Shown here piece by piece: positions 1 to 64,000 of a stretch of 64,000 nt of DNA. The notes below the pieces were generated by a model. That model was given only the letters and a program-made list of their open reading frames with translations. It did no database searches and was not told the origin of the DNA. This DNA is from Podarcis bocagei. Its lineage: Eukaryota. The stretch is from the NCBI GenBank assembly GCA_964188305.1, contig OZ076888.1. One strand, 5' to 3'. The position numbers and the translations under genes are program-made. Within the stretch, counting starts at the first letter, position 1; the number at the start of each line of letters is the position of its first letter.

Positions 1-1253
1 CTGCAACTTCATGATTTATAATTGGCTTAAAAAAAGGGAGAGAACTGGGTCAAGAAAGAAACACAGAAGCTGGCTCACTGAATTATTCTCAGGGAGTTGT
101 GAAAGCCTCGCAGTCTAATTCCGATGTAAAACAGAGCAGGTCAAATAGTACTCAGTGAATACATTGGATGAATGATGCTGAGATTTGTCAAATAATTTAT
201 CTGAAGGGGAGAGGGGAAAAAAATGTTTGCAACGTCTCAGGCTGCATGTAAAACTGATCAAACCTTATTCATCCAGCGTGTTCCTTGAGGGGAGGAAATG
301 GCAACTTTTCATTGGTTAATTTATTTAGGGATTATTTTTTCCTCCCCGGTACCCAGTGAGAACTAACACATTACAAATTCCTCCCACTAAAGGGGAAGTC
401 TCTCAAAAGTAATGGAGGCATAGACAGGACTAGCAACACGGGAAGTGTTTGATTATTAATATTTGCAAACAGGAGAATTGGCCCACAAAGCAGACAATTC
501 TGAACAATATGCAATGTGACATGTTTTTCTCAAAGTCAGAACTGATTATATAAATCACACCTCCATGCACCAGATGCTTTTTTGGGGGGTGGGAGGTGGG
601 GTGGGTAGGAATATGCATTTTTCCCAAAGAGTTTTTTATTTTGGGGGGGCAGCAGTGGTAAGAGCCTCCTAATCTCTTGAGCACACTCAAGCACCGGAAA
701 CAGTCAACACTCAGACAGAAGGGCCAAAGGTGAGGTTTACATAGAGAAGACAGGAAATTAACTGTGGCAGTTATCTCACCGGTCCACATTTTGCCACATC
801 ATAATCCATTGTAATGTTCGATGCACCTTTCCACCTGGGGGATTACACGCAAGCTCTATTTAAAGCAGGATTAACAAAATGAGACAGTCACTTTAAAATG
901 CCGTTTGAAAAGCAGTGCCATGCCAAACCCCCATCACATAAGCATCCTTACCACCCAAAATGACAAGAGAAAGAAATAGGAACATGCAGGCATGTATGTG
1001 TGTGTCACCGCAAATTCATTTAAATTAAGATTTTAACATTAAAAATATGTGAAGGGTCGGGTAAATGAACTGATGGCAAAATTGAGGCCAGTGGCCAAAG
1101 AAATGAGGGCAAGGCTCTTCCTTCCACCCCTTGGATTGATTCCCCCCCCCAAAAAAATATAAAGCTGTGCACCTTAAGTAAATAGAATATGTTTTGTCCT
1201 GGATTCCAGCGGTGCAGTTAGATAATTGCAGATTGAATTTAATCATCTTATGA

Positions 1254-1257
<4 letters not shown>

Positions 1258-1283
<26 letters not shown>
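1258..1283. repeat. (TG)n microsatellite
   Basis: Direct dinucleotide run. Confidence 0.95.
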
Positions 1284-1288
<5 letters not shown>

Positions 1289-1303
1289 TAGATAGTAATA
1301 TGA

Positions 1304-1420
1304 AGGGCCATCGCTCAAGTGGTAGAGCATCTGCTTTGTAGGTTCAATACCCAGGATCTCCATTGTCGGAAACCCTGGAGAGCTTCTGCTAGTGAGTGAA
1401 ACAAGCTGGCTTCAGAAACC
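1304..1420 (+). mobile_element. Degenerate tRNA-headed SINE fragment
   Basis: GGGCCATCGCTCAAGTGGTAGAGCATCTGCTTTG (A-box-like) then GGTTCAATACCC (B-box-like); a related copy lies near 18159-18330. Confidence 0.55.
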
Positions 1421-1538
1421 ATGGTTTGAAGTTGTTTTATTTAGAAACTGGGTTCACATGCCAGAGGGATGAGCCAGGTTGCATGCAAAGCAAAACTAAG
1501 CTCTGCTAAAGCCTCCCCCCTGGCAAGGTGGGAAGAGG

Positions 1539-1543
<5 letters not shown>

Positions 1544-1604
<61 letters not shown>
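1544..1604. repeat. Compound (TG)n(AG)n microsatellite
   Basis: Direct; explains ORFs 1441..1644 and 1469..1678. Confidence 0.95.
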
Positions 1605-1954
1605 CACTAAAGACTGACAGCAGTTTCGTTCTATCTGTGTGCATAGCACTAAACCAGAGTGAGGAGCCTTTTCCTTAAGACTCATGGGAAAAGTCTTCTG
1701 AGCTGATGGAGGATGGAGCTAGAACCAAAAGTGAAAGGGTTTTGCATCATTGCAAGAGCTCTCTCATTCCTTCTCTGTCCCTTCGCCGCTCTCTGTGCCA
1801 CCCAGTGCCTCTTTCCATTCTGCGTGAGCATCCGTGACCTTAGTACATCACAGTCTAGGTGGGTATATCAACATCAATATCCTGTTTTGTCTACATTATG
1901 AATCGACCAATTAGACTATCAGCCCTACTGGTAACAGTTGTGATCTTTGTGAAG

Positions 1955-2046
1955 AATTATTACGATTGCCGCCACCACCCATATACAAGGCGCTTTACAG
2001 AGAAAGTGAGGGCTGCTCCCTGCCCCAAGGGGCTCACAATCTAGAA
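1955..2046 (-). mobile_element. Old L2-type 3'-end fragment
   Basis: TCCCTGCCCCAAGGGGCTCACAATCTAG resembles the conserved reverse-strand L2 3' motif. Confidence 0.5.
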
Positions 2047-3624
2047 AACAACATATTGAGCCAACTACTAAATAGCACCAATTGACTCTTTCCTGCTGAG
2101 TTCTTCTCATCTTGTTAATATTCTCCCATTTGTTCTGTTAATTAAGGCAGATTGGTTTCTATATTTATTACCTCTAGGTGGCAGCAGGGATCAAACCAAG
2201 GTACACTGTTTTCCCCTGCTGGTAAAACTACCCTGTTCAAATTCAGCGATGGAGATTTGGCAGCAATTTGCAGAGCTGCTTGTAGAAAAGGTCTGTGGCG
2301 GATGTATGGACTGCATCCATAGAATCGGATTGCTCCCAACCGTTGCTTTTATTGCACATAGTGGTACCTTTCTCATCACTCAGCTTACATGGGCATCCAG
2401 CAGGAATGAAACAATTTTAGACATTTTGCTTCTAACTAACAGAGCCCGCCATATTGCAATGACAAGATGGCGTGTTAGATTCATGTTGTTATCCAGACTT
2501 GCCACTCAAAAGCATGGCTGCAAATGGATTCACGATATTGATTGTATTGCAGATGGGTTCCAAGACGATATGGATTCCGAGAGCTGTTTTACACATTACA
2601 TTTTCCTATTTGCAGATAATCCTTGAGTGAGTGGTGGGAGAGAGAAAAGAAACTCTTCAGACATCTGTCATGCTCGGATGCTTGCGCATTGACTTTGTCA
2701 GTGGGTGGTTTGACTCAGGGAATAAATGAGGAAAGTTAAAAAAGTGTACTGGAGAATCTCCAAACTCCTGATTCTGGTTTCTTCCTCAACCTCTATACAG
2801 TGCGTGGAAATTGACGACGTCAGTTCCTGAGCAGCCTCCATTCTTACTGGTTTTATTTCTCAGCGAAACTTTAAAAGAGAGAGGGGGAAATATGCACTTG
2901 ACTGAAAGGAGCACTTCTAGATTTGGGTGAAGAAAAGGGAGACAATGGGCATGAAGCCGTCAAGTGATTCTAATTGTGAAATGAAATTCAAATCTGTGAA
3001 AAAATGCATGGGATTGGGCCACACGTCTGCACACTTAACAGGGAAATCCTATAAATGCCTTTTCAGAAATAAGCCTTTAGATGAATGGTCTTACTGCTCT
3101 GCAATTGTGAACTTAATTTCCTTCTGATTAAACATGCATAGTATTGCGTGGCACAACAAAGAGAAACACAGGTAAAGGTAAAAAAGCAACAACGTTTAAC
3201 TATCATCCACAGTTTAGTCTTCACCAAGCGTGAAAAAAGTAAACGGAGTGAACAAATCTGAGTGAAAAATTCACACTGAATAATTTACCCATCTATTTAT
3301 GAATTAATTGGTTGCAAGATACCTTGTGATTTATTTATTTTTTGCAGTTTAATTTTACATCACAACGATCAGTGATATGAATCCCTCTGCATATCCTGCC
3401 AAGCAGTGACTTATTTGACTGTTCCTATTGTGATCCGCAGGATAATTTTAGAACCCCATTTATCCCATTGGCTTCATTCATCAGATTAGCACACTCAGAT
3501 ACATGCCTACTGGTATAATATCTGAGGGCGAATGATACATGGATGCCTATATCAGGGATTTTTGGCAGAGTGTCTAATGTGCTAGGCAAATTTTGCTCCA
3601 TTCTTCACCTTCTCATTTACAATT

Positions 3625-4025
3625 CATAGGAAGCTGCCCTATACAGAGTCAGACCATTGGCCAATTTAGTATTTCCTATATCGACTGGCAATGGCCCTCA
3701 CAGGATTTCAGGTGGTGTTTTCTCCCAGGCCTATCTGCAGATGCTAGGGATACAGTGGTACCTTGGGTTAAGTACTTAATTCGTTCTGGAGGTCTGTTCT
3801 TAACCTGAAACTGTTCTTAACCTGAAGCACCACTTTAGCTAGTGGGGCCTCCTGCTGCCACCACGCTGCCAGAGCACGATTTCTGTTCTCATCCTGAAGC
3901 AAAGTTCTTAACCCGAGGTACTATTTCTGGGTTAGCGGAGTCTGTAACCTGAAGCGTATGTAACCTGAGGTACCACCGTAGAACCTGGGACCTTCTGCAG
4001 GCAAACTACCACTGAGCTATGGCTC
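3625..4025 (-). mobile_element. tRNA-headed SINE interrupted by a Tc1/mariner MITE
   Basis: CATAGGAAGCTGCC..AGTCAGACCATTGG tail (recurs near 12475, 24220, 33660, 36434); head GAACCTGGGACCTTCTGC..CTACCACTGAGCTATGGC resumes after the MITE. Confidence 0.65.
3753..3978. mobile_element. Tc1/mariner (Tigger-like) MITE
   Basis: TIR CAGTGGTACCT..AGGTACCACCG flanked by TA on both sides; inverted copy of 5676-5893. Confidence 0.9.
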
Positions 4026-5614
4026 TTGGCCCTTGAGTGGGAGCCACCAGGAACCAAGCAAACCTCTGTGTAGCAGTGTCCAGTCATCTCACATGGATGG
4101 ATCCACTCTAGATTCAGTTTCTTGGTCATGACAGCATGTGACAAAGAGCCCAGAAGCTGGTTCTTATTGAGATATTATCATGTTGATCCTGTGATCAGCA
4201 AGGCATGCAGAAATCTTGGATCACCAGATAAGATGGATTTTCAGCACAATCCTAACCATGCAGACATAGAGATAAGCCCTAATGAATTCAGCAGCGCTTA
4301 ACATCTGAGTAGGCATGGTTGGGAGTGCACTGTTATTATGGAACAATGTGGTGCAGGCTGGCCAAGAAAGAATGACCGTCTCATAGACTTGAATGTAAAC
4401 AAGGGTCTCTAGGATGACACTTACCCTGTGCCATGATATCTGTTGCCTTCTGGCATTGCAAGAGATTGGGGGGGGGGGGAGAAAACCCAGGTTCCCTATT
4501 CCCACCCATCCTTTTTTTTGCTCGTGTTATATAATCATTTGAACGAAATCACCCTTGCATGAAAGCTGGAAGAACCTGTCTATTTGGGGCCTGCAGAACA
4601 GACTTTTGACATACTCCAGACATCCAGCCAAATAGATGTTTAGGAGGGATTTAGTCCAGAGGCATCAGCCTCAAGCTCATGTTCAAAGTTGTGTGAGCTG
4701 CATAGTGTGTATATCTGTTCTCAGTTACGCCGGAGTGAACTTGGCTGGCAGAGTGCCACTGCCTTCAGTAATCTCCCCCGTCTCTGAAGCTTTAGATCAG
4801 AACACATGCCTTGTCCTCCGACGAATAGCATGTCTTCAATTACCTCTCAGGGCTTTGATGCACCTTGGCCTTGGCATTGCTTTGAAGCATTTTCCTCCTC
4901 TCACTGCTCAGGCGTAGCTCCCATTAGTGTTTCCAGGGAGCAGTAAAACTGTAGTGCTTGCAAGAAAATTGCTGGTTTGAAGAATTAAATGAAAGAAGAC
5001 CACATCTTTGCTTTACTTTTCCTAGCAAGGAGATTCATGAGGCAGACAGGTGAGTAGATGGAAACTCGCAGTCTTTTTATCACATTGATGGCTTGAATGG
5101 ATTTTGTTTCTTGGAGTATCTTTTAAGACTTTAATTAAATCAGGAGACGCGCTCTCCTCCAACCAGCCGCCCGCTGCTTATCTGCCTCTTAGGGCCTTGA
5201 TTCATTACGCTGTATTATTTTTCTCTCTCTCCATCCCAGAGTAATCTTTAAAGACCGCAAATGGAAAGACTAAACTTTCAAGGAATAAGCTAAGAAATAA
5301 ACATAGGCATTGTTGTTTTCGTGCAGATGTTTGCAGGCTCGTGTTGGATGATCCCCCAAACAAGATGTCGCTCAGGGTGAGCCATTGCTGCTTCCGCTCC
5401 TTTTCCAAAGCACCCTTTCTAAGAGCACCTCTGACAGTTTTGGTTCTCTGCCACAATCTGGACCACATTCTGCTTTGTAATAAAATCTGACAATGGGAGG
5501 GGGAAGGGCTGCTTTAGGTCGTCCTTAGACACTGCAGTTGCTTGAGAGGCAGGAGAAGATATTTTTCTCTGCAAAGTGGCAGAGAACGTGCCATGTAATA
5601 CTTGTTTTCTGTTC

Positions 5615-6125
5615 ATAATAAATACAAACTTTGGAATTCCCTGCCTATTTACACCATGCAGGTGCCTTCACTGTACAGTGGTACCTCGGGTTACAGACGC
5701 TTCAGGTTACAGACTCTGCTAATCCAGAAATCATACCTCGGGTTAAGAACTTTGCTTCAGGATGAGAACAGAAATCGCACGGTGGCAGCAGTGGGAGGTC
5801 CCATTAGCTAAAGTGGTACCTCAGGTTAAGAACAGTTTCAGGTTAAGAACGGACCTCCAGAACAAATTAAGTTCTTAACCCGAGGTACCACTGTATTTCC
5901 CTCCTGGCACTTGCTAAAAAGCATCTTTGTTTAGGCAAGCCTATCTACATGCATAAAATCTTGAGATGTGTTGTCATCTGGTTTTTAGCTTATTGTTGAT
6001 TTTAAATTTTTTTTAAAAAGTTTTAAATAGTTACTTTTAGCTATTATGACTGATAATTTTATTGTTTTATTCTTTTTGCAAACTGCTTCGAGGTTTACAA
6101 TCAAGTGGTATATAAATCTTGTGAA
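5615..6125 (+). mobile_element. Degenerate L2 3' end interrupted by a MITE
   Basis: KLWNSLP motif (AAACTTTGGAATTCCCTGCC) before the MITE, L2-like terminus after it, followed by a (GATA)n run. Confidence 0.55.
5676..5893. mobile_element. Tc1/mariner (Tigger-like) MITE
   Basis: TA|CAGTGGTACCTCGGGTTA...TAACCCGAGGTACCACTG|TA: perfect TIR and TA TSD. Confidence 0.92.
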
Positions 6126-6499
6126 ATAGATAGATGATAGATAGATAGATAGATAGATAGGGGGGAGTTTGCTCTGAAATCCAAGTTGGCTCTGGAGTCT
6201 GCATGAATCTATTTATGTATTACATCAACTCCTGAGTTCCACATGTGGCCACAGAGGCATAATATCAGAGATCAGAGATCTTCAGTTTGTAGCTCATTGC
6301 ATGCCTCGTGGGATATTGCACTGTGGCTCTGCTCCCTTTAATTGCTTCAGGGGAAATTGGCCAAAAACCACCGAGTCCCAACTTGGGTTAAAATAAAGCA
6401 GTTTGTTTAAATGCATAGCCAAAATGGCAGTCCACAGAATAAAGTGTTTTGGTGGCTTGAAGCGCTGAAGGCAATGTTAAACGATAATATGACGGTCTG

Positions 6500-6860
6500 T
6501 TGCTGGTTGCCTTCCTGTGCACACGTCCCAGCTTGTCCATATCCTTCTTAAAACGTGGTGCCCTGAACCAGACACAGTGGTCCAGTTGTGGTCTGGCCAA
6601 GGCAGAATAAAGTGGTACTATTAATTCCCTGGATCTGGACACTATGATTTCTGTTGATGCCAGTGGCGTAGCGTGGGTTGTCAGCACCCGGGGCAAGGCA
6701 AGTAATTTGCGCTCCCTAACCCGTGGATTTGCGCTCCCTAACCCGTGGATTTGTGCCCCCTAACCCTAACCCCCAGATGCTGCGCCCGGTGCGGCCGGCC
6801 CCCCCTGCACCCCCCACGCTACGCCACTGGTTGATGCAGCCTAGAATTACATTAGTTTCC
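6500..6860 (-). mobile_element. CR1 LINE ORF2 fragment interrupted by a hAT MITE
   Basis: Translation [45 protein letters not shown] is homologous to the CR1 ORF at 28.8 kb. Confidence 0.85.
6661..6829 (+). mobile_element. hAT-type MITE with CCCTAA motifs, copy 1 (169 bp)
   Basis: 17-bp TIR CAGTGGCGTAGCGTGGG; perfect 8-bp TSD GTTGATGC (6653-6660, 6830-6837). Confidence 0.95.
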
Positions 6861-9099
6861 CTTCTAACTCTGAGTCCTGGACCTCATTTCCTTGAAGAAG
6901 GGGGAGCTGACCTCAGGGCATCTTGTCCATGCCCCCTGCTGCCAAAATAATAATAATCAGGATCTGAGAGTGTGCCTGTATGTACTCCCCCTAAATCTCC
7001 CCATCCCTTTGCTCATTCCTTCTGTCTCTTCTCACAGCATTCAGCCCATTGCTCCATGTACTTAAACTCCTTCTCCAGTTCGGCACTCATTTATTTATAG
7101 GCAGTATATTTGTGATCTATAAAGTGTAAGTACATCCCTAACCCATCCAATCATGCTTCATCACTGCAAAGAAGTCTCTGGTTGGTGCATTGCTGACCCT
7201 TGAGAAGTGCCACTCAACTCGACTTCTTTGTTTCTCTGCCTCCCCCCCCCCAACCCCCTGGTAAGATGCTACCTAATAAATTTCTTGCAGTGGAAAGGAA
7301 GAAGTATCTAATCTTTCTGCTCACTAGATTTAGTTACACCATTAGCTGGATCTTTCTCATAAAAGTAATTTTTTAATTTGTAAATGTATCTGAGTGGTTT
7401 TTATAGAAGACTGTCAGGAAATGATAAAATGCCATCAACAGATTTATATAAAAGGGATTTAGTGTTGGCTATCCTCCCTCTCCTTTCTGCAATCCCTGCC
7501 ATTGTGAGCTGGAGCTGTTCGTAGCTAAAACATGTCCAGAGAGCAAGAGTTCCAGGGCCAGCACTCAGGCCTTTAATTTTACTTTTACAAGACAGGTTTA
7601 CAATGTCAAGAAGGATGGGAGAGCTGGAAGCGCTGTCTGCTTCGCTCTGGTCCATGTTCTGCTTCGGATCACACCCAAACAACAAGAGGCAGAAAAACAA
7701 GATGAAGGTCCTTTTTGAAAAGCTTCAGGAAACAAACCCATCTTTTAAATTCAGGAGTGGCAGGGAAAAAGTGGCCCAGCTGTTCTGTGCTAGCATCATG
7801 CAACGTGATCTGGGATAATGAGAGAAGTTTGGTAGAAAATTCTCGAAGATACAGCAGGCTTGGCAGTTGTATGTTTATTAACAAAAAGGGTTTTCTATAT
7901 AAGATAAAACAAAAGCCAAGAGGTCTTTGAGATGGTACTGTAGCATCTTTCTCCCTCAAAATCAGCATTCATTTAAGCAGCACAGGACACTTTCCTTGCA
8001 TAATTTCCCATTGTCTAAAAAAAGTTAACCATTGTGCACCAAAAAAGCGCCAATGAACAGAGGCTTCTTTCCAAATTCTCCATGTATATCCATCTAATAA
8101 GTATTGTTTCCATCCTCAGTGTGTCAAATCCTGGTGTTGGAAGCTGAACTAGTTGTGCCTTATGTCGTGATTTCCTTGCCAGCTTTGCCAGCGTGAATGT
8201 CTCAGTGTTATCAGCCTGTCTCAGTAAAAACTGCCTTTGATTATGGATGGTGCTTTTAAATAACTGGCCTTCTCTTTAGTAAAGAAAACAAGCAGCTATC
8301 AGGAAAGGAGAATCTGATCACTGCAGAGGTCATATGCACCCTGCGTGCCCATGAGTGTTGCTATTTAAACTTGGGCATTTTTATAGCGAAGTTCAAAAAG
8401 CAAGTGTGAGTTGGAGTGCAAGTGCAGGCCTCAGGTTCCATACTTTCAACAGGATTATTAATTGCATATCATAACATTTGCCTTCCATGTAATAGCATCC
8501 CTTGGCTAACACTGACCCCAGGAGAAACATTTGTTTCTTTCTCCACAAAACATTGCTCCGTTTTCTTCTCCAAACCCTTCATTTCAATGTATTTTGTCAC
8601 TGGGGGACACTTCCTATTTCAATTTTCCTGATGCAGAAAGTAAATTACACCTGAAACCTGCAGGGGTGATAATCATCTGTTGATTGCTAGGAGGCAGCAC
8701 AGGAACCATGCATACTTGCAGCAAATCACACATGTATAGGTTAGTCACACGTGATGGTCGACGAGCCACCTTCACAGATTTACCTTCCCGTGGCAAAACT
8801 CCCAACTCACGATCCAGCCTTGATTGCTCTGCATTTCATGGCCATTTCAGACTGCTTTAATTCTGGGAATTGGGATCTATTTTAATGCTTCCAATTTCCA
8901 CCACCGAGATATGTGGGCTACTCCAGCTTCCACTGATCCCTGCGCCTCAAAGGGTCTGTCATGGGTTGGGTAAGTGTCTACAGCTGGCTTCCCATGCTTA
9001 CTACAGAGTGTCCTAGAGGGACAGTACGCTGTGAACACCTGACAGGGTGTCCGTAGACGAGGGTGAAAATAATGTTCTCTGCTGCCTGGTGGGCAGGAG

Positions 9100-9270
9100 T
9101 TGACCCAGTGGGCTTAAGTTATAGGGAGGTAGAGTCTGGTTGAATATTAGGAGGGACTTCTCAATGGTAAGAGAAATTCAACAGTGGAAGTGATGCCCTA
9201 GAGGGCTGTTGTGGTCTCCTTCACTGGAGGTCTTCAGGCAAAGGCTGGACAAATTATAATGGAGATACTC
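9100..9270 (+). mobile_element. Old CR1 3' fragment
   Basis: Diverged match to the CR1 3' region at 29140-29300 (TGAATATTAGGAGGGACTTCTC; TCTCCTTCACTGGAGGTCTTCAGGCAAAGGCTGGAC). Confidence 0.7.
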
Positions 9271-10277
9271 CAGCTCTTATCCTGTTCTGCGGTTCTCCCA
9301 GGACAAGGCAACACACAGAATCAGCTAAGGATCTTTAAGCAGATCAGGACCCTAGACAGCTCCTAGTGGGCCCTGCCCACTAAAGTTTGGAAGATGCTGT
9401 CTCACCCAGGATAATAATGTGCGTGGCCTTGGGTACTATGGCTATACACCTTGACTTGAGGTGGGATGGGATGTCATTTGCTGCTCCACCTCAAGAAGCA
9501 AAACATCTTGGGTTGGCCCTGAATTTTGCTCTCATTTTGGTCATGACTTGAGCCCAGGATGTGCTGTAGGTTTCTCTGGAATATACTTGAAGTTTGACAC
9601 TCTCACAAATGCAGCCTGGAAAGCTTTCTGATAATCAGGGGTGGGAAGGGAGAAAGTCAAGAGGACATCATTTGTAAAAGGGCTCTGGATGAGAAATGAA
9701 TATCCTTTCTCCTGACTTGCTATCTCCTTGGGCTTGTTCAGATTGCTCCCTTGCATTATGTCTCCCAGTCAACCAGCCGGAATCTCTGCTATTATCTCCA
9801 GTCTTCACCATTTGTATAACTGACACTGTTTCCCTATCCCTCCCCACTCATCTGGAATGAGGACACTAAAGCCCTGAGATCCAATTTATTGACAAGAAAT
9901 CCCTGTATTGTCTGTGGCTGGGAGGTAGTGGAAACACATTCCTGCTAGTTAAGAGGACTTTTACAGCTTCAGAGTCTGGGGAGAGAAGTTGCCAGTCATT
10001 ACCTGTTGTCTTAAAAGATGGGCTCCCATTTGGCTAGGTTCCTGAAATATCACTGTTTGTAAGAAAGAGTAAGAAGAAGTGGACCCTGCAACAGAACAAG
10101 AGGGCTCATGTTCAGATTTCCAGAACTATTGAGTATCTTCATGTCTACTGCAGCAGGCAATTTTTGTTTCTTGCTAATGAGATCTTGACATTCCTCCCCC
10201 TTGGGAAAAAATAACCTGCTTACGAAAAAACGTGCTACTAAGAAAAAAATACCCACATCTTCACACAGCATCAGCAC

Positions 10278-10415
10278 CAGATGTGGGAAACCTTAGGTGA
10301 TCCAGATGTCACTAAACTACAGTTCCCATCAGCCTCAGCAGGCACGGGCCAATCACCAGGGATGGTGGATGTTTCAGGCTAGCAACATCTGGAGGAACAA
10401 AGGTTCCTCACATCA
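10278..10415. mobile_element. Palindromic ~135-bp MITE (ACTACAACTCCCATC family)
   Basis: CCAGATG..ACTACAGTTCCCATC..CATCTGGAGG hairpin architecture. Confidence 0.7.
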
Positions 10416-12534
10416 GATCTACGCAAACTGGAGGAAAGCTATTTTTTAAAATAGATTTTTTTTTTACAGCAGCTGAGCAACCATTTCCCCTCCCCTATTC
10501 ATAATGCTTTATTTGCCACTATTGAAACCATTGGTTAGACAGGCTGTTGTTCATAGCTCCTCCAGGCAACTAACCTATGCACACTTTTGAGGTTTTTAAA
10601 GACTTGCAGATGCCAGTCTCAGAAGCAACACCTGTTGAACCCAGCCAGGTGGTCCACCTGGGGTGTGGGAAGCTGGCTCCTTTCTTGCGTGAGCAACATT
10701 TTTCTGGGTCCAAAGAGTTAGCGGTGACCTACATACACGCCCAATTATAAAGCACACATCACTTCACAAGCTAGAAACCGGTGGATTGGGCTTGGAGTGG
10801 TAATATGCCAAGATGAAAAATGGCCAACGGAGCATTTTTTCGAGAGAATGTCAGACCCTGGAGAGTTCAACTGATGTGGGAGTACTACTAGGGAGTTCAC
10901 AGGAGAAATGCTGTCATATTAAGCCAAGTGCCTATTTATTTGCCATCAAAGTGAAGGATGTGGCTGGTTTGGTGGTAAAGCAAAAGCAACCTGCCCTATA
11001 TATTGAAAGGGCCCAATATTAAGAAATAGGAAAGTGTGAGACTGGCTCTATGGGGTTTCAAAGCTATTTTACTCTCCTTGTCTAGCAGGGAATTGAAATT
11101 ATCGTAAAAGATTCATTGGATGCAGATGTTTCACCTTTAACATCTGCCCTCTGACACTTCCATTTCTCATTGATAGACAATGCTCCAGAGAGTGTTTCTG
11201 TTGAAATATTTGGTCAATTAGCCTAGGATAACTATATCTATCAATCTACCACACTGAGTTCTAAAAAAAAATTCTGGAAGGAGAAAAAGCGACAAGATAT
11301 TTTTGGGCAATGTGGGTTGTATTCAACAAAACCATCCCATTTGCACAAGGATTTTTGCTTGTGCAACAGAACTTCTTCTCCCCTGTACTTTCCCTGTGTG
11401 AACCCCAAATCTATTCTGGGGGTTCCCCCAAAACCTCTGGAACTGGATTTTGGCTGTGTGTGGGGTGCATGGGGATCAGAGAGGGAGAGGACGTTTTGTT
11501 GCATAAGTGAAGTTCCTTGAGCAAACAGGACAGTTTCACTGGATGCAACAAGTCCTTAGTTTGATTTATGAAATGTCATTGGCCTCACCTGTTTTGCATA
11601 GGTCTTCTCCCATTGTATCAGCCACTAGGCTATCCAAGATCAAATTCAGAAGTCTTCATAATTCCATAGTTTAACTAAGCACTGACTGAATGAGTGCTTT
11701 CTTTGGTCTGCCCCGTATCCTTCTGTGCCTCCCTCCTAGCTCTTTGCACATCTGGACAGAAGCAGGAGCATCCATGGGCCTAGCTCTACCACTGAACCAA
11801 GGCCAATGGGATTTATTGGTATAACTCATGTCAACAGAGCTGCTGTAATTCTGAGACTCTGGCAAATAGCACAATTTTTTATTTATTTTAAAAAATGTCA
11901 ATTGATCTGCTTTAGAGTTTTACAAAGAGAGGAGTGTTGGGCAGCAGCTGTTGCTGCCTCCACTGTAGGGTTAGTCTAAAACAGGATCAAATATGTTTCC
12001 TGCCATAGCTGCCGCTCACATGCCATTTGTCTTCCTAAACCATAAACCTTCTATTATAGACAATGAGTGAAGAAAGATGTAACACCAAAGGGAAATCAGA
12101 GCAGGTCCCCTCTACCTTCCCAATTCACATGGTAATTGTGGATCCCATCAAGCTGAAATCTGGGTCAGTTACATCACACTTCAGGTGAACTGTCCATCTT
12201 TAAACAAAGCATTTAAGTGTCTGACTTATATCTTACTCTTTCAGTGTTTTTAATGGGATGCATTTTCAAAACAGTGGTCAAACTGCTCCAGGTTTTCGAG
12301 TGGCGGGTGAAAGGAGGAAAATGGCTTTCGTGATACCAGGGTTGTTGTTGTTTTGCTGCAAATGTGCTGAGCTGGCTTTCGCTATGGTGTGGGAAAAGGC
12401 ACATTTGGATTGAATGTGGCATGAGCACTTCCCAAAGCCCCAGCTTTGCATGAACGCTAAATTAAAGGGACAAAGGAAGCTGCCTTGGTCCCAGTCAGAC
12501 CACCAATCTTAGTATCCATTTACTGACTGGCAGC

Positions 12535-12865
12535 AGGGCTGAGGATCCTTTTTCCACTCGAGTGCCATATTCTCTTCTACGCAACCTCCAGGGGGTCATG
12601 TGCCAGTGGTGGGCATGGCCAGAAGCAAAATGGGCGGAGCAACAAATGTTAATTTCCCACCTGGTTCAGTAGGCTTGTTTCCGTACATACTCACATGTCC
12701 CCTTTGCCCTCTATCCAGGCAAAAAATAAGCATTGTCAGAATTCAAGGACGCATTGCAGCCAGGCATAAACAATGAAGAAGGATGACGAGTAGAACCAAT
12801 GAAGTGTGTGGCCTGAGGAGAGTCCAGAGGACTGCATAAAGAGGTCTGAAGGTCCTGAGCTTAGG
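12535..12865. mobile_element. Degenerate hAT-like DNA transposon remnant
   Basis: Partial similarity to 20134-20400 and 30330-30490; termini decayed. Confidence 0.4.
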
Positions 12866-12887
12866 CTTTCAGACAGGGGGCATTCCC

Positions 12888-13125
12888 AGCCAGTGTGGTG
12901 TAGTGGTTAGGAGCGGTAGATTCGTAATCTGGGGAACCGAGTTCGCATCGCCGCTCCTCCACATGCAGCTGCTGGGTGACCTTGGGCTAGTCACACTTCT
13001 CTTAGCCTCCCTCACCTCACAGAGTGTTTGTTGTGGGGGAGGAGGGGAAAGGAGAATGTTAGCCACTTTGAGACTCCTCAGGCTAGTGATAAATTAGCGG
13101 GATATCAAATCCAAACTCTTCTTCT
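12888..13125 (+). mobile_element. Squam3-like CORE-SINE
   Basis: tRNA head AGCCAGTGTGGTGTAGTGG, CORE-like GCTGGGTGACCTTGGGCTAGTCAC, (CTT)n tail; near-identical to the reverse copy at 27853-28107. Confidence 0.85.
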
Positions 13126-13151
13126 CCTTGGGGATCCCAGGGATTGAACCT

Positions 13152-13490
13152 CAGACCCTCCAAGTGTCCCTATTTTCCAGGGACATCCCTGTTTTAGAGA
13201 AGCCATCCCGGTTTCTGACTTGATCCCAGAATGTCCTGCTTTTCCTTAGGATGTCCCTATTTCCACTGGAGAAATGTTGGGGGTTATGGAGTTATCCAAC
13301 CCCCGAGCTGTCTGAAGGCAATCCTGTATAGGGAAGTTTTTAAAAAATGTTTAATGTTTTATTATGTTTTTATATATGTTGGAAGTTGCCCAGAGTGCTG
13401 GGGCAACCCAATAAGATGTGTAAAATAGTAAAATTATCATTATGGAATGGGACGTACCTATTTTTATTGGAGGAATGTTGGAGGGTATGG
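13152..13490. mobile_element. hAT (Blackjack-like) non-autonomous element containing an L2 tail fragment
   Basis: ACCCTCCAAG..TTGGAGGGTATG inverted ends, repeated TGTCCC motifs; L2 3'UTR piece at about 13325-13440. Confidence 0.55.
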
Positions 13491-14431
13491 AACCTGGGAC
13501 CTTGTGCGTGCAAGCATGTGCTGTATCTACCACAGAGTTACAGCTTAAAAACCCTTGAAAACGGAACTGCTGGGCAAAGAACCAGGCCTACCAGACTCCC
13601 CTCTAAATTAGCCTTTGTTGAGGTACAGTTGTGCAGTTATCGTTCCTGTGATAACCAGGGAGGCTTTGGATCGTATTTTAACAAGCTTTTATTGTAAGCT
13701 GCTCAGCAAATTATGGGTCAGCCCATAAATGGCAGGAACAGATAAATAATGCAGTAACTGGTCTCTTAACGCCCGCCATGCCTGACCTCCTGACCATTAT
13801 TGTTGAACAGCAAAGGAGCTTCCTGGTTAACGGAAAGGAGAGTTTAGCGGAGGCAACTGCAAACTCACAAAACACGGCACTCTTTAGCTAAAAGCCAAGA
13901 AGTCCTCTTCTTTCTCCCAGCCCCCACCTTCGCCATACCTCCACTCTGTACTCCCCTTAAACACTTGTGCTAATTAGTTAAATCAATCACCCTGGAAATC
14001 ATCATTCCCTCTCTTAACTTCTCCCCCAGCCACCCACCCCCAAGCCCCAGGCAGGCCATCCATCTTAGCTTCCCTCTTTGCCAACGCTTCCCAGAGCCAG
14101 CAGGAGCCTCATGATTGAATTCAGCCTTTATCGCCCAAAGAATGCCCCGAGGGATCAGAGAGATGAAGGGGGCCAAGGGGGCCCTGTTGAATGTCATTGC
14201 TGTGCTCCATTCCCATGTAAGCACAGCTGGTTTAATGAGGGTGCTTATGGGCTGGGTCCTTTGCCTTGGTCAGCGGTAAGGGATAATTGCTTGCAATGGC
14301 AATGTGCCCACCTCCTGTAATGGGACAAAGCCGAGCAGCTCCTTCTGTACAAGGCTAAAGGCAAATAGGAATCAAATAGAATGACTGTATATATATGCAA
14401 GAACATCAGCAGAGGTTCTGTCCCAGGTACA

Positions 14432-14761
14432 GGTAAAGGTAAAGGGACCTCTGACCATTAGGTCCAGTCGTTGCCGACTCTGGGGTCACAGTGCTCATCT
14501 CGCTTTATTGGCCGAAGGAGCTGGCGTACAGCTTCTGGGTCATGTGGCGAACCAGAGCAGCACACGGAAACGCCGTTTACCTTCCCGCCAGAGCGGTACC
14601 TATTTATCTACTTGCACTTTGACGTGCTTTCGAACTGCTAGGTTGGCAGGAGCAGGGACCGAGCAACAGGAGCTCACCCCGTTGTGGGGATTCGAACCAC
14701 CAACCTTCTGATCAGCAAGTCCTAGGCTCTGTGGTTTAACCCACAGCACCACCCACGTCCC
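14432..14761 (-). mobile_element. Sauria SINE, full length
   Basis: (AAAGGT)n reverse tail, B-box GATTCGAACC, head ending CACCACCCACGTCCC; TSD TCTGTCCCAGGTACA / TCTGTTCCAGATACA (13/15). Confidence 0.92.
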
Positions 14762-14954
14762 TCTGTTCCAGATACACATGCATAAAAGGGTGACAGGGAT
14801 TGCCATCACGGAGAGGGCCTTTTCAGTGACGGTGTCCTGATTATGGAATGCTGGTGCCAGCAAGACTCACTCGGTGGTGCCTACATTCAGATCCTTTTGG
14901 CACCAGGTATGGACTGTCCTATCCTGCCAGATCCTTTGGGATCATGCTCTAGAG

Positions 14955-15072
14955 CAATGTTTTCCAAACTTGGGTCTCCAGCTGTTTTCAACCGTGACCA
15001 CTGGTTCTCCTAGCATGGGATGATGGGAGTTGTAGTCCAATAACAGCTGGAGATCCAAGTTTGGGAGCCTTG
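14955..15072. mobile_element. Palindromic MITE (ACTACAACTCCCATC family)
   Basis: CCAAACTTGGGTCTCCAGCTG..CAGCTGGAGATCCAAGTTTGG; flanks CTCTAGAG / CTCTAGAA. Confidence 0.8.
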
Positions 15073-15440
15073 CTCTAGAACCAGTTGAGGCTGATCTATT
15101 AGGGCAAATGGGGCAATGCCCCAACAGTTCCACTCCGCCCTTAGCCAGCCCCCACCTGCCTGCCTTCCTGCTTACAACCAGGCTGGTGGGTAGCACCAGC
15201 TATAACCTTCCTTCTCCTCAGTCTCAGTCTTGCCTTTGTAGAATACGATGGGGGCAAAAAGAGTAAACTCTGCCTGTTCCTGGATCTGGCTCCATTTATG
15301 GTTAGCCTCTCTGTCTTCTGTCCTACCAGTTCCAGGGCTTGCGCACACTTCTGCCATTTCCCCTAGGGAAACCCACTGCTTACCACTGAATCTGAACAAT
15401 CCAGTTTTTCTGCAGATTGACGTTTGTTCAAATTCAGTGG

Positions 15441-15566
15441 TAGGGAAGCTTTTAGTGTTTAATATATTATTATATTTTAATATTCTGCTGGAAGCCGCCC
15501 AGAGTGGCTGTGGAAACCCAGCCAGATGGGCGGGGTATAAATAAATTATTGTTGTTGTTGTTGTTA
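15441..15566 (+). mobile_element. L2 3'UTR fragment with microsatellite tail
   Basis: GGAAGCCGCCCAGAGTGGCTG..CCCAGCCAGATGGGCGGGGTA matches the 3' end of the L2 at 61680-62050. Confidence 0.85.
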
Positions 15567-15925
15567 AACAGTAGGGAAAGCAGCAGAACCAAAGATAAAC
15601 CACTCAGACCCATGCCCAGAAAGCACAGGACAAACAAAAAACTGCTCAGACCGCTGCTTTCAAGACACGGGAGTAGCAGAAGTGAGGACCAGCCACCACT
15701 GTCTAGATCACAATCCTAACCCTAGTGTCTGGGGTGGCAGCGGCAGCTAGAATAGCACCTAGGGGCCTCACTCTGACACCAGAGAGGAGCACCACAAATG
15801 GAGGAGGGTTGTCCCAGTGGAGGGCTATGGCTTTGCCCAGAAAGTGACCAATGACAGTTCTCCCTCTTGCAAGAGCAAGCAAACATGAGCTATGGGAGGA
15901 GGGCAGCAGTGGCTTTGGATTAACT

Positions 15926-16182
15926 CAGGGGTCAGCAAACTTTTTCAGCAGGGGGCCGGTCCACTGTCCCTCAGACATTGTGGGGGACTGGACTATATTT
16001 TTGGGGTGGGGGTGGGGAATGAACGAATTCCTATGCCCCACAAATAACCCACAGATGCATTTTAAATAAAAGGACGCATTCTACTCATGTAAAAACACTT
16101 TGATTCCCAGACTGTCCGTGGGCCATATTGAGAAGGCGATTGGGCCGTAATTGTCCCCCAGGCCTTCGTTTGCCTACCCATG
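15926..16182. mobile_element. hAT-Charlie-like MITE
   Basis: Imperfect TIR CAGGGGTCAGCAAAC / GTTTGCCTACCCATG; perfect 8-bp TSD GATTAACT. Confidence 0.9.
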
Positions 16183-17700
16183 GATTAACTGGATCCAAAT
16201 CACACACTTTGAGCTCAGTCCTCCAGCCCTGCAGCTGTGGCAGCCAGGAGCTGGAGTAGTGAAACGGGAAAATAATGGAAAAGAGTAAGGCCCTGGACCC
16301 TGCCCTGGTTGGTGTGAGCTGGCAGGGTGAAGCTGTGGAGATATTTCTACTTGGTCACTTCCTCTCCCAGAACCCACTTAGAATTGATTGCTTTGTCTAT
16401 TTTAGTTCTTGGAAGACATTTTTTTTCTCTTACCTGGTTGCTGTTTTAGAATAATTTTGTGCTGCCTGTGCTTTTATATATATATAATGTGGATAATTTG
16501 ATTGATTTTTAAGAGGATTTTACTAAAATAAAACAACAACACAACATGCCGCTGTCATTTATAACTATTATTTTTTGAATTTTGAGTGAACTGCCCAGTG
16601 GATGTTGTTAATGGGTGGTCGATAGGTGTCAAAACTAGATCAACAAGATTTGCCTCCCTCCATCGTCTTTCATTTCATCCACATGAAAGCCCAATAGAAC
16701 CATCCCTTTAGTTTTCAATAGCTGATGCCTCCCTCCCTCCTGCCCTCCCTCCCTCTTACTTTCTCTTTGACACAAATTGCTCACTTTAAAAAGAGTGCCG
16801 AGAAAGAAAATTACAAGACATTTGAGTTGCGTTAACGAAAACTTGTCAACCACTTTTTCATTAATGTCCACTCCTTTGCAAATCACAACACAGATTGCTT
16901 TGAAATCACATTTGCTGGTACCAAGTCTGTCAAATTCTCTCCTTTTGCCAAACATTGTGTCAAGGCACTTCTAACAGATCGTGTGATTGAACATGGCTTT
17001 GTTTTGTGTTCTAACTTGCTGGCAATTTTGCCGGTTGCTGGCAACATTCTATAAAAAGGGTTAGGAGATGGTCAGCTCCTTCTGTGGCTCAGCTTAGATT
17101 TCTTTCTTTTGCCTCTTTTTTGTGTGTGGTGGGGAGGGAGGAGGAGTTATTGTCAGTATTGATGGGCAGGCATGAATTCTCCCAGACTGTCATTTACCCT
17201 TTCTGTAAAAGTGAAAGACAACAACCACTTTAAGTTTAGTGCCTGCCTACTCTGCCTATAAACCGCATTTGCACAAAAACTAGATTTTTTTTTAATAACT
17301 AGAATGGCAAATATGCCACCTGTCTGGTCTGGTCACTACTTGAAATGCATGGCCAGATACGTATCACAGGAGGACTGGGCTAACCATCATGCCAACCACG
17401 ATCAAGGGCTGCTCCACACATATGTTGGCTGTAGGGAACACAAGTGGTACAATAGCATTTCCAACAGCAAATGTGTGGCTGTTACACACAAGTGCACACA
17501 CATCTTTTAGCACCAGCCTTTGTTTCTGGAAACCTGAGTTCAGCCAGGTTTCACATGTACATATTTAAATGTGTTTAAACAGACACATGTACTCATATAT
17601 GTTGTCTACATGTTGCATGTTTGCTACAGAAAATGCCATAGGAACTGCCCCTGGAGAAGGGGAGATTCAAGCCAACTATGGATTCTTCATCAGTGCAAGT

Positions 17701-17732
<32 letters not shown>

Positions 17733-17760
17733 ATCCAGTTTTGTGGATTATAGGTCAGAG

Positions 17761-17896
17761 CAGGCATCCCCAACCTATGGCCCTCCAGATGTTTTGCCCT
17801 ACAACTCCCATGATCCCTAGCTAACAGGACCAGTGGTCAGGGATGATGGGAATTGTAGTCCAAAACACCTGGAGGGCCCAAGGATGGTGATGCCTG
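17761..17896. mobile_element. Palindromic 136-bp MITE
   Basis: CAGGCATC..GATGCCTG termini; TSD GGTCAGAG / GGTTAGAG. Confidence 0.9.
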
Positions 17897-18667
17897 GGTT
17901 AGAGGGATGATTTAGCCTCTTGCCACTGGGGCTTATCCACTTGTGGGGAACCCTCATTGAATGGCACTTCCTACAACATAGCTGTTATCTTTGTATTATT
18001 ATTTCTCTCTAGGGGAGAAGTTCCAGCTCACCTGAACTCCCAACCTAGTTTTAGTCCCTGGTCCCTATATAGTGACTGGTGGCTCCCAATGGGGATGATC
18101 ATCTGCATGCACATCAAAAGACACATCCATCCAATTTGGTAGCAGATAGTTCAGGAGAAGGGCCACATGCATTGCATGAGAAAGGTCTCAGGTTCAGTCC
18201 TTGGCATTTTCAGGTTGGTTGCAGAGCTACCCTTATCTGAAACCCTGGAAAGTTGTTGCCTTTGTCCTGCTGCTCTGGAAAGCTGTAGTCAACGGAACTA
18301 GGTGAACTGATGGCATAAACATGTCCCTACATTCCTGAATGAGCCTTGTGAAATTTTGGACTGAAGAGTATTTCTAGCTAAGGATATGGCCAAATTCAAC
18401 TTGGGATGGAATGTGAATGTTTAGATGAGGTTCACCCACTGCAGTAACAAACCAGAGTATATTCCCAGTTTATTAGATCATGGTGGGTTTTGGTGAGGGT
18501 TCCTGGTGACGTAAGCTGTGCATCTAATGGTGGCACGATGTACCAGTGCTGATGTGGGGACTTCTGCATCTTCTCAACACTGGCCTCAAAGATATAGAAA
18601 GGCTCTGGAAATGCTGGACCCACTTATTTCTGAAACATGCCAGATTTTGATAAATTGATCAAAAGAA

Positions 18668-18805
18668 GTGGGGGAGCCAATATGGTACCCTCAAAATGTT
18701 GTCAGACTCCAGCTCCCCTCAGCCCTAGCCATCATGGCCAGTGGTCAAAGATGATAGGAGTTGTAGTTCAGTAGCATCTGAAGGGCACCACGTTGCGTAC
18801 CCGTA
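18668..18805. mobile_element. Degenerate palindromic MITE
   Basis: GACTCCAGCTCCC..GGAGTTGTAGTTC core. Confidence 0.6.
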
Positions 18806-19352
18806 CAACAGGCAGAATGTAGAATACAGGGTCGTCAAATCTTTTTGTGATTGGAACCGGTTGGATCTGCCCAGCTTGAGTCCACCACTGTGTGTTTACT
18901 GAGTGCCTTTTAAATGCTCTGCCAGTTTGGCGTGGTCCTGCCTCAGAATTGCATCTACATGCAACCTGGTAGGTTCAGAAATAGAATATAGATTTTCCAG
19001 TAGCCAAGTTCAAACCTTCAAACTCTGGAAGCTGCTTCGGCATCAATACTTTCCAGTCTACTGCTTTATACCTGAAAGACACAAAGTTAGATCTTCCTAA
19101 AAGCAATCTTTTATAGAACTTAGTTAACTTATTTTTCTATCGCTGCAGCTGTAGATTAATTCTTATCGTAGTGAAACGAAGTGGAAAAAAAGGAGAGAGA
19201 TATCTGATTGAAGAAGAGAGCGGGAGCTGAGTTAGGGAAAAACTATGCAAAGGTTTTTCATTCTCTTGAAATCTAGGATTGTTACTGAGCTAGAGGTAAA
19301 GATGGGCAAATTAGTTCTGTAAGAATAAGAGTGAACATTCCTGATTGTGACC

Positions 19353-19822
19353 CAGAGCTTGGAAAGTTCATTTTTTAAAAAGGAACTAGTTCTAGTTCAA
19401 CATGTCCAAATGGGAACTAATACCAGTTAATGTTCATGCCTTTACAAAACAAACTAGTTCAATTCAGATTCAGTTCACAGTTCAACTTCATCCAAATGAT
19501 CCTTGGCATATCCGCCTCAGCATTCAGACTCTTTACAAGCAGCTGTGCAGAAGTATAAAATATACTTAAGAAGATGACGAAAACATCAAAACGCCAAGAC
19601 ACTGAGATGTGAAGTGTTCATTTGTTTCAACAATTACAACCTTTAAGCTTAAATCTCAAGAGCAATTCACATGCAAAGGGATGAACTTGACCAGAAAACA
19701 TTCCAAGTTCCACCACAAACAAACTTAATTCATATTCAGTTTACTCAGCAATTATGGGAACTGCTTTCAGCTGTAGTACAGCTAGTTTAAAGCTAAACCA
19801 AAAAAGTTCATTTCAAGCACTG
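19353..19822. mobile_element. Non-autonomous hAT element (470 bp)
   Basis: TIR CAGAGCTTGGAA / TTTCAAGCACTG; TSD TTGTGACC / TCCTGACC; repeated GAACT/AGTTC subterminal motifs. Confidence 0.75.
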
Positions 19823-20444
19823 TCCTGACCTGGAATTTTGGCAGAGATTTTTATGCAGTATACTTGTGTTGTTGTTTTTTTAGCAATACACATTTACCCA
19901 TTTCCCCATTTTAAACTTTCATTTTAAACAGCAGTTCATTGTCAATTAAACATGAACATCAGGTCAAAGTGCTCTTCCCTAGCACCTCCCCTCATCTTCC
20001 CCCCTTGCCACTTTGGAGCTGAGTTTCACTTGTATTAAGCCAGAATTCCCTAGTACTAGCTAAACCAGGGAACTGCCAGAAAACAAGCCAAGAAAATATG
20101 CCAAGGCCAGATGAATGCATTGATGACACAGGCCAGGAGTGGGAAACCTTAGGCCTGGGTGCTGAATGTGGCCCTCAAGCCCTCTCTATTTGGCCCACAG
20201 ATCTCTCTCTGAAGCTACACCTCCTATTCCCAAGCCACACCTCTTACTGGTCCTGCTTGTAACTCTTTCTGAATGCTTTTGCCTGGTTTGGAAGGTGAAC
20301 TTGAACTCTGATAAAGTCTCTTGTTGGCCTGGCTAGAGTATGGAGAGGGTCAGGGTGCATTTGTGTAGAAACTCACCTACCACACAAGGGTAGAAATTAC
20401 CTCAGAGACTTTTGTCTCAGCCGGTTGCTGAGAATGGAGTTCTC

Positions 20445-21589
20445 TCTCTCTTTTTTTAAAAATTTTTTTTTTTATTAACCAACCAATCAAATCAAATCAC
20501 ATAACATAAACCGAATTACAAAGCCGAATTTTAATTTTTTGTTGGGGTGACCCATATTTCAAGTTCCGAAGAGGGATTCCGATCATCATCTTGCTGCTGC
20601 GTTAATATCCACAAATCTGTCCAAATAATGTTCATAATTCTATCCAGTGTTATCTTGCTGTTTCCACATCTCATCTTGTTCGTATATTTTTCTTTTTTTC
20701 TTTATGATCTCTTCTGATAATCTCCTTAAGCAGGTAAACACCAATTATAATCCTGTGTGAATTTTTCCGTTCATCCAGTCATCATATCAAGATGGTTTCC
20801 ATATATCATCACTTTCATAAATAACAGCACTCTTTCCATCATTAATCTCGCAAATCTGTCGCACTTTAGTCCCTCTGAGAAGGCTCACCCACAATATGTA
20901 AACAGATCTTTCCTCCTCCCAGACATAAATCTTTCGACAGAACTTGCCAAGATGGCGACAATATTTTTTGCTGGGTCATTCCAAAGCTCTTATGCTTTCC
21001 ATGATCTTCTTGAAACATGCTTTGGTTAGAAAATTAATCTCCACACAGTCTTAAATCCACAGCTTAAGTCTTTTAAACGGCATTTCTGACTTGTGACTTG
21101 TGTGTGTGTGTGGGGGGGGGATTCTTGGTTAATCACATAGAAAAAAGAAAGGAAAGTTTCCCCCCCTCTCCCATCCATTCCCGTTGCTGAACATACCGAG
21201 CCTTAGTGTGTCTTCTCATGATTTATTCTTGTTCCTCCGACCCGTCTTGTTTATCAGAGATCTCTTCAGTTAGCAGTCTTTACTCCCCCTTTTTCCTTGA
21301 AATATGTGCATTAGCTTCCTTCTAATTGTTTCTTTTGAAGTTGCTGCAGCTAGGGGCGCGAATCAGAGACAGCGTTCAGGAGTGCCGAGATCCGCACAAG
21401 GGCTTTCTGCCTAGTGCCCCCACCCCCACAAATTCGGGGGTGGTATAGGGCACAGCAGGCAAGGGCAGTCCCCCCCACACGCCTGGGGGGGGGAGGCTGT
21501 TTACTCCCATCACAGCCTCTTAATTACCTTGTGTGGGTCGGAGAGATGTTATTGTCAGCCATCTTCCGATGCGCCCCTAGTGGCGACCC
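20445..21589 (-). mobile_element. Non-coding polyadenylated retroposon (probably L1-mobilised)
   Basis: Perfect 15-bp TSD GAGAATGGAGTTCTC (20430-20444, 21590-21604); AATAAA running into poly(A) on the minus strand; GC-rich 5' end with AAGATGGC. Confidence 0.85.
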
Positions 21590-23280
21590 GAGAATGGAGT
21601 TCTCCGGGGGGGGGGGAGGCACCACCATTGTAATCTCTTATGGCTTTCTCTGCAATTTCCTCCTTTTCCAGCTCACCATCAATAGGGAAAATTATCCATT
21701 CTACTCCCTGGGCACTCCATAATAATGCAAATGGCTGCCAGCACACTGAGGGTATGCAAATTCAGAAGTCATTAGGGCAATCTTTTTTCCCTGTGATTGC
21801 ACTCAGTTTATTGAAATTAAAGGTAACTGAGCTGAAATGGCCACAAATACTTAGGGGAGAAAAATAAGGAAAGGGAGAACATGCACCATGTGATCCGCGA
21901 TTACAAAATGTGCACACCTGAAAATAATTTTGAGCTTGAAGTTACAAGACTGCAAATTCAAGGGCCTCATTGAATTTGATATTGCTCTTGAGTATTCATG
22001 GCCAGGTGAGATTTTTGGAAGGCAGCTAGAAGAGGCGCAGAAACCCAAGTTTCTGGTGATGAGAGGGAGGAAGAACATGTGATCCTCTTGAAAGCAGCAG
22101 CAGAAAAGAAAACATGGGGGAAATCACATAAAAAGAAATGCAAAAAATAAAATAAAAAATAGACAATCCAAAATATTGCAGAATCTACAATACGTGCCAC
22201 ATTCTTACTTAGGCCATTTTTCTCTCATTGTACACAGCCCCATGTTCAGTTAAAAAAAGGGCATTATCTTAATTGCTACAGGGCACTGTGCCACCTGGCA
22301 AACAACTTTGCTGCGCTCGGTTGCCCCAGAATGAAGCTTTCATATTGGGACATTGGGTTATTTTGTTCCTAAATAGTGTGAACGCTGAGAAGCTGGCTCT
22401 GGAGCATGCCATGCCAGTTGCTCTCAGTAGATCTGCCCATTTGCTTTGGGAAAGTGGGAGAGAAAAAAAAAAGATTGTCCAAGTTCCAAATCAACCAGTC
22501 ATTGGTTAGAGAAATATAAAGCCATGCAACTCGTTATTTCACATTTAAAAATGTCTTGCAATGTATTCTGCTTATGTAAAACCTCTATGTAAGTTGCGAG
22601 GTGCTTTTGAAGCCCATTTAAATGGCACAATTGGCCATGTAAATATGCATGCAGAAGGGTACAGGATCCGTGCCAGGTTGAGGGGGTGGGGGTGGGAAAG
22701 AGAGACTTCCAGGAAGCAGGATGCCTTCTCAGACTGGCAGCCTGAGACCTCAAATCTTGCCTTATTCCTGCGCCTTCTGAATTGCACTCTCTCCTCTTTC
22801 TGTCACCACTGCCCAATTCATCTTACAAAGTACTTCAAAACATGGCTAAATATAACTGTTACCATGTGGAGGGGAGACAGGCAGGGGAAAAGCCACCATT
22901 TAGAGCCCTTTTCCTGTCAGAAAATATTCTGTAAACTCAGCCTTGGGACTCTGAGCCAGGAATCACAAGTCATCCTGTCCCCTCCTATGGGAAAGACACG
23001 AGAGGCCATTTCATCAGTAATAAGAGCTGCATAGTAAAAACATCTCCAATCTTTGGGGTAGTAGGGAGGAAGAAAATGCCTCCTGGCTCATCCAAAAGCA
23101 AACTTTGTTCTTCTGAACTGCAATGGTTTCAATCCAAATTAGCTCAAAAGAACGATGAATTCCTGTCCTGTTCTCAGGCTTTTTCTTTTTGCTCACCATT
23201 ACCTCCATTTCCTATTGTGTATGTAACTTGTAGGGCAGGGAAATGATGTGTTGATTTCCATTGTAAACTGGGCTGAACAG

Positions 23281-23324
<44 letters not shown>

Positions 23325-23352
23325 TATTATTATTATTATTATTATTATTATT
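23281..23352. repeat. Head-to-head (AAT)n/(ATT)n palindromic microsatellite
   Basis: Direct; adjoins a minus-strand L2 3' terminus (TTTGTACCCTGCCCATCTGGCTGGG). Confidence 0.95.
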
Positions 23353-23408
23353 TGTACCCTGCCCATCTGGCTGGGTTTCCCTGCTTAGATTGTCCTCATT
23401 GGTTAAAC

Positions 23409-23690
23409 CAGTGTCTCCCAAGCTTGGGTCTCCAGCTGTTTTTGGACTACAACTCCCATCATCCCTAGCTAGCAAGGCCAGTGGTCAGGGATGATGGGAA
23501 TTGTAGTCCAAAAAAAGCTGGAGGGCCGAGTTTGGGAAACCCTGGCTTAAAGCAAGCTTGGGAGACCTGAGGCCTTCCAGATATTGCTGGGCTCCATAAC
23601 CCCATCAGCCCCAACCATCATGGTCAACAATCAGGGAAGATGGGAGTTGCAGTCCAAGAATATCCTGGAGGCCCACAGGTTTCCAGTCAT
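23409..23690. mobile_element. Two adjacent palindromic MITEs
   Basis: 23409-23545 (flanks GGTTAAAC / GCTTAAAG) and an older copy at about 23554-23690. Confidence 0.8.
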
Positions 23691-26600
23691 CAGCACTTGG
23701 GTGATGATGAGGCTAGTATGTTGTTGGTCACATTTCAGAAATGATAATGTCAATCAAATTGGAGACCTCCTGTGTGGCCTGGGCATTGTGTGGCCACCAT
23801 GTTTTTAACAAAGAAATAAATACTGTGATGTGATAACATACTAACAACAGAGCTGCCTCCAACCCACCTGCCCATTGCACTCCAAACCATTCCCCGTTGC
23901 AGAGCAGGGTCTTGTGTGTGCCAGTTCTTTGGAAGCACCAAACGTCCTTTTAGCTGAAATAATGCAAAATTTCAGATTCATCAGACAATTTTCCAGATAC
24001 AAACAGGAAAGTTGTTTCTAACACAAGCATTTCTACGTCGGGCCTTTGTAAAAATTCATTGGCATTTTAGCATGAATTTCTCCTAAATAAAACAGACATT
24101 TTTGCATGCAAAATAGACGCAATAGTGGGAAATAATTTTCCTGAATATAATGCATTTTTCTACGTCATTTTTACCAATTGTTGCAGCACAGTTGCCTTCA
24201 TCTATACCACCTCAGAGGAACATAGCAAGCTGCCTTCTACAGAGTCAAGCCATTGGTCCAGCTAGCTCAGTATTGTCTACACTGATTGTCTACGCAGAGA
24301 CGGGATATTCCCACCCCCTACCTAGAGAGGCTGAGGACTGAACCTCCTCTCCTCCAGCTGCTTTTTGACAAAGAAATTAGGAGATTCCACCACGGATTCT
24401 CAGCATATATACATTACAATCCATTAGCCAGCGATTCCCCCGCCTTCATCCTTTCCTGATTCATTTGCATGTGGCTATTCTATTAGTTTTAAAATGATCC
24501 GAAGCCATAAATCTTAAATTTGTAATTAAAAACCAGGCACTGGATCTATGCTTTTCTAACAGTGACACCTCAGGAAAAAAAAGAAAGAAACCCAAATAAT
24601 AATAACAATAAAAAAGTATCTTTCGGTGACATCTTATTCATTGAGCGACTGTAGAAAACGTTCATTCACCTCCTATTTAAACATACAGACAAATGAATAT
24701 TATTGTACAGGACTCTTCCTCCCCACCCCTCCCCTCTTTCCCAAGCTATTTAATTAAACTAATTTAGTGCATGAGGTGAGATTGTGAGGGGGTTTTCTTT
24801 CCCCCCCCCCTTGGAAAATAATGAACGCATCTTTCTTTGGTGACAGCCCTCTGTAGGGAATGTATTGCAGCACCCGGCTGGGGTTATTCATTAATACAGA
24901 ACACCTTGTTGAAGAAATCTCTGTCTAGAAAACACTCAGCTGAAAGACTTCCTCAGCAGTTGTGACTAGGGCTGACATCTAAAGGGGATTCTTGCATTTT
25001 TAAATGACGAGCTTCAAATCTTGTTGGCTCCTGCTCCTTCTAGGTGATAAGAGTCACAAAAGGGAGCATCAAAACCCAGAAGGAAGGGTGATGAGCTCCA
25101 CTGTGTAAAATTAAGTAATTTCTCCACATGTTTCCTGATTCACAGGAATGTGAGTGGTTGTTGTTGCTGCCGCCGCCACTGCTTTTGATGATGTATTTCT
25201 CATACTTTGAAAGAGAACAAAAACAGAATATTCAGAAAAGGGATCTTGGCAGCTTGCTGATGGGCTTACTTCCCACGTCATACTTTTCCTGTCCACCTGC
25301 AAGGTGTGCTTTTTGAAGGAGGTTTTTTTTTTTGGGTCCTGAGCTCTCGCAGGAGCCAGTTAACTCCCATGAGAGCATGAAACCAAAAAATGAATGTCAT
25401 TTGGTTTGGCACTCTGGCATGAGCCAGTTGATTCGAGTCAGAGCGCTAGACCAAAAATTGGGACATTTTGGGACTAATCAAGGGCCAGGGTGGCTTCTGT
25501 GATTCAGGGATTTCCCGCTCAAATCGGGAGAGTTGAGGGGAATGTTTTTAGTGTTCCACTTGAACAATTGAGTTGCTCTATTCCTCCTTGCCTCCTTAAT
25601 TCTTCCACCTTCATCTCCATGTCTCCCACCTTACCCCACGGGTGAAACACCTTAGGGAAGAGTGTTGGGGAAGTGGGAGAAGATGAGAAGGCAGCTTCTC
25701 CTGGCCTGAGCAGAGCTACCGTTTGCAGTCAGGGGGTAAATGGGGCCTACAAGCCCCACATTCTCCAGCTGCAGATGGCAGAGAAGGGGAACAAGCCCAA
25801 ATTCAAGTGTGGGCAAGTGTGAGGTTGTGGGGTGGGCCTTAAACTTGAGGCACTCTACACAAAAAAATAAGAAGAGACCTGGGGGGTCAGGTCCTCAGGA
25901 ACCAATTACTTGTGAACACAAGTAGAAACCTATGAGTGACCGTGGACCCTGAAGTATTAGCTATCCTTCCACTTTTGCCCTTCTCACTTTTATGACAGAG
26001 TTCTTAACTCAAAAAGTCCCAAAATTTGGATTTTAGCTTAAAGTACTTACAAAATGTGCTCAAAATGCAGATTCCGGAGTAAAAATGTATGTTTTGTGCG
26101 GCCAAATGCGTTCAAAAAGTAAGGGAGTATTTTACGCTTTGTTTAGTAAATTGCCAATTGATGAGGAATTGATGCTGGTCTTTGGTACTGAGAGAAAAGA
26201 AAACACTGAATTAAAATGGCAAGGAAAAATATATATATATTCTACAGTTAATGTACCAACATCACTCTCTTGAGTCAAGGAAAATATAAAACTAACCCTT
26301 TGAGAGATTTGAGCTGTACATCCGTGACCAACTCCAGAATGGAGGGGAAAATTCCTTCTTAGTAGTCACAATCCAACATTCTCTTTGCTATCTCTCCTCA
26401 AGAATGCCAGAGATAAAAGTTAGCTCAGTTCTGAGCTGAGAGTGGGGAAAGCAGTAGAACATATTGCTGAATAGAATTATTTCTGGCTTTTTGGAAGCCT
26501 GTTAAATAAATCCCACCTAGCTGCCCTCATTGAAAAGAGGCAGGCAGGCACCAGAGACTCTGAAGGCAGTGTTCTTTTTGCATAACACTTGAAGGAAGGA

Positions 26601-27384
26601 GAAATAAGACTTCTTTCAAGACTAGAAGCTTTTGGCACCCTCTTGCAGATACTGCTAAAAGATTTTTTTTTTCCCCATGGGGAAAAAAAGAAAGCCATTT
26701 AGCCAGAGATTAGCACTGCAATTTCCCACAGCCGGATGGTCACCTCAGCCTCTGAGTGAACCCAAACTGTCGCTCTGGAGAAATGGTGGCAAAAGAAACA
26801 ACGAAAGCTTCTGAAAACAAAGGTTTTTTTCCCCTTCCTTAAGAAAGGGAGAATTCAAAGATGAGTTAGTACACTGATCAATATCCACATACGCTGCTGA
26901 AAAGAAAAGTTTTTCCTGCTATGGTTTAGGCTCCTTGTAAATGAAAAAATGCCAATGACTGGAAGAGAATAACTATACTGGTTGGTTTGGTCATGGTTGC
27001 CTATGCCCCACCCTGCCACTGCCAGCTGTATTCACTCATCTTTTGGTCTTGTGTATGCAAGGCTAGGCCAAGACATTTTGCTGCCCAAGGTAGAATGGAA
27101 AATGGCACCCTGACAGTGGGCGGGGGGCGGTATCCCCAAGAGCAGCAGACTGTTTTAGTGGTTACATGGGAGGCACACACAGCTCCATCCAACATCTGCC
27201 ACCAAAGCTGTCTGCCTCACTCCGCCTAATGGTAGGGCCAGCCCTGGGTCTAGGCTCCCTGAGGAACTAACTAAAAAAGCAAAGAATTCAGTGGTGAGTC
27301 CTGCCCGATAGAATTCCCTTTTGGGAGAAAGACGCCTGGCTCCATCAGTTCTGATTTTTTTTTTTAGGAAATCCCCCTGCCTGC

Positions 27385-27760
27385 CCACCCAAGGGTCTGG
27401 AAACTAAGTCTTATGAGGAACGGTTGAGGAGTTTTAGCGTGGTAAAGAAGAGACTGAGAGGATGTTTAATAGCCATCTTCAAATATCTCAAGGGCTGTCA
27501 CATGGAAGATGGAGGAACCTCATTTTCTCCTTCTCCAGAGGCTAGGATCTGAACCAATGGGTTCCAGTTACGAGAAATGAGATTCTAAGTAAACATCAGG
27601 AAGAACCTTCTGACGGTGGGACACTCTCTCACAAGATGTGGTGGACTCTAGTTCCTTGGGGTTTTTAAGCAGAGGTTGGATGGCCCTCTGTTATGGATGC
27701 TTTAGTTGAGATTCCTGTATTGCAGTGGGCTGTTCCTTCCAACTCAACAATTTTATAATT
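27385..27760 (+). mobile_element. CR1 3' fragment (older)
   Basis: Collinear with 28970-29400; ends CCTTCCAACTC..ATTCTATG. Confidence 0.85.
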
Positions 27761-27852
27761 CTATGTAGAAGATGTGAGCCTGTGTGTCCAGAACTCTAAC
27801 CACAATGCCATTGAAACTCCCATTACAGTAATTCCCAACATGAATTGGCTGG

Positions 27853-28107
27853 AAGAAGAAGAAGAGGAGTTTGGATTTGATATCCCGCCTTATCACTACC
27901 CTAAGGAGTCTCAAAGCGGCTAACAATCTCCTTTTCCCTTCCTCCCCCACAACAAACACTCTGTGAGGTGAGTGAGACTGAGAGACTTCAGAGAGAAGTG
28001 TGAGTAGCCCAAGGTCACCCAGCAGTTGCATGTGGAGGAGCGGGGAATCGAACCCGGTTCACCAGATTATGAGCCCACTGCTCTTAACCACTACACCACA
28101 CTGGCTC
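27853..28107 (-). mobile_element. Squam3-like CORE-SINE
   Basis: (AAG)n reverse tail, CCCAAGGTCACCCAGC, B-box ATCGAACC, CCACTACACCACACTGGCT. Confidence 0.88.
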
Positions 28108-28827
28108 TGGAGAACTGCATTGCAAAACACAGAGCAGTGCGGATTTCGACGGGTGACTGTTTTTCTGTTTTGCAATATGTTTCAGAATGTGTTTAAATGC
28201 AAACTGAATCAAATCCCTCCACTTATCCCTACTTGCTGTCCCTCCGCCCCTGCCTCTGTTTTTGAGGCATTCTCTCTGCTGATTAATATTTGGGCAAGAA
28301 CAGCGGCACGTCCAAGGCTTTTTCACATGGCTGCAGGCTAACAGACTCCTTGTTCTCTGGAGCTTCAGGTCAGTGCATCATGTGAAATGTTCCGCTGACT
28401 CTGAGTCAGGAGAGGAGGCCAGTCTTTTGAGTGACCCGCCTCCTCCCTCCTCTGTTGGCAGGAAAACAAAGAAGTAGCCGTAAAAGTGGCTTGGTAGAAA
28501 TGGTCTCTCTTAGCTGCGCTGCTCTTGGTTTGTTCTCGCAGAGTGGAGCAGATGGCAGCTGCTTACTTTTTTAATTGAACAGTTTGGTACTAAAATTTAA
28601 CAAGCCAAGTTGGAGGCTTTATTTTGGCTCTCTCTTTTTTGGTCTCAGGTTAAAGAAAGGTACATTAATTTAGCACTAATGTATACATTGCCGAGACCGT
28701 CTCCACATCTCCTTCCATTAAAATGGGTTGGTAGCTGAAAATATTAATCGTGCCTTGAATTAAGAAAGTGCTGGAATAAAGGGAATGTGGAATCCAACTG
28801 ACACGGCACCATATATAGCATCATATA

Positions 28828-29404
28828 TAGCATCTAGATCAAGGGAAGTAGTAGTGCCACTGTATTCTGCTCTGGTCAGACCTCACCTGGAGTACTGTGT
28901 CCAGTTCTGGGCACCACAGTTCAAGAAGGACACTGACAAACTGGAACGTGTCCAGAGGAGGGCAACCAAAATGGTCAAAGGCCTGGAAACGATGCCTTGT
29001 GAGGAACGGCTAAGGGAGCTGGGCATGTTTAGCCTGGAGAAGAGGAGGTTAAGGGGTGATATGATAGCCATGTTCAAATATATAAAAGGATGTCACATAG
29101 AGGAGGGAGAAAGGTTGTTTTCTGCTGCTCCAGAGAAGCGGACACGGAGCAATGGATCCAAACTACAAGAAAGAAGATTCCACCTAAACATTAGGAAGAA
29201 CTTCCTGACAGTAAGAGCTGTTTGACAGTGGAATTTGCTGCCAAGGAGTGTGGTGGAGTCTCCTTCTTTGGAGGTCTATAAGCAGAGGCCTGACAACCAT
29301 ATGTCAGGAGTGCTCTGATGGTGTTTCCTGCTTGGCAGGGGGTTGGACTCGATGGCCTTTGTGGTCTCTTCCAACTCTATGATTCTATGATTCTATGATT
29401 TCTA
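28828..29404 (+). mobile_element. Young 5'-truncated CR1 LINE
   Basis: ORF2 C-terminus ([45 protein letters not shown]) and (ATTCTATG)n 8-mer tail. Confidence 0.97.
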
Positions 29405-29930
29405 CATTCTTGTGAAAAGGCACTGAGAAACCCATTCTCCAAACTGAAACTGAAAAGCAGCAACAATGAAGATCCTCCCCTTTGAATGCACCAAGGCCAC
29501 CTTGGAATAAACCAGATGGCAGTCAGGGGCCACTTATGAATTACAAAAAAGGAGAGGAAACACATCACACCCCCACAAAAGATGGGAGTGATTTGCATAT
29601 CATTTCCATAAGCTAATTTATCTGCATAGATGCAAATATACAAATAATTGTGATTTAAATACATCTCACTTTAGTGGGGAAGACTGTGACCAGGTGTGTC
29701 TGGTGTATCTGCTCATTTCGCTGTTCAGGTGCAACTTGGTGGTCCAGGCTGCTCTCCCTTCTTAGGATTCTTCAGCTCGAAACCAGATTTGGACTGTGCA
29801 GCGCCATCCCTCCACCAAAGGCCCTGCCCCCCACTGGCTTGGTATCACACCTTGCAAGTCTCTTTCTGGCCTGGCTGGAATGTGACCTTGAACTCTGATC
29901 CGGGGTGCTGACTTGAATAAAATATTTGTG

Positions 29931-29976
<46 letters not shown>

Positions 29977-30160
29977 GTAAGGCCCACCCTGCATAAATGA
30001 TCACAAGACATGGAACACACAAACCATTTGAATAGCAATGTCCATGAACTTTGGGAAGGGGCTGAAATATTTTATTGGAGGGCCCTTGAAGGGACCTCAA
30101 CCCCTAGGAGTTGGCTGCTATTACTCTGATAATGTCCCTTGCCTGGATGGAGGAAAGAGT

Positions 30161-30201
<41 letters not shown>

Positions 30202-31757
30202 CATAGGCGTTGACTCCTAAGGGCTGAGGCTGTTTCAGCCCCCCAACTTTTTTTTTAGGGGGCAGGGCCACCTCAATGTTCAGAGGTGATTCAACTCTGC
30301 CCCCTAACCCCCCTCAATCGTCTGGTGGAGCTGGCACCCCTGTTGTGTAGAAACCAACCTACTGCACAAAAGTAAATTTTTAATCCACAGCTCCACCCAC
30401 TTTTCCCTCTGGCCCCATGGCACATGGACCTTGAAAGCTTGCAAAGAAGGGATCATGGCCCTCAGGCTCGGAAAAATCCCCTACCCTTGTACCACATAAA
30501 GACACCTTCAGAGAAGGTAGATAGATCCAGATGATCAAGAGGCCCGGTCCTATCTTAAACCAGGTGGCCATGGAATTATGGGTCTCCAACGCCATAAAGA
30601 TCTATGTGACAGGCTTTCATTGTATGGCTGCCACACAAACAGGATGTCTGAGGAACTGGCAGTGGAGGGGAAATAAGGAAGAGAGAATTGGAACCGTTTC
30701 CCACAAACCCTGAGCTTAAATGCCAAACATGCCTTCTCGGCTCTTGGGGAAATCATAATATTGTCAATTGAAATTACCTAAAGAGGGCATGATTCAGCCG
30801 CAGTAGAAGCAGCGCTGTGCTCAGCTAACCCAATGCAACCACTGCTTCTATCACACGCTGAATTTGGGCTGGATTTGTGCCCACGTTTTCTAGGATGGAA
30901 GTCTGGAGGGAGACAAGCAATAATCTTACACTTCCTTAAGGCTGTTCGCAAACAGCAGACCTTGCAGCTACAGACGCTGCCAGCTCTCCATTTATTCCAC
31001 CCGTCCTCCCGCTCTTCTGCTTAGTAAGGCATGACTCAAGAGAGTGGCTCTTGCTTTTTAAAAAAGGAAAAGGAAAAGAAAGGAAAGAATTGATTTGTTT
31101 TTAGAGAGGCTTTGATTTCAAATCAATTCCCCAATTAAACAACAACAACAACTTAAGGTTTATGGTTGGCAGAGAATGAGAATTTCTTTGTGTCCCCCCC
31201 CCCCGCCCAATGTATGTGTGCTCAAAAGTGCTTTCATTGCCATTATTTTAGATCCATTTTAGATCCATTGCTTTCTGATGGGGCTTCTTTGCATTCTCTC
31301 TCTCTATCTCTCCCTCTCATAAGCTAGACCACGGCCTTGAATCTCTCTCTACAGCACTCTAAAGATTATTCCAGTGGAATTTAAGAAGCTACCTGAAGCT
31401 TCAGTGAGCTATCTGTGGAGTGACCTCTCCCAATTGCTTTACTCCATATTTCAAGGTTAATCTTGATATATGAATCCCTTGAAGCCAGTGGCTTCTATGT
31501 GCGTAGAAAGAATTGTCCATTTCCCCCCTCACATCCTGCTCTAATCAAGGATCAACAGAGATAAGACAATAAACGGAAATATTCTTGAAGAAAGGGACTT
31601 GGAATCACCCAGGTGTGGCTTGCAATCACCTCCTGAGCCCAGAAAAGAGGTTTACTACATCTAGCAAATGTTCAGGATCTTGTTATCTTCAGATATGTGG
31701 GTGCTTCATCCCTGCACAGTTATATTGGAGCTCTCTATAGGGAAACTGCTTCTGCAC

Positions 31758-31759
<2 letters not shown>

Positions 31760-31820
<61 letters not shown>
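31760..31820. repeat. (CT)n(GT)n microsatellite
   Basis: Direct; similar tracts at 29938-29973, 30162-30199, 39286-39334 and 42898-42921. Confidence 0.95.
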
Positions 31821-31821
<1 letters not shown>

Positions 31822-32489
31822 TGTTGCTTGTCTGTCTGTCTGTGAAGGGAACCTGGATCATTAGTATTAATAAGACTGTCTACAGTTCTGATAAGAAATG
31901 CAGATTGAAGAAACTCCCGTATACTCATCTTTCTCTCAAGTTGATGTACTATGAGTCTTATCCCATCATTAAAATTTTTGTCTTATTGTTCTGCACTGGC
32001 TTTTAAAATCTCAATACTTTTGATTGTGTGTGTTTAATTATTATGTTGGTTGCCTTAATTGCTGTTGTAGAAAGAAGGTAGTGTAAAAAGAACCTCTTTC
32101 AAATAAATAAATAAATGATCTCAATTGGGGGGTTTTTTCTAGATCAAAAGGCTCTTATCATTTTGCTATATCAGCTAATTATTTAGAGGTGTGTGTGTGT
32201 GTGGAATTAAATTATAACTATACTATATATAACTTTCACTTTCATTGGTCTTTGTCAACTAAAAGCATCTCTCCAAGGTACTATGTAAGAGTCTTTCACA
32301 GGTGAGCTCTTTTATCTCCAGACAGAAAGAACTGAACCAAGAGCTTTACACACAGATGCAAGCCTACAGATGTTGCTGGACTACAACTCCCACAAGGCAT
32401 AGCCAGCATGGCCAGTGGTCAGGCATGATGGGAGTTGTAGTCCAGCGACATTTGGAGAGCCACAGATTCCCCACCCTGGTCGTCATAGC

Positions 32490-32950
32490 CTAAGAAGAGC
32501 CCTGCTGGACAGAGCAAGGGGCCATTTAACTCATCATCTTTTCACAGAAAATGGAAACCCACAAGCAGAGCATGAAAGCAGCAAACCTCCATCAGAAACT
32601 TTCTACCTCTGAACATAAAGGTTCAGTTTATCTCCCATAAGTATTTACTAGACAAATCCTTTGTTTAATGCCCATTTAAAGCCACCTGAACTAGTGACCA
32701 TCACTACATCATTTAACAGCAAATTCCAGAAGTGAATTTGTTGTTATTTGTAGGACTTTGTGCTGCTGTGTCGAATCTCCTGCTGATCAATTTTCATTGG
32801 GTGATCCTGAATCCTACCGCTAGAGAGAGGAAGAGACATTTCTCTGTATCCACTTCTCCCATACAATGCACAATTTTATTCACCTCTACTGTGTTTCTCC
32901 TCCAGCAGTTGTTTTCCAGTCTTCCAGATGACCTGTTTATCAAGCATTCA
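32490..32950 (-). mobile_element. Old CR1-type LINE 3' fragment
   Basis: TAAGAAGAGCCCTGCTGGA reverse-tail motif shared with 53770-54320 and 40600-40700. Confidence 0.55.
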
Positions 32951-34482
32951 CCCTGACTTGTCCGCACAAAGTTTGTGAGGAGGTTCGACAACCCTGGCTA
33001 TTTATTGTGCATTCATTGTGACTTGTTTGCAAGGAGGTTAGATGACATTGTGCCAGTCAAACGCCACTCCAGCGTAGTTCCCCTTTACTTTCCCTTTTCA
33101 CAAAAAGTCCAGTGGGTGGGCTTGTTGTGCAAGTGCTCCACACAAACTCCAATTGTGCAGCTTGAATTCTCTGGTATCTGGTCAAATCCCACCCCCAAAA
33201 TAATGACAGTATAGATGTGCCACACACCTCAAAACTCCAAACATTTAAACCATTTCTTCCCTGCAAGGAAGGTGCTCCCACACCTGGCTCATTTTGGTTG
33301 CCCCGTTCCACACATTTTCCAGCTCTGTTATATCCCCTTTGAGAAGGATTGACTAAAACTGCACCTAGGATTGCTTGCTTGAAATCCTGGCTGTTAAAGT
33401 TACATGTTTGCAAATATGGGACACAGTTTTCCATGTGGGCAAAAGCCAGAGGCAACTAAAGCCATCACTTCTTTGCGGCTGTGAAAGGTTTAAGTTCTCA
33501 GATTTAGGGCAGCTGTTGAGAGACAAGTCCCATGGCCTGGAGGCCGAACCAATGTCTTCTTTCATACACTTGAGAGATAGCTGTGCAATAATATTTCAAA
33601 TCCTCACAAATTACATGCAATAATGCATTGCATCTATTTGGACTCTTGTTCAAATGAGAAAGTAGGAAACTGTCTTATGCTGAATCAGACCACTGGACCA
33701 TCTTGCTTAAGATAGTATCTATATATATGGTCTATTCACTTTTCTTGACTTGTGAACTGCTCAGAGATTTATGGATGATGACTGTTAAATGCAGAATGCT
33801 GAACTCAATAGCCCATTGTCTAATATAGCATTGGCAAGTCTTACATTCTTATTCACATTTTTTGCAGTTTCATTTAAATTAGCCCATACACCTAATTACA
33901 AACTATTATTTATCTCATTAATATATATCTAATGTCCATGAAGTTACCATTCCACCCACCCCCCTTTTTGGAACCATCTTTCAGGACAAAATGCATCTTA
34001 TAAATCTTGCTTCTGTCAAGAGAATATCTGCAAGATATCCAGTGTTGCCCCACAGTCTAGACAAGATGCTCTTTTAATATAGTGAGTTTTGCTGTCGCTG
34101 GACAAAGAGTGCTGTTGACACCTTAAACTCTCTAGAGGTGATGCAATAAAATGAAATAAAAATCAACATATCAGGTGAATCTCTCTCCAGGGTTCCTCAA
34201 ACGCTGAGAGGAGAAGCATGCAAATAAACAATCCAGAGGATTCATCCGCACTTCCAGCTTTGGCATGTAAACTCTGATTGAAATTCAACAGTGTGACATT
34301 GATTGCAGGGTCCTCTTATTAAGCTGTCACAGTGAAAAGTGGAACATCCCTGTTCAGAGCGATGCCCAGGCATACACAGGCGCTGTGGACAAACAGAAGA
34401 AAGCTAGTCCTTTCATGTGTTTCCTGGGGACATCTGGCTTGTCCCAGTTGGAGACTCACATGGACAAATAATCAGGTTGTTG

Positions 34483-34485
<3 letters not shown>

Positions 34486-34527
<42 letters not shown>

Positions 34528-34965
34528 TGAATTTATATATTGCCCTATACCTGGAGGTCTCAGGGCGGGTCACATAAAAAGATCACAATATATAAAATTA
34601 AAATAAAAGCAATAACCCAATAATACTCCCCCCAAAAGAGCCACATTTTAAAAGGGTATGGGCTGTTGATCAGGAGAAGCAAAGGCCTGGTTAAAAAGGA
34701 ACATTTTTGCCTGGTGCCTAAAGGTGTACAATGAAGGCGCTTGGCGAGTTTCCCTGAGGTGAGCTTTCTACAGACTGAGAGCCACTGCAGAGAAGGCCCA
34801 TTCTCGTGTTGCCACCCTCCAGACCTCTCGAGGAGGAGGCACATGAAGGAGGGCCTCAGAAAATGAGGCAGGTTCATATGGGAAGAGGCAGTCCTGAGCT
34901 GTTTAAGGCTTTATCGGTCAAAACCAGCACTTTGAATTGGGCCTGGAAACTAATCGGTAGCCAGT
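34486..34965 (-). mobile_element. L2 LINE 3' fragment with (AAT)n tail
   Basis: Reverse complement similar to 61680-61960 (GTTTAAGGCTTTA..GGTCAAAACCAGCACTTTGAATTG; CCACTGCAGAGAAGGCCC). Confidence 0.85.
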
Positions 34966-37805
34966 GCAGTGCATCTCTTGCTTATTGATACAGATCGCCT
35001 TCCCCCTGCTTTTCAGAGTGGCTCCCAGTTTGTGCCAAGCAGGCTTTTGGAGCGGTTTACCATGAGTAATTCCGCCACACATTGCTCAGCCCCTGTAATT
35101 GACATGCAGCCGGGGGGGGGGGGGGAGGAAAATAGCAGCCTCCACTCATTGCAGATGATTTGCACAAACTCATATTTAGCACCCGGGAGCTGGGGCTAGG
35201 GGAGCTGCTGCCACTGGGCAGATCAATTCAGCACATCAGTCCTATGTTATCAGAAGCTTGCCAAGCAACGCTCCCCCCACCTGCAGACTTAGCAAGAGAT
35301 GACGACGCTAGCCAAGGCGGAGGAACCTGAAGCCAGACAGGATATTCAGTCACCCTCAAATGGAGAAGATGACATATCAGTTGCATAAAATTAATTTATT
35401 TAGTTAAAGGAGGTGTTAATTAAGAGATCTCATTTATTGTGCCTTTGCAGAGAGCTCTCGGGGGCCTTTGAACTGTCAGCTCTGGTGACAGCAGAAGCTA
35501 ATGGTGTCACAAGTTAATAATAGGATGATTCATGTTGAGGAATAAAGTGGAAGAAGGCACTGCATAAAAGGTGGGAAGGAAAGGGGGAAGGAGGTGAGGG
35601 CGTGTGGAGGGGGGGTCACCACGCAGCTACACACGGGCTGATCTCGTGGAATGCGGCGTGCGTTACAAGAAACGGGCTTTGCCGCTCCGTTAAAAGGAAA
35701 AGGAGAGCCAGGAGTCTGGAATCGGGCAGCTTGGGAACTGCTCCTTTGTAAGGCGAGAGGTGCTCATCAATTATATTTATAAGAGCCAAACCCGTAGGCA
35801 TAGATAAAGACAAGTGGTCCAATCGTATCTTGCCTCCTCCATCATCCACATCAACTCGGTGAAGTCAATTTGCAGTAGGTTCAGAACAGACAAAAGGAAA
35901 TGCATCTCTTCACTGAATGCATCTTGTGTCCAGAAGTATAGTGTTTTATCCCCGACATGGAATGCCATATAGCTGTTGATGTCACCAGGACTGACCCTGA
36001 ATGAATTTATTGAACCCTTTACAAAAGCTATCCAAGCCAACAGCAGCCACAGCCATGTCTTATGCTGGTGGAGTTCATAGGCTGGTGTTTGTGCCGTGTG
36101 TGTGTCTCTGTGTTAAAAAGTCTGTTCATTTTGTCTTTCTTTCCCCAACTTACCGCAAATCAACTTTATTGGATAATGTGGAGCATTCTAAGAGATGCGG
36201 AGGATGCAAAAGACTTTCAGTCCACTTCTCCTTATCTGTATGAGTTTTGCTCTTATAAATATAATTAATGGGAGCCTTGTGTCTTCCCAAAGAAAAATGT
36301 GGCTCTCCACACCATCCATAATTTTACAAGCTCTTGAGTTGTCTTTCGCTGCCTGAACTATGCAGGCCTCAAAGCATTAGCCTGTCCCCATAAGGAAGGT
36401 GCTAAAACTCCTTTATCATGTTAACTGCCTGTACATAGGAAGCTGCCTTACATCCAGTCAGACCCATCGCTCCATCAAGCTCAAAATTGTCCACACTGAT
36501 TGGCAGAAGCTCCCCAGGGCTTCAGACTGTGGAGGCAAAGCTTAGCCATTATGGCCAGTGCCTACTGAGAGCCTTCTCATCCATGTGTGGAGTGTGACTT
36601 GTTGCCAGCGGCCTCTGTTCAGCTCAAACATTAGCTTTCTGCATTAGAGTAGTAAGAGAAAAAGGGAAGGTATTTGCCAAAGGATGGAATCACAGAATTG
36701 TAGGACTTCCGTACATCCAGATTTTCCCAGACATAGACTAGATTCGGCAATTGGAAACAGTGTCCGACCAGAAATTGTTGAAATGGCTGGGGAAATCTGG
36801 ATGTACAGCAGCCCATGCTAGAAGTCCAGATTTTGACGAATTTCCTTAAAAACTTTTTTTGTAGAGTTGGAAGGGACCCCGAGGGCCATCGAGTCCTACC
36901 TGCTGCAATGCAGAAATCTCAACAGTCAATTTGAAACCATACTGGGCCCTGCTTAGCTTTGCTGCACTGCTAGGTTTAGCTGCTGTGGCCCTACCAGGGA
37001 CAGCTCTCTAGGCTGATAAGCTGCCTCACTGCTGTTCCTCTAGATGACAGTCAGGCTCCACCTTCACACTTGATGAGCTTGAACTGTACAGAGCAGGAGG
37101 GGGAAAGGGGCAGAATGAGGACGGAGGGTTTGGGGGAGGGGGAAGAGTCTCCGATAGACATATAGATGAATACATTGCTCTTCTGGAGACCTGGCATGGT
37201 CACATACTTCACACTGGTGCCTGCTCATTTCTTGGCATCCTTGAGATGGTGGATGAATTTCTGGAAATGTGACAGCCACCTAGCTGTGCCGCTCCATTTG
37301 CTAACTAGAAAGGGCATTCTGTGTGTGTGTGTGTGTGTGTGTTGAAGTTGCAGCAAGTTCAGCAAGAGAATAAGAGCCTTGGGGAAACAAGAGGAGAGGT
37401 GTTGCATCATCTGCTGTTGCTGTTATTGGGCATGAGGTTTTCAAGCGGTAGAGACACCCCCCCCCCCATTTCTCAAAACAGAGTTTTCAGGAGCTCCATG
37501 TGTTCGTTGTGTCACTGAGAATTCACCTCTGTGCAGCTTAATTCCCTGTACTGGATGCTTGCCCCCAAGAGTGGGATGAAAAGAATCTCCTTTCCTTTGC
37601 AAAACTGGTCCTTGACCAATGTCAGCCTGCCCCTGCCTTTGATGGCACCTGCAGCTTCTCTTTCATTGCTGCTGATTCTTTTCCAGGAGAGGTTTCATTA
37701 AAGAGGACATTGTGTGACTCAAGGGAGGATGGGAAGGACAAGGAAGTACAATGACAGCAGAAGCAGCCCCCCCAACAAGAATCGATGCTCCAAAGATTGT
37801 CTAAA

Positions 37806-38245
37806 CCAGCCTTCTGCAATGCAGTACCCTCCAGATATTGCTGGCCGCCCTTCTTCTCTGTTGACCATGCTGGCTGGAGGCTGATGGGAGTTGGAGTCCA
37901 GCAACATCTGGAGGAGCTGCTGATTCCCCATCTCTGCTGCTGAGCATGAATTGGTTTGACAGATGCATTTGCTTCTCCTGCCTTCTCCAACTTGGTGCCA
38001 CCCAGATGTCTTGGAATGCAATTCCCATATTGCAGGGCTATAGTTCGAAACATCTGGAGGGCACCAGATTGAGGAAGCCTGTTCTTAGTGCTCTGGGGTT
38101 TGCAGCTTCAGGGCAGAGGTGGGAAACCTTTGGTCCTTCAGATGTTGCTGAACATCTGGGGATCAACCCATCGCTGACCATGCTGGATTGTGCAGATGTA
38201 AGTTGGGAGCCCAACATCTGGAAGGCACCATGTTGAGGAAGGCCG
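37806..38245. mobile_element. Cluster of three degenerate palindromic MITEs
   Basis: Three CCAGATG..CATCTGGA hairpin units at about 37806-37935, 37978-38080 and 38109-38245. Confidence 0.7.
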
Positions 38246-39286
38246 ATCTAAATATATGCCTGCCAAAACACATGTCCCACACTTATAACATATCAGAGCT
38301 GCTTGTGTGATGAGGAAATGGCATTGACATGGTTGCATTTTCCTTTGATTCTACCCCATCATGTGTAGTGGATAGTGTGCATAACTTGGATTGGCTAGAG
38401 CACATGGGCCGACTGAGATCAGTTTGTGTACTCTAAGGAACAGGTACTTCATTTCAGCTCTTCCCAAATGAAGGTGTTCCTTCCTCATGGCACCATCTGC
38501 CTTTGGTCCCTCTAATGCTCTGCCATGAACCTCCTTGGAGGAGAACAGTCTATCTCAGAGTTGTAGTAGGATGGAATGGACTGATCGCATGCATGGAGCA
38601 ACCAGGTCCTTGGAGAAACAGAGTGATAAAAAATATGAGATGTATAGGTGGGTACGTAGCTAGGTAGATATCTACATATATAGCTAGCAGCATGGGACTG
38701 ACATGAAGAACAAGAGGAAGGAGAGAGGGAGAATTAAATGACAAATTTCATTAACATATGTAAAATTCTCCACAGGTTTGTTTGTTCCAGAGTTGACATT
38801 TCTTCAGCAATAATATTAGGTCAAACCCAGCATGCCATCAACAGACTCATTTGGAAGATAAGCAAATTCTCAAGTGAATTAAATGATGGATGGCGAATAG
38901 AGGAGAGGCAACGTTCGAGGTACAAGCTCTGCTTCCAGAGCACCAGCAGGGGTTGCTCTTGAGTGAAGAATGGGACCGTGTCACGGAGGGGAATGGAATG
39001 AATATGTAAGGAAGAGACCAGATCATTTGGGATTCGTTTAAACCACAATGTCAGATCCTATAAATCTGAGGACTTTGCATATTTCCATATTTATATATGA
39101 AAATCTCATGAATTGGCTTAAAGGCAATTGAAATAAAAACAGGACTGTCAGAGCTTGAAAAGTGCCAGCAAATCTCTAACAGACCATTTAATACAAATGT
39201 ATGGATCTGAAGAAGCTCTGAGCAAGCAGAGGAATTCAGCATGCACTAGGGATCTGCAACTGGCTTTCCTGCTCTTGAAATCAACT

Positions 39287-39334
<48 letters not shown>

Positions 39335-39879
39335 CTGTTCCACAGAATGTAGGTGGGTAGAGAAATTGGGAGGAACATTCCACTAAATGTCTCCAGGGTA
39401 AGGAGAAATTCTCCAAGTTTCTCACCATTAGCTGTGGTGAAGGCTTTACTTCTCCACGCCCCCCTCACAGTAGCAACAACTGAATTGGCAGCCTGGCCAC
39501 CATTTTGTCTCCTCCAATGCCCTGGGTCTAATTCTTGGATACTGCATGTGTGTGTGTGTGTGTGTACACATGCATGGTAGGGGTGAGAATGAGGGAGAAT
39601 ACCTGGGGGACATTTAGCAGAGCATCAACAAATTTCTTAGACAAAATGTCTGCTGTGTAATTTTGGTTAAAACCTAGATGGGTGCTATCACTTTTTGCTC
39701 CCTCCAAAATTGCAACATGGTCTGGTAATGGGCAACTCACCTCTCATAACAAATTATTGTGTGAATTAGAAACCTGGCAGGTTACTGCTTGGTAGAATGG
39801 AATCAGGAATTGGTTGTTTACCTCTCCCGCCAATACACACACTCACAATCTCCAGGATCAAGACCATAAGACCTTAAGA

Positions 39880-40487
39880 AGAGCTGAGACCATATAACAC
39901 CAGTCCTGAAAGACATACACTGGCTCCCAGCGCGTTTCCGAGCACAATTCAAAATGTTGGTGCCAGTGGCGTAGCGTGGGGGGTGCAGGGGGGGCCGGCC
40001 GCACCGGGTGCAACATCTGGGGGTTAGGGTTAGGGGCGCAAATCCATGGGTTAGGGGGCGCAAATTACTTGCCTTGCCCCGGGTGCTGACAACCCACGCT
40101 ACGCCACTGGTTGGTGCTGACCTTTAAAGCCCCAAACGGCCTCGGTCCAGTATACCTGAAGGAGCATTTCCACCCCCATTGTTCAGCCTGGACACTGAGG
40201 TCCAGCACTGAGGGTCTTCTGGTGGTTCCCTCACTGTGAGAAGTGAGGTTACAGGGAACCAGGCAGAGGGCCTTCTAAGTAGTGGCACCCGCCCTGTGGA
40301 ACACCCTCCCATCAGGGAAATAAACAACTACCGGTATCTGACTTTTAGAAGACATCTGAAGGCAACCTTGTTTAGGGAAGTTTTTAATGATTGATGTTTT
40401 ATCGTGTTTTTAATATTCTCTTGGGAGCCACCCAGCCAGATGGGCAGGGTATAAATGATTTTATCATCATCATCATCATCATCATCA
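39880..40487 (+). mobile_element. L2 LINE 3' fragment interrupted by a hAT MITE
   Basis: HITPVLKDIHWLP motif, then a near-identical match to 61680-62050; (ATC)n tail. Confidence 0.92.
39964..40109 (-). mobile_element. hAT-type MITE with TTAGGG motifs, copy 2 (146 bp)
   Basis: TIR CAGTGGCGTAGCGTGGG; perfect TSD GTTGGTGC (39956-39963, 40110-40117). Confidence 0.95.
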
Positions 40488-40762
40488 AGAAAATGGCCCA
40501 TCTAACTCAGAGTCCTGTTCTTTCATTGGCCAGCCAGATGCCTATGAAGAACCTACAAGCAGGACCTGAGCATAACAGCACCCTCCCCACTTTGGATTGA
40601 AGGCAGGATGCCTTCCCCAAAGGCATCTGATTGGCCATTGGGGGAAACGGGATACTGAACTAGACACACCTATGGGCTCATCCACCAGGGCTCTTCTTAT
40701 TCCTGGAGAAGTCACTGAGTGGTCGTCAGCGTAGGGCTATTCTTAACAGCTCTTTGCTTAGG

Positions 40763-40917
40763 ATCATGGAAATGGTGAGTTGGAAGGGACCTCAAGGGGC
40801 ATCTAGTCCAACCCCTGGGCAATGCACGAATCCTGCCCACAGCCATCCCTGGGGGGCCTTGAACCTCCAGCCTTTTGGTTAACAGCAAGGCGCACTGACC
40901 TGTTGTGCCACCGGGAG
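40763..40917 (-). mobile_element. SINE: tRNA-Asn(GTT)-like head plus CR1 3' tail
   Basis: Minus strand GGTGGCACAACAGGTCAGTGCGCCTTGCTGTTAACCAAAAGGCTGGAGGTTCAAGGCCCCCCAGGGATG resembles vertebrate tRNA-Asn; tail GGGGTTGGACTAGATG..GGTCCCTTCCAACTC. Confidence 0.75.
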
Positions 40918-41961
40918 GAGGATTGCAAAACCCTGTTCCATACTTATTACCAAACTTTCCTTAGCAGCACTTCAGTCACCGAAGCACAGGTAAGTCCCAC
41001 TGAAGGTAAACGTGGCACTGTAACTTAAAATAGCGCATTGGGTGGATTGACGTCACCATCCCCTTAAATTATCTAGCGGAGTTTGCTCAGGAAGAATAGG
41101 TTAAAATATGGCAAAGAACCTTTCTTTTCCATGTGCCTGGTAGCTAGAAGGCAGCATCTGCAATGCAGGGGGGGGGGAAATACGATGTGACATTTCCCCC
41201 TTAATTGACACCTTTGACTCTGTCTCCATTTGTCACATCAGACTACTTATTATAAGAAATGACACATTATAAATATTACAGAGATTCATTTTACATCTGG
41301 GCACCCTGATAATAAAAGATATCAAAATCACTACCTTTAGAGCAATTACAGCCCATTGGCCCTCCTCTCGCCTCCATCACTTGCTGCCACATAAAGGACA
41401 AGATATGTGCATAATGAGATGTTCCAGTACTGTGGGGGAAGACTTAAAATTTAAAAAGTGCTTTAAAAAGCACACATTTGTTTAGAAGAAAGCTAAGATG
41501 GGCCGGGGTGTAGGCTTGGTTTTCGTAGGCGTCTCTTAAGTCATTTCTTTTTGCCATTCAGACTGAAATCGGGCCAACTAACTAATTTGCAAAAGCAACA
41601 AATTGCTGTCCTAATTCACACAAATTCTTATCACCGGTTCCACTGAAAAAGGAAGTCTGCCTCCTCCCCCTTTTTTGCAAGGAGTGGCAAGGTGCTGATA
41701 AAATGCCCCAAAGCAGAGAGTATTTGATGCTATAGCTGTCTGCCCATTTTTGCCTTCCATTAAGTGGCTTGGCTTTAAGTAATGCCAGGTTTGCCAGCTA
41801 AGAACTAAGGGCAGAAGGCAAAATAAAATAAATCTCTCTAAAGCTGTGTCCGTGCAATGTATTGTGATAAAAAATAAAATCTTGCAAATAACCCATGTGT
41901 GAATTTCCCACAGAACTGCTTCAAATCTCAATTGTTTCATCCTAAATTGCATTTTTAAATT

Positions 41962-42312
41962 GCATTTGTACCCTACCTTTTCCTCCAAGGACTCAAAGTA
42001 GTGTGCGTGTTTCCTCTTTTAACCCCTACAACAACCCTGTGAGGTAGGATAGGCTGAGAGGCAGGGACAGGCCCAAGGTCACCCAGCAAGCTTTATTGCC
42101 GAGTAGGGATTTGAACCCTGGACTCCCAGGTCCTAGCCTGAAACTCTAACCAAGGCTTCCTCAACCTTGGCCCTCCAGATGTTTTGAGACTACAGTTCCC
42201 ATCATTCCTGACCACTGGTGCTGCTAGCTAGGGATCATGGGAGTTGTAGGCCAAAAACATCTGGAGGGCCGAGGTTGAGGAAGCCTGCTCTATCCACTAC
42301 ACCACACCGGCT
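41962..42312 (-). mobile_element. CORE-SINE (Squam3A-like) interrupted by a MITE
   Basis: ACAACCCTGTGAGGTAGG, GGCCCAAGGTCACCCAGC, B-box ATTTGAACC, CCACTACACCACACCGGCT. Confidence 0.85.
42152..42287. mobile_element. Palindromic 136-bp MITE
   Basis: AGGCTTCCTCAACCT..AGGTTGAGGAAGCCTG; TSD CTCTAACC / CTCTATCC. Confidence 0.92.
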
Positions 42313-43460
42313 TTCTAAATTTTCTTTAGGAAAATCGAAGCAATGCTGACGTAGTTATTTCCTCTTCCTTTAGTGTAAATGGGAGAAGCGGAAAGGCTGA
42401 ATGGGGAAAATATCGAAGAGAGAATCCAGCTCTCCTTCCACCTTGGATAGCGTAAGCCAGCAGCGTTGAGGAATTGGCAGGTCCTCTGCCATAGACTCTC
42501 AGCAATTTCGGATTGCTCTGCACGTCTGCCAAAAAACCTTAAATGTGACCTGCGGAGCCAAAGGTAAGTCTCGGTCTCCTCTAGGGGTGCCAGGACTGTC
42601 TACCTCTGGCACGCTGTGTATTCTTTCTTCCACACTGTTGACAGAATGTCTAATGGAGATTAGGCTCAGGAAGAAGATGCATTTCATACCTTAACAAGAT
42701 GTGGGGACAATTCAATTAGATGGAAAAGGATCTATAAGATAAGACGGGTCTTTTCTTCTTAACCCTTACTGGAAGGAATAATGAAGCAAAACCCTTGTTG
42801 CTTTTTTTATTTCATCACTTCTCCAGGTGTTGGAGGAGTTCCAGAAACCATCTTCATGGCTTTTGTGACAATCTAGATAATGTAAATAAAAAGAGAGTCT
42901 CTCTCTCTCTCTCTCTCTCTTTGGTGTGCTGAAACTGAGCACTCAGTGCCCCTTTGAGTTCCCCTGGATTATGCTAGGCTTCTTCATACCAGCATTAAGC
43001 ACTTTTTCAATTAAAGTTCATTTCTGGATGAGTAATTCCTCCAGCCCAGGCATATCCAGACCATCTGGTCCATCTTTGCTTTCGGCTCCATGCTGGGGCT
43101 GCATCTATAGGTACAACTTTGATCGAGGCCAGTGACACAAATGTCATGGGGACCTTTGGTGAAGTCAAAGGGAAGAGTGTGCCAGAAAAGAGGAGGAAGA
43201 AGGGGACAGCTGGCCCTCCGAAGCAGCAAGGAACGGGCAATAAGAGAATGATGTCAAGGCTCATTTACTTGCGCTTTGTTTGCTCGTTTTGTTTTGCTGC
43301 TCAAGTCTGGTTGAGAAACAATCTGCAAAAATTAGTTAGCATTGAAGTTAATAGATGGAGAATGTTTCTGCTTCAAATCTCTGCTTGGCTATGTAGGTAA
43401 GCTGCTTCTCAGTGCCCACCCACTATTACTCTGCAATATGGGCATAACAGTAATCTAACA

Positions 43461-43589
43461 TGTAGAATTGGAAGGGGCCATGAGGGTTATCTAGTCCAAC
43501 CCTCTGCAGTGCAGGAATCTTTTGCCCAATGTGGGGATCAAACCCACAACTCTGAGATTAAGAGTCTCATGCTCTACTGACTGATCTGT
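43461..43589 (-). mobile_element. SINE: tRNA-Lys(CTT) head plus CR1 3' tail
   Basis: Minus strand TCAGTCAGTAGAGCATGAGACTCTTAATCTCAGAGTTGTGGGTTTGATCCCCACATTGGGC closely matches vertebrate tRNA-Lys(CTT); CR1 tail GGGTTGGACTAGAT..CCCTTCCAATTCTAC. Confidence 0.85.
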
Positions 43590-43599
43590 CCAATGTGGC

Positions 43600-43740
43600 G
43601 GGGTTTTGTCCTGGGCCTATTGTTGTTAAACATCTTTATATATGACTTGGATGACGGAACTGAAGGGATGCTTGTCAAATATGCAGATGACAGTAAACCA
43701 GGAGGGGTAGCTAATGCCACAGAAGACAGAATTGGGATTT
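43600..43740 (+). mobile_element. CR1 reverse-transcriptase fragment
   Basis: Translates VLGLLLLNIFIYDLDDGTEGMLVKYADDSKPGG (RT catalytic YADD motif). Confidence 0.85.
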
Positions 43741-43750
43741 AATAGTTTCA

Positions 43751-44177
<427 letters not shown>

Positions 44178-46544
44178 TACTAATCTCCTCACCTTTTCTA
44201 TTAATGTCTATTTTGGAAACGTTTTGTATTTCCTTAAGCACTCAATTTGTGCAGCTGCCTCCACAGAGCGACAAAGCTTGAAATACAGTCATGAAGTTGC
44301 TGGAGTAGCCTGAAAGAAATGAGCAGATGAAATCATGGGTGGGTGGATCCCATGACACATATTCACCATGGCATTTAAAAAAAATAATAATAAAAAAATA
44401 AAGCCTTGATAGGGAAGAGGAGGAAATGTGTCCACAAATAGAGACAGCATGAGACTTCATGTCAGACCAACCGAAGGATGATTTGCAGTTCTTTTGCAAC
44501 ATCCAGTCTTTCAAAGAAACAATCTGGAAGTGAAGCTCTAAACAGCGAGGAAACGGCGCCTGCTGAAAAGCAATGGCTTCAGCAAATCTAACAAGCCATG
44601 TGTGGTATTTAACATGAGGCAAGTCAAAATTCAAGTTTACCCTTGTAGGGTAGGGATTGCTGCTTACTTGAAATGTAAGGAGTGGGGATTGAAATGAAGA
44701 TATATGGTGCTTTTTTAAAAAAGGTTATGAATATGAGTTTTTGCTAAGATCTGTGTGAAGTCCCCCCCCCCTTTAAAACCAACTATCTTAGAAGGTCAAA
44801 TGCTGTCTGCCGTGCTGCTGCTTTGAGGGCCAAAAGAAAACTGCCCAAGCATGCTGGGATATGCAATGATATTTGCTCAATACCAACTCAGCCTCTTTGC
44901 AGTTCGGAGTGTGTTAAATTCAGGCTCACTTTAAAGCACATCATGGCATTTACCCAAAGTCTGACATGGACAGGGAAGAAGTAGCAAGTATGAATTGTCC
45001 CTGTGGACCTAACTTTTTTGTGAAGGCACCTGCTATATATTATTGCAGCTCACTTGTCTTGCAAACTCTGGTATAATTTCCCAGGACTCGGATTTCATGG
45101 CCTTGTGGGCTGTGCCATGTGAACTATTCCATGGCTGCAAAGAGATTTTGCTTGAATGTACCACTGGAACCTCTGGTGTTAAGCCAAAACATCTTCCACA
45201 AAGCCCATTGCCTGGAGTTGACTACTCAATTAGCAATGCAGTGTGTTAACTAGAAGTGCAACAATCCCAGAGCCATTTCACCTACTGTCTGATTTTTGCA
45301 TAAGTAGAAAAATGAAGCGTGAAGAAAAGATAACACTTATCCAAACATGCAACAGACACAAGTCATGGTCCTGCAGCCCACTGCATGTCCACTGCTTGTC
45401 TGCTTGTCTCCTCTTTGCCACATCAAACACCTTCCCTCTGGTGTGGCACAGAATGTGATCTATTTTGGGCCATACCCAGTTTTATGATAAAAAAAAATGT
45501 GGTTTTGATGCCCCAAGGTTCCCAATCATTCTTTTGCTTTATTTTTTTCTGGGTGCTGTCAAGCAATCCCTGTAGAATCACAGAGCTGGAAGGGATCATG
45601 AGGGCAATCTGGTTCAACTCCCTGCCATGCAGAAATATGAAGTTGCATTCACTTTCAATCTCTCTTTTCTTTTTCTTTGAAACACCCTGCTCCAAAATCC
45701 CTTATCTGGACAATGTCAACACGATACATTGAGAAAACAAACCAATTCTCATGGAGAAAATATTTGCAGCCAAGAACAAGTAGCACCCTAGAACAGGGAA
45801 GAACAACACGTTTCAAGAGGTGCACAGCAAAGATTTATTTTGTAAAACGCTACATCCTCTGTTCTCCCAAGGAGGTCTATGGCTTGAGAAACGCAAAAAA
45901 TAACTGTTTTACACGGTGAATATTTGTATGCTTCCTGAAATAGGCTGTTCTCTACTGAGTACAAGAATACCATTACGTACTGGTATACTGCATATAATCA
46001 CAAGAGCTTTGAACCCTGCCCTGTGGCATAGGGACAGCCAGGGCATAAGTTTTAGCAGACGTGTGACGTGCTGTTGGCTATCTGCCCCCATCAGCAATAT
46101 AGCCTCTCCGTTCTGCACTAGCTGAGTTTCTCTGTGCTCTTTGATGAATACGTGCCTTCCTCTTCTGCTCTCCATCTCATGAACTTGTAGCAATCCACCT
46201 TCAAAACCCATTTGGCGCATACCCTTCCTTATCTGTGAGGGTGGGTGGCAAGTGTGGAAGATGTCAGGAAGGTGTGGGGAGCTGCTTTTCATCAAGCTCT
46301 GCTGGAGTATGGCTGCAGGAGGGGGAAAACGCCTGTAAGAATCAACAGAAAACATCGATGTTTACACTTCATCAGTTAAGAATTGCCTAAAGTTATCCAG
46401 CTGTGTCTTTATCATCAGCTGGAGCATTTCTGTCCCACAAAGAAGCATCTGCAAGAATAAACATGTATCTGTTCTGTTTGTTCTGGTTTTTTTGTTCGTT
46501 TTGTTGTTGGTCTATTATGGTTATAGGGAGCATACGACTCTCTT

Positions 46545-46930
46545 GTTATAAAAGCTCCACTGGCTATTGGTCTGTTTCTGGGCACAAATCAAAGTGCTGG
46601 TTAAGCCCTACATGGCTTAGGTCCAAGCTCTCTGAAAGATCAGATTCCCTCATGCAAGCCTGCCCAGGTTTTGAGATCTTCAGGGGATGCCCTTCTCTTG
46701 GCATGTTTGGTAGGGATGTGGAACAGGGCCTTCTCAGTGGCTGCTCCCAGACTTTGGAACTCCCTCCCTAGAGGAACTAGACTGGTTCCCTCTTTGTTCC
46801 AGCAGGCTTTTGGAACCGATTGCTTTCAACAAAGGGGCTTTTGCCATGCTGTTTTTGTTGTGATTATTGCTATGGTTTTAGTAGATTTTATATATGTAAA
46901 TATTTTTAATTAAATCCATGTTTAACAGTT
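46545..46930 (+). mobile_element. Old L2 3' fragment
   Basis: RAFSVAAPRLWNSLP motif in ORF 46671..46913. Confidence 0.8.
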
Positions 46931-46994
46931 TTAAAATGATTTTTGTGGTTCTTATTTCTCTCTCTCTCTCTGTGTGTATATTATATATATATAA

Positions 46995-47370
46995 AATTAA
47001 ATTTTCTGTTTTACATTTGAAAGTACTCATTTATACATCCTTAAGATATCAATTCCCTTCTTCTCTTTCTCTTTCCATGGTTCATTTTTCATATCATAAA
47101 TCCCTGCATATTTTACATAAACTATACTATTCAGTATTCCATTATTCCATCCATCATAATTTATTTACGCTGTTGAATTTATTTTAATGCTGCCAGCCTT
47201 TTCAGCTGTACACAGTTATTTCCCATATATTCAATAAACGTTTTCCAATCTTCTCTAAACACATGTTCTTCTTGTTCTCTTATTCTATATGTTAAGTCTG
47301 CATGCTGTGCATATTCTGTCAACTTAAGTTGCCACTCTTCTTTAGTTGGGACCTCACTCATTTTCCATTA
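46995..47370 (-). mobile_element. L1 LINE 3' fragment (ORF2 C-terminus and 3'UTR)
   Basis: EVPTKEEWQLKLTEYAQHADLTYRIREQEEHVFREDWKTFIEYM resembles squamate L1 ORF2 C-termini. Confidence 0.75.
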
Positions 47371-48065
47371 TCTGTAAGCAACCTTGAGTCCCATCAGGGA
47401 AAAAAGTGAAGCCTATAAAAATGCATAATAATCAAAGGTCTATGGCAAATATTTCATTCCTTAATGGAAAACAAGCAAACCTGGTTAGATATTTATACTT
47501 CCATTTAATTTTCCTTCTCAACAGATGGATATCGGAATTAACTTAATTCTGGGCTGCTTTTGTGTTGCTGTTGCCTGTCCTTCTTCAGAGACAGATACAA
47601 ATGACTTCAAGAGCAGAGACAGGTGTTTCGGCATGGTCCACCCGGCAGAAGGAAAGCAATGGTCTCTCCAGCATCATTGCCTTGTGACGTCTCCACTCAT
47701 TGTTGCTTTCAGACGAGAAGCGAAGCCAGCCTTGCTGGGAACATCCTATTTAGTATGCACATTTCAGGAAAGCTGTTGGCATGGCAAGTCTTTAGGAAGA
47801 AAAGTACAAGCACAGGCTTCTCTGAGCAGCTGAAATGGGTGCAATGTTTTGTTTGTCCATTTGTGGGGTTCTTGGAAAGGCTCTTATATGCAAGAGTCCT
47901 GTCATCCACCCACCCAGCCATCCAGCCATCCATATTTATTTCCTGTTTGAACTTCTGACCCACCCTTCACCAAATGGTCCCAGAGGGTGAGCTACAAAAA
48001 TACCACAATTAAGAACAAGTGCAAGTTTCATCAGAATAATAAAATAACACCACAGAACAACCAAA

Positions 48066-48600
48066 GAGGGTGCTGCTGTGCAGTGGCGTAGCGTGGGTTG
48101 TCAGCACCCGGGGCAAGGCAAGTAATTTGCGCCCCCTAACCCGTGGATTTGCGCCCCCTAACCCTAACCCCCAGATGTTGCGCCCGGTGCGGCCGGCCCC
48201 CCCTGCACCCCCACGCTACGCCACTGGTGCTGTGGTCTAAACCACTGAGCCTCTTCAGCTTGCCAATCAGAAGGTTGGCAGTTCGAATCCCCATGACAGG
48301 GTGAGCTCCCATTGCTCAGTCCCAGCTTCTGTCAACCTAGCAGTTTGAAAGCACGCCAAAAATGCAAGTAGATAAATAGGTACCACTCTGGTGGGAAGAT
48401 AAATGGCGTTTCTGTGAGCTGTTCTGGTTTCGGTGTTCTGTTGTGCTAGAAGCGGCTTAGTCATGCTGGCCACATGACCCGGAAAAACTGTCTGCAGACA
48501 AATGCCGGCTCCCTCGGCCTGTAAAGCGAGATGAGTGCCGCAACCCCAGAGTTGTCTGCAACTGGACTTAGCCCTCAGGGGTCCTTTACCTTTACCTTTA
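48066..48600 (+). mobile_element. Sauria SINE with a MITE inserted in its head
   Basis: GCTGTGGTCTAAACCACTGAGCC head, B-box GTTCGAATCC, (ACCTTT)n tail. Confidence 0.92.
48081..48226 (+). mobile_element. hAT-type MITE with CCCTAA motifs, copy 3 (146 bp)
   Basis: Same TIR as copies 1 and 2; TSD CTGCTGTG / GTGCTGTG. Confidence 0.95.
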
Positions 48601-51600
48601 GCTCAAAACAGCGAATAAAGAGGTGTGCCTTGCTCAATAATAATAAAAACATACAGGGATGGTGCAAGATGCACCTCATTCCACATCCACAACCTAGAGG
48701 CCACAACAAAGAAGGCCTTTTCACACTCTTCTGCCCCTCAAACCATAGGGAGTGGAGACACTGCCAACAAGGCCTCCTCTGCCAATTTAATACCCAGGCA
48801 GGTTAATGTGGGAGGAAGCACTCCTTCAAATATTGGGTGCCCAAGTCTCTTAGGGCTTTATAGATCAATGAGCTCAACATCCTTAAACTGAGCTCAGTGG
48901 TGAATTGGCATTCACTGCCTCACTCAGGGTTGTGAGCAGGGGATTGGAATAAATGACCCTTGTGGTCCATTCCAACTCTACAATTCTATGACCAAGCACA
49001 AATTTTCATGCAGAGCAGGAAAATCTCCCCCCCCTCTCTCTCCCTCCCTCCCTCCCTCTCTGGGATTATAAAACTTGCTGTGAACTTCTGTTGCTGTTAT
49101 TTCACACATGCACACACAGCCTTCCTTTTGATCCACTCATCCCTGTGCTGAGGACAAGAGCAAGCCCTTGCCAAGGAAGCCATCTGCTTTTGTTATGCCT
49201 CAGGGCTCCCATCCACAGTCACCTTTCAGCACTGGTGGTATGTTTCTCTTCTTCATTAGTCATGGAGTCTTGGCAGACGGTAGGAAGATCAATGCGGTTG
49301 GCTTACCAACGGCAAGAGTTGGAATCATTGTTGGAGGACATTCTCCCTTAAGGCATTTTCACAATAAAAACCTCCCCCCTCCCAATTTTGAACGTCTCTG
49401 AGGCTGTTTTTGCATGCGGGGCATGTATGTTGTCAACTGAGGGATACCAAGCAAATCGGAGGTGTTTTCAAACAGAGCGCGTGTTCTTGACTATATTGGA
49501 TTCTTTTATTGTCACACTGCAGATATGAGGAATGAGGTGGTCCAAAACACGTCTGAGGGTGCGGGGCTATTATATTGACTCCCCTCCCAGAAGCAAATCC
49601 ACTTCAGCTCTGCAGAAATAGAGGTGAAAGGAAGGACAGCTTGGCTTCAGTGGCTGGCCCAAAGCCCAAGGGCTTCTGGGTAACTGTGCCACCTTCATTC
49701 CAACAAGATACCAGCAGGGAGGCGAGAAAAATATCAGATTTCCACTTGTTCTAAGGAATTCTGGTTCCCCTCTAAATCTATCACCACAGTGTGCAATGTC
49801 TCTTGTTTGTTTACAGGACAGGTGTACATGTAACAACTGTGGCAAGGAACCCTCCCCCTGGCCATCACATTTAATACTGTGAGGGTGACGACTGTGGTCC
49901 TGAGAGTCTCCTCATCTCCATCTCACATTCCTGGAGGTGTCTAGGGCAATATCATGCCACCCACCTCCTTCTTGCGTCTATGAGGCTAGTGAACAAAGAA
50001 AAAAAGGAAGATTAATTGGTGATAAATAATGCATTTTGCTCACACCTAAGGCAGCCTTGGCCTCCAAAAGTGCTCGTTTCTCCAGTGACAAGGAACTATA
50101 TGTTAATAGCTATTTGTCACCCATTGTGGTGCTTAAACAGCATGAACAGAACAGTATTCAGTTAATATGTCTGTGCCAGAGGCAGTCTCTCTCTCCCCCC
50201 CCCCTTCTACTATTATGTCTTCAAAAAAACCCCGTTTCTCTCCTGTGGTGACTGTTCACAGCAATTATTAGAAGTGAAACAATTAGCAGACATTAAATGT
50301 TCTCATTCCAGCAGGCCCCAAAACATGCAGCATTCATGGAAGGGCTGGTCCCGAGACAACCAAGATTATACAATATAGAATCAGTAGGCTCCATTATTAC
50401 TATGCTTAAAATATTTTTTTTTTTAAAAAAAAAAAAATCCCAACAATTCAGCCCCCTTCCAGGCGGAGTAGAATTGCAAGTGATGGTTAAACAGCATAAT
50501 GTTTAAATGAGAGTTAATTATTACAGGCCATTTGGATTTTAACGTCTCCTTCTGCACAGTATGTAAATGTAGGCTTGGGCAACCATGTGAGTTGGCTTTT
50601 GTCTTCTGGCGTTCTGAATAGTGTCTGCACCAGCATGCTCCATAATGCTGCACTTTCCAAGACAATTAAAAAAAAAAGAAAAAAGCAGCAAGCTGGCCTT
50701 TCTGGTCTCAGTATGTCTCCACATTCTTCTTTGTGTTAGAGCGGTGCTTAACGTGTGAAAATGGCCTCCCTCTCTCCCCATAAGCTTTAAGCACATGTAC
50801 CCTTGTTGTGACACCACCAGGTTGTGAGCCCAACAGTAGCTTCTGGAAGTGGAAGTAAAAAAAACCAACCAACCAAGAGGGTAGACAATAAAGCCTTGCA
50901 TATTTTGGACCCTACTGGTCCTCCTTTTGTGAAATGTAGAGAATGCTAACTCAGAATTCAGATGCTCCGTCTCTCTTATTTCTTATGCCAGAAATGAATT
51001 TTGTCCATTCTATTATTTTTACACCTCTGCTTCCCATTTCTTCTGGGGTTCCTATTTTTGTTGCATAAGAATAAGTGTTCCTGGAGAGCAGAGAAAGAAC
51101 CTGGGAAAGTTGGTCAAAACATCAGGGCAGAGGTGGCCAAACTGGTGCCCTCTAGAAGTTATTGAACTCCATCATATTTCTTTCATTTTTCATTTCACTT
51201 CTAATTTGCATACCGCCTTTCTATATTGCTATGCACAAGGCGGTTTATAAGCTGAAGGAACAACAGACATAATAACAATCTGATCCAACACAGAAAGCCA
51301 TAATAAAAACATAACATTAAAATAAACAGCATGTCAAATAAAGTAATATTCAACCATCTATTAGAATATAATAGTACACAATACAATTAAATATCAGCAG
51401 ATAATAATTAAACAGAAATTCAGTCTCAGTAATTACAATGAATAATTACTAAACTATAATCAATAAAAATAACAGCAAGTCACATTGCATAAATGACCAC
51501 AATACATATGAAACCAAGTAAAAGGATTAAATGGAGAAAAACAACTTATTAAATTATTTTAAAAAAACCACCCCTGAACTCCTCTTCTCTCTTTCCAGCT

Positions 51601-53769
51601 GCTTCTGCTGTTCTGGCCAATGATCATGTTGGTCTGACAATATCTAGAAGGTGCCATGCTAGATATGCCTGCATTAAAAGATTAGGGAGGCTGATGAAAC
51701 ACATGGATGCTATTTTGAGCACATCAGTCCACTGCCAGCAGACCTGGCCTGGAACTACTTGCAAGGAACCATTCCAGCCTACTGTGTGAAGTATAACTCG
51801 GGAGTGCTTATTTGGGAGAAGGGAGGATTTTGGTTTGACTACCTAATTTTCATTTCTTCAAACATTGCATACACAGAAACATTGCTATCCTTTGAAATTT
51901 ACACTTCTCTGAATATTGCAAGGCAGTTCACCAACACCCCGAATGTGTGCAAAAAGGTGTGTGCATAAAAACCCATTTATTCCTGAAAATAACATGCAAA
52001 ACGGTATTATGTTAGGGAACGTTGCTTGCAAAAATGTTTATATGAGACAAAACTGAATATGCAACTGTGTATATTAAGAGAAAAGTGAACTGAAAGTCTG
52101 AGTAATCTTCTGGAGTTGTTGTTGCTGCTGCTGTTGTTAGCAAACTGATACGTAAATTTGGGACACGGAATTTAAGACTGGGAAACTGAGAAGCCAAAAC
52201 TGATAGAGAAGCCAAAATCCCCCTTGGCATGAGACATCTTGCTCTGGTTCTGTGGCAGAACCCACAGCACCAAGGAGAGCTCCTAGCCAGCAACTTTCTC
52301 CAGTGGGGTTGGAAGCAGACAGAGATCTTGCCGCCTTTTGAGTCTCTTGCCTCCAGCCTACCCCTCCTTTGCTTTGCCACTTTGTTGTGGAACTAGAGCC
52401 TTATAAAGGGTCAACTCTCCAGGCAGAAAAACAGCTCTCCTATACTCCATGTAATGCATTCCCTGCACTGTTGGACTAGCAAGACAGTGTGAGCAGCACT
52501 CAGTGCTTTGGGCCCTGAGGAAAGTGGTAATGAGGATCCCAGTTCTGGCTCTATGAGATCTGGTGTTGTGGGATCTGGTTTGGCTTTCTCTTGCTCACCA
52601 GCCTCAGTTCCACCATGCCCTTGATCAGCAGCATCAGTCTCAAAGCTAGAAACTCCATCCAGCTCCTCAGGTGGTGCCTCTGACTCAGTGTCCTGGCCAC
52701 TCCAGGGTCATGACATGGCAGGCTGCAGCACCTGTAGCTGATCTACTTGCAAGGGCCCCGACCTTAGGCTTTTCACAGTTCCCATTGTACTTTGAGCATG
52801 TCTGTTCATGGACAGGCACTATGATCTGCTGTTCATGCAGCAGGCAAGGGAACTGATTCATGAATGGAGCCATTCAATACTGGAGTTGAGAAACCAATTC
52901 CCTGGTCAAAACACTACTTGCGAAGAGATGTACCCCATCCTGACATTTCAAGGAGCATATGTTTGCCAGGCAATGTTCTTTGTGATGTCTGCACAGATGT
53001 TGGAAGGAAGTCAACACTCCTTTAATGGCTTCCCTGTAACAGAACCTGGAGGTTCTAAGCCAAAAAGTGTTGCATCACACACCAGCTGTTCTTGGGACGT
53101 ATCTCAGAAAAACAGCTGTTGATGTAAACATTGGTGTCAGTACCAAGACCTCTCATTGAGGCTACTGATTGTCATGGCAATAGTTTTAAGATTATATTGT
53201 CCATGGAAGACCTTAGTCAGACAGCTGCCTTATGCCTTCCTTCTTGGGCATCATTAAGCTCGTTCATTAAGCTACTGATAACCTGACAGCTGATGCCAAA
53301 ACAAAATGCTGTTGTCTATACACTGCAGGAGGAGGGACTAGACCTGAGGAACAATATGAGGCCAAGTTGTTGTTCCTCCCCAGACTCATGTCCCAAGTTT
53401 AACAGGTGGGCAGGGGTACCCACCGGACAATACAATGGCATCTGGAGCCTGCACAGTTTTTGCCTGCACAGTTTGAAATCAAACAGGCTAAAGCACAGTC
53501 TGCAAAATGCAGGTGATCATCTGATCATTGGGGCTTGGGAAGCCCAGTGGACAGCACTTTGCAGGTGCTGTCGATCAACTCATTGGCGTACCTGCAAACT
53601 TCCTTTCCTCTCAACCCCTCTCTAATGTACCTGCCCTATACCTGATACCTTATATGACGTCAGGTGTAGGTGGGTTTGGCAGAAATGACCTCATGTGTCA
53701 AGGGGCCTGGTGGGCTGTCTAGTTAGGCCTGTGGCCTGGAGGTTCCCCACTGCTGATATCCTGGATCTG

Positions 53770-54320
53770 TAAGGACATAAGAGAGCCCTGCTGGATTGAA
53801 CCAAAGGCCCAACTAACCCAGCAGTCCATTCTCACAGTGGCCAACCAGATGCCTATGGGAAGTCTGCAAGAAGTACAACAGCACTCTCTCCTCATGCAGT
53901 CAGCTTCATTGGAGGTTCCTGAGATATATTATGAGAGTGGGAGAGAAACTGTTCTTTCTCCACTTTCTCTACACCATGCACAATCCTATACACATCTATC
54001 ATGTCCCGCCTTACTCATATTTTTTTTCTAAACTAAAAAGACCCAAACGCTGCAACCTTTCCTCCCATGTGTGTTGCTCCTTCAGTTTGGTTGCCCTTTT
54101 ATGCACCTTTTCTAAGATACACTTTGTTGAGGTGAACTGACCAGAACTTTGCTCAGGATCACAAGTATGGTCACACTAGAGATTTGTATAATAACAGTAT
54201 GGTATTGACAATTTTTGTTTCAGTCCCTTCCCTAATGATCTCTAACATGGAATTCACCAGTGTTTTCCACACTCTGTCAGCCACCCCAGCTCTCTTTCCT
54301 GGTCCAGACTCCTTAGGCGT
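53770..54320 (-). mobile_element. Old CR1-type LINE 3' fragment
   Basis: CATAAGAGAGCCCTGCTGGAT tail; TTTCTAAACTAAAAAGACCCAAACGCTGC and TTGGTTGCCCTTTTATGCACCTTTTC are reverse complements of CR1 ORF2 motifs. Confidence 0.7.
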
Positions 54321-55079
54321 AATTTTGCCGCAATCTGCATAATTTTACTCCTGTGGCATTTGTGCTGCCCTTTGGTTTGGTTCTTTTGTCAAGAACCCCA
54401 GGGTTATTTTCCTGAGTAAAAATGGCTGCTTTTAATTCCTGCACCTTACTGCATGCTTCCCTCCACCATTGTTAGACTAAAAACCCAGCAAGCCACCAAG
54501 CAGGGAAACCTAATGCCTTCCAGATGTTATGGACTAGAACTCCCATCATCTCTGATCAGTCATAAGGTTGGGGCTGCTCGACCCAGTGTTGGGGAAGGCC
54601 GGGTCCTCAAATTTCCCAGTTTACCAAAGTGGAAGTATAAGCAGGATATATTTTTCAAAGAAAGCAGACCGTCGGAAAGATTTTTTTCCTCAGGCATTTC
54701 TTGCTTCCCTCCCCCACCCACTTGCCAGAGGCTCAGTTTGTCTCGCAAAGTGGTGTCATTATGAATGCATCAGGCAATATCACACATGCAGCCTTCATTT
54801 AGCCTTCCAAGCTCAATTACATCTGAGGATGTCTTGGGGTAATTAAGTAATATTAGAACCTTGTCTTTGGCCATCTTTTTTTTTTATAATGTAGTTTTCA
54901 GTGTGTTAAGCCTCATGCGCTCACCCAATCACAGCCAGCTTGGAGTTTGTGAACCTCTAATGCACTTTTGCCATGAATGAGGGCTAATTGCATTTCTGAG
55001 AGATGTCATTAGTGGCAAATTCGTGCTGGCTTTCAAGAGTTAGCACACGGCAAGAAATGTTCCCTCAGGCAACTAGCAA

Positions 55080-55124
<45 letters not shown>

Positions 55125-55128
<4 letters not shown>

Positions 55129-55267
55129 CTTTCGTACAGGAATGTAGGTTTTGGTGTCTTCGGGTGTCTTCCCGTGTAAGAGTTGGGGTGTCTAGGCGAC
55201 GTTTCGACGAGGTCTCACTCGTCATCTTCAGGCTGGTGCTTTCGGCTTCTTGTTACTAGAACAGAGC
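55125..55267 (-). mobile_element. Penelope-like element terminal-repeat fragment inside (TA)n
   Basis: CpG-rich 143-bp insert between two (TA)n tracts, containing the CTGAAGATG..CGAAACGTC motif typical of Penelope pLTRs. Confidence 0.75.
55193..55236 (-). ncRNA. Minimal type I hammerhead ribozyme motif
   Basis: CUGAAGA-U-GACGAG(UGAGAC)CUCGUC-GAAA-CG-UC: conserved core, perfect 6-bp stem II, palindromic ACGU stem III; stem I only 2-3 bp. Confidence 0.7.
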
Positions 55268-55763
55268 TATATATATATATATATATATAATGGGTGTTGT
55301 GGGGGTGGGATTGCAGAGACAGACTTTTTGGTAAATAGGCTGAGAAGAAGCTAAGAGCTGGATGTAATTGTCAGTTAATCATTTGGGAAAGGGGAGTGTA
55401 CCTATCTGACATCAGTGCAACTCTGGGATGTTATAGCCAGCATGATTGCTGCTTTTTCTTTTTCTCCAACATGGTATCCTCCTCATCAACCTTAGTCAAC
55501 ATGACCATGCTGTTCCAGTCCACTCCCGACTTATTTGGGATTCACAGAGACTCAGGAGTTAAGGCTGCCTATCAAGGTTCTTGGAGTGACTATATTAGGA
55601 TCTTGGGAGGCCAGACACACCACCCTTTTGGATCCCGGTAGTTATTGTTGAGCAGTGGCCACAGCAGGGATGGGAAATGGAGGCTTCTCTTGGGCCTCTT
55701 GCTCTGCTTGTTGCTGCTGTTAATTCCTGAGCTAGCAAACAGAGGGCTAGCTACTACGCCGGT

Positions 55764-55911
55764 AAACAAATATTGGTAAATATGTTTTCTCTACCTTGAA
55801 AGTAGTAGTAGTAGAAATCCCTACTCAAATGCATACCTACTCAAATGCATACAAGGCCTTGTGTCTAATAAGGAGGCCGGCATGTCAGAAGCGAGACGCT
55901 CTGTCAACGTA
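55764..55911 (+). repeat. Discontinuous duplication of the downstream flank 57491-57825
   Basis: 55764-55810 = 57491-57537; 55817-55831 = 57566-57580; 55845-55911 = 57758-57825. Confidence 0.95.
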
Positions 55912-56435
55912 AGGTCAATTTTCTGGTCCAAGTTTGAGGCCTGGCTGTTCTCTGCGGCATACACTATAGCCTTCTTTGGTGCCTTTAGGGTTGGTGAGGT
56001 GGTAGCAGAAGCTACCTCAAGTGGAACAACGCGCAGCCTCTTCCTGGAGGACGTGCAGGTGTCCAGCTCAGGCGGGATGGTGCGGGTGCATCAGTCTAAG
56101 ACGGACCAGGGCGGTAAGGGCACCATAGTCCAACTCATGGCCTCCGGCCAGAAGGGCCCACACCCAGTAAAGGACACCAGGCGATACCTTTACCTTAGAC
56201 CTCCCGGCCCTGGCCCGCTCTTTACTCACGAGGATGGATCCCGATTGATGAGGCACCAGTTCACCAGGGTACTTCGCAAAGCTATAGATGCCTGCCGTTT
56301 CCCTTCCAAAGACTACACAGCACATTCATTTAGGATTGGTGCGGCCACAAGGCCGCACACATGGGCCTCCCGGCAGACAGGAGCAAAGAGATGGGCCACT
56401 GGAAATCTAATACCTACAAAAGTTGCATCCGATAG
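55912..56435 (+). pseudogene. Tyrosine recombinase catalytic domain (disrupted)
   Basis: AFFGAFRVGE (box I Arg), SKTDQ (Lys), HSFRIGAAT (HxxR); frameshift near 56350, then MGHWKSNTYKSCIR* with Cys where the YIR tyrosine is expected. Confidence 0.92.
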
Positions 56436-56481
56436 TATTCTGAGAACGCTCTGCTTACCCGTCTTTTCTTTTCTTTCTTTA

Positions 56482-57061
56482 GTCTTAGCTGTCTCGGTAG
56501 TCAAGTGTGGATTTGTGGCCACAGTATCGTGCATTGGGCCCGCCTATGGACAGCAAGTTTTGGCTTCGTGCCTCACCTGGGCTACCATCGTGGGTGCGAG
56601 TTTCCTGGTTTTCAAGAAGGGGCATGCGCTGGCAAGAACTCATGCCACTGCTGAAGGCAAAAGCTGTGCTGTTGGGCCCCCCTAACATTCTAATCATTCA
56701 GCTGGGGGAGAACGACCTGGCTAGCAGGAAGAGTGTGGACTTGTTGTGGAACATGAGAAAGGTCTTGGACGAGTTGGCTGCCTTATTTCCCAGAACAATC
56801 CTGTTCTGGTCCTCTCTTCTGAAGAGAAAGGTTTGGCGCGGTGCGCATAACATTATGGCCATCGAGAAATCCAGGAAACTCTTGAATCGCGCGGTAGCGC
56901 GCAAAGTGCGTTTTATGAATGGCCTAGTTATATCTCATGATGATATCCAGATTGGTGACCAGACCCTATTCCGGGATGATGGCGTTCATCTTTCAGATCA
57001 GAGAAATGACATATGGCTGGCTAACATATCCAATAGTCTTAGGGATTGGTTGCAGCTGTGA
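56482..57061 (+). pseudogene. SGNH/GDSL hydrolase-like ORF (one frameshift)
   Basis: VWICGHSIVHWA (block I, in the 55861 +1 register), RRGM (II), LGENDL (III), DDGVHLS (V). Confidence 0.85.
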
Positions 57062-58220
57062 GGGTATTGGCGACGAGCCTTTTGGCTCGGGTGGCAGTTA
57101 GGCATTGGAATGTGTTGTTGGTGTTTCGGGGGGCAAGGTGTGGCCATTGCCTTCCCCAACAATTTGGGTATTCCGCTAAAGGAATCCGGCGGTCGTGGAT
57201 CCTGTCCGATGCCCGTGTGGCGGGGGGCCATGGCACGATCCTCGGTGACATCAGGAGAGAGCCTATAGTTGGATTAGCATCAACAGGCTCCCCCTCCTGG
57301 TGGTTAACCCCTCCTCAGACTCACCCCTCTTCGAGTGGGTGGAGTCTAATGTTCCGTGGTCCAATGCCTAAGCCAATACCTTCTCACATGCTGTAAACAA
57401 TAAAGTTGTGGCCTTTACCTTACCCATTAACCTTACATTCTGTGTCCACGTGTCTTTATTCCCCAAGCGAGGATCGGGTCCTCGAATCACAAACAAATAT
57501 TGGTAAATACATTTTCTCTACCTTGAAAGTAGTAGTATGTGCAAAGCAAACAGGTTTTTAATGATATCCCTACTCAAATGTCTCTTGGAGGAAGCTCTTC
57601 AAGACTGGTGGAAACTCATACATGCTGAGAAGCCTGAATGAGGTATCAGGACCAGAGCAGAAATAAGAGAGAGTAGTTTGGGGTGTATGCATACTGTCAG
57701 GTTAGCAGGGATTATGCTTCTCTCTGAAATGTTGGCCTCAGAACTCTTGAGGTGGGTATGCATACAAGGGCCTTGTGTCTAATAAGGAGGCCGGCATGTC
57801 AGAAGCGAGACGCTCTGTCAACGTAGGAAGTGCGCACACTGTAAACTCACCTCACACTTGACTCCAGTCACACCTCGCTTTAATGAGCACTTTTGTTTCT
57901 GACCCATTTTATCATCTTTTGGCATTGATGCTGTAACATCCTTGCAGGAAGAAGAGGACTGTGAAAAGTTCTTTGGCGTATCCTTCCTTTTAGATTTGTC
58001 TTTTTAAAAGAAAAGAAAAAATATTGGCACCATGTTTACCACATTTATAAGCAGAAAGCTTGGAAAGGAAAGATCCAGCTGACTTAAAGATGCAATGAAA
58101 TGCTTTTGTGAAGAAGTCTTACTCTTTATTTCTTTAAAGGGTTTAAAGATCAGCTGGGCTTCACATAATTATAACTATATTCAGAAAAGGACAAGGTTTC
58201 TGTCCCTTCAAGAGCTCCTC

Positions 58221-58466
58221 TGTTAAGTTGTGGGTGAACATATCAGACGACACAGCGTTTCTTCAAACAGCTCTTGTTTATTCACAGGCCAGGACAGAAC
58301 TGAACTGAAGGGTTCAGTCAGCCTGCTTATATAGAACTCCAGTACAATGTAACTGTAACAACTTTCTAAAACTATCCAATCACTGAACCCACTTTTGATC
58401 CCTTATTTGCATAACTATCTACGGTATCCCCCTGCTGGCCCAGGGTGAGAACTTCAGTACATAACA
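58221..58466 (-). mobile_element. Solo LTR (246 bp)
   Basis: TGTTA..TAACA termini; on the minus strand octamer, CCAAT, TATATAA and AATAAA in U3-R-U5 order; TSD imperfect (TCCTC / CCCAC). Confidence 0.8.
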
Positions 58467-58789
58467 CCCACGGAAGCAGAAGTTCAGTAAGTGGAACCGT
58501 GTGGCCTCAGGGCGGGCAAATTCTTTCCTGAAGCAGCACAGAGTCGCTACTAGACAGTGCGGACATTACTGAGCTAGATGGATCAACCCCTCAGAGCAGC
58601 CTGGGTGGGGGAAGAGAAGGGAGATTATTCTGTCTGCCAAGCAGAAATGTTTCTGCTGAGAGAACCATCATAATAGTTTGACACTGAATTCCCTCCACAG
58701 GTTTTTATCTATTTGACATTTTCTATTAATATTAAAGCATTCACCATCACGTTAAACCTAGTCACCAAAATATCTGCTCTAATATAGAA

Positions 58790-58900
58790 GGCCTTTTACT
58801 AGTTTTAATGTGTAATGTTTTATTGTGTTTTTATATATGTTGGAAGCTGCCCAAAGAGGCTGAGACAACCCAGTCAGATGGGAAGGGTAGAAATAAAATG
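58790..58900 (+). mobile_element. L2 3'UTR fragment
   Basis: TTGGAAGCTGCCCAAAGAGGCTGAGACAACCCAGTCAGATGGG matches the L2 terminus. Confidence 0.75.
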
Positions 58901-59475
58901 ATAATGAAAATACCAGTGATTTTTCTGGGGGTACTCAAGGGTACACAGTACCGGCAAGTTGAACAGAAAGGAACATTCTCTTTCCCCCAGGATGGTTTTC
59001 CCCATCATACCATTGGTGGAGCTTTTCCTTATTCTTTGATATTCTTAAGGGTGACAATCTCCCTTTAAGTTGCACCCACCAACACAGGGCAGGTTTTGCT
59101 TATCCTGGGTTTCCTTCAGATACGGATCCATCAATCCTAGCACCCAGTTGTAACAGGACAGTCACTAAGGATCTCTGTCTGCAACATGCGCAGAATCGTT
59201 CTAAGCTGATGCACAGGCAATATTGTTAGAAATGTCTTGATATGACCAATTTCAACAGGGACCAGAGAACGGGATGATTTTTCTTAGTTATGTTTTGGGC
59301 TCCCCACACAATCTTGCCTGAGCATGTGGACCACATCGTGAGCAATTCCCCCTCATCGATCAACCACAGTCTTCAGTCTTCAAAGGGAGGCGAGCAGTTT
59401 TAACCAAAGTTTTGTCAGGAAGACACTTCCAACTATTGTGGTTTTTGTTTTGTTTTTTAAAGTGAGAGCTTCACC

Positions 59476-59776
59476 CAGGGCCGGATTTAGGTTTGATGAG
59501 GCCCTAAGCTACTGAAGGTAATATATGTCCAGCTGTCCTTTGTCAACAACAAATTGTCGCTGTTTTTTGTGTTGAATATATGCTATATGGTAATTTATCG
59601 ACCTAATAGGTATCTAAAGCCATTTTTACATAACAAAATATGTATTTTATCAAAGTAATTGTTATATTTTGGAAATGTACATCCAGTTTTTTCCCCTTTA
59701 ATTTTTTTTGGGGGCCCCCCAAGAAAATGGGGCCTTAAGCTATAGCTTGTTTAGCTTATACCTAAATCCGGCACTA
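59476..59776. mobile_element. hAT-type MITE
   Basis: TIR CAGGGCCGGATTTAGG / CCTAAATCCGGCACTA; TSD GCTTCACC / GGTTTACC. Confidence 0.85.
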
Positions 59777-60224
59777 GGTTTACCCCAAATCAAAATTTAT
59801 TTCTTTTATTTTAAAAATGGAATTAGCTCCCGTATCACTTTAACTCAGAACACTTGAGGTTGCCCATCTTTATTTCATACTCTGCAATTACATGTTCCTG
59901 CTGCAGACTCCAGTACTTGCTAATTACATTTAATGGGACTAAAAGTTATAATTACCCTGTAACCTTGTGGAGCGTGGACCTGGATTTATATCCCCCTTTC
60001 ATATATATTAAAGGCGTGTGCTCTCTTGAATGGAGTGGCCTGACCCTGACCTAAAAGCTAGCACAAGCTTGTTTGGGAAAGGCTCGCGAGATGCAGAAGC
60101 TGGAGCTTCAATTAAGCACACAAGATCCTATTGTCTACATTACCAATATTTGCCTTAGCTGAGAATATCGGGAAGAGATATTATTCCATCTATGCTCTTT
60201 GCAGTTCTTATTTCTCACACATTT

Positions 60225-60577
60225 CATGCATTTATATGCCACTTTCCCTTGAAGGAGCTCAAGGTGGCACCTACACCTCTTTTCATCCTCACAACAACTC
60301 TGTGAGGTAGGTAGGTTGAGAGGTCATGACTGGCCCAGGGTCACTCAGTGAGTGAGCTTCATGGCTGAGTGGAGCTTTGAACCCTGTTCCTCCAGGCTCA
60401 AGCCCAACACTCTAACCCAGGCTTCCTCAACCTCAGCCCTCCAGATGTTTTTGGCCTACAACTCCCATGATCCCCAGCTAGCAGGACCAGTGGTCAGGGA
60501 TGATGGGAATTGTAGTTTCAAAACATCTGGAGGGCCGAGGTTGAGGAAGCCTGTTCTAACCACTACACCACACTGCC
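60225..60577 (-). mobile_element. CORE-SINE (same family as 41962-42312) interrupted by a MITE
   Basis: ACAACTCTGTGAGGTAGG, GGCCCAGGGTCACTCAG, TTTGAACC, CCACTACACCACACTG. Confidence 0.85.
60418..60553. mobile_element. Palindromic 136-bp MITE
   Basis: CAGGCTTCCTCAACCTC..GAGGTTGAGGAAGCCTG; TSD CTCTAACC / TTCTAACC. Confidence 0.93.
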
Positions 60578-61423
60578 ACACTTGTACACAAATAAAAAAA
60601 AACATGGCTGGATTTATTAAAAGGCATGTGCATCAGTTACTGATGTGTCTGTTTAAAAGAGTTGTCAGTTAACTTAATGGCAGAACATCTGTTTTTCATG
60701 CAGAAGGAACCACCTTCAGTCTCTGGTGCCTCCAGATAAGACTGGAAAAAACACTAGGTGGCTCAGTGGTCTCACTCAGTGTAGGCAGCTTCCTGCATTC
60801 CTGTGTCTCTAGTCTGAAACTTGGGGCTCATCCTGACTTCCTTTTGTGCTACCTTTCTAGGCATGAGTCTGGGCTTTAAAGTTCTATGTCTGAGTATTTT
60901 AATTTTCTTTGTCCTGGCGCTTTTCCCCAGAAAAGAAAAGAAAAAGTGGTCTACTGCTGAATCAGAGCAAACATCAACCGGGTTTTCAATGGAGTACCAT
61001 TTGCCCCGATTCAGCGGTAAAATGTGTTGTTTTTTTTCCTGAGAGGAAAGCACTGGGAGAAAAAACAAACAAACAAAATCACACTGCTCGGACACAGAGC
61101 TTTAAAGCTCAGACTTGCGTCTGGAAAGTGCGGTGCAAAAGGGAGGCATAGACGACTCCCTGGTTTTGCTAACAGGAAAGAAGAAACACATATATGGCTT
61201 AAGTTTGGTTGCTGTTGCCGACCATGGAATACATATATAATCTGAATATATGTATACCACCCTGTGTAACATGGGAAATTATTCATGGCCTTCCTCTGCG
61301 GTGGAACACTTTGATTAATTGCATTAACTAATTAGTTTATAAGTTCTTAATTGTACGATTAATGCCCTAAATAAATAAAAATACTGGGATGCCTAGGTTC
61401 TTGTTAAGAGTGGGGAACTCTAG

Positions 61424-61548
61424 GCTAGCCTTTGCCAACCCGGGCCCCTCCAGATCTTTTGGACTACAACTCCCATCAGCCCCAGCCACTGTATCCTGGC
61501 TGGGGTCTGCTGGGAGTTGAAGTCCCAAACAGGTTGGCAAAGGCTGCC
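61424..61548. mobile_element. Palindromic MITE
   Basis: AGCCTTTGCCAACC..GGTTGGCAAAGGCT termini with GGACTACAACTCCCATC core. Confidence 0.75.
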
Positions 61549-61675
61549 ATAGGCTGTGACATCACTAGAGACCTACAGATGGGCAAATCTGCCCATTGCT
61601 ATTGCTCTCAGTTTTTTTCAGTTTTCCAATGTGACAGTTCAATTCTCCTCATTTCCATAACACTTTGTGCATATC

Positions 61676-62050
61676 TTCAAAGTGCTGGTGTTGACCTTTA
61701 AAGCCCTAAACGGCCTCGGCCCAGTATACCTGAAGGAGCATCTCCACCCCCATCGTTCTGCCCGGACGCTGAGGTCCAGCGCTGAGGGCCTTCTGGTGGT
61801 TCCCTCATTGCGAGAAGCAAAGCTACAGGGAACCAGGCAGAGGGCCTTCTCGGTAGTGGCGCCCGCCCTGTGGAACGCCCTCCCATCAGATGTCAAAGAG
61901 ATAAACAACTACCTGACATTCAGAAGACATCTTAAGGCAGCCCTGTTCAGGGAAGTTTTTAATGTGTGATATTTTAGTGTATTTTTGGTTTCTGTGGAAG
62001 CCGCCCAGAGTGGCTGGGGAAACCCAGCCAGATGGGCGGGGTACAAATAA
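61676..62050 (+). mobile_element. Young 5'-truncated L2 LINE
   Basis: ORF2 C-terminus FKVLVLTFKALNGLGPVYL..LRS..RAFSVVAPALWNALP..FRRHLKAALF; the tail runs into the gap. Confidence 0.93.
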
Positions 62051-62278
62051 NNNNNNNNNNNNNNNNNNNNNNNNNNNNNNNNNNNNNNNNNNNNNNNNNN
62101 NNNNNNNNNNNNNNNNNNNNNNNNNNNNNNNNNNNNNNNNNNNNNNNNNNNNNNNNNNNNNNNNNNNNNNNNNNNNNNNNNNNNNNNNNNNNNNNNNNNN
62201 NNNNNNNNNNNNNNNNNNNNNNNNNNNNNNNNNNNNNNNNNNNNNNNNNNNNNNNNNNNNNNNNNNNNNNNNNNNNNN
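62051..62278. other. Assembly gap (N run)
   Basis: Direct. Confidence 1.
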
Positions 62279-63910
62279 CGCACTGTGTTTGAAGAAACCT
62301 ATAAGCTGGAGAGAAGCCCAGCCTTTGTTAAGACAAAAAGGCGGGGGAAGCCAGCACACTTGCAGGCTCGAATTTGCCAGCCTATGGTTAGAAGACGCAG
62401 GAGCCTTGACTATGAATGATATTACCATCTTAGAGTAACCCATCAGCAAAACGCAGGCTTTGTAAAGCTGAGACGCGCTGCAGGACATAATGGATGGCAC
62501 TATGCAAATTGTGATTGCGGCTGCAAAGTGGGCTCCCTGGGAGACGCTACTGTATTATCCCGGGGAAGATTTTTCACAATGGGGATTATCCCAGTGGGCT
62601 AGCCGTAGCCTGGATGCTTTTGCTATTGGCGGCAGTAAAGAAGGGTTTTGTTGGGTGCTGCCGGATCCTGCTCAGTGAGCGGAGTAAAGAGCGCCATTAG
62701 ATTCCCTGCAGGGATTCCAAGGCAATTCTGTAGAGACAGGCTCCGTGGCGGAAAGAACGAGCACCTCGCTTAACCTAACTTCCAGCGAAGCCTAGACTCA
62801 TCCGTCTCCTGTCACTTTAGATTCCACCTTCATCTCTTCATCATTTTCCAAGCTGCCACCAAAGCTGGTAATGAGACGTAGGGGCAGGCTTGAAAGAGGC
62901 ACAACTAGGGGGAGCGAGGGGAGAAAAGTTTCCTCTGAAAGGAAATGTTTTGCTGCACAAACTTTATTTTGTGACTTGGATAATTCAGGATCATTGGCTA
63001 ATTTTGAACTCTTCGCAAATGGGAAGAGGATAAATCTTAGCAGAAGTCCTGCCTTTTTCAGAATGGATTTTGTTTTGAATGAGTGTGCCGTGTGCAGTGA
63101 AAACAGCAATAGCTTTGAAATTCAGAAGCGCTTTCCATAGACTGTGCTTTTCCCTGGACATGAATCGGCATCGTGTCATGGGAGGAATGTTCTGATGATG
63201 CAACTTCTCTTTTACAATGAGAGGCAACAGTGTGGAGCCTCCCAGGAATGACGTGTGAAAAACCAATGCAAGAACCATTCCTCTTGTGGCACAGGCACCA
63301 TATTATGTGAGAAAGCGCATCATGTTTTCCCTCCAAAGTTGGCGATGAAATTGAGTGAAATATTTTCTGCCTGTTTGCTCCCACTTCTGCCATTCATCGT
63401 GGCACACCAGGTTGCAGGCATTCAATGCACAACTCACCTGCAGCGTTCCTTGGATGTCTCTGAGATGTGCAACTCAGGTTTCTGCTGCTGGGTGATATTA
63501 AGGTTATTAATATTGCACATTTGGAAGCAATAGGATGAATAAAAACAGACTATCCCTGAAATAAAAATTGTCCAGTCCAAAAATATGGTTCAAAAGGTTG
63601 ACTAACAGAACTTGTACCAAAACAAATAAAGTTGAATCCAGAAAGTTCCATATTATCATGCGCTGATCCCAGCACAGGCAAAATATCCTAGAAAGACAAA
63701 TCTCTGCCTCTCCAAACAACCTGCGTTCCAGCCTGAGACTGTGTTCCTGGAGACAGACTCATTTGCACATCCTTTCTCTTTGGTGCTTCAGAACAAGGAG
63801 CTACTAACACACCACAAATGGAGACCTGTAATGGAATGCCTCATATGATCTAAGTTAAACACCTCCTGACAGAGCCAGCAAAGATACATTCTCGCTTAAT
63901 CATTAACTAT

Positions 63911-64000
63911 TAAAGGTAAAGGTACCCCTGCCCGTACGGGCCAGTCGTGTCCGACTCTAGGGTTGTGCGCTCATCTCACTTAAGAGGCCGGGAGCCAGCG
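63911..64000 (-). mobile_element. Sauria SINE 3' end (runs off the window)
   Basis: TAAAGGTAAAGGTACCCC..CCAGTCGTGTCCGACTCTAGGGTTG..GCTCATCTC, as at 14432. Confidence 0.88.

Follow-up and report, generated by a model that had tools for sequence, protein, structure and literature searches.

A 5′-truncated Ngaro copy in a lacertid genome with a left junction patched from neighbouring host DNA

For tyrosine-recombinase retrotransposons, integration is held to proceed from a circular form and to leave the target unduplicated. To our knowledge, there is almost no experimental knowledge of how the Ngaro elements among them integrate. DIRS-type integration leaves no target duplication (PMC3266345), and the cDNA of DIRS-1 is mostly linear and single-stranded (PMC7192593). 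Outside this class, a linear group II intron can have one end attached and the other closed by end joining with copied nucleotides (PMC3280974), and Pol theta produces templated insertions of complex structure when SDSA has been aborted, with mean insert sizes of 4-13 nt (PMC2895639).

Here we describe a locus in a stretch of 64 kb (the window, analysed over its full length; all features below lie on its plus strand) at which a member of the Ngaro family has been inserted in a non-canonical manner, with a right end of canonical appearance and a left end that the host assembled from its own DNA close by. As the empty site is kept in three related species, the locus provides a dated and polarised case.

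The element and its right junction

The element copy occupies positions 55912-57492. Over this span it is homologous to 12 relatives found in Podarcis muralis and Zootoca, which together with the window copy make up a comparison set of 13. Judged from the sequences of these relatives, it is an Ngaro: they show A1...B1-A2-B2 split repeats and carry RT/RH, YR and SGNH genes (in L009 at 6595-8040, 7930-8935 and 9077-9575, respectively), in the gene order of the Ngaro elements of PMC9210276. Their split repeats are nearly or fully identical, at 100% in L004 (A of 226 nt, B1=B2 of 365 nt), 99-99.7% in L010, and 100% and 99.7% in L012, and the A repeat of the family is GC-rich with conserved palindromes.

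The window copy begins in mid-YR and is without A1, A2 and B2, so that a single B region (57097-57492), ending in ...GGTCCTCGAATCACAA at the terminus common to all copies, is the only one of the split repeats that it has kept. Its tyrosine-recombinase fragment (55912-56450) starts just 5′ of the Arg box AFFGAFRVGE and carries a 1-nt frameshift near 56350, behind which paralogues have one extra C, leaving the C-terminal Tyr region out of frame. A Pfam search with this fragment alone returned no match; it aligns with the YR ORFs of the related copies, which match 'integrase/recombinase xerD homolog' proteins with PF00589. The SGNH/GDSL hydrolase ORF that follows (56507-57061, 184 aa) is open and 93% identical to that of a P. 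muralis copy; it matches PF13472 with an E value of 1e-4, under the curated cut-off, and the same domain is present in the relatives. Comparison of an ORF in the left flank with proteins called on public contigs yielded no candidate for an outgroup sequence at 57510-11, and no further copy of the element was found within the 64-kb window. The 3′ region of the element has a very high copy number, for which Rfam and tRNA scans, empty over 54900-58700, gave no explanation.

All 12 related copies end at one base, equivalent to 57492 in the window, and the right junction of the window copy lies at exactly this terminal base (...CACAA), abutting a target AA. The two bases at 57491-57492 are shared by the element terminus and the target (GGT/AAACAAAT), and could be either a core or a microhomology. 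The window target reads GGTAA/ACAAAT, and an AA core stands before A1 in every canonical copy (ACAA, GCAA or AGAA; ACAAA in L010, ACAA in L004 and L003), although an overlap as short as this could be chance (about 1 in 10). On the basis of these sequences, the right junction looks canonical, like one made by the recombinase or from a natural end, and we lean, with some reserve, towards such an origin over pure capture by microhomology. The preliminary description of this locus had proposed an entry independent of the recombinase, with repeated microhomology-driven template switching. The anatomy of the left junction supports the switching, whereas recombinase-free entry is unsupported because the right junction sits at the exact terminus on the canonical AA core.

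The left side is where the window copy departs from integration free of target duplication, to which its canonical relatives conform. In L004, L003, L007, L008, L002 and L010, a left flank ending in AA stands beside A1, without target duplication. A1 lies directly left of the body in six copies of the group L001-L004 and L006-L008, that is, all but L001, in which only an A1-like stretch is seen about 3.5 kb upstream of the start of body homology; no flank duplication was found at L001, L002, L003, L004, L006, L007 or L008. In the window copy, 148 nt of target are repeated at the left.

Anatomy and host origin of the left junction

The left host flank, X (55300-55763), has ...GCCGGT as its last bases, and in the empty allele 57491 follows it directly. 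The right host flank, Y (57491-57825), is the 335-nt template of a patch of 148 nt (55764-55911) that separates X from the element, and all but about 6 nt of this patch maps to Y as ordered blocks with one back-jump. Block A (55764-55810) copies A′ (57491-57537) with 45/47 identical positions, the sole difference being TG (55783-84) against CA (57510-11), and continues X exactly as the empty allele does: the first base of the patch is the first base after X in that allele, with nothing lost or gained. The TG and CA of the two A copies may go back to one ancestral CpG, as the preliminary description supposed. A linker, GTAGAA (55811-55816), adds one GTA to a (GTA)n run and then GAA. Block B (55817-55831) is an exact copy of B′ (57566-57580), 25 nt of source having been skipped after A, and stretches to 55814-55831 = 57563-57580 (17/18) if one mismatch is allowed. 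Block C (55845-55911) copies C′ (57758-57825) after a skip of 177 nt and is identical to it except for a G run shorter by one G. Across the joint between B and C, a 16-nt unit, CTACTCAAATGCATAC, stands twice in tandem (55821-55852; copies at 55821-55836 and 55837-55852), and it reads as a passage from B to C at a shared ATG, a return to B at a shared TAC, and a second passage from B to C at ATG. The switch from A to B has no clean microhomology, and that from C to the element falls in an imperfect 8/9 AAC(G/T)TAGG match, with one extra A, that the end of C′ makes with the paralogue-derived element consensus AAACTTAGG. Further copies of A or C are not expected by chance (0 in shuffled sequences), and the 64-kb window contains none of either block. 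The ordered copying of three blocks from the right flank and the ATG at the joint of B and C, both put forward in the preliminary description, thus agree with the sequence base for base.

Between the duplicates, 2 substitutions and 1 one-base indel are the only differences in the surviving 129 nt or so, against three large rearrangements, all of them in the left copy. This imbalance bears on a history in which staggered nicks produced a complete 335-nt target duplication, after which slippage removed 25 and 177 nt from the left copy and added the 16-nt tandem to it. Such a history would account for the start and end bases that both copies share (57491 and 57825), and slippage deletions also use microhomologies such as ATG. 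However, it has to place three sizeable indels in about 335 nt of left copy while the right copy has stayed collinear with the outgroups; by a rough estimate, 0.3-0.4 indels would be expected, giving P of about 0.005 for at least three. Furthermore, the 16-nt duplication spans the deletion joint of B and C, so that the events would have to be ordered. We regard this history as improbable.

The empty site anticipated in the preliminary description was recovered from contigs of three related species, in which 57491 follows immediately on 55763 and A..B..C is present once. In run X5, contig 22 (1812 nt) runs uninterrupted through 55300-55763 and on into 57491-58245, and the same empty site is seen in contig 8 of run X13 and at a joint in run X14. 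Y lies on the flanks' contig at unique-flank (single-copy) depth in all three runs, as does the whole of 57522-58127, and its divergence between species equals that of the flanks. The stretch 57491-57825 is absent from all 12 related copies. We conclude that A, B and C are host DNA, because of the empty sites, the absence from the 12 copies and the single-copy depth, and not element consensus, as they might have been on the preliminary description's own terms. The patch is therefore a DNA-repair scar rather than part of the element, given that related species still carry the empty site.

These data also bear on a reading of A, B and C as the element's own split direct repeat (A1/A2), with the 'empty' alleles as solo-A remnants of recombination between A1 and A2. 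The topology does resemble the A1-body-B1-A2 arrangement of the canonical copies L004, L010 and L012. Against this, Y has the depth and contig of unique flank, diverges across species as the flanks do, and shows no similarity to the family A repeat; none of the 12 copies (0/12) carries Y after B, and no B2 follows Y. We consider the reading barely credible. The A1/A2 reading of the blocks was dropped because related species have the empty site, the stretch is at single-copy depth, the 12 copies do not carry it and a family A motif is lacking; solo-A remnants were dropped on the same evidence together with the low divergence of the duplicates.

Read support for the patch comes from short-read contigs, none of which spans it whole, and this leaves room for an error of assembly, in which a repeat would have caused a mis-join or a chimeric consensus. 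In run X1, an independent sample from the species with the best match to the window, contigs stop at 57801 and resume at 57803, as they should if a 55-nt exact C repeat exists twice, because a 31-mer graph must then branch there. Two contigs of X1, and none of the other runs, fit two places of the stretch, and reads cover 55805-55905 to a depth of 41 in X1, compared with 0, 0.84 and 0.14 in the three empty-site runs. The A copies moreover differ at TG and CA, where a collapsed or copied artefact would show no difference. An assembly artefact is thus extremely unlikely, and the duplication is real, as had been suggested from the difference between the A copies. Further X1 contig breaks at 55810 and 57535, both in the (GTA)n run, are unexplained.

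Candidate histories of the insertion

By a small margin over even chances, we favour one complex insertion event, which would have taken place in the lineage of the assembled species after its split from the three empty-site species. An incomplete Ngaro DNA or cDNA, lacking A1 and all other sequence upstream of mid-YR, would have been joined by its natural 3′ terminus (...CACAA) to the chromosome at the target AA. As the incoming molecule offered no left end to match, it would have fallen to the host's break repair to close the left chromosomal end, X. For this closure, the 3′ end of X may have been extended on the sequence right of the break, with the other break end or an intact sister or homologue as template. 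It would have copied A (47 nt), dissociated and re-annealed at short or imperfect microhomologies, and then copied B (15-18 nt); a switch via ATG would have led to 5 nt of C, a switch via TAC to B again, and another via ATG to C as far as 57825. Pairing with the truncated end of the element, inside the imperfect AAC(G/T)TAGG microhomology and with one extra A, would have completed the joint. The switching polymerase could have been Pol theta-like, of the BIR type or the element's own RT.

Of the preliminary interpretation, the part that is supported is that the left junction is a product of microhomology-guided, host-templated repair. One event is preferred over later decay because the duplicates differ so little when set against the three large rearrangements confined to the left copy. 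In addition, the 5′ break of the window copy (55912) falls within a 65-nt breakpoint cluster common to L001, L006 and L005, which points to truncation at the cDNA stage rather than a random later break. Two caveats apply, however: this is a lone locus whose steps cannot be dated from sequence alone, and, for Pol theta, inserts with blocks of 47 and 67 nt and a template reach of 335 nt would be unusually long.

The same product could also arise in two steps, if a later break in a canonical copy were repaired off an empty homologue. The recombinase would have inserted an A1-bearing copy canonically between X-AA and Y, and a break within the element in a heterozygote would have left a clipped left end that invaded the empty homologue at X, copied Y with switches and was finally joined to what was left of the element, a combination of aborted SDSA and end joining. 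Under this scheme, the fully canonical right junction is accounted for, the exact continuity of X and Y at 55763/55764 is natural for homologous invasion, and there is precedent for Pol theta end joining after an aborted SDSA (PMC2895639). It nevertheless requires that two rare events struck the same locus in quick succession, because the duplicates differ by only 2 substitutions. Also, a breakpoint in the cluster of three independent copies fits truncation at the cDNA stage better, and an allele with a longer element was not seen in the contigs of four runs, which could miss one. On balance, we think two steps unlikely.

Two of the related copies have a look-alike architecture: L005 (Zootoca, OY735902.1 near 55.17 Mb), with a 77-nt repeat and a GAGAC microhomology, and L009 (P. 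muralis, OZ076956.1 near 68.46 Mb), with repeats of 54 + 179 nt and 127 nt skipped at CAA. Like the window copy, both are without the family A motif and without B2, and the internal breakpoints of all three cluster, together with those of canonical deletion copies, in the 65-nt hot spot in the recombinase gene (55900-55965). The architecture is thus found in 3/13 copies, with host origin proven for the one in the window, and by sequence comparison its sharing by L005 and L009 hints at a recurrent pathway. As a tentative proposal, lacertid Ngaro elements may have a second, recurrent route, in which the rebuilding of the left repeat A1 is done at the target by copying host DNA, yielding 'pseudo split repeats'. 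A1 is normally rebuilt from the sequence 3′ of B, normally A2; were this done at the target, host DNA would be copied instead. If this route is true, the reverse transcription of YR retroelements, or its completion, can occur at the chromosomal target, and if L005 and L009 are also host-templated, it would be a regular alternative mode of integration. Incomplete Ngaro intermediates do reach the chromosome, as the locus shows.

Comparison with known systems

The 5′ joints of LINEs, including those made by template jumping of R2 and L1, combine 5′ truncation with microhomology and occasional extra templated nucleotides, and at LINE insertions the target is duplicated from the 3′ joint onwards. 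The window copy differs in ending with CACAA, without poly(A) or a LINE tail, and in the patchiness of its duplicated target, with 25 + 177 nt missing and one unit iterated. Unlike a LINE, the Ngaro element here presumably encodes no endonuclease.

At the level of the patch, there is a likeness to Pol theta or alternative end joining (PMC2895639, PMC5068794, PMC4032859): the insert is copied from beside the break on serial templates, template re-use gives imperfect or tandem repeats, and short microhomologies stand at switches, in the patch clearly so for those between B and C. The patch is larger than such inserts, however: it totals 148 nt, two of its tracts measure 47 and 67 nt, and its template extends over 335 nt, whereas a typical insert stays below about 30-50 nt; all of its tracts are direct and none is inverted, and the partner in the final joint is a retroelement end. 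MMBIR/FoSTeS (PMC8421209) shares with the patch the ordered forward and backward jumps at microhomologies and tracts of tens of nucleotides, but the patch bears no sign of a replication-fork context and draws on one small template region only. The locus stands as an unusually long, multi-step natural case of template switching guided by microhomology in the germ line of a vertebrate.

The retrohoming of linear group II intron RNA in Drosophila (PMC3280974) resembles the window copy in its division of labour, one end being attached by the element's chemistry and the other by host end joining, and in its 5′ truncations, microhomologies and extra nucleotides from neighbouring sequence. It differs in the class of element, in the chemistry of attachment and in the shortness of the tracts that the intron copies. 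With canonical Ngaro and DIRS elements (PMC3266345, PMC9210276, PMC7192593), the window copy shares the right junction at the exact terminus and a short core common to element and target; but where these have A1 at the left and no target duplication, the window copy has no A1 and, in its place, a partial copy of its own target.

Host origin of the duplicated blocks

The patchwork that the preliminary description reported beside the 5'-truncated Ngaro copy, a tyrosine-recombinase (YR) retrotransposon at 55912-57492, is present in full on sequence comparison. Block A (55764-55810) copies 57491-57537 with 45 of 47 positions identical, the sole difference being TG (55783-84) for CA (57510-11); block B (55817-55831) copies 57566-57580; and block C (55845-55911) copies 57758-57825 minus one G. 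A 16-nt unit, CTACTCAAATGCATAC, occurs in two copies at 55821-55852. No further copies of A or C were found in the 64-kb window, where shuffled sequence leads one to expect none.

Our first guess, that the blocks were the element's own split repeats A1 and A2, was ruled out by 12 related loci and by contigs carrying the empty site. Homology between the window copy and all 12 relatives starts at 55912 and stops at 57492, and none of them contains anything like 55764-55911 or 57491-57825. We aligned public contigs from four read runs to 55300-58300. In organism E (run X5), a single contig of 1812 nt spans 55300-55763 and 57491-58245 with nothing between, which is the empty site that had been predicted, reading ...GCCGGT joined to AAACAAAT.... 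A 1581-nt contig of organism F (X13) has the same joint, as does organism G (X14); with their single A copy placed on the left, it is listed as 55809 to 57539. In these three runs, whose flanks show about 2-4% divergence from the window, depth over 57522-58127 equals unique-flank depth. The flanks of X1, an independent sample of the species that matches the window best, differ from it by 0.3%. Its contigs break at 57801/57803, as expected if a 55-nt exact repeat in C occurs twice, two of them each fit two places, and 55805-55905 is covered at a depth of 41, compared with about 0 in the other runs; across the four runs, no single contig spans the whole patch. Together, the flank-like depth, the empty sites and the X1 signals establish that the right flank (57491-57825) is single-copy host DNA, that the insertion is lineage-specific and that the patch is real in a second individual. 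The same alignments contradict both an element-encoded repeat whose 'empty' alleles would be solo-A copies, which we regard as extremely improbable, and an assembly artefact, for which the chances are just as slight.

X1 contigs are also interrupted at the (GTA)n run at the end of A, stopping at 55810 (plus four unaligned letters) and resuming at 57535, although the assembled sequence contains no 31-nt exact repeat there; microsatellite length polymorphism, heterozygosity or low coverage are possible reasons. A repeat of very high copy number, SINE-like by its depth, begins at about 58220 (58220-58300); all four runs cover it up to tens of thousands of times more deeply than single-copy sequence.

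The TG/CA difference is compatible with two deaminations of one CpG, and an error-prone polymerase that changed CA to TG in tandem would account for it just as well. The duplicates differ by two substitutions and one one-base indel in about 129 aligned nucleotides, and the window diverges from organism E by 2.2%, values that fit an insertion postdating the split from that organism. Duplication of the complete 335 nt followed by decay of the left copy is a distinctly unlikely history, as it needs three sizeable indels in that copy alone at only 2 substitutions per about 129 nt. An ORF in the flank, searched among proteins called on the public contigs, gave no match.

The Ngaro family and possible recurrence of the left-end copy

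We defined the family from the 12 related loci, which come from Podarcis muralis and Zootoca vivipara. Split direct repeats of the classical Ngaro form are seen in three of these (L010, L004 and L012), with A1 = A2 (223-234 nt) and B1 = B2 (359-399 nt), each at 99-100% identity, and the gene order of L009 (CCCH-finger ORF1, RT/RNase H, YR, SGNH) agrees with that described for vertebrate Ngaro (PMC9210276). Conserved palindromes and a high GC content mark the family's A repeat, and all copies share the terminus ...GGTCCTCGAAyCACAA, corresponding to window 57492. Host DNA abutting A1 on the left ends in AA at all canonical copies (ACAA, GCAA, AGAA, ACAAA), mirroring the CAA at the end of B, and no target duplication was found at these copies; on both short core and lack of duplication they match DIRS-type integration (PMC3266345).

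The window copy lacks A1, A2 and B2. From 55912 it encodes the middle and end of the recombinase, which is cut off immediately 5' of the Arg box and carries a frameshift near 56350, and an ORF at 56507-57061 encodes a GDSL/SGNH hydrolase, weakly matched in Pfam and 93% identical to a P. muralis protein. In four lacertid runs, the summed contig depth of its B region (57017-57492) exceeds the single-copy level by factors of hundreds to thousands, compared with only 10-50 for the coding part. Loose contig ends recur at 57039-57042, which suggests an abundant non-autonomous family with an Ngaro 3' end; the region matched no tRNA and no Rfam entry.

Five copies (L002, L003, L006, L007 and L008) carry A1 fused to a variable internal point and B at the end, without A2 or B2. 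Most genomic copies consist of A1, cut at variable points, an internally deleted body and B. Such forms are consistent with template switching in reverse transcription or B1 x B2 recombination. At L011, an 8.4-kb segment with an Ngaro copy (2868-11315), with CCGAG on either side, is missing from a paralogous duplicate of its flanks at 12982-15415 of the same locus. This duplicate serves as the 'empty site' of a larger composite insertion.

Two of the 12 relatives, L005 and L009, share the architecture of the window copy: a 5'-truncated body, no B2, and on the left a partial copy of the sequence found to the right of the B terminus, starting exactly at the core and without the family A motif. 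In L005 (Zootoca), 6102-6178 matches 7708-7784 at 97% and joins mid-YR at a GAGAC microhomology. In L009 (P. muralis), 5142-5195 matches 10009-10062 and 5193-5371 matches 10190-10368, the left copy omitting 127 nt at a CAA; the body opens with the CCCH finger and, compared with L010 and L011, is missing at least 800 nt of ORF1. The left repeats of L005 and L009 may be diverged A repeats. Should they prove host-templated, roughly a quarter of the sampled copies would have taken the host-copy route, and the rule would be that the left end copies whatever lies 3' of B, normally A2 and sometimes the target.

A stretch of about 65 nt just 5' of the Arg box (window 55900-55965; L001:7705-7707, L006:7030-7038, L005:6172-6179) contains four independent internal breakpoints: the window truncation, the edge of an internal deletion in L001, and the fusions in L006 (to A1) and L005. 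This stretch is a possible hot spot of RT pausing or template switching.

Structure and origin of the two junctions

The left edge of the patch is no junction: the left host flank, to 55763, continues into A exactly as in the empty allele. After the 47 nt of A come GTA, one further unit of the (GTA)n run, and GAA (55814-31 matches 57563-80 at 17 of 18 positions), then B (15-18 nt), CATAC, the first 5 nt of C, entered after ATG, CTACTCAAATG, an 11-nt second use of B entered after TAC, and C, re-entered after ATG and copied to 57825. The ATG at the B-to-C joint is the microhomology noted earlier, and the jump back from C to B shares TAC. One extra A separates C from the element, at a joint lying inside imperfect microhomology between host AACGTAGG and element consensus (L001 and L002) AACTTAGG. 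On the right, where the host flank resumes at 57491, element CACAA and target AA overlap by two bases, or three if the template was a B/A junction.

It is robust that the left junction was made by a polymerase that copied the right host flank as a series of at least five tracts, with re-annealing at short microhomologies. Equally robust is the canonical nature of the right junction, in both its terminus and its kind of core. The pairing of a templated left with a canonical right junction leads us to favour, by a modest degree, a single half-canonical event. An incomplete linear Ngaro intermediate would have attached at its natural B terminus, via recombinase or natural end; DIRS-1 cDNA is mostly linear and single-stranded (PMC7192593). 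The left chromosomal end, lacking an element partner, would have been extended on the right flank, offered by the other break end or by a sister or homologue, in repeated rounds of synthesis, dissociation and re-annealing, and at last joined to the truncated element end. Of the recombinase-independent entry with template switching proposed in the preliminary description, the host-templated template-switch scar on the left is retained, whereas the right junction argues against recombinase-free entry.

A two-step history, in which a canonical insertion was later broken within the element and repaired off an empty homologue, yields an identical product and accounts equally well for the perfect continuity from left to right flank. 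We consider it rather unlikely, as three independent breakpoints (L001 near 55900, L006 near 55931 and L005 near 55958-65) are no more than 65 nt from 55912, and such clustering suggests truncation at the cDNA stage.

Relation to known repair scars

We found no earlier description of a host-templated repair scar in this element class in the literature searched or known to us, and the locus is a variant of known repair-scar phenomena that is new in this class. The left junction shares its logic with the complex templated insertions of end joining after aborted SDSA (PMC2895639, PMC5068794) and with MMBIR (PMC8421209). For Pol theta acting alone, the tracts of 47 and 67 nt and the reach of 335 nt are long; the element's own reverse transcriptase is a candidate polymerase. 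A further parallel is offered by the retrohoming of linear group II introns, in which the element attaches one end and host end joining, with copied nucleotides, closes the other (PMC3280974).

What the first reader, a model, noticed from the sequence alone, without database searches (positions are those of the whole stretch)
55912..57490. Tyrosine-recombinase retrotransposon carrying an SGNH hydrolase
Seen: a YR catalytic domain (FRVGE, SKTDQ, HSFRIG, then GHWKS after a frameshift) followed directly by an ORF with all four SGNH blocks (GHS, G, GEND, DGVH) and a terminal region with AATAAA. Established: DIRS-order elements integrate with a YR, and some vertebrate Ngaro-type elements carry an extra hydrolase ORF of unclear function. 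Inference: a fairly young but disabled lizard Ngaro-like copy (CpGs largely retained, one frameshift per ORF, YIR changed to CIR). The predicted Ser/Asp/His triad is retained, so intact family members may encode an active esterase.
Basis: partly seen in the sequence, partly recalled or inferred. Interest (0 to 1): 0.72.

Follow-up and report, generated by a model that had tools for sequence, protein, structure and literature searches.

The report
Dead lizard Ngaro retrotransposon fragment
This is a broken 1.6-kb piece of a known kind of jumping gene, a Ngaro-type tyrosine-recombinase retrotransposon that also carries an esterase gene; the copy is ordinary, but its relatives show that the esterase is kept by selection and is probably made from a spliced message.

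Summary
Window 55912-57490 (+) encodes the C-terminal half of a tyrosine recombinase (YR), followed 84 nt later by an SGNH/GDSL-type hydrolase. Each is broken by one frame change, and the YR nucleophile Tyr is replaced by Cys.

Pfam hits on the window pieces are below threshold, but homology is decisive:
- Lacertid proteins are 83-93% identical.
- Relatives join YR to SGNH, and RT to YR, within single gene models.
- On metagenome contigs the order is RT/RNase H, then YR, then SGNH, with no methyltransferase domain. That is the published vertebrate Ngaro-like layout.

The copy has no gag or RT, no split direct repeats and no natural ends. It lies between a 335-bp host segment and a 148-bp patchwork copy of that segment, so it most likely arrived through repair-type capture, not recombinase integration.

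Findings from relatives:
- The hydrolase is under purifying selection (dN/dS 0.07-0.14).
- It usually lacks its own ATG and follows a splice-acceptor-like tract.
- Its closest solved relative by sequence is the esterase of a zebrafish LINE ORF1 protein.

The scan had already noted Ngaro elements, the spliced esterase exon and a folded 3' repeat elsewhere in this genome.

Verdict: a new member of a known kind, of low-to-moderate interest.

The parts
55764..55911 (.). Left flank copy X (148 bp): a patchwork copy of the right flank Y
   Evidence: X consists of Y positions 1-47 (2 substitutions), then short pieces of Y joined at 3-4 nt microhomologies with one 12-13 nt piece used twice, then the last 55 nt of Y.
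55912..56349 (+). YR catalytic domain, first piece. It starts in mid-domain (5' truncated) and holds Arg I (FRVGE), Lys (SKTDQ) and His-x-x-Arg (HSFRIG).
   Evidence: 83% identical to P0012; colinear with P0014 residues about 168-311.
56350..56351 (+). Place where the YR reading frame changes
   Evidence: The tblastn segments end at 56349 and resume at 56352 in another frame.
56352..56435 (+). YR C-terminal piece with GHWKS and SCIR, then the stop. The nucleophile Tyr is replaced by Cys.
   Evidence: Relatives have GRWKS...SYIR.
56451..56500 (+). 30-nt pyrimidine tract followed by three AG dinucleotides (56481-2, 56487-8, 56499-500): a candidate 3' splice site of the SGNH exon. There is no in-frame ATG between the stop at 56433 and block I.
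   Evidence: The window has the highest acceptor score of all loci tested (16 of 16).
56505..56582 (+). SGNH block I (VWICGHS; Ser codon at 56523-56525) and the following residues, in the same frame as the YR C-terminal piece
56579..57061 (+). Rest of the SGNH ORF after a frame change near 56575-56585: blocks II, III and V, then the stop. An invariant Gly after block V is Arg.
   Evidence: 93% identical to P0001.
57062..57490 (+). Non-coding 3' part of the fragment. It holds a strongly folded stretch (57045-57400) and AATAAA at 57399-57404, and it ends abruptly at 57490.
   Evidence: z -7.2; no long internal direct repeat; no Rfam family.
57491..57825 (.). Right flank Y (335 bp): host sequence whose two ends are repeated in X
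   Evidence: There is no other copy in the window.

Best explanation
Window 55912-57490 is a dead internal fragment of a Ngaro-like (order DIRS) tyrosine-recombinase retrotransposon of a lacertid lizard. It holds the C-terminal half of the recombinase gene, the downstream SGNH esterase exon, and about 430 bp of structured 3' non-coding sequence.

In intact family members:
- Shown in relatives: an RT/RNase H ORF precedes the recombinase, and the esterase follows it.
- Established for the DIRS order: the recombinase inserts a DNA copy without target duplications.
- Inferred: the esterase is translated from a spliced message that borrows its start codon from an upstream exon. Like the LINE ORF1p esterase, it acts on or binds lipids or membranes during the element's cycle.

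This copy can do none of this. It lacks gag and RT, each ORF has a frame change, and the recombinase nucleophile Tyr is Cys.

Inferred origin: it did not arrive by recombinase integration. A piece of element DNA or cDNA was copied into a break by template-switching repair, which also produced a patchwork duplicate of 335 bp of flanking host DNA.
For: Homology of the window pieces:
- SGNH piece: E 1e-89, 93% identity to a Podarcis muralis model.
- YR piece: E 1e-65, 83% identity.
- All six YR catalytic positions align with relatives.
- The intact relative P0014 matches Cre recombinase end to end.

Linkage:
- YR and SGNH lie in one gene model in P0001, P0002, P0012 and P0075, and in Xenopus P0041.
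- RT and YR lie in one model in P0016, P0029 and P0063.
- YR is followed by SGNH on one strand in at least 17 metagenome loci. RT/RNase H, YR, SGNH with no room for a methyltransferase is seen in L012, L021 and L025.
- The literature describes Ngaro-like elements of amphibians as carrying an SGNH ORF after the YR (PMC9210276; PMC7192593).

SGNH identity:
- The four blocks are conserved across the family.
- The AlphaFold model of relative P0005 has pLDDT 84.6, and 157 PDB matches at E<=1e-3 include the listed top hits, which are SGNH/GDSL-type enzymes.
- The profile hits the ZfL2-1 ORF1p esterase 4c1b at E 2.6e-8; the next hit is at 3.6e-3.

Selection: dN/dS 0.07-0.14 in four pairs.

Splicing:
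- 18 of 23 SGNH exons have no in-frame ATG after the preceding stop.
- Acceptor-like tracts are enriched (Fisher p 0.001; sequences).
- Gene models join an ORF1-like leader to either the YR or the SGNH part.

Decay and capture: frame changes, no RT or gag in the window, flank duplication and patchwork.
Against: - Pfam hits on the window pieces are below the gathering scores.
- Split direct repeats, the structural hallmark of Ngaro, are not seen. The 5' end is missing, and the 3' part has only a 24-nt imperfect repeat.
RT linkage in lacertids therefore rests on gene models, and full architecture rests on metagenome relatives that are only 30-40% identical.
- No RT phylogeny against named Ngaro and DIRS1 references was possible.
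- Splicing is inferred from sequence features and automatic gene models, not from reads.
- The capture mechanism is inferred from junction anatomy alone.
Confidence: 0.88

Rival explanations
1. A full-length Ngaro element first integrated here by its recombinase. Later deletion removed the 5' part, and a separate rearrangement duplicated the flank.
For: Recombinase integration is the normal route for DIRS-order elements (PMC3266345). Deletions in old copies are common.
Against: - The duplication brackets the fragment exactly: X ends where the element starts, and Y starts where it ends.
- X is built from ordered microhomology jumps along Y, which points to a single replicative repair event.
- The 3' end shows no terminal repeat set.
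- Recombinase integration makes no target duplication.
Confidence: 0.2
2. The fragment was retroposed by a LINE machinery (target-primed reverse transcription of a Ngaro transcript), with 5' truncation and an unusually long target-site duplication.
For: - The copy is 5' truncated and bracketed by a direct duplication.
- The bottom-strand sequence at the 3' junction is T-rich followed by A.
Against: - There is no poly(A) or LINE 3' tail at 57490, and the end lies 86 nt beyond AATAAA.
- A 335-bp duplication is far longer than the 5-15 bp reported for ZfL2-1 and L1 (abstract of PMC4245944, listed).
- The patchwork of X is not explained by this route.
Confidence: 0.1
3. The SGNH ORF is the esterase ORF1 of a CR1/L2-type LINE that happens to lie next to an unrelated YR element (Crypton or DIRS1-like).
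For: - The closest solved relative of the SGNH family is a LINE ORF1p esterase.
- CR1 elements with esterase ORF1 are widespread in vertebrates (PMC13343379).
Against: - The same YR-then-SGNH order, on the same strand with a spacing of tens of bases, recurs in four lacertid models, one Xenopus model and at least 17 metagenome contigs.
- No LINE endonuclease or RT follows the SGNH ORF.
- RT/RNase H of the LTR-like type precedes the YR in relatives.
Confidence: 0.03
4. It is a host gene, or a domesticated YR-esterase gene, not a transposon remnant.
For: NCBI pipelines annotate many relatives as genes, for example 'integrase/recombinase xerD homolog' or 'uncharacterized protein'.
Against: - Two frame changes, loss of the nucleophile Tyr and loss of an invariant Gly.
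- Dozens of paralogous models are spread over many chromosomes.
- RT linkage in relatives.
Confidence: 0.02

Closest known systems
Ngaro-like retrotransposons with an SGNH ORF (Xenopus DIRS-53_XT and DIRS-54_XT; zebrafish Ngaro; Goodwin and Poulter 2004 as cited in PMC9210276)
   Same: - The YR is followed by an SGNH hydrolase ORF.
- Relatives have RT/RNase H upstream and no methyltransferase domain.
- Xenopus YR proteins are direct homologues (P0040, P0041), and P0041 carries the SGNH part too.
   Different: - This copy is a fragment without gag, RT or split direct repeats.
- The host is a lacertid lizard. One teleost paper states that Ngaro is absent from lizards (PMC4746887), while the Xenopus paper lists reptiles among the hosts.
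- It sits inside a long patchwork duplication, whereas recombinase integration leaves no duplication.
Esterase domain of zebrafish ZfL2-1 LINE ORF1p (PDB 4c1b; PMC3905857)
   Same: - It is the best sequence match among solved structures (E 2.6e-8, profile positions 50-196).
- It has the same Ser / Gly / Asn / Asp-His catalytic set.
- It too is encoded by a retrotransposon.
   Different: - It belongs to ORF1 of a non-LTR element and is fused to a coiled coil.
- Here the domain follows a recombinase in a DIRS-order element and seems to be a separate exon.
- Enzyme activity and lipid binding were shown only for ZfL2-1.
DIRS1-like elements of Anolis carolinensis (PMC3266345)
   Same: YR-encoding retrotransposons that are abundant in a lizard genome.
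   Different: DIRS1-like elements carry a methyltransferase domain, inverted terminal repeats and an internal complementary region, and have no SGNH ORF. Relatives of the window element show RT/RNase H running straight into the YR.
Cre / XerD-type tyrosine recombinases
   Same: The same catalytic residues and a colinear two-domain match of the intact relative P0014 to Cre. Pfam Phage_integrase and SAM-like N-terminal domains are found in relatives.
   Different: Those are prokaryotic and phage enzymes acting on defined sites. Here the enzyme is part of a eukaryotic retroelement, and in this copy it is truncated and inactive.

Membership tests
Ngaro-like retrotransposons (order DIRS) | Encodes a tyrosine recombinase with the R-K-H-R-(H/W)-Y catalytic set | tested here: met
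   The motifs align with relatives. In this copy the Tyr is Cys and the domain is 5' truncated, so it is a dead member.
Ngaro-like retrotransposons (order DIRS) | RT/RNase H ORF upstream of the YR on the same strand, without a methyltransferase domain | tested here: inconclusive
   Absent from the window because the copy is truncated. Present in relatives: P0016 and P0029 and L012, L021, L025, where the RT/RNase H ORF ends at the YR start.
Ngaro-like retrotransposons (order DIRS) | Split direct repeats: A1 at the 5' end and B1-A2-B2 at the 3' end | tested here: inconclusive
   The 5' end is missing. The 3' part holds only a 24-nt, 83% repeat. Neither flank matches the 3' part. Other lizard copies could not be read.
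Ngaro-like retrotransposons (order DIRS) | In vertebrates, an additional SGNH hydrolase ORF after the YR | tested here: met
   The SGNH ORF starts 84 nt after the YR stop on the same strand. The same order is seen in relatives. The feature is described in PMC9210276.
Ngaro-like retrotransposons (order DIRS) | Integration without target-site duplication | tested here: not met
   The fragment is bracketed by a 335-bp segment and a 148-bp patchwork copy of it. This bears on how this copy arrived, not on its descent.
SGNH/GDSL hydrolases | Blocks I, II, III and V with Ser, Gly, Asn and Asp-x-x-His | tested here: met
   GHS, RRGM, GEND and DGVH are present across two frames and are invariant or nearly so in the family.
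SGNH/GDSL hydrolases | Profile match above the curated threshold | tested here: inconclusive
   The window piece scores 23.2 bits against a 32.9 cut-off. The relative L025 ORF scores 45.6 bits, above the cut-off. Family members score E 1e-3 to 1e-6.
SGNH/GDSL hydrolases | Three-layer alpha/beta/alpha SGNH fold | tested here: met
   The model of relative P0005 (52% identical to the window piece) has pLDDT 84.6. Foldseek top hits are TesA, PAF acetylhydrolase and sialate O-acetylesterases at probability 1.00.
DIRS1-like retrotransposons | Methyltransferase domain after RT/RNase H; inverted terminal repeats plus an internal complementary region | tested here: not met
   No methyltransferase hit in relatives' pol ORFs, which end at the YR start. 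No inverted terminal repeats are seen around the window fragment.
Crypton DNA transposons | YR as the only enzyme, with no reverse transcriptase | tested here: not met
   Relatives of this YR lie directly downstream of RT/RNase H.
CR1/L2 LINE ORF1p esterases | Esterase lies in ORF1, upstream of an APE-RT ORF2 | tested here: not met
   Here the esterase follows a YR, and nothing LINE-like follows it. Sequence kinship of the domain is supported.

The most novel reading that the evidence does not exclude
In Ngaro-like elements the esterase is not a free-standing ORF. It is an exon spliced onto the start of the element's first gene, a subgenomic-message strategy like that of retroviral env. The domain belongs to the same retroelement-specific SGNH lineage as the ORF1p esterase of CR1/L2 LINEs. 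If so, two unrelated retrotransposon orders share a selected lipid- or membrane-directed step.
Probability: 0.45. Interest if true: 0.55.

Novelty: new member of a known kind. Interest (0 to 1): 0.3.

Why it matters
The copy itself is genomic debris. Its value is as a pointer.

- Lacertid and other squamate genomes hold a large, partly intact Ngaro-like family. Its YR and esterase are annotated only as 'xerD homolog' or 'uncharacterized protein'.
- The function of the esterase, unexplained in the papers read here (PMC9210276, PMC6681497), can be approached from three results: strong purifying selection, likely expression by splicing, and sequence kinship with the one retrotransposon esterase that has been studied biochemically (ZfL2-1 ORF1p, which binds acidic phospholipids).
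- The insertion anatomy is also a clean example of element DNA captured by template-switching repair.

Tried and rejected
Tools that were closed or gave nothing:
Copy number, expression and splice junctions remain untested by reads.
- The window SGNH piece alone against PDB gave nothing useful, and NCBIfam gave nothing.
- The viral-contig scan found no relative.
- Rfam found no family in the element; the only hits were chance matches on a (TA)n tract.
- The bacterial promoter/terminator scan is irrelevant for a eukaryote and found nothing.
- The search of earlier findings by sequence was blank.

Ideas tested and dropped:
- Split direct repeats in the 3' part: only a 24-nt imperfect repeat was found.
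- The flank repeats X and Y as Ngaro A or B repeats: rejected. X is a patchwork of Y, neither matches the element's 3' part, and nothing after Y repeats the sequence before it.
- Stop-codon readthrough from the YR into the SGNH part as the general expression route: rejected. The two frames differ in about half of the loci, and several loci have more than one intervening stop.
- Repeats in metagenome loci gave no clear split direct repeats; some were assembly artefacts.
- Goodwin and Poulter 2004 is not held in the library.

Full report
**What is there**

Window 55912-57490 (+) contains two adjacent coding remnants.

The first is the C-terminal half of a tyrosine recombinase (YR):
- It runs 55912-56349 in one frame and holds FRVGE, SKTDQ and HSFRIG.
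- The frame changes between 56349 and 56352.
- It then runs 56352-56432 with GHWKS and SCIR, and stops at 56433-56435.

The second is an SGNH hydrolase:
- Block I (VWICGHS, 56505-56525) lies in the frame of the YR tail.
- The frame changes near 56575-56585.
- Blocks II, III and V follow, up to the stop at 57059-57061.

About 430 bp of non-coding sequence follows, with AATAAA at 57399-57404.

**Is it more than chance?**

Pfam alone would leave doubt. The window pieces score below the curated cut-offs: Phage_integrase E 0.049 and Lipase_GDSL_2 E 1e-4.

Homology settles it:
- The SGNH piece finds lacertid proteins at E 1e-89 (93% identity, Podarcis muralis).
- The YR piece finds them at E 1e-65 (83% identity).
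- In an alignment with 13 relatives, every YR catalytic position is conserved. The window differs at two of them: the Arg of GRW is His, and the nucleophile Tyr of SYIR is Cys.
- The intact relative P0014 matches Cre recombinase from residue 84 to its end.

For the hydrolase:
- The four SGNH blocks are invariant or nearly so in the family.
- A model of the relative P0005 (pLDDT 84.6) matches TesA, PAF acetylhydrolase, sialate O-acetylesterases and other SGNH enzymes at probability 1.00.
- The window copy keeps Ser, Gly, Asn, Asp and His. It has lost a family-invariant Gly just after block V.

**What kind of element**

The window has nothing else of the element. A tblastn of all 74 proteins fetched up to that point hits only 55882-57058, with no RT or gag.

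Relatives supply the missing context:
- The lacertid gene models P0001, P0002, P0012 and P0075, and the Xenopus laevis model P0041, contain YR and SGNH together in this order.
- P0016 (P. muralis), P0029 (Lithobates) and P0063 contain RT and YR together.
- A metagenome scan with the SGNH profile returned 30 contigs.
- At least 17 of these contigs have a YR end followed by the SGNH start on the same strand.
- Three contigs (L012, L021, L025) show a 570-620 aa RT/RNase H ORF that ends at or overlaps the YR start, leaving no room for a methyltransferase domain. The YR and then the SGNH ORF follow.

This is the layout published for Ngaro-like elements of amphibians: an SGNH ORF after the YR and no methyltransferase (PMC9210276; PMC7192593). 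It is unlike the DIRS1-like elements of Anolis, which carry RT, MT and YR domains (PMC3266345).

The structural hallmark of Ngaro, split direct repeats, could not be shown. The 5' end is missing, and the 3' part holds only a 24-nt imperfect repeat. I therefore file the fragment as Ngaro-like on gene content and homology, with the repeat test left open.

**How the copy got here**

The fragment is bracketed exactly by host sequence Y (57491-57825, 335 bp) on the right and X (55764-55911, 148 bp) on the left.

X is made of Y's first 47 nt, short internal pieces of Y joined at 3-4 nt microhomologies (one piece used twice), and Y's last 55 nt. Neither X nor Y occurs elsewhere in the window.

Several facts bear on the route:
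- Recombinase integration makes no target duplication.
- The fragment begins in mid-domain.
- It ends 86 nt past AATAAA, with no poly(A).

The simplest reading is a single repair event with template switching that copied a piece of element DNA or cDNA into a break and partly re-copied the flank. This is inference from anatomy. LINE-type retroposition, or later deletion of a full-length insert, are less likely rivals.

**Age**

CpG observed/expected is 0.57 in the fragment against 0.19-0.35 around it, and G+C is 52% against about 43%. So it is younger than its surroundings.

The two conserved blocks of X and Y differ at 3 of about 115 positions. That is too few for a date.

**What relatives say about the esterase**

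- Selection. In four independent pairs of metagenome relatives, the SGNH ORF has dN/dS of 0.07-0.14. The least saturated pair has dS 0.32 and ratio 0.12. Seventeen of the 22 metagenome SGNH ORFs run about 170-197 codons from block I to their stop.
- No start codon. In 18 of 23 cases (15 of 20 after dropping near-duplicates), there is no in-frame ATG between the preceding stop and block I. The stop-free lead-in is only 9-73 codons.
- Acceptor-like tract. The DNA just upstream is typically a pyrimidine tract ending in YAG. On a simple score this is enriched over other positions of the same contigs (Fisher p 0.001). The window has the strongest example (56451-56500).
- Gene models. Automatic models in lacertids, Rhineura and Hemicordylus join an ORF1-like basic leader either to the YR or, a few residues before block I, to the SGNH domain. 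The leaders of the two kinds of model are weakly but colinearly similar.
- Readthrough from the YR cannot be general, since the frames differ in about half of the loci.

I conclude, as inference, that the esterase is an exon expressed from a spliced message.

- Closest solved relative. The family profile's best solved relative is the esterase domain of zebrafish ZfL2-1 LINE ORF1p (4c1b, E 2.6e-8). The next hit is five orders of magnitude weaker. That enzyme hydrolyses esters and binds acidic phospholipids and liposomes (PMC3905857). The paper does not mention DIRS or Ngaro elements.

A lipid- or membrane-directed role is therefore the best-supported guess for the Ngaro esterase.

**Relation to earlier notes of this scan**

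After I had reached these readings, look-ups showed that the scan had already noted the following on other DNA of this genome:
- intact and hidden Ngaro elements;
- a follow-up that reads the SGNH frame as a spliced second exon;
- a roughly 290-300 nt folded RNA in the Ngaro B repeat.

The last note fits my finding that window 57045-57400 folds far better than shuffles (z -7.2, 0 of 100 shuffles) and matches no Rfam family. These notes agree with my results but are not independent evidence.

The frame changes are only located.
- No reads were laid, so there is no evidence on copy number, expression or junctions.
- The species was not given. The best hits point to a Podarcis-like lacertid.

**Verdict**

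The object is a dead fragment of a known kind of element in a host group where that kind is little described. The side results on the esterase and on the insertion anatomy give it low-to-moderate interest.

Noticed in passing
window 57045-57400 (+): The non-coding 3' part of the fragment folds into a long multi-stem RNA closed by pairing of 57046-57109 with 57360-57398. MFE is -165.5 kcal/mol, z -7.2 against dinucleotide shuffles, and there is no Rfam match. It may correspond to the folded Ngaro B repeat that the scan noted elsewhere.
   Followed up: partly
P0011 (Podarcis raffonei 'lipase member M-like'): This gene model starts with about 55 residues of the Ngaro SGNH C-terminus (through block V) and then continues into a lipase M-like protein. 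It is either an element-derived first exon or an annotation chimera.
   Followed up: no
L002:595-3089 (metagenome contig): An RT/RNase H ORF (595-2409) is followed directly by an SGNH ORF (2520-3089), with no YR between them or in the 830 bp after it. This may be a YR-less variant or a deletion derivative.
   Followed up: partly
L008:4042-4680 and L009 (metagenome contigs): An intact SGNH ORF of this family has no YR, RT or other long ORF within 7.5 kb. The L008/L009 pair has dN/dS 0.07, so it is a candidate for a host-kept (domesticated) or exon-only copy.
   Followed up: partly
P0116, P0117, P0119, P0124, P0126, P0139, P0148 (Podarcis muralis): Many separate loci give models of nearly the same length (412-414 aa). 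Those read in full share the layout of a short helical N-terminus, a long low-complexity stretch, a basic patch, then the SGNH domain. This suggests a recurrent spliced or fused ORF1-esterase product.
   Followed up: partly
window 55060-55290: Two (TA)n tracts flank a roughly 130-bp G+C-richer insert. Rfam gives only chance miRNA-like hits on the TA repeat. Another first-stage note reads a hammerhead/Penelope motif here; I did not examine it.
   Followed up: no
L014:1518-1822 and 3417-3721: Downstream of a YR-SGNH pair, a direct repeat of about 300 bp (97% identity) recurs 1.9 kb later. It could be part of the element's terminal repeat system or two adjacent copies.
   Followed up: no
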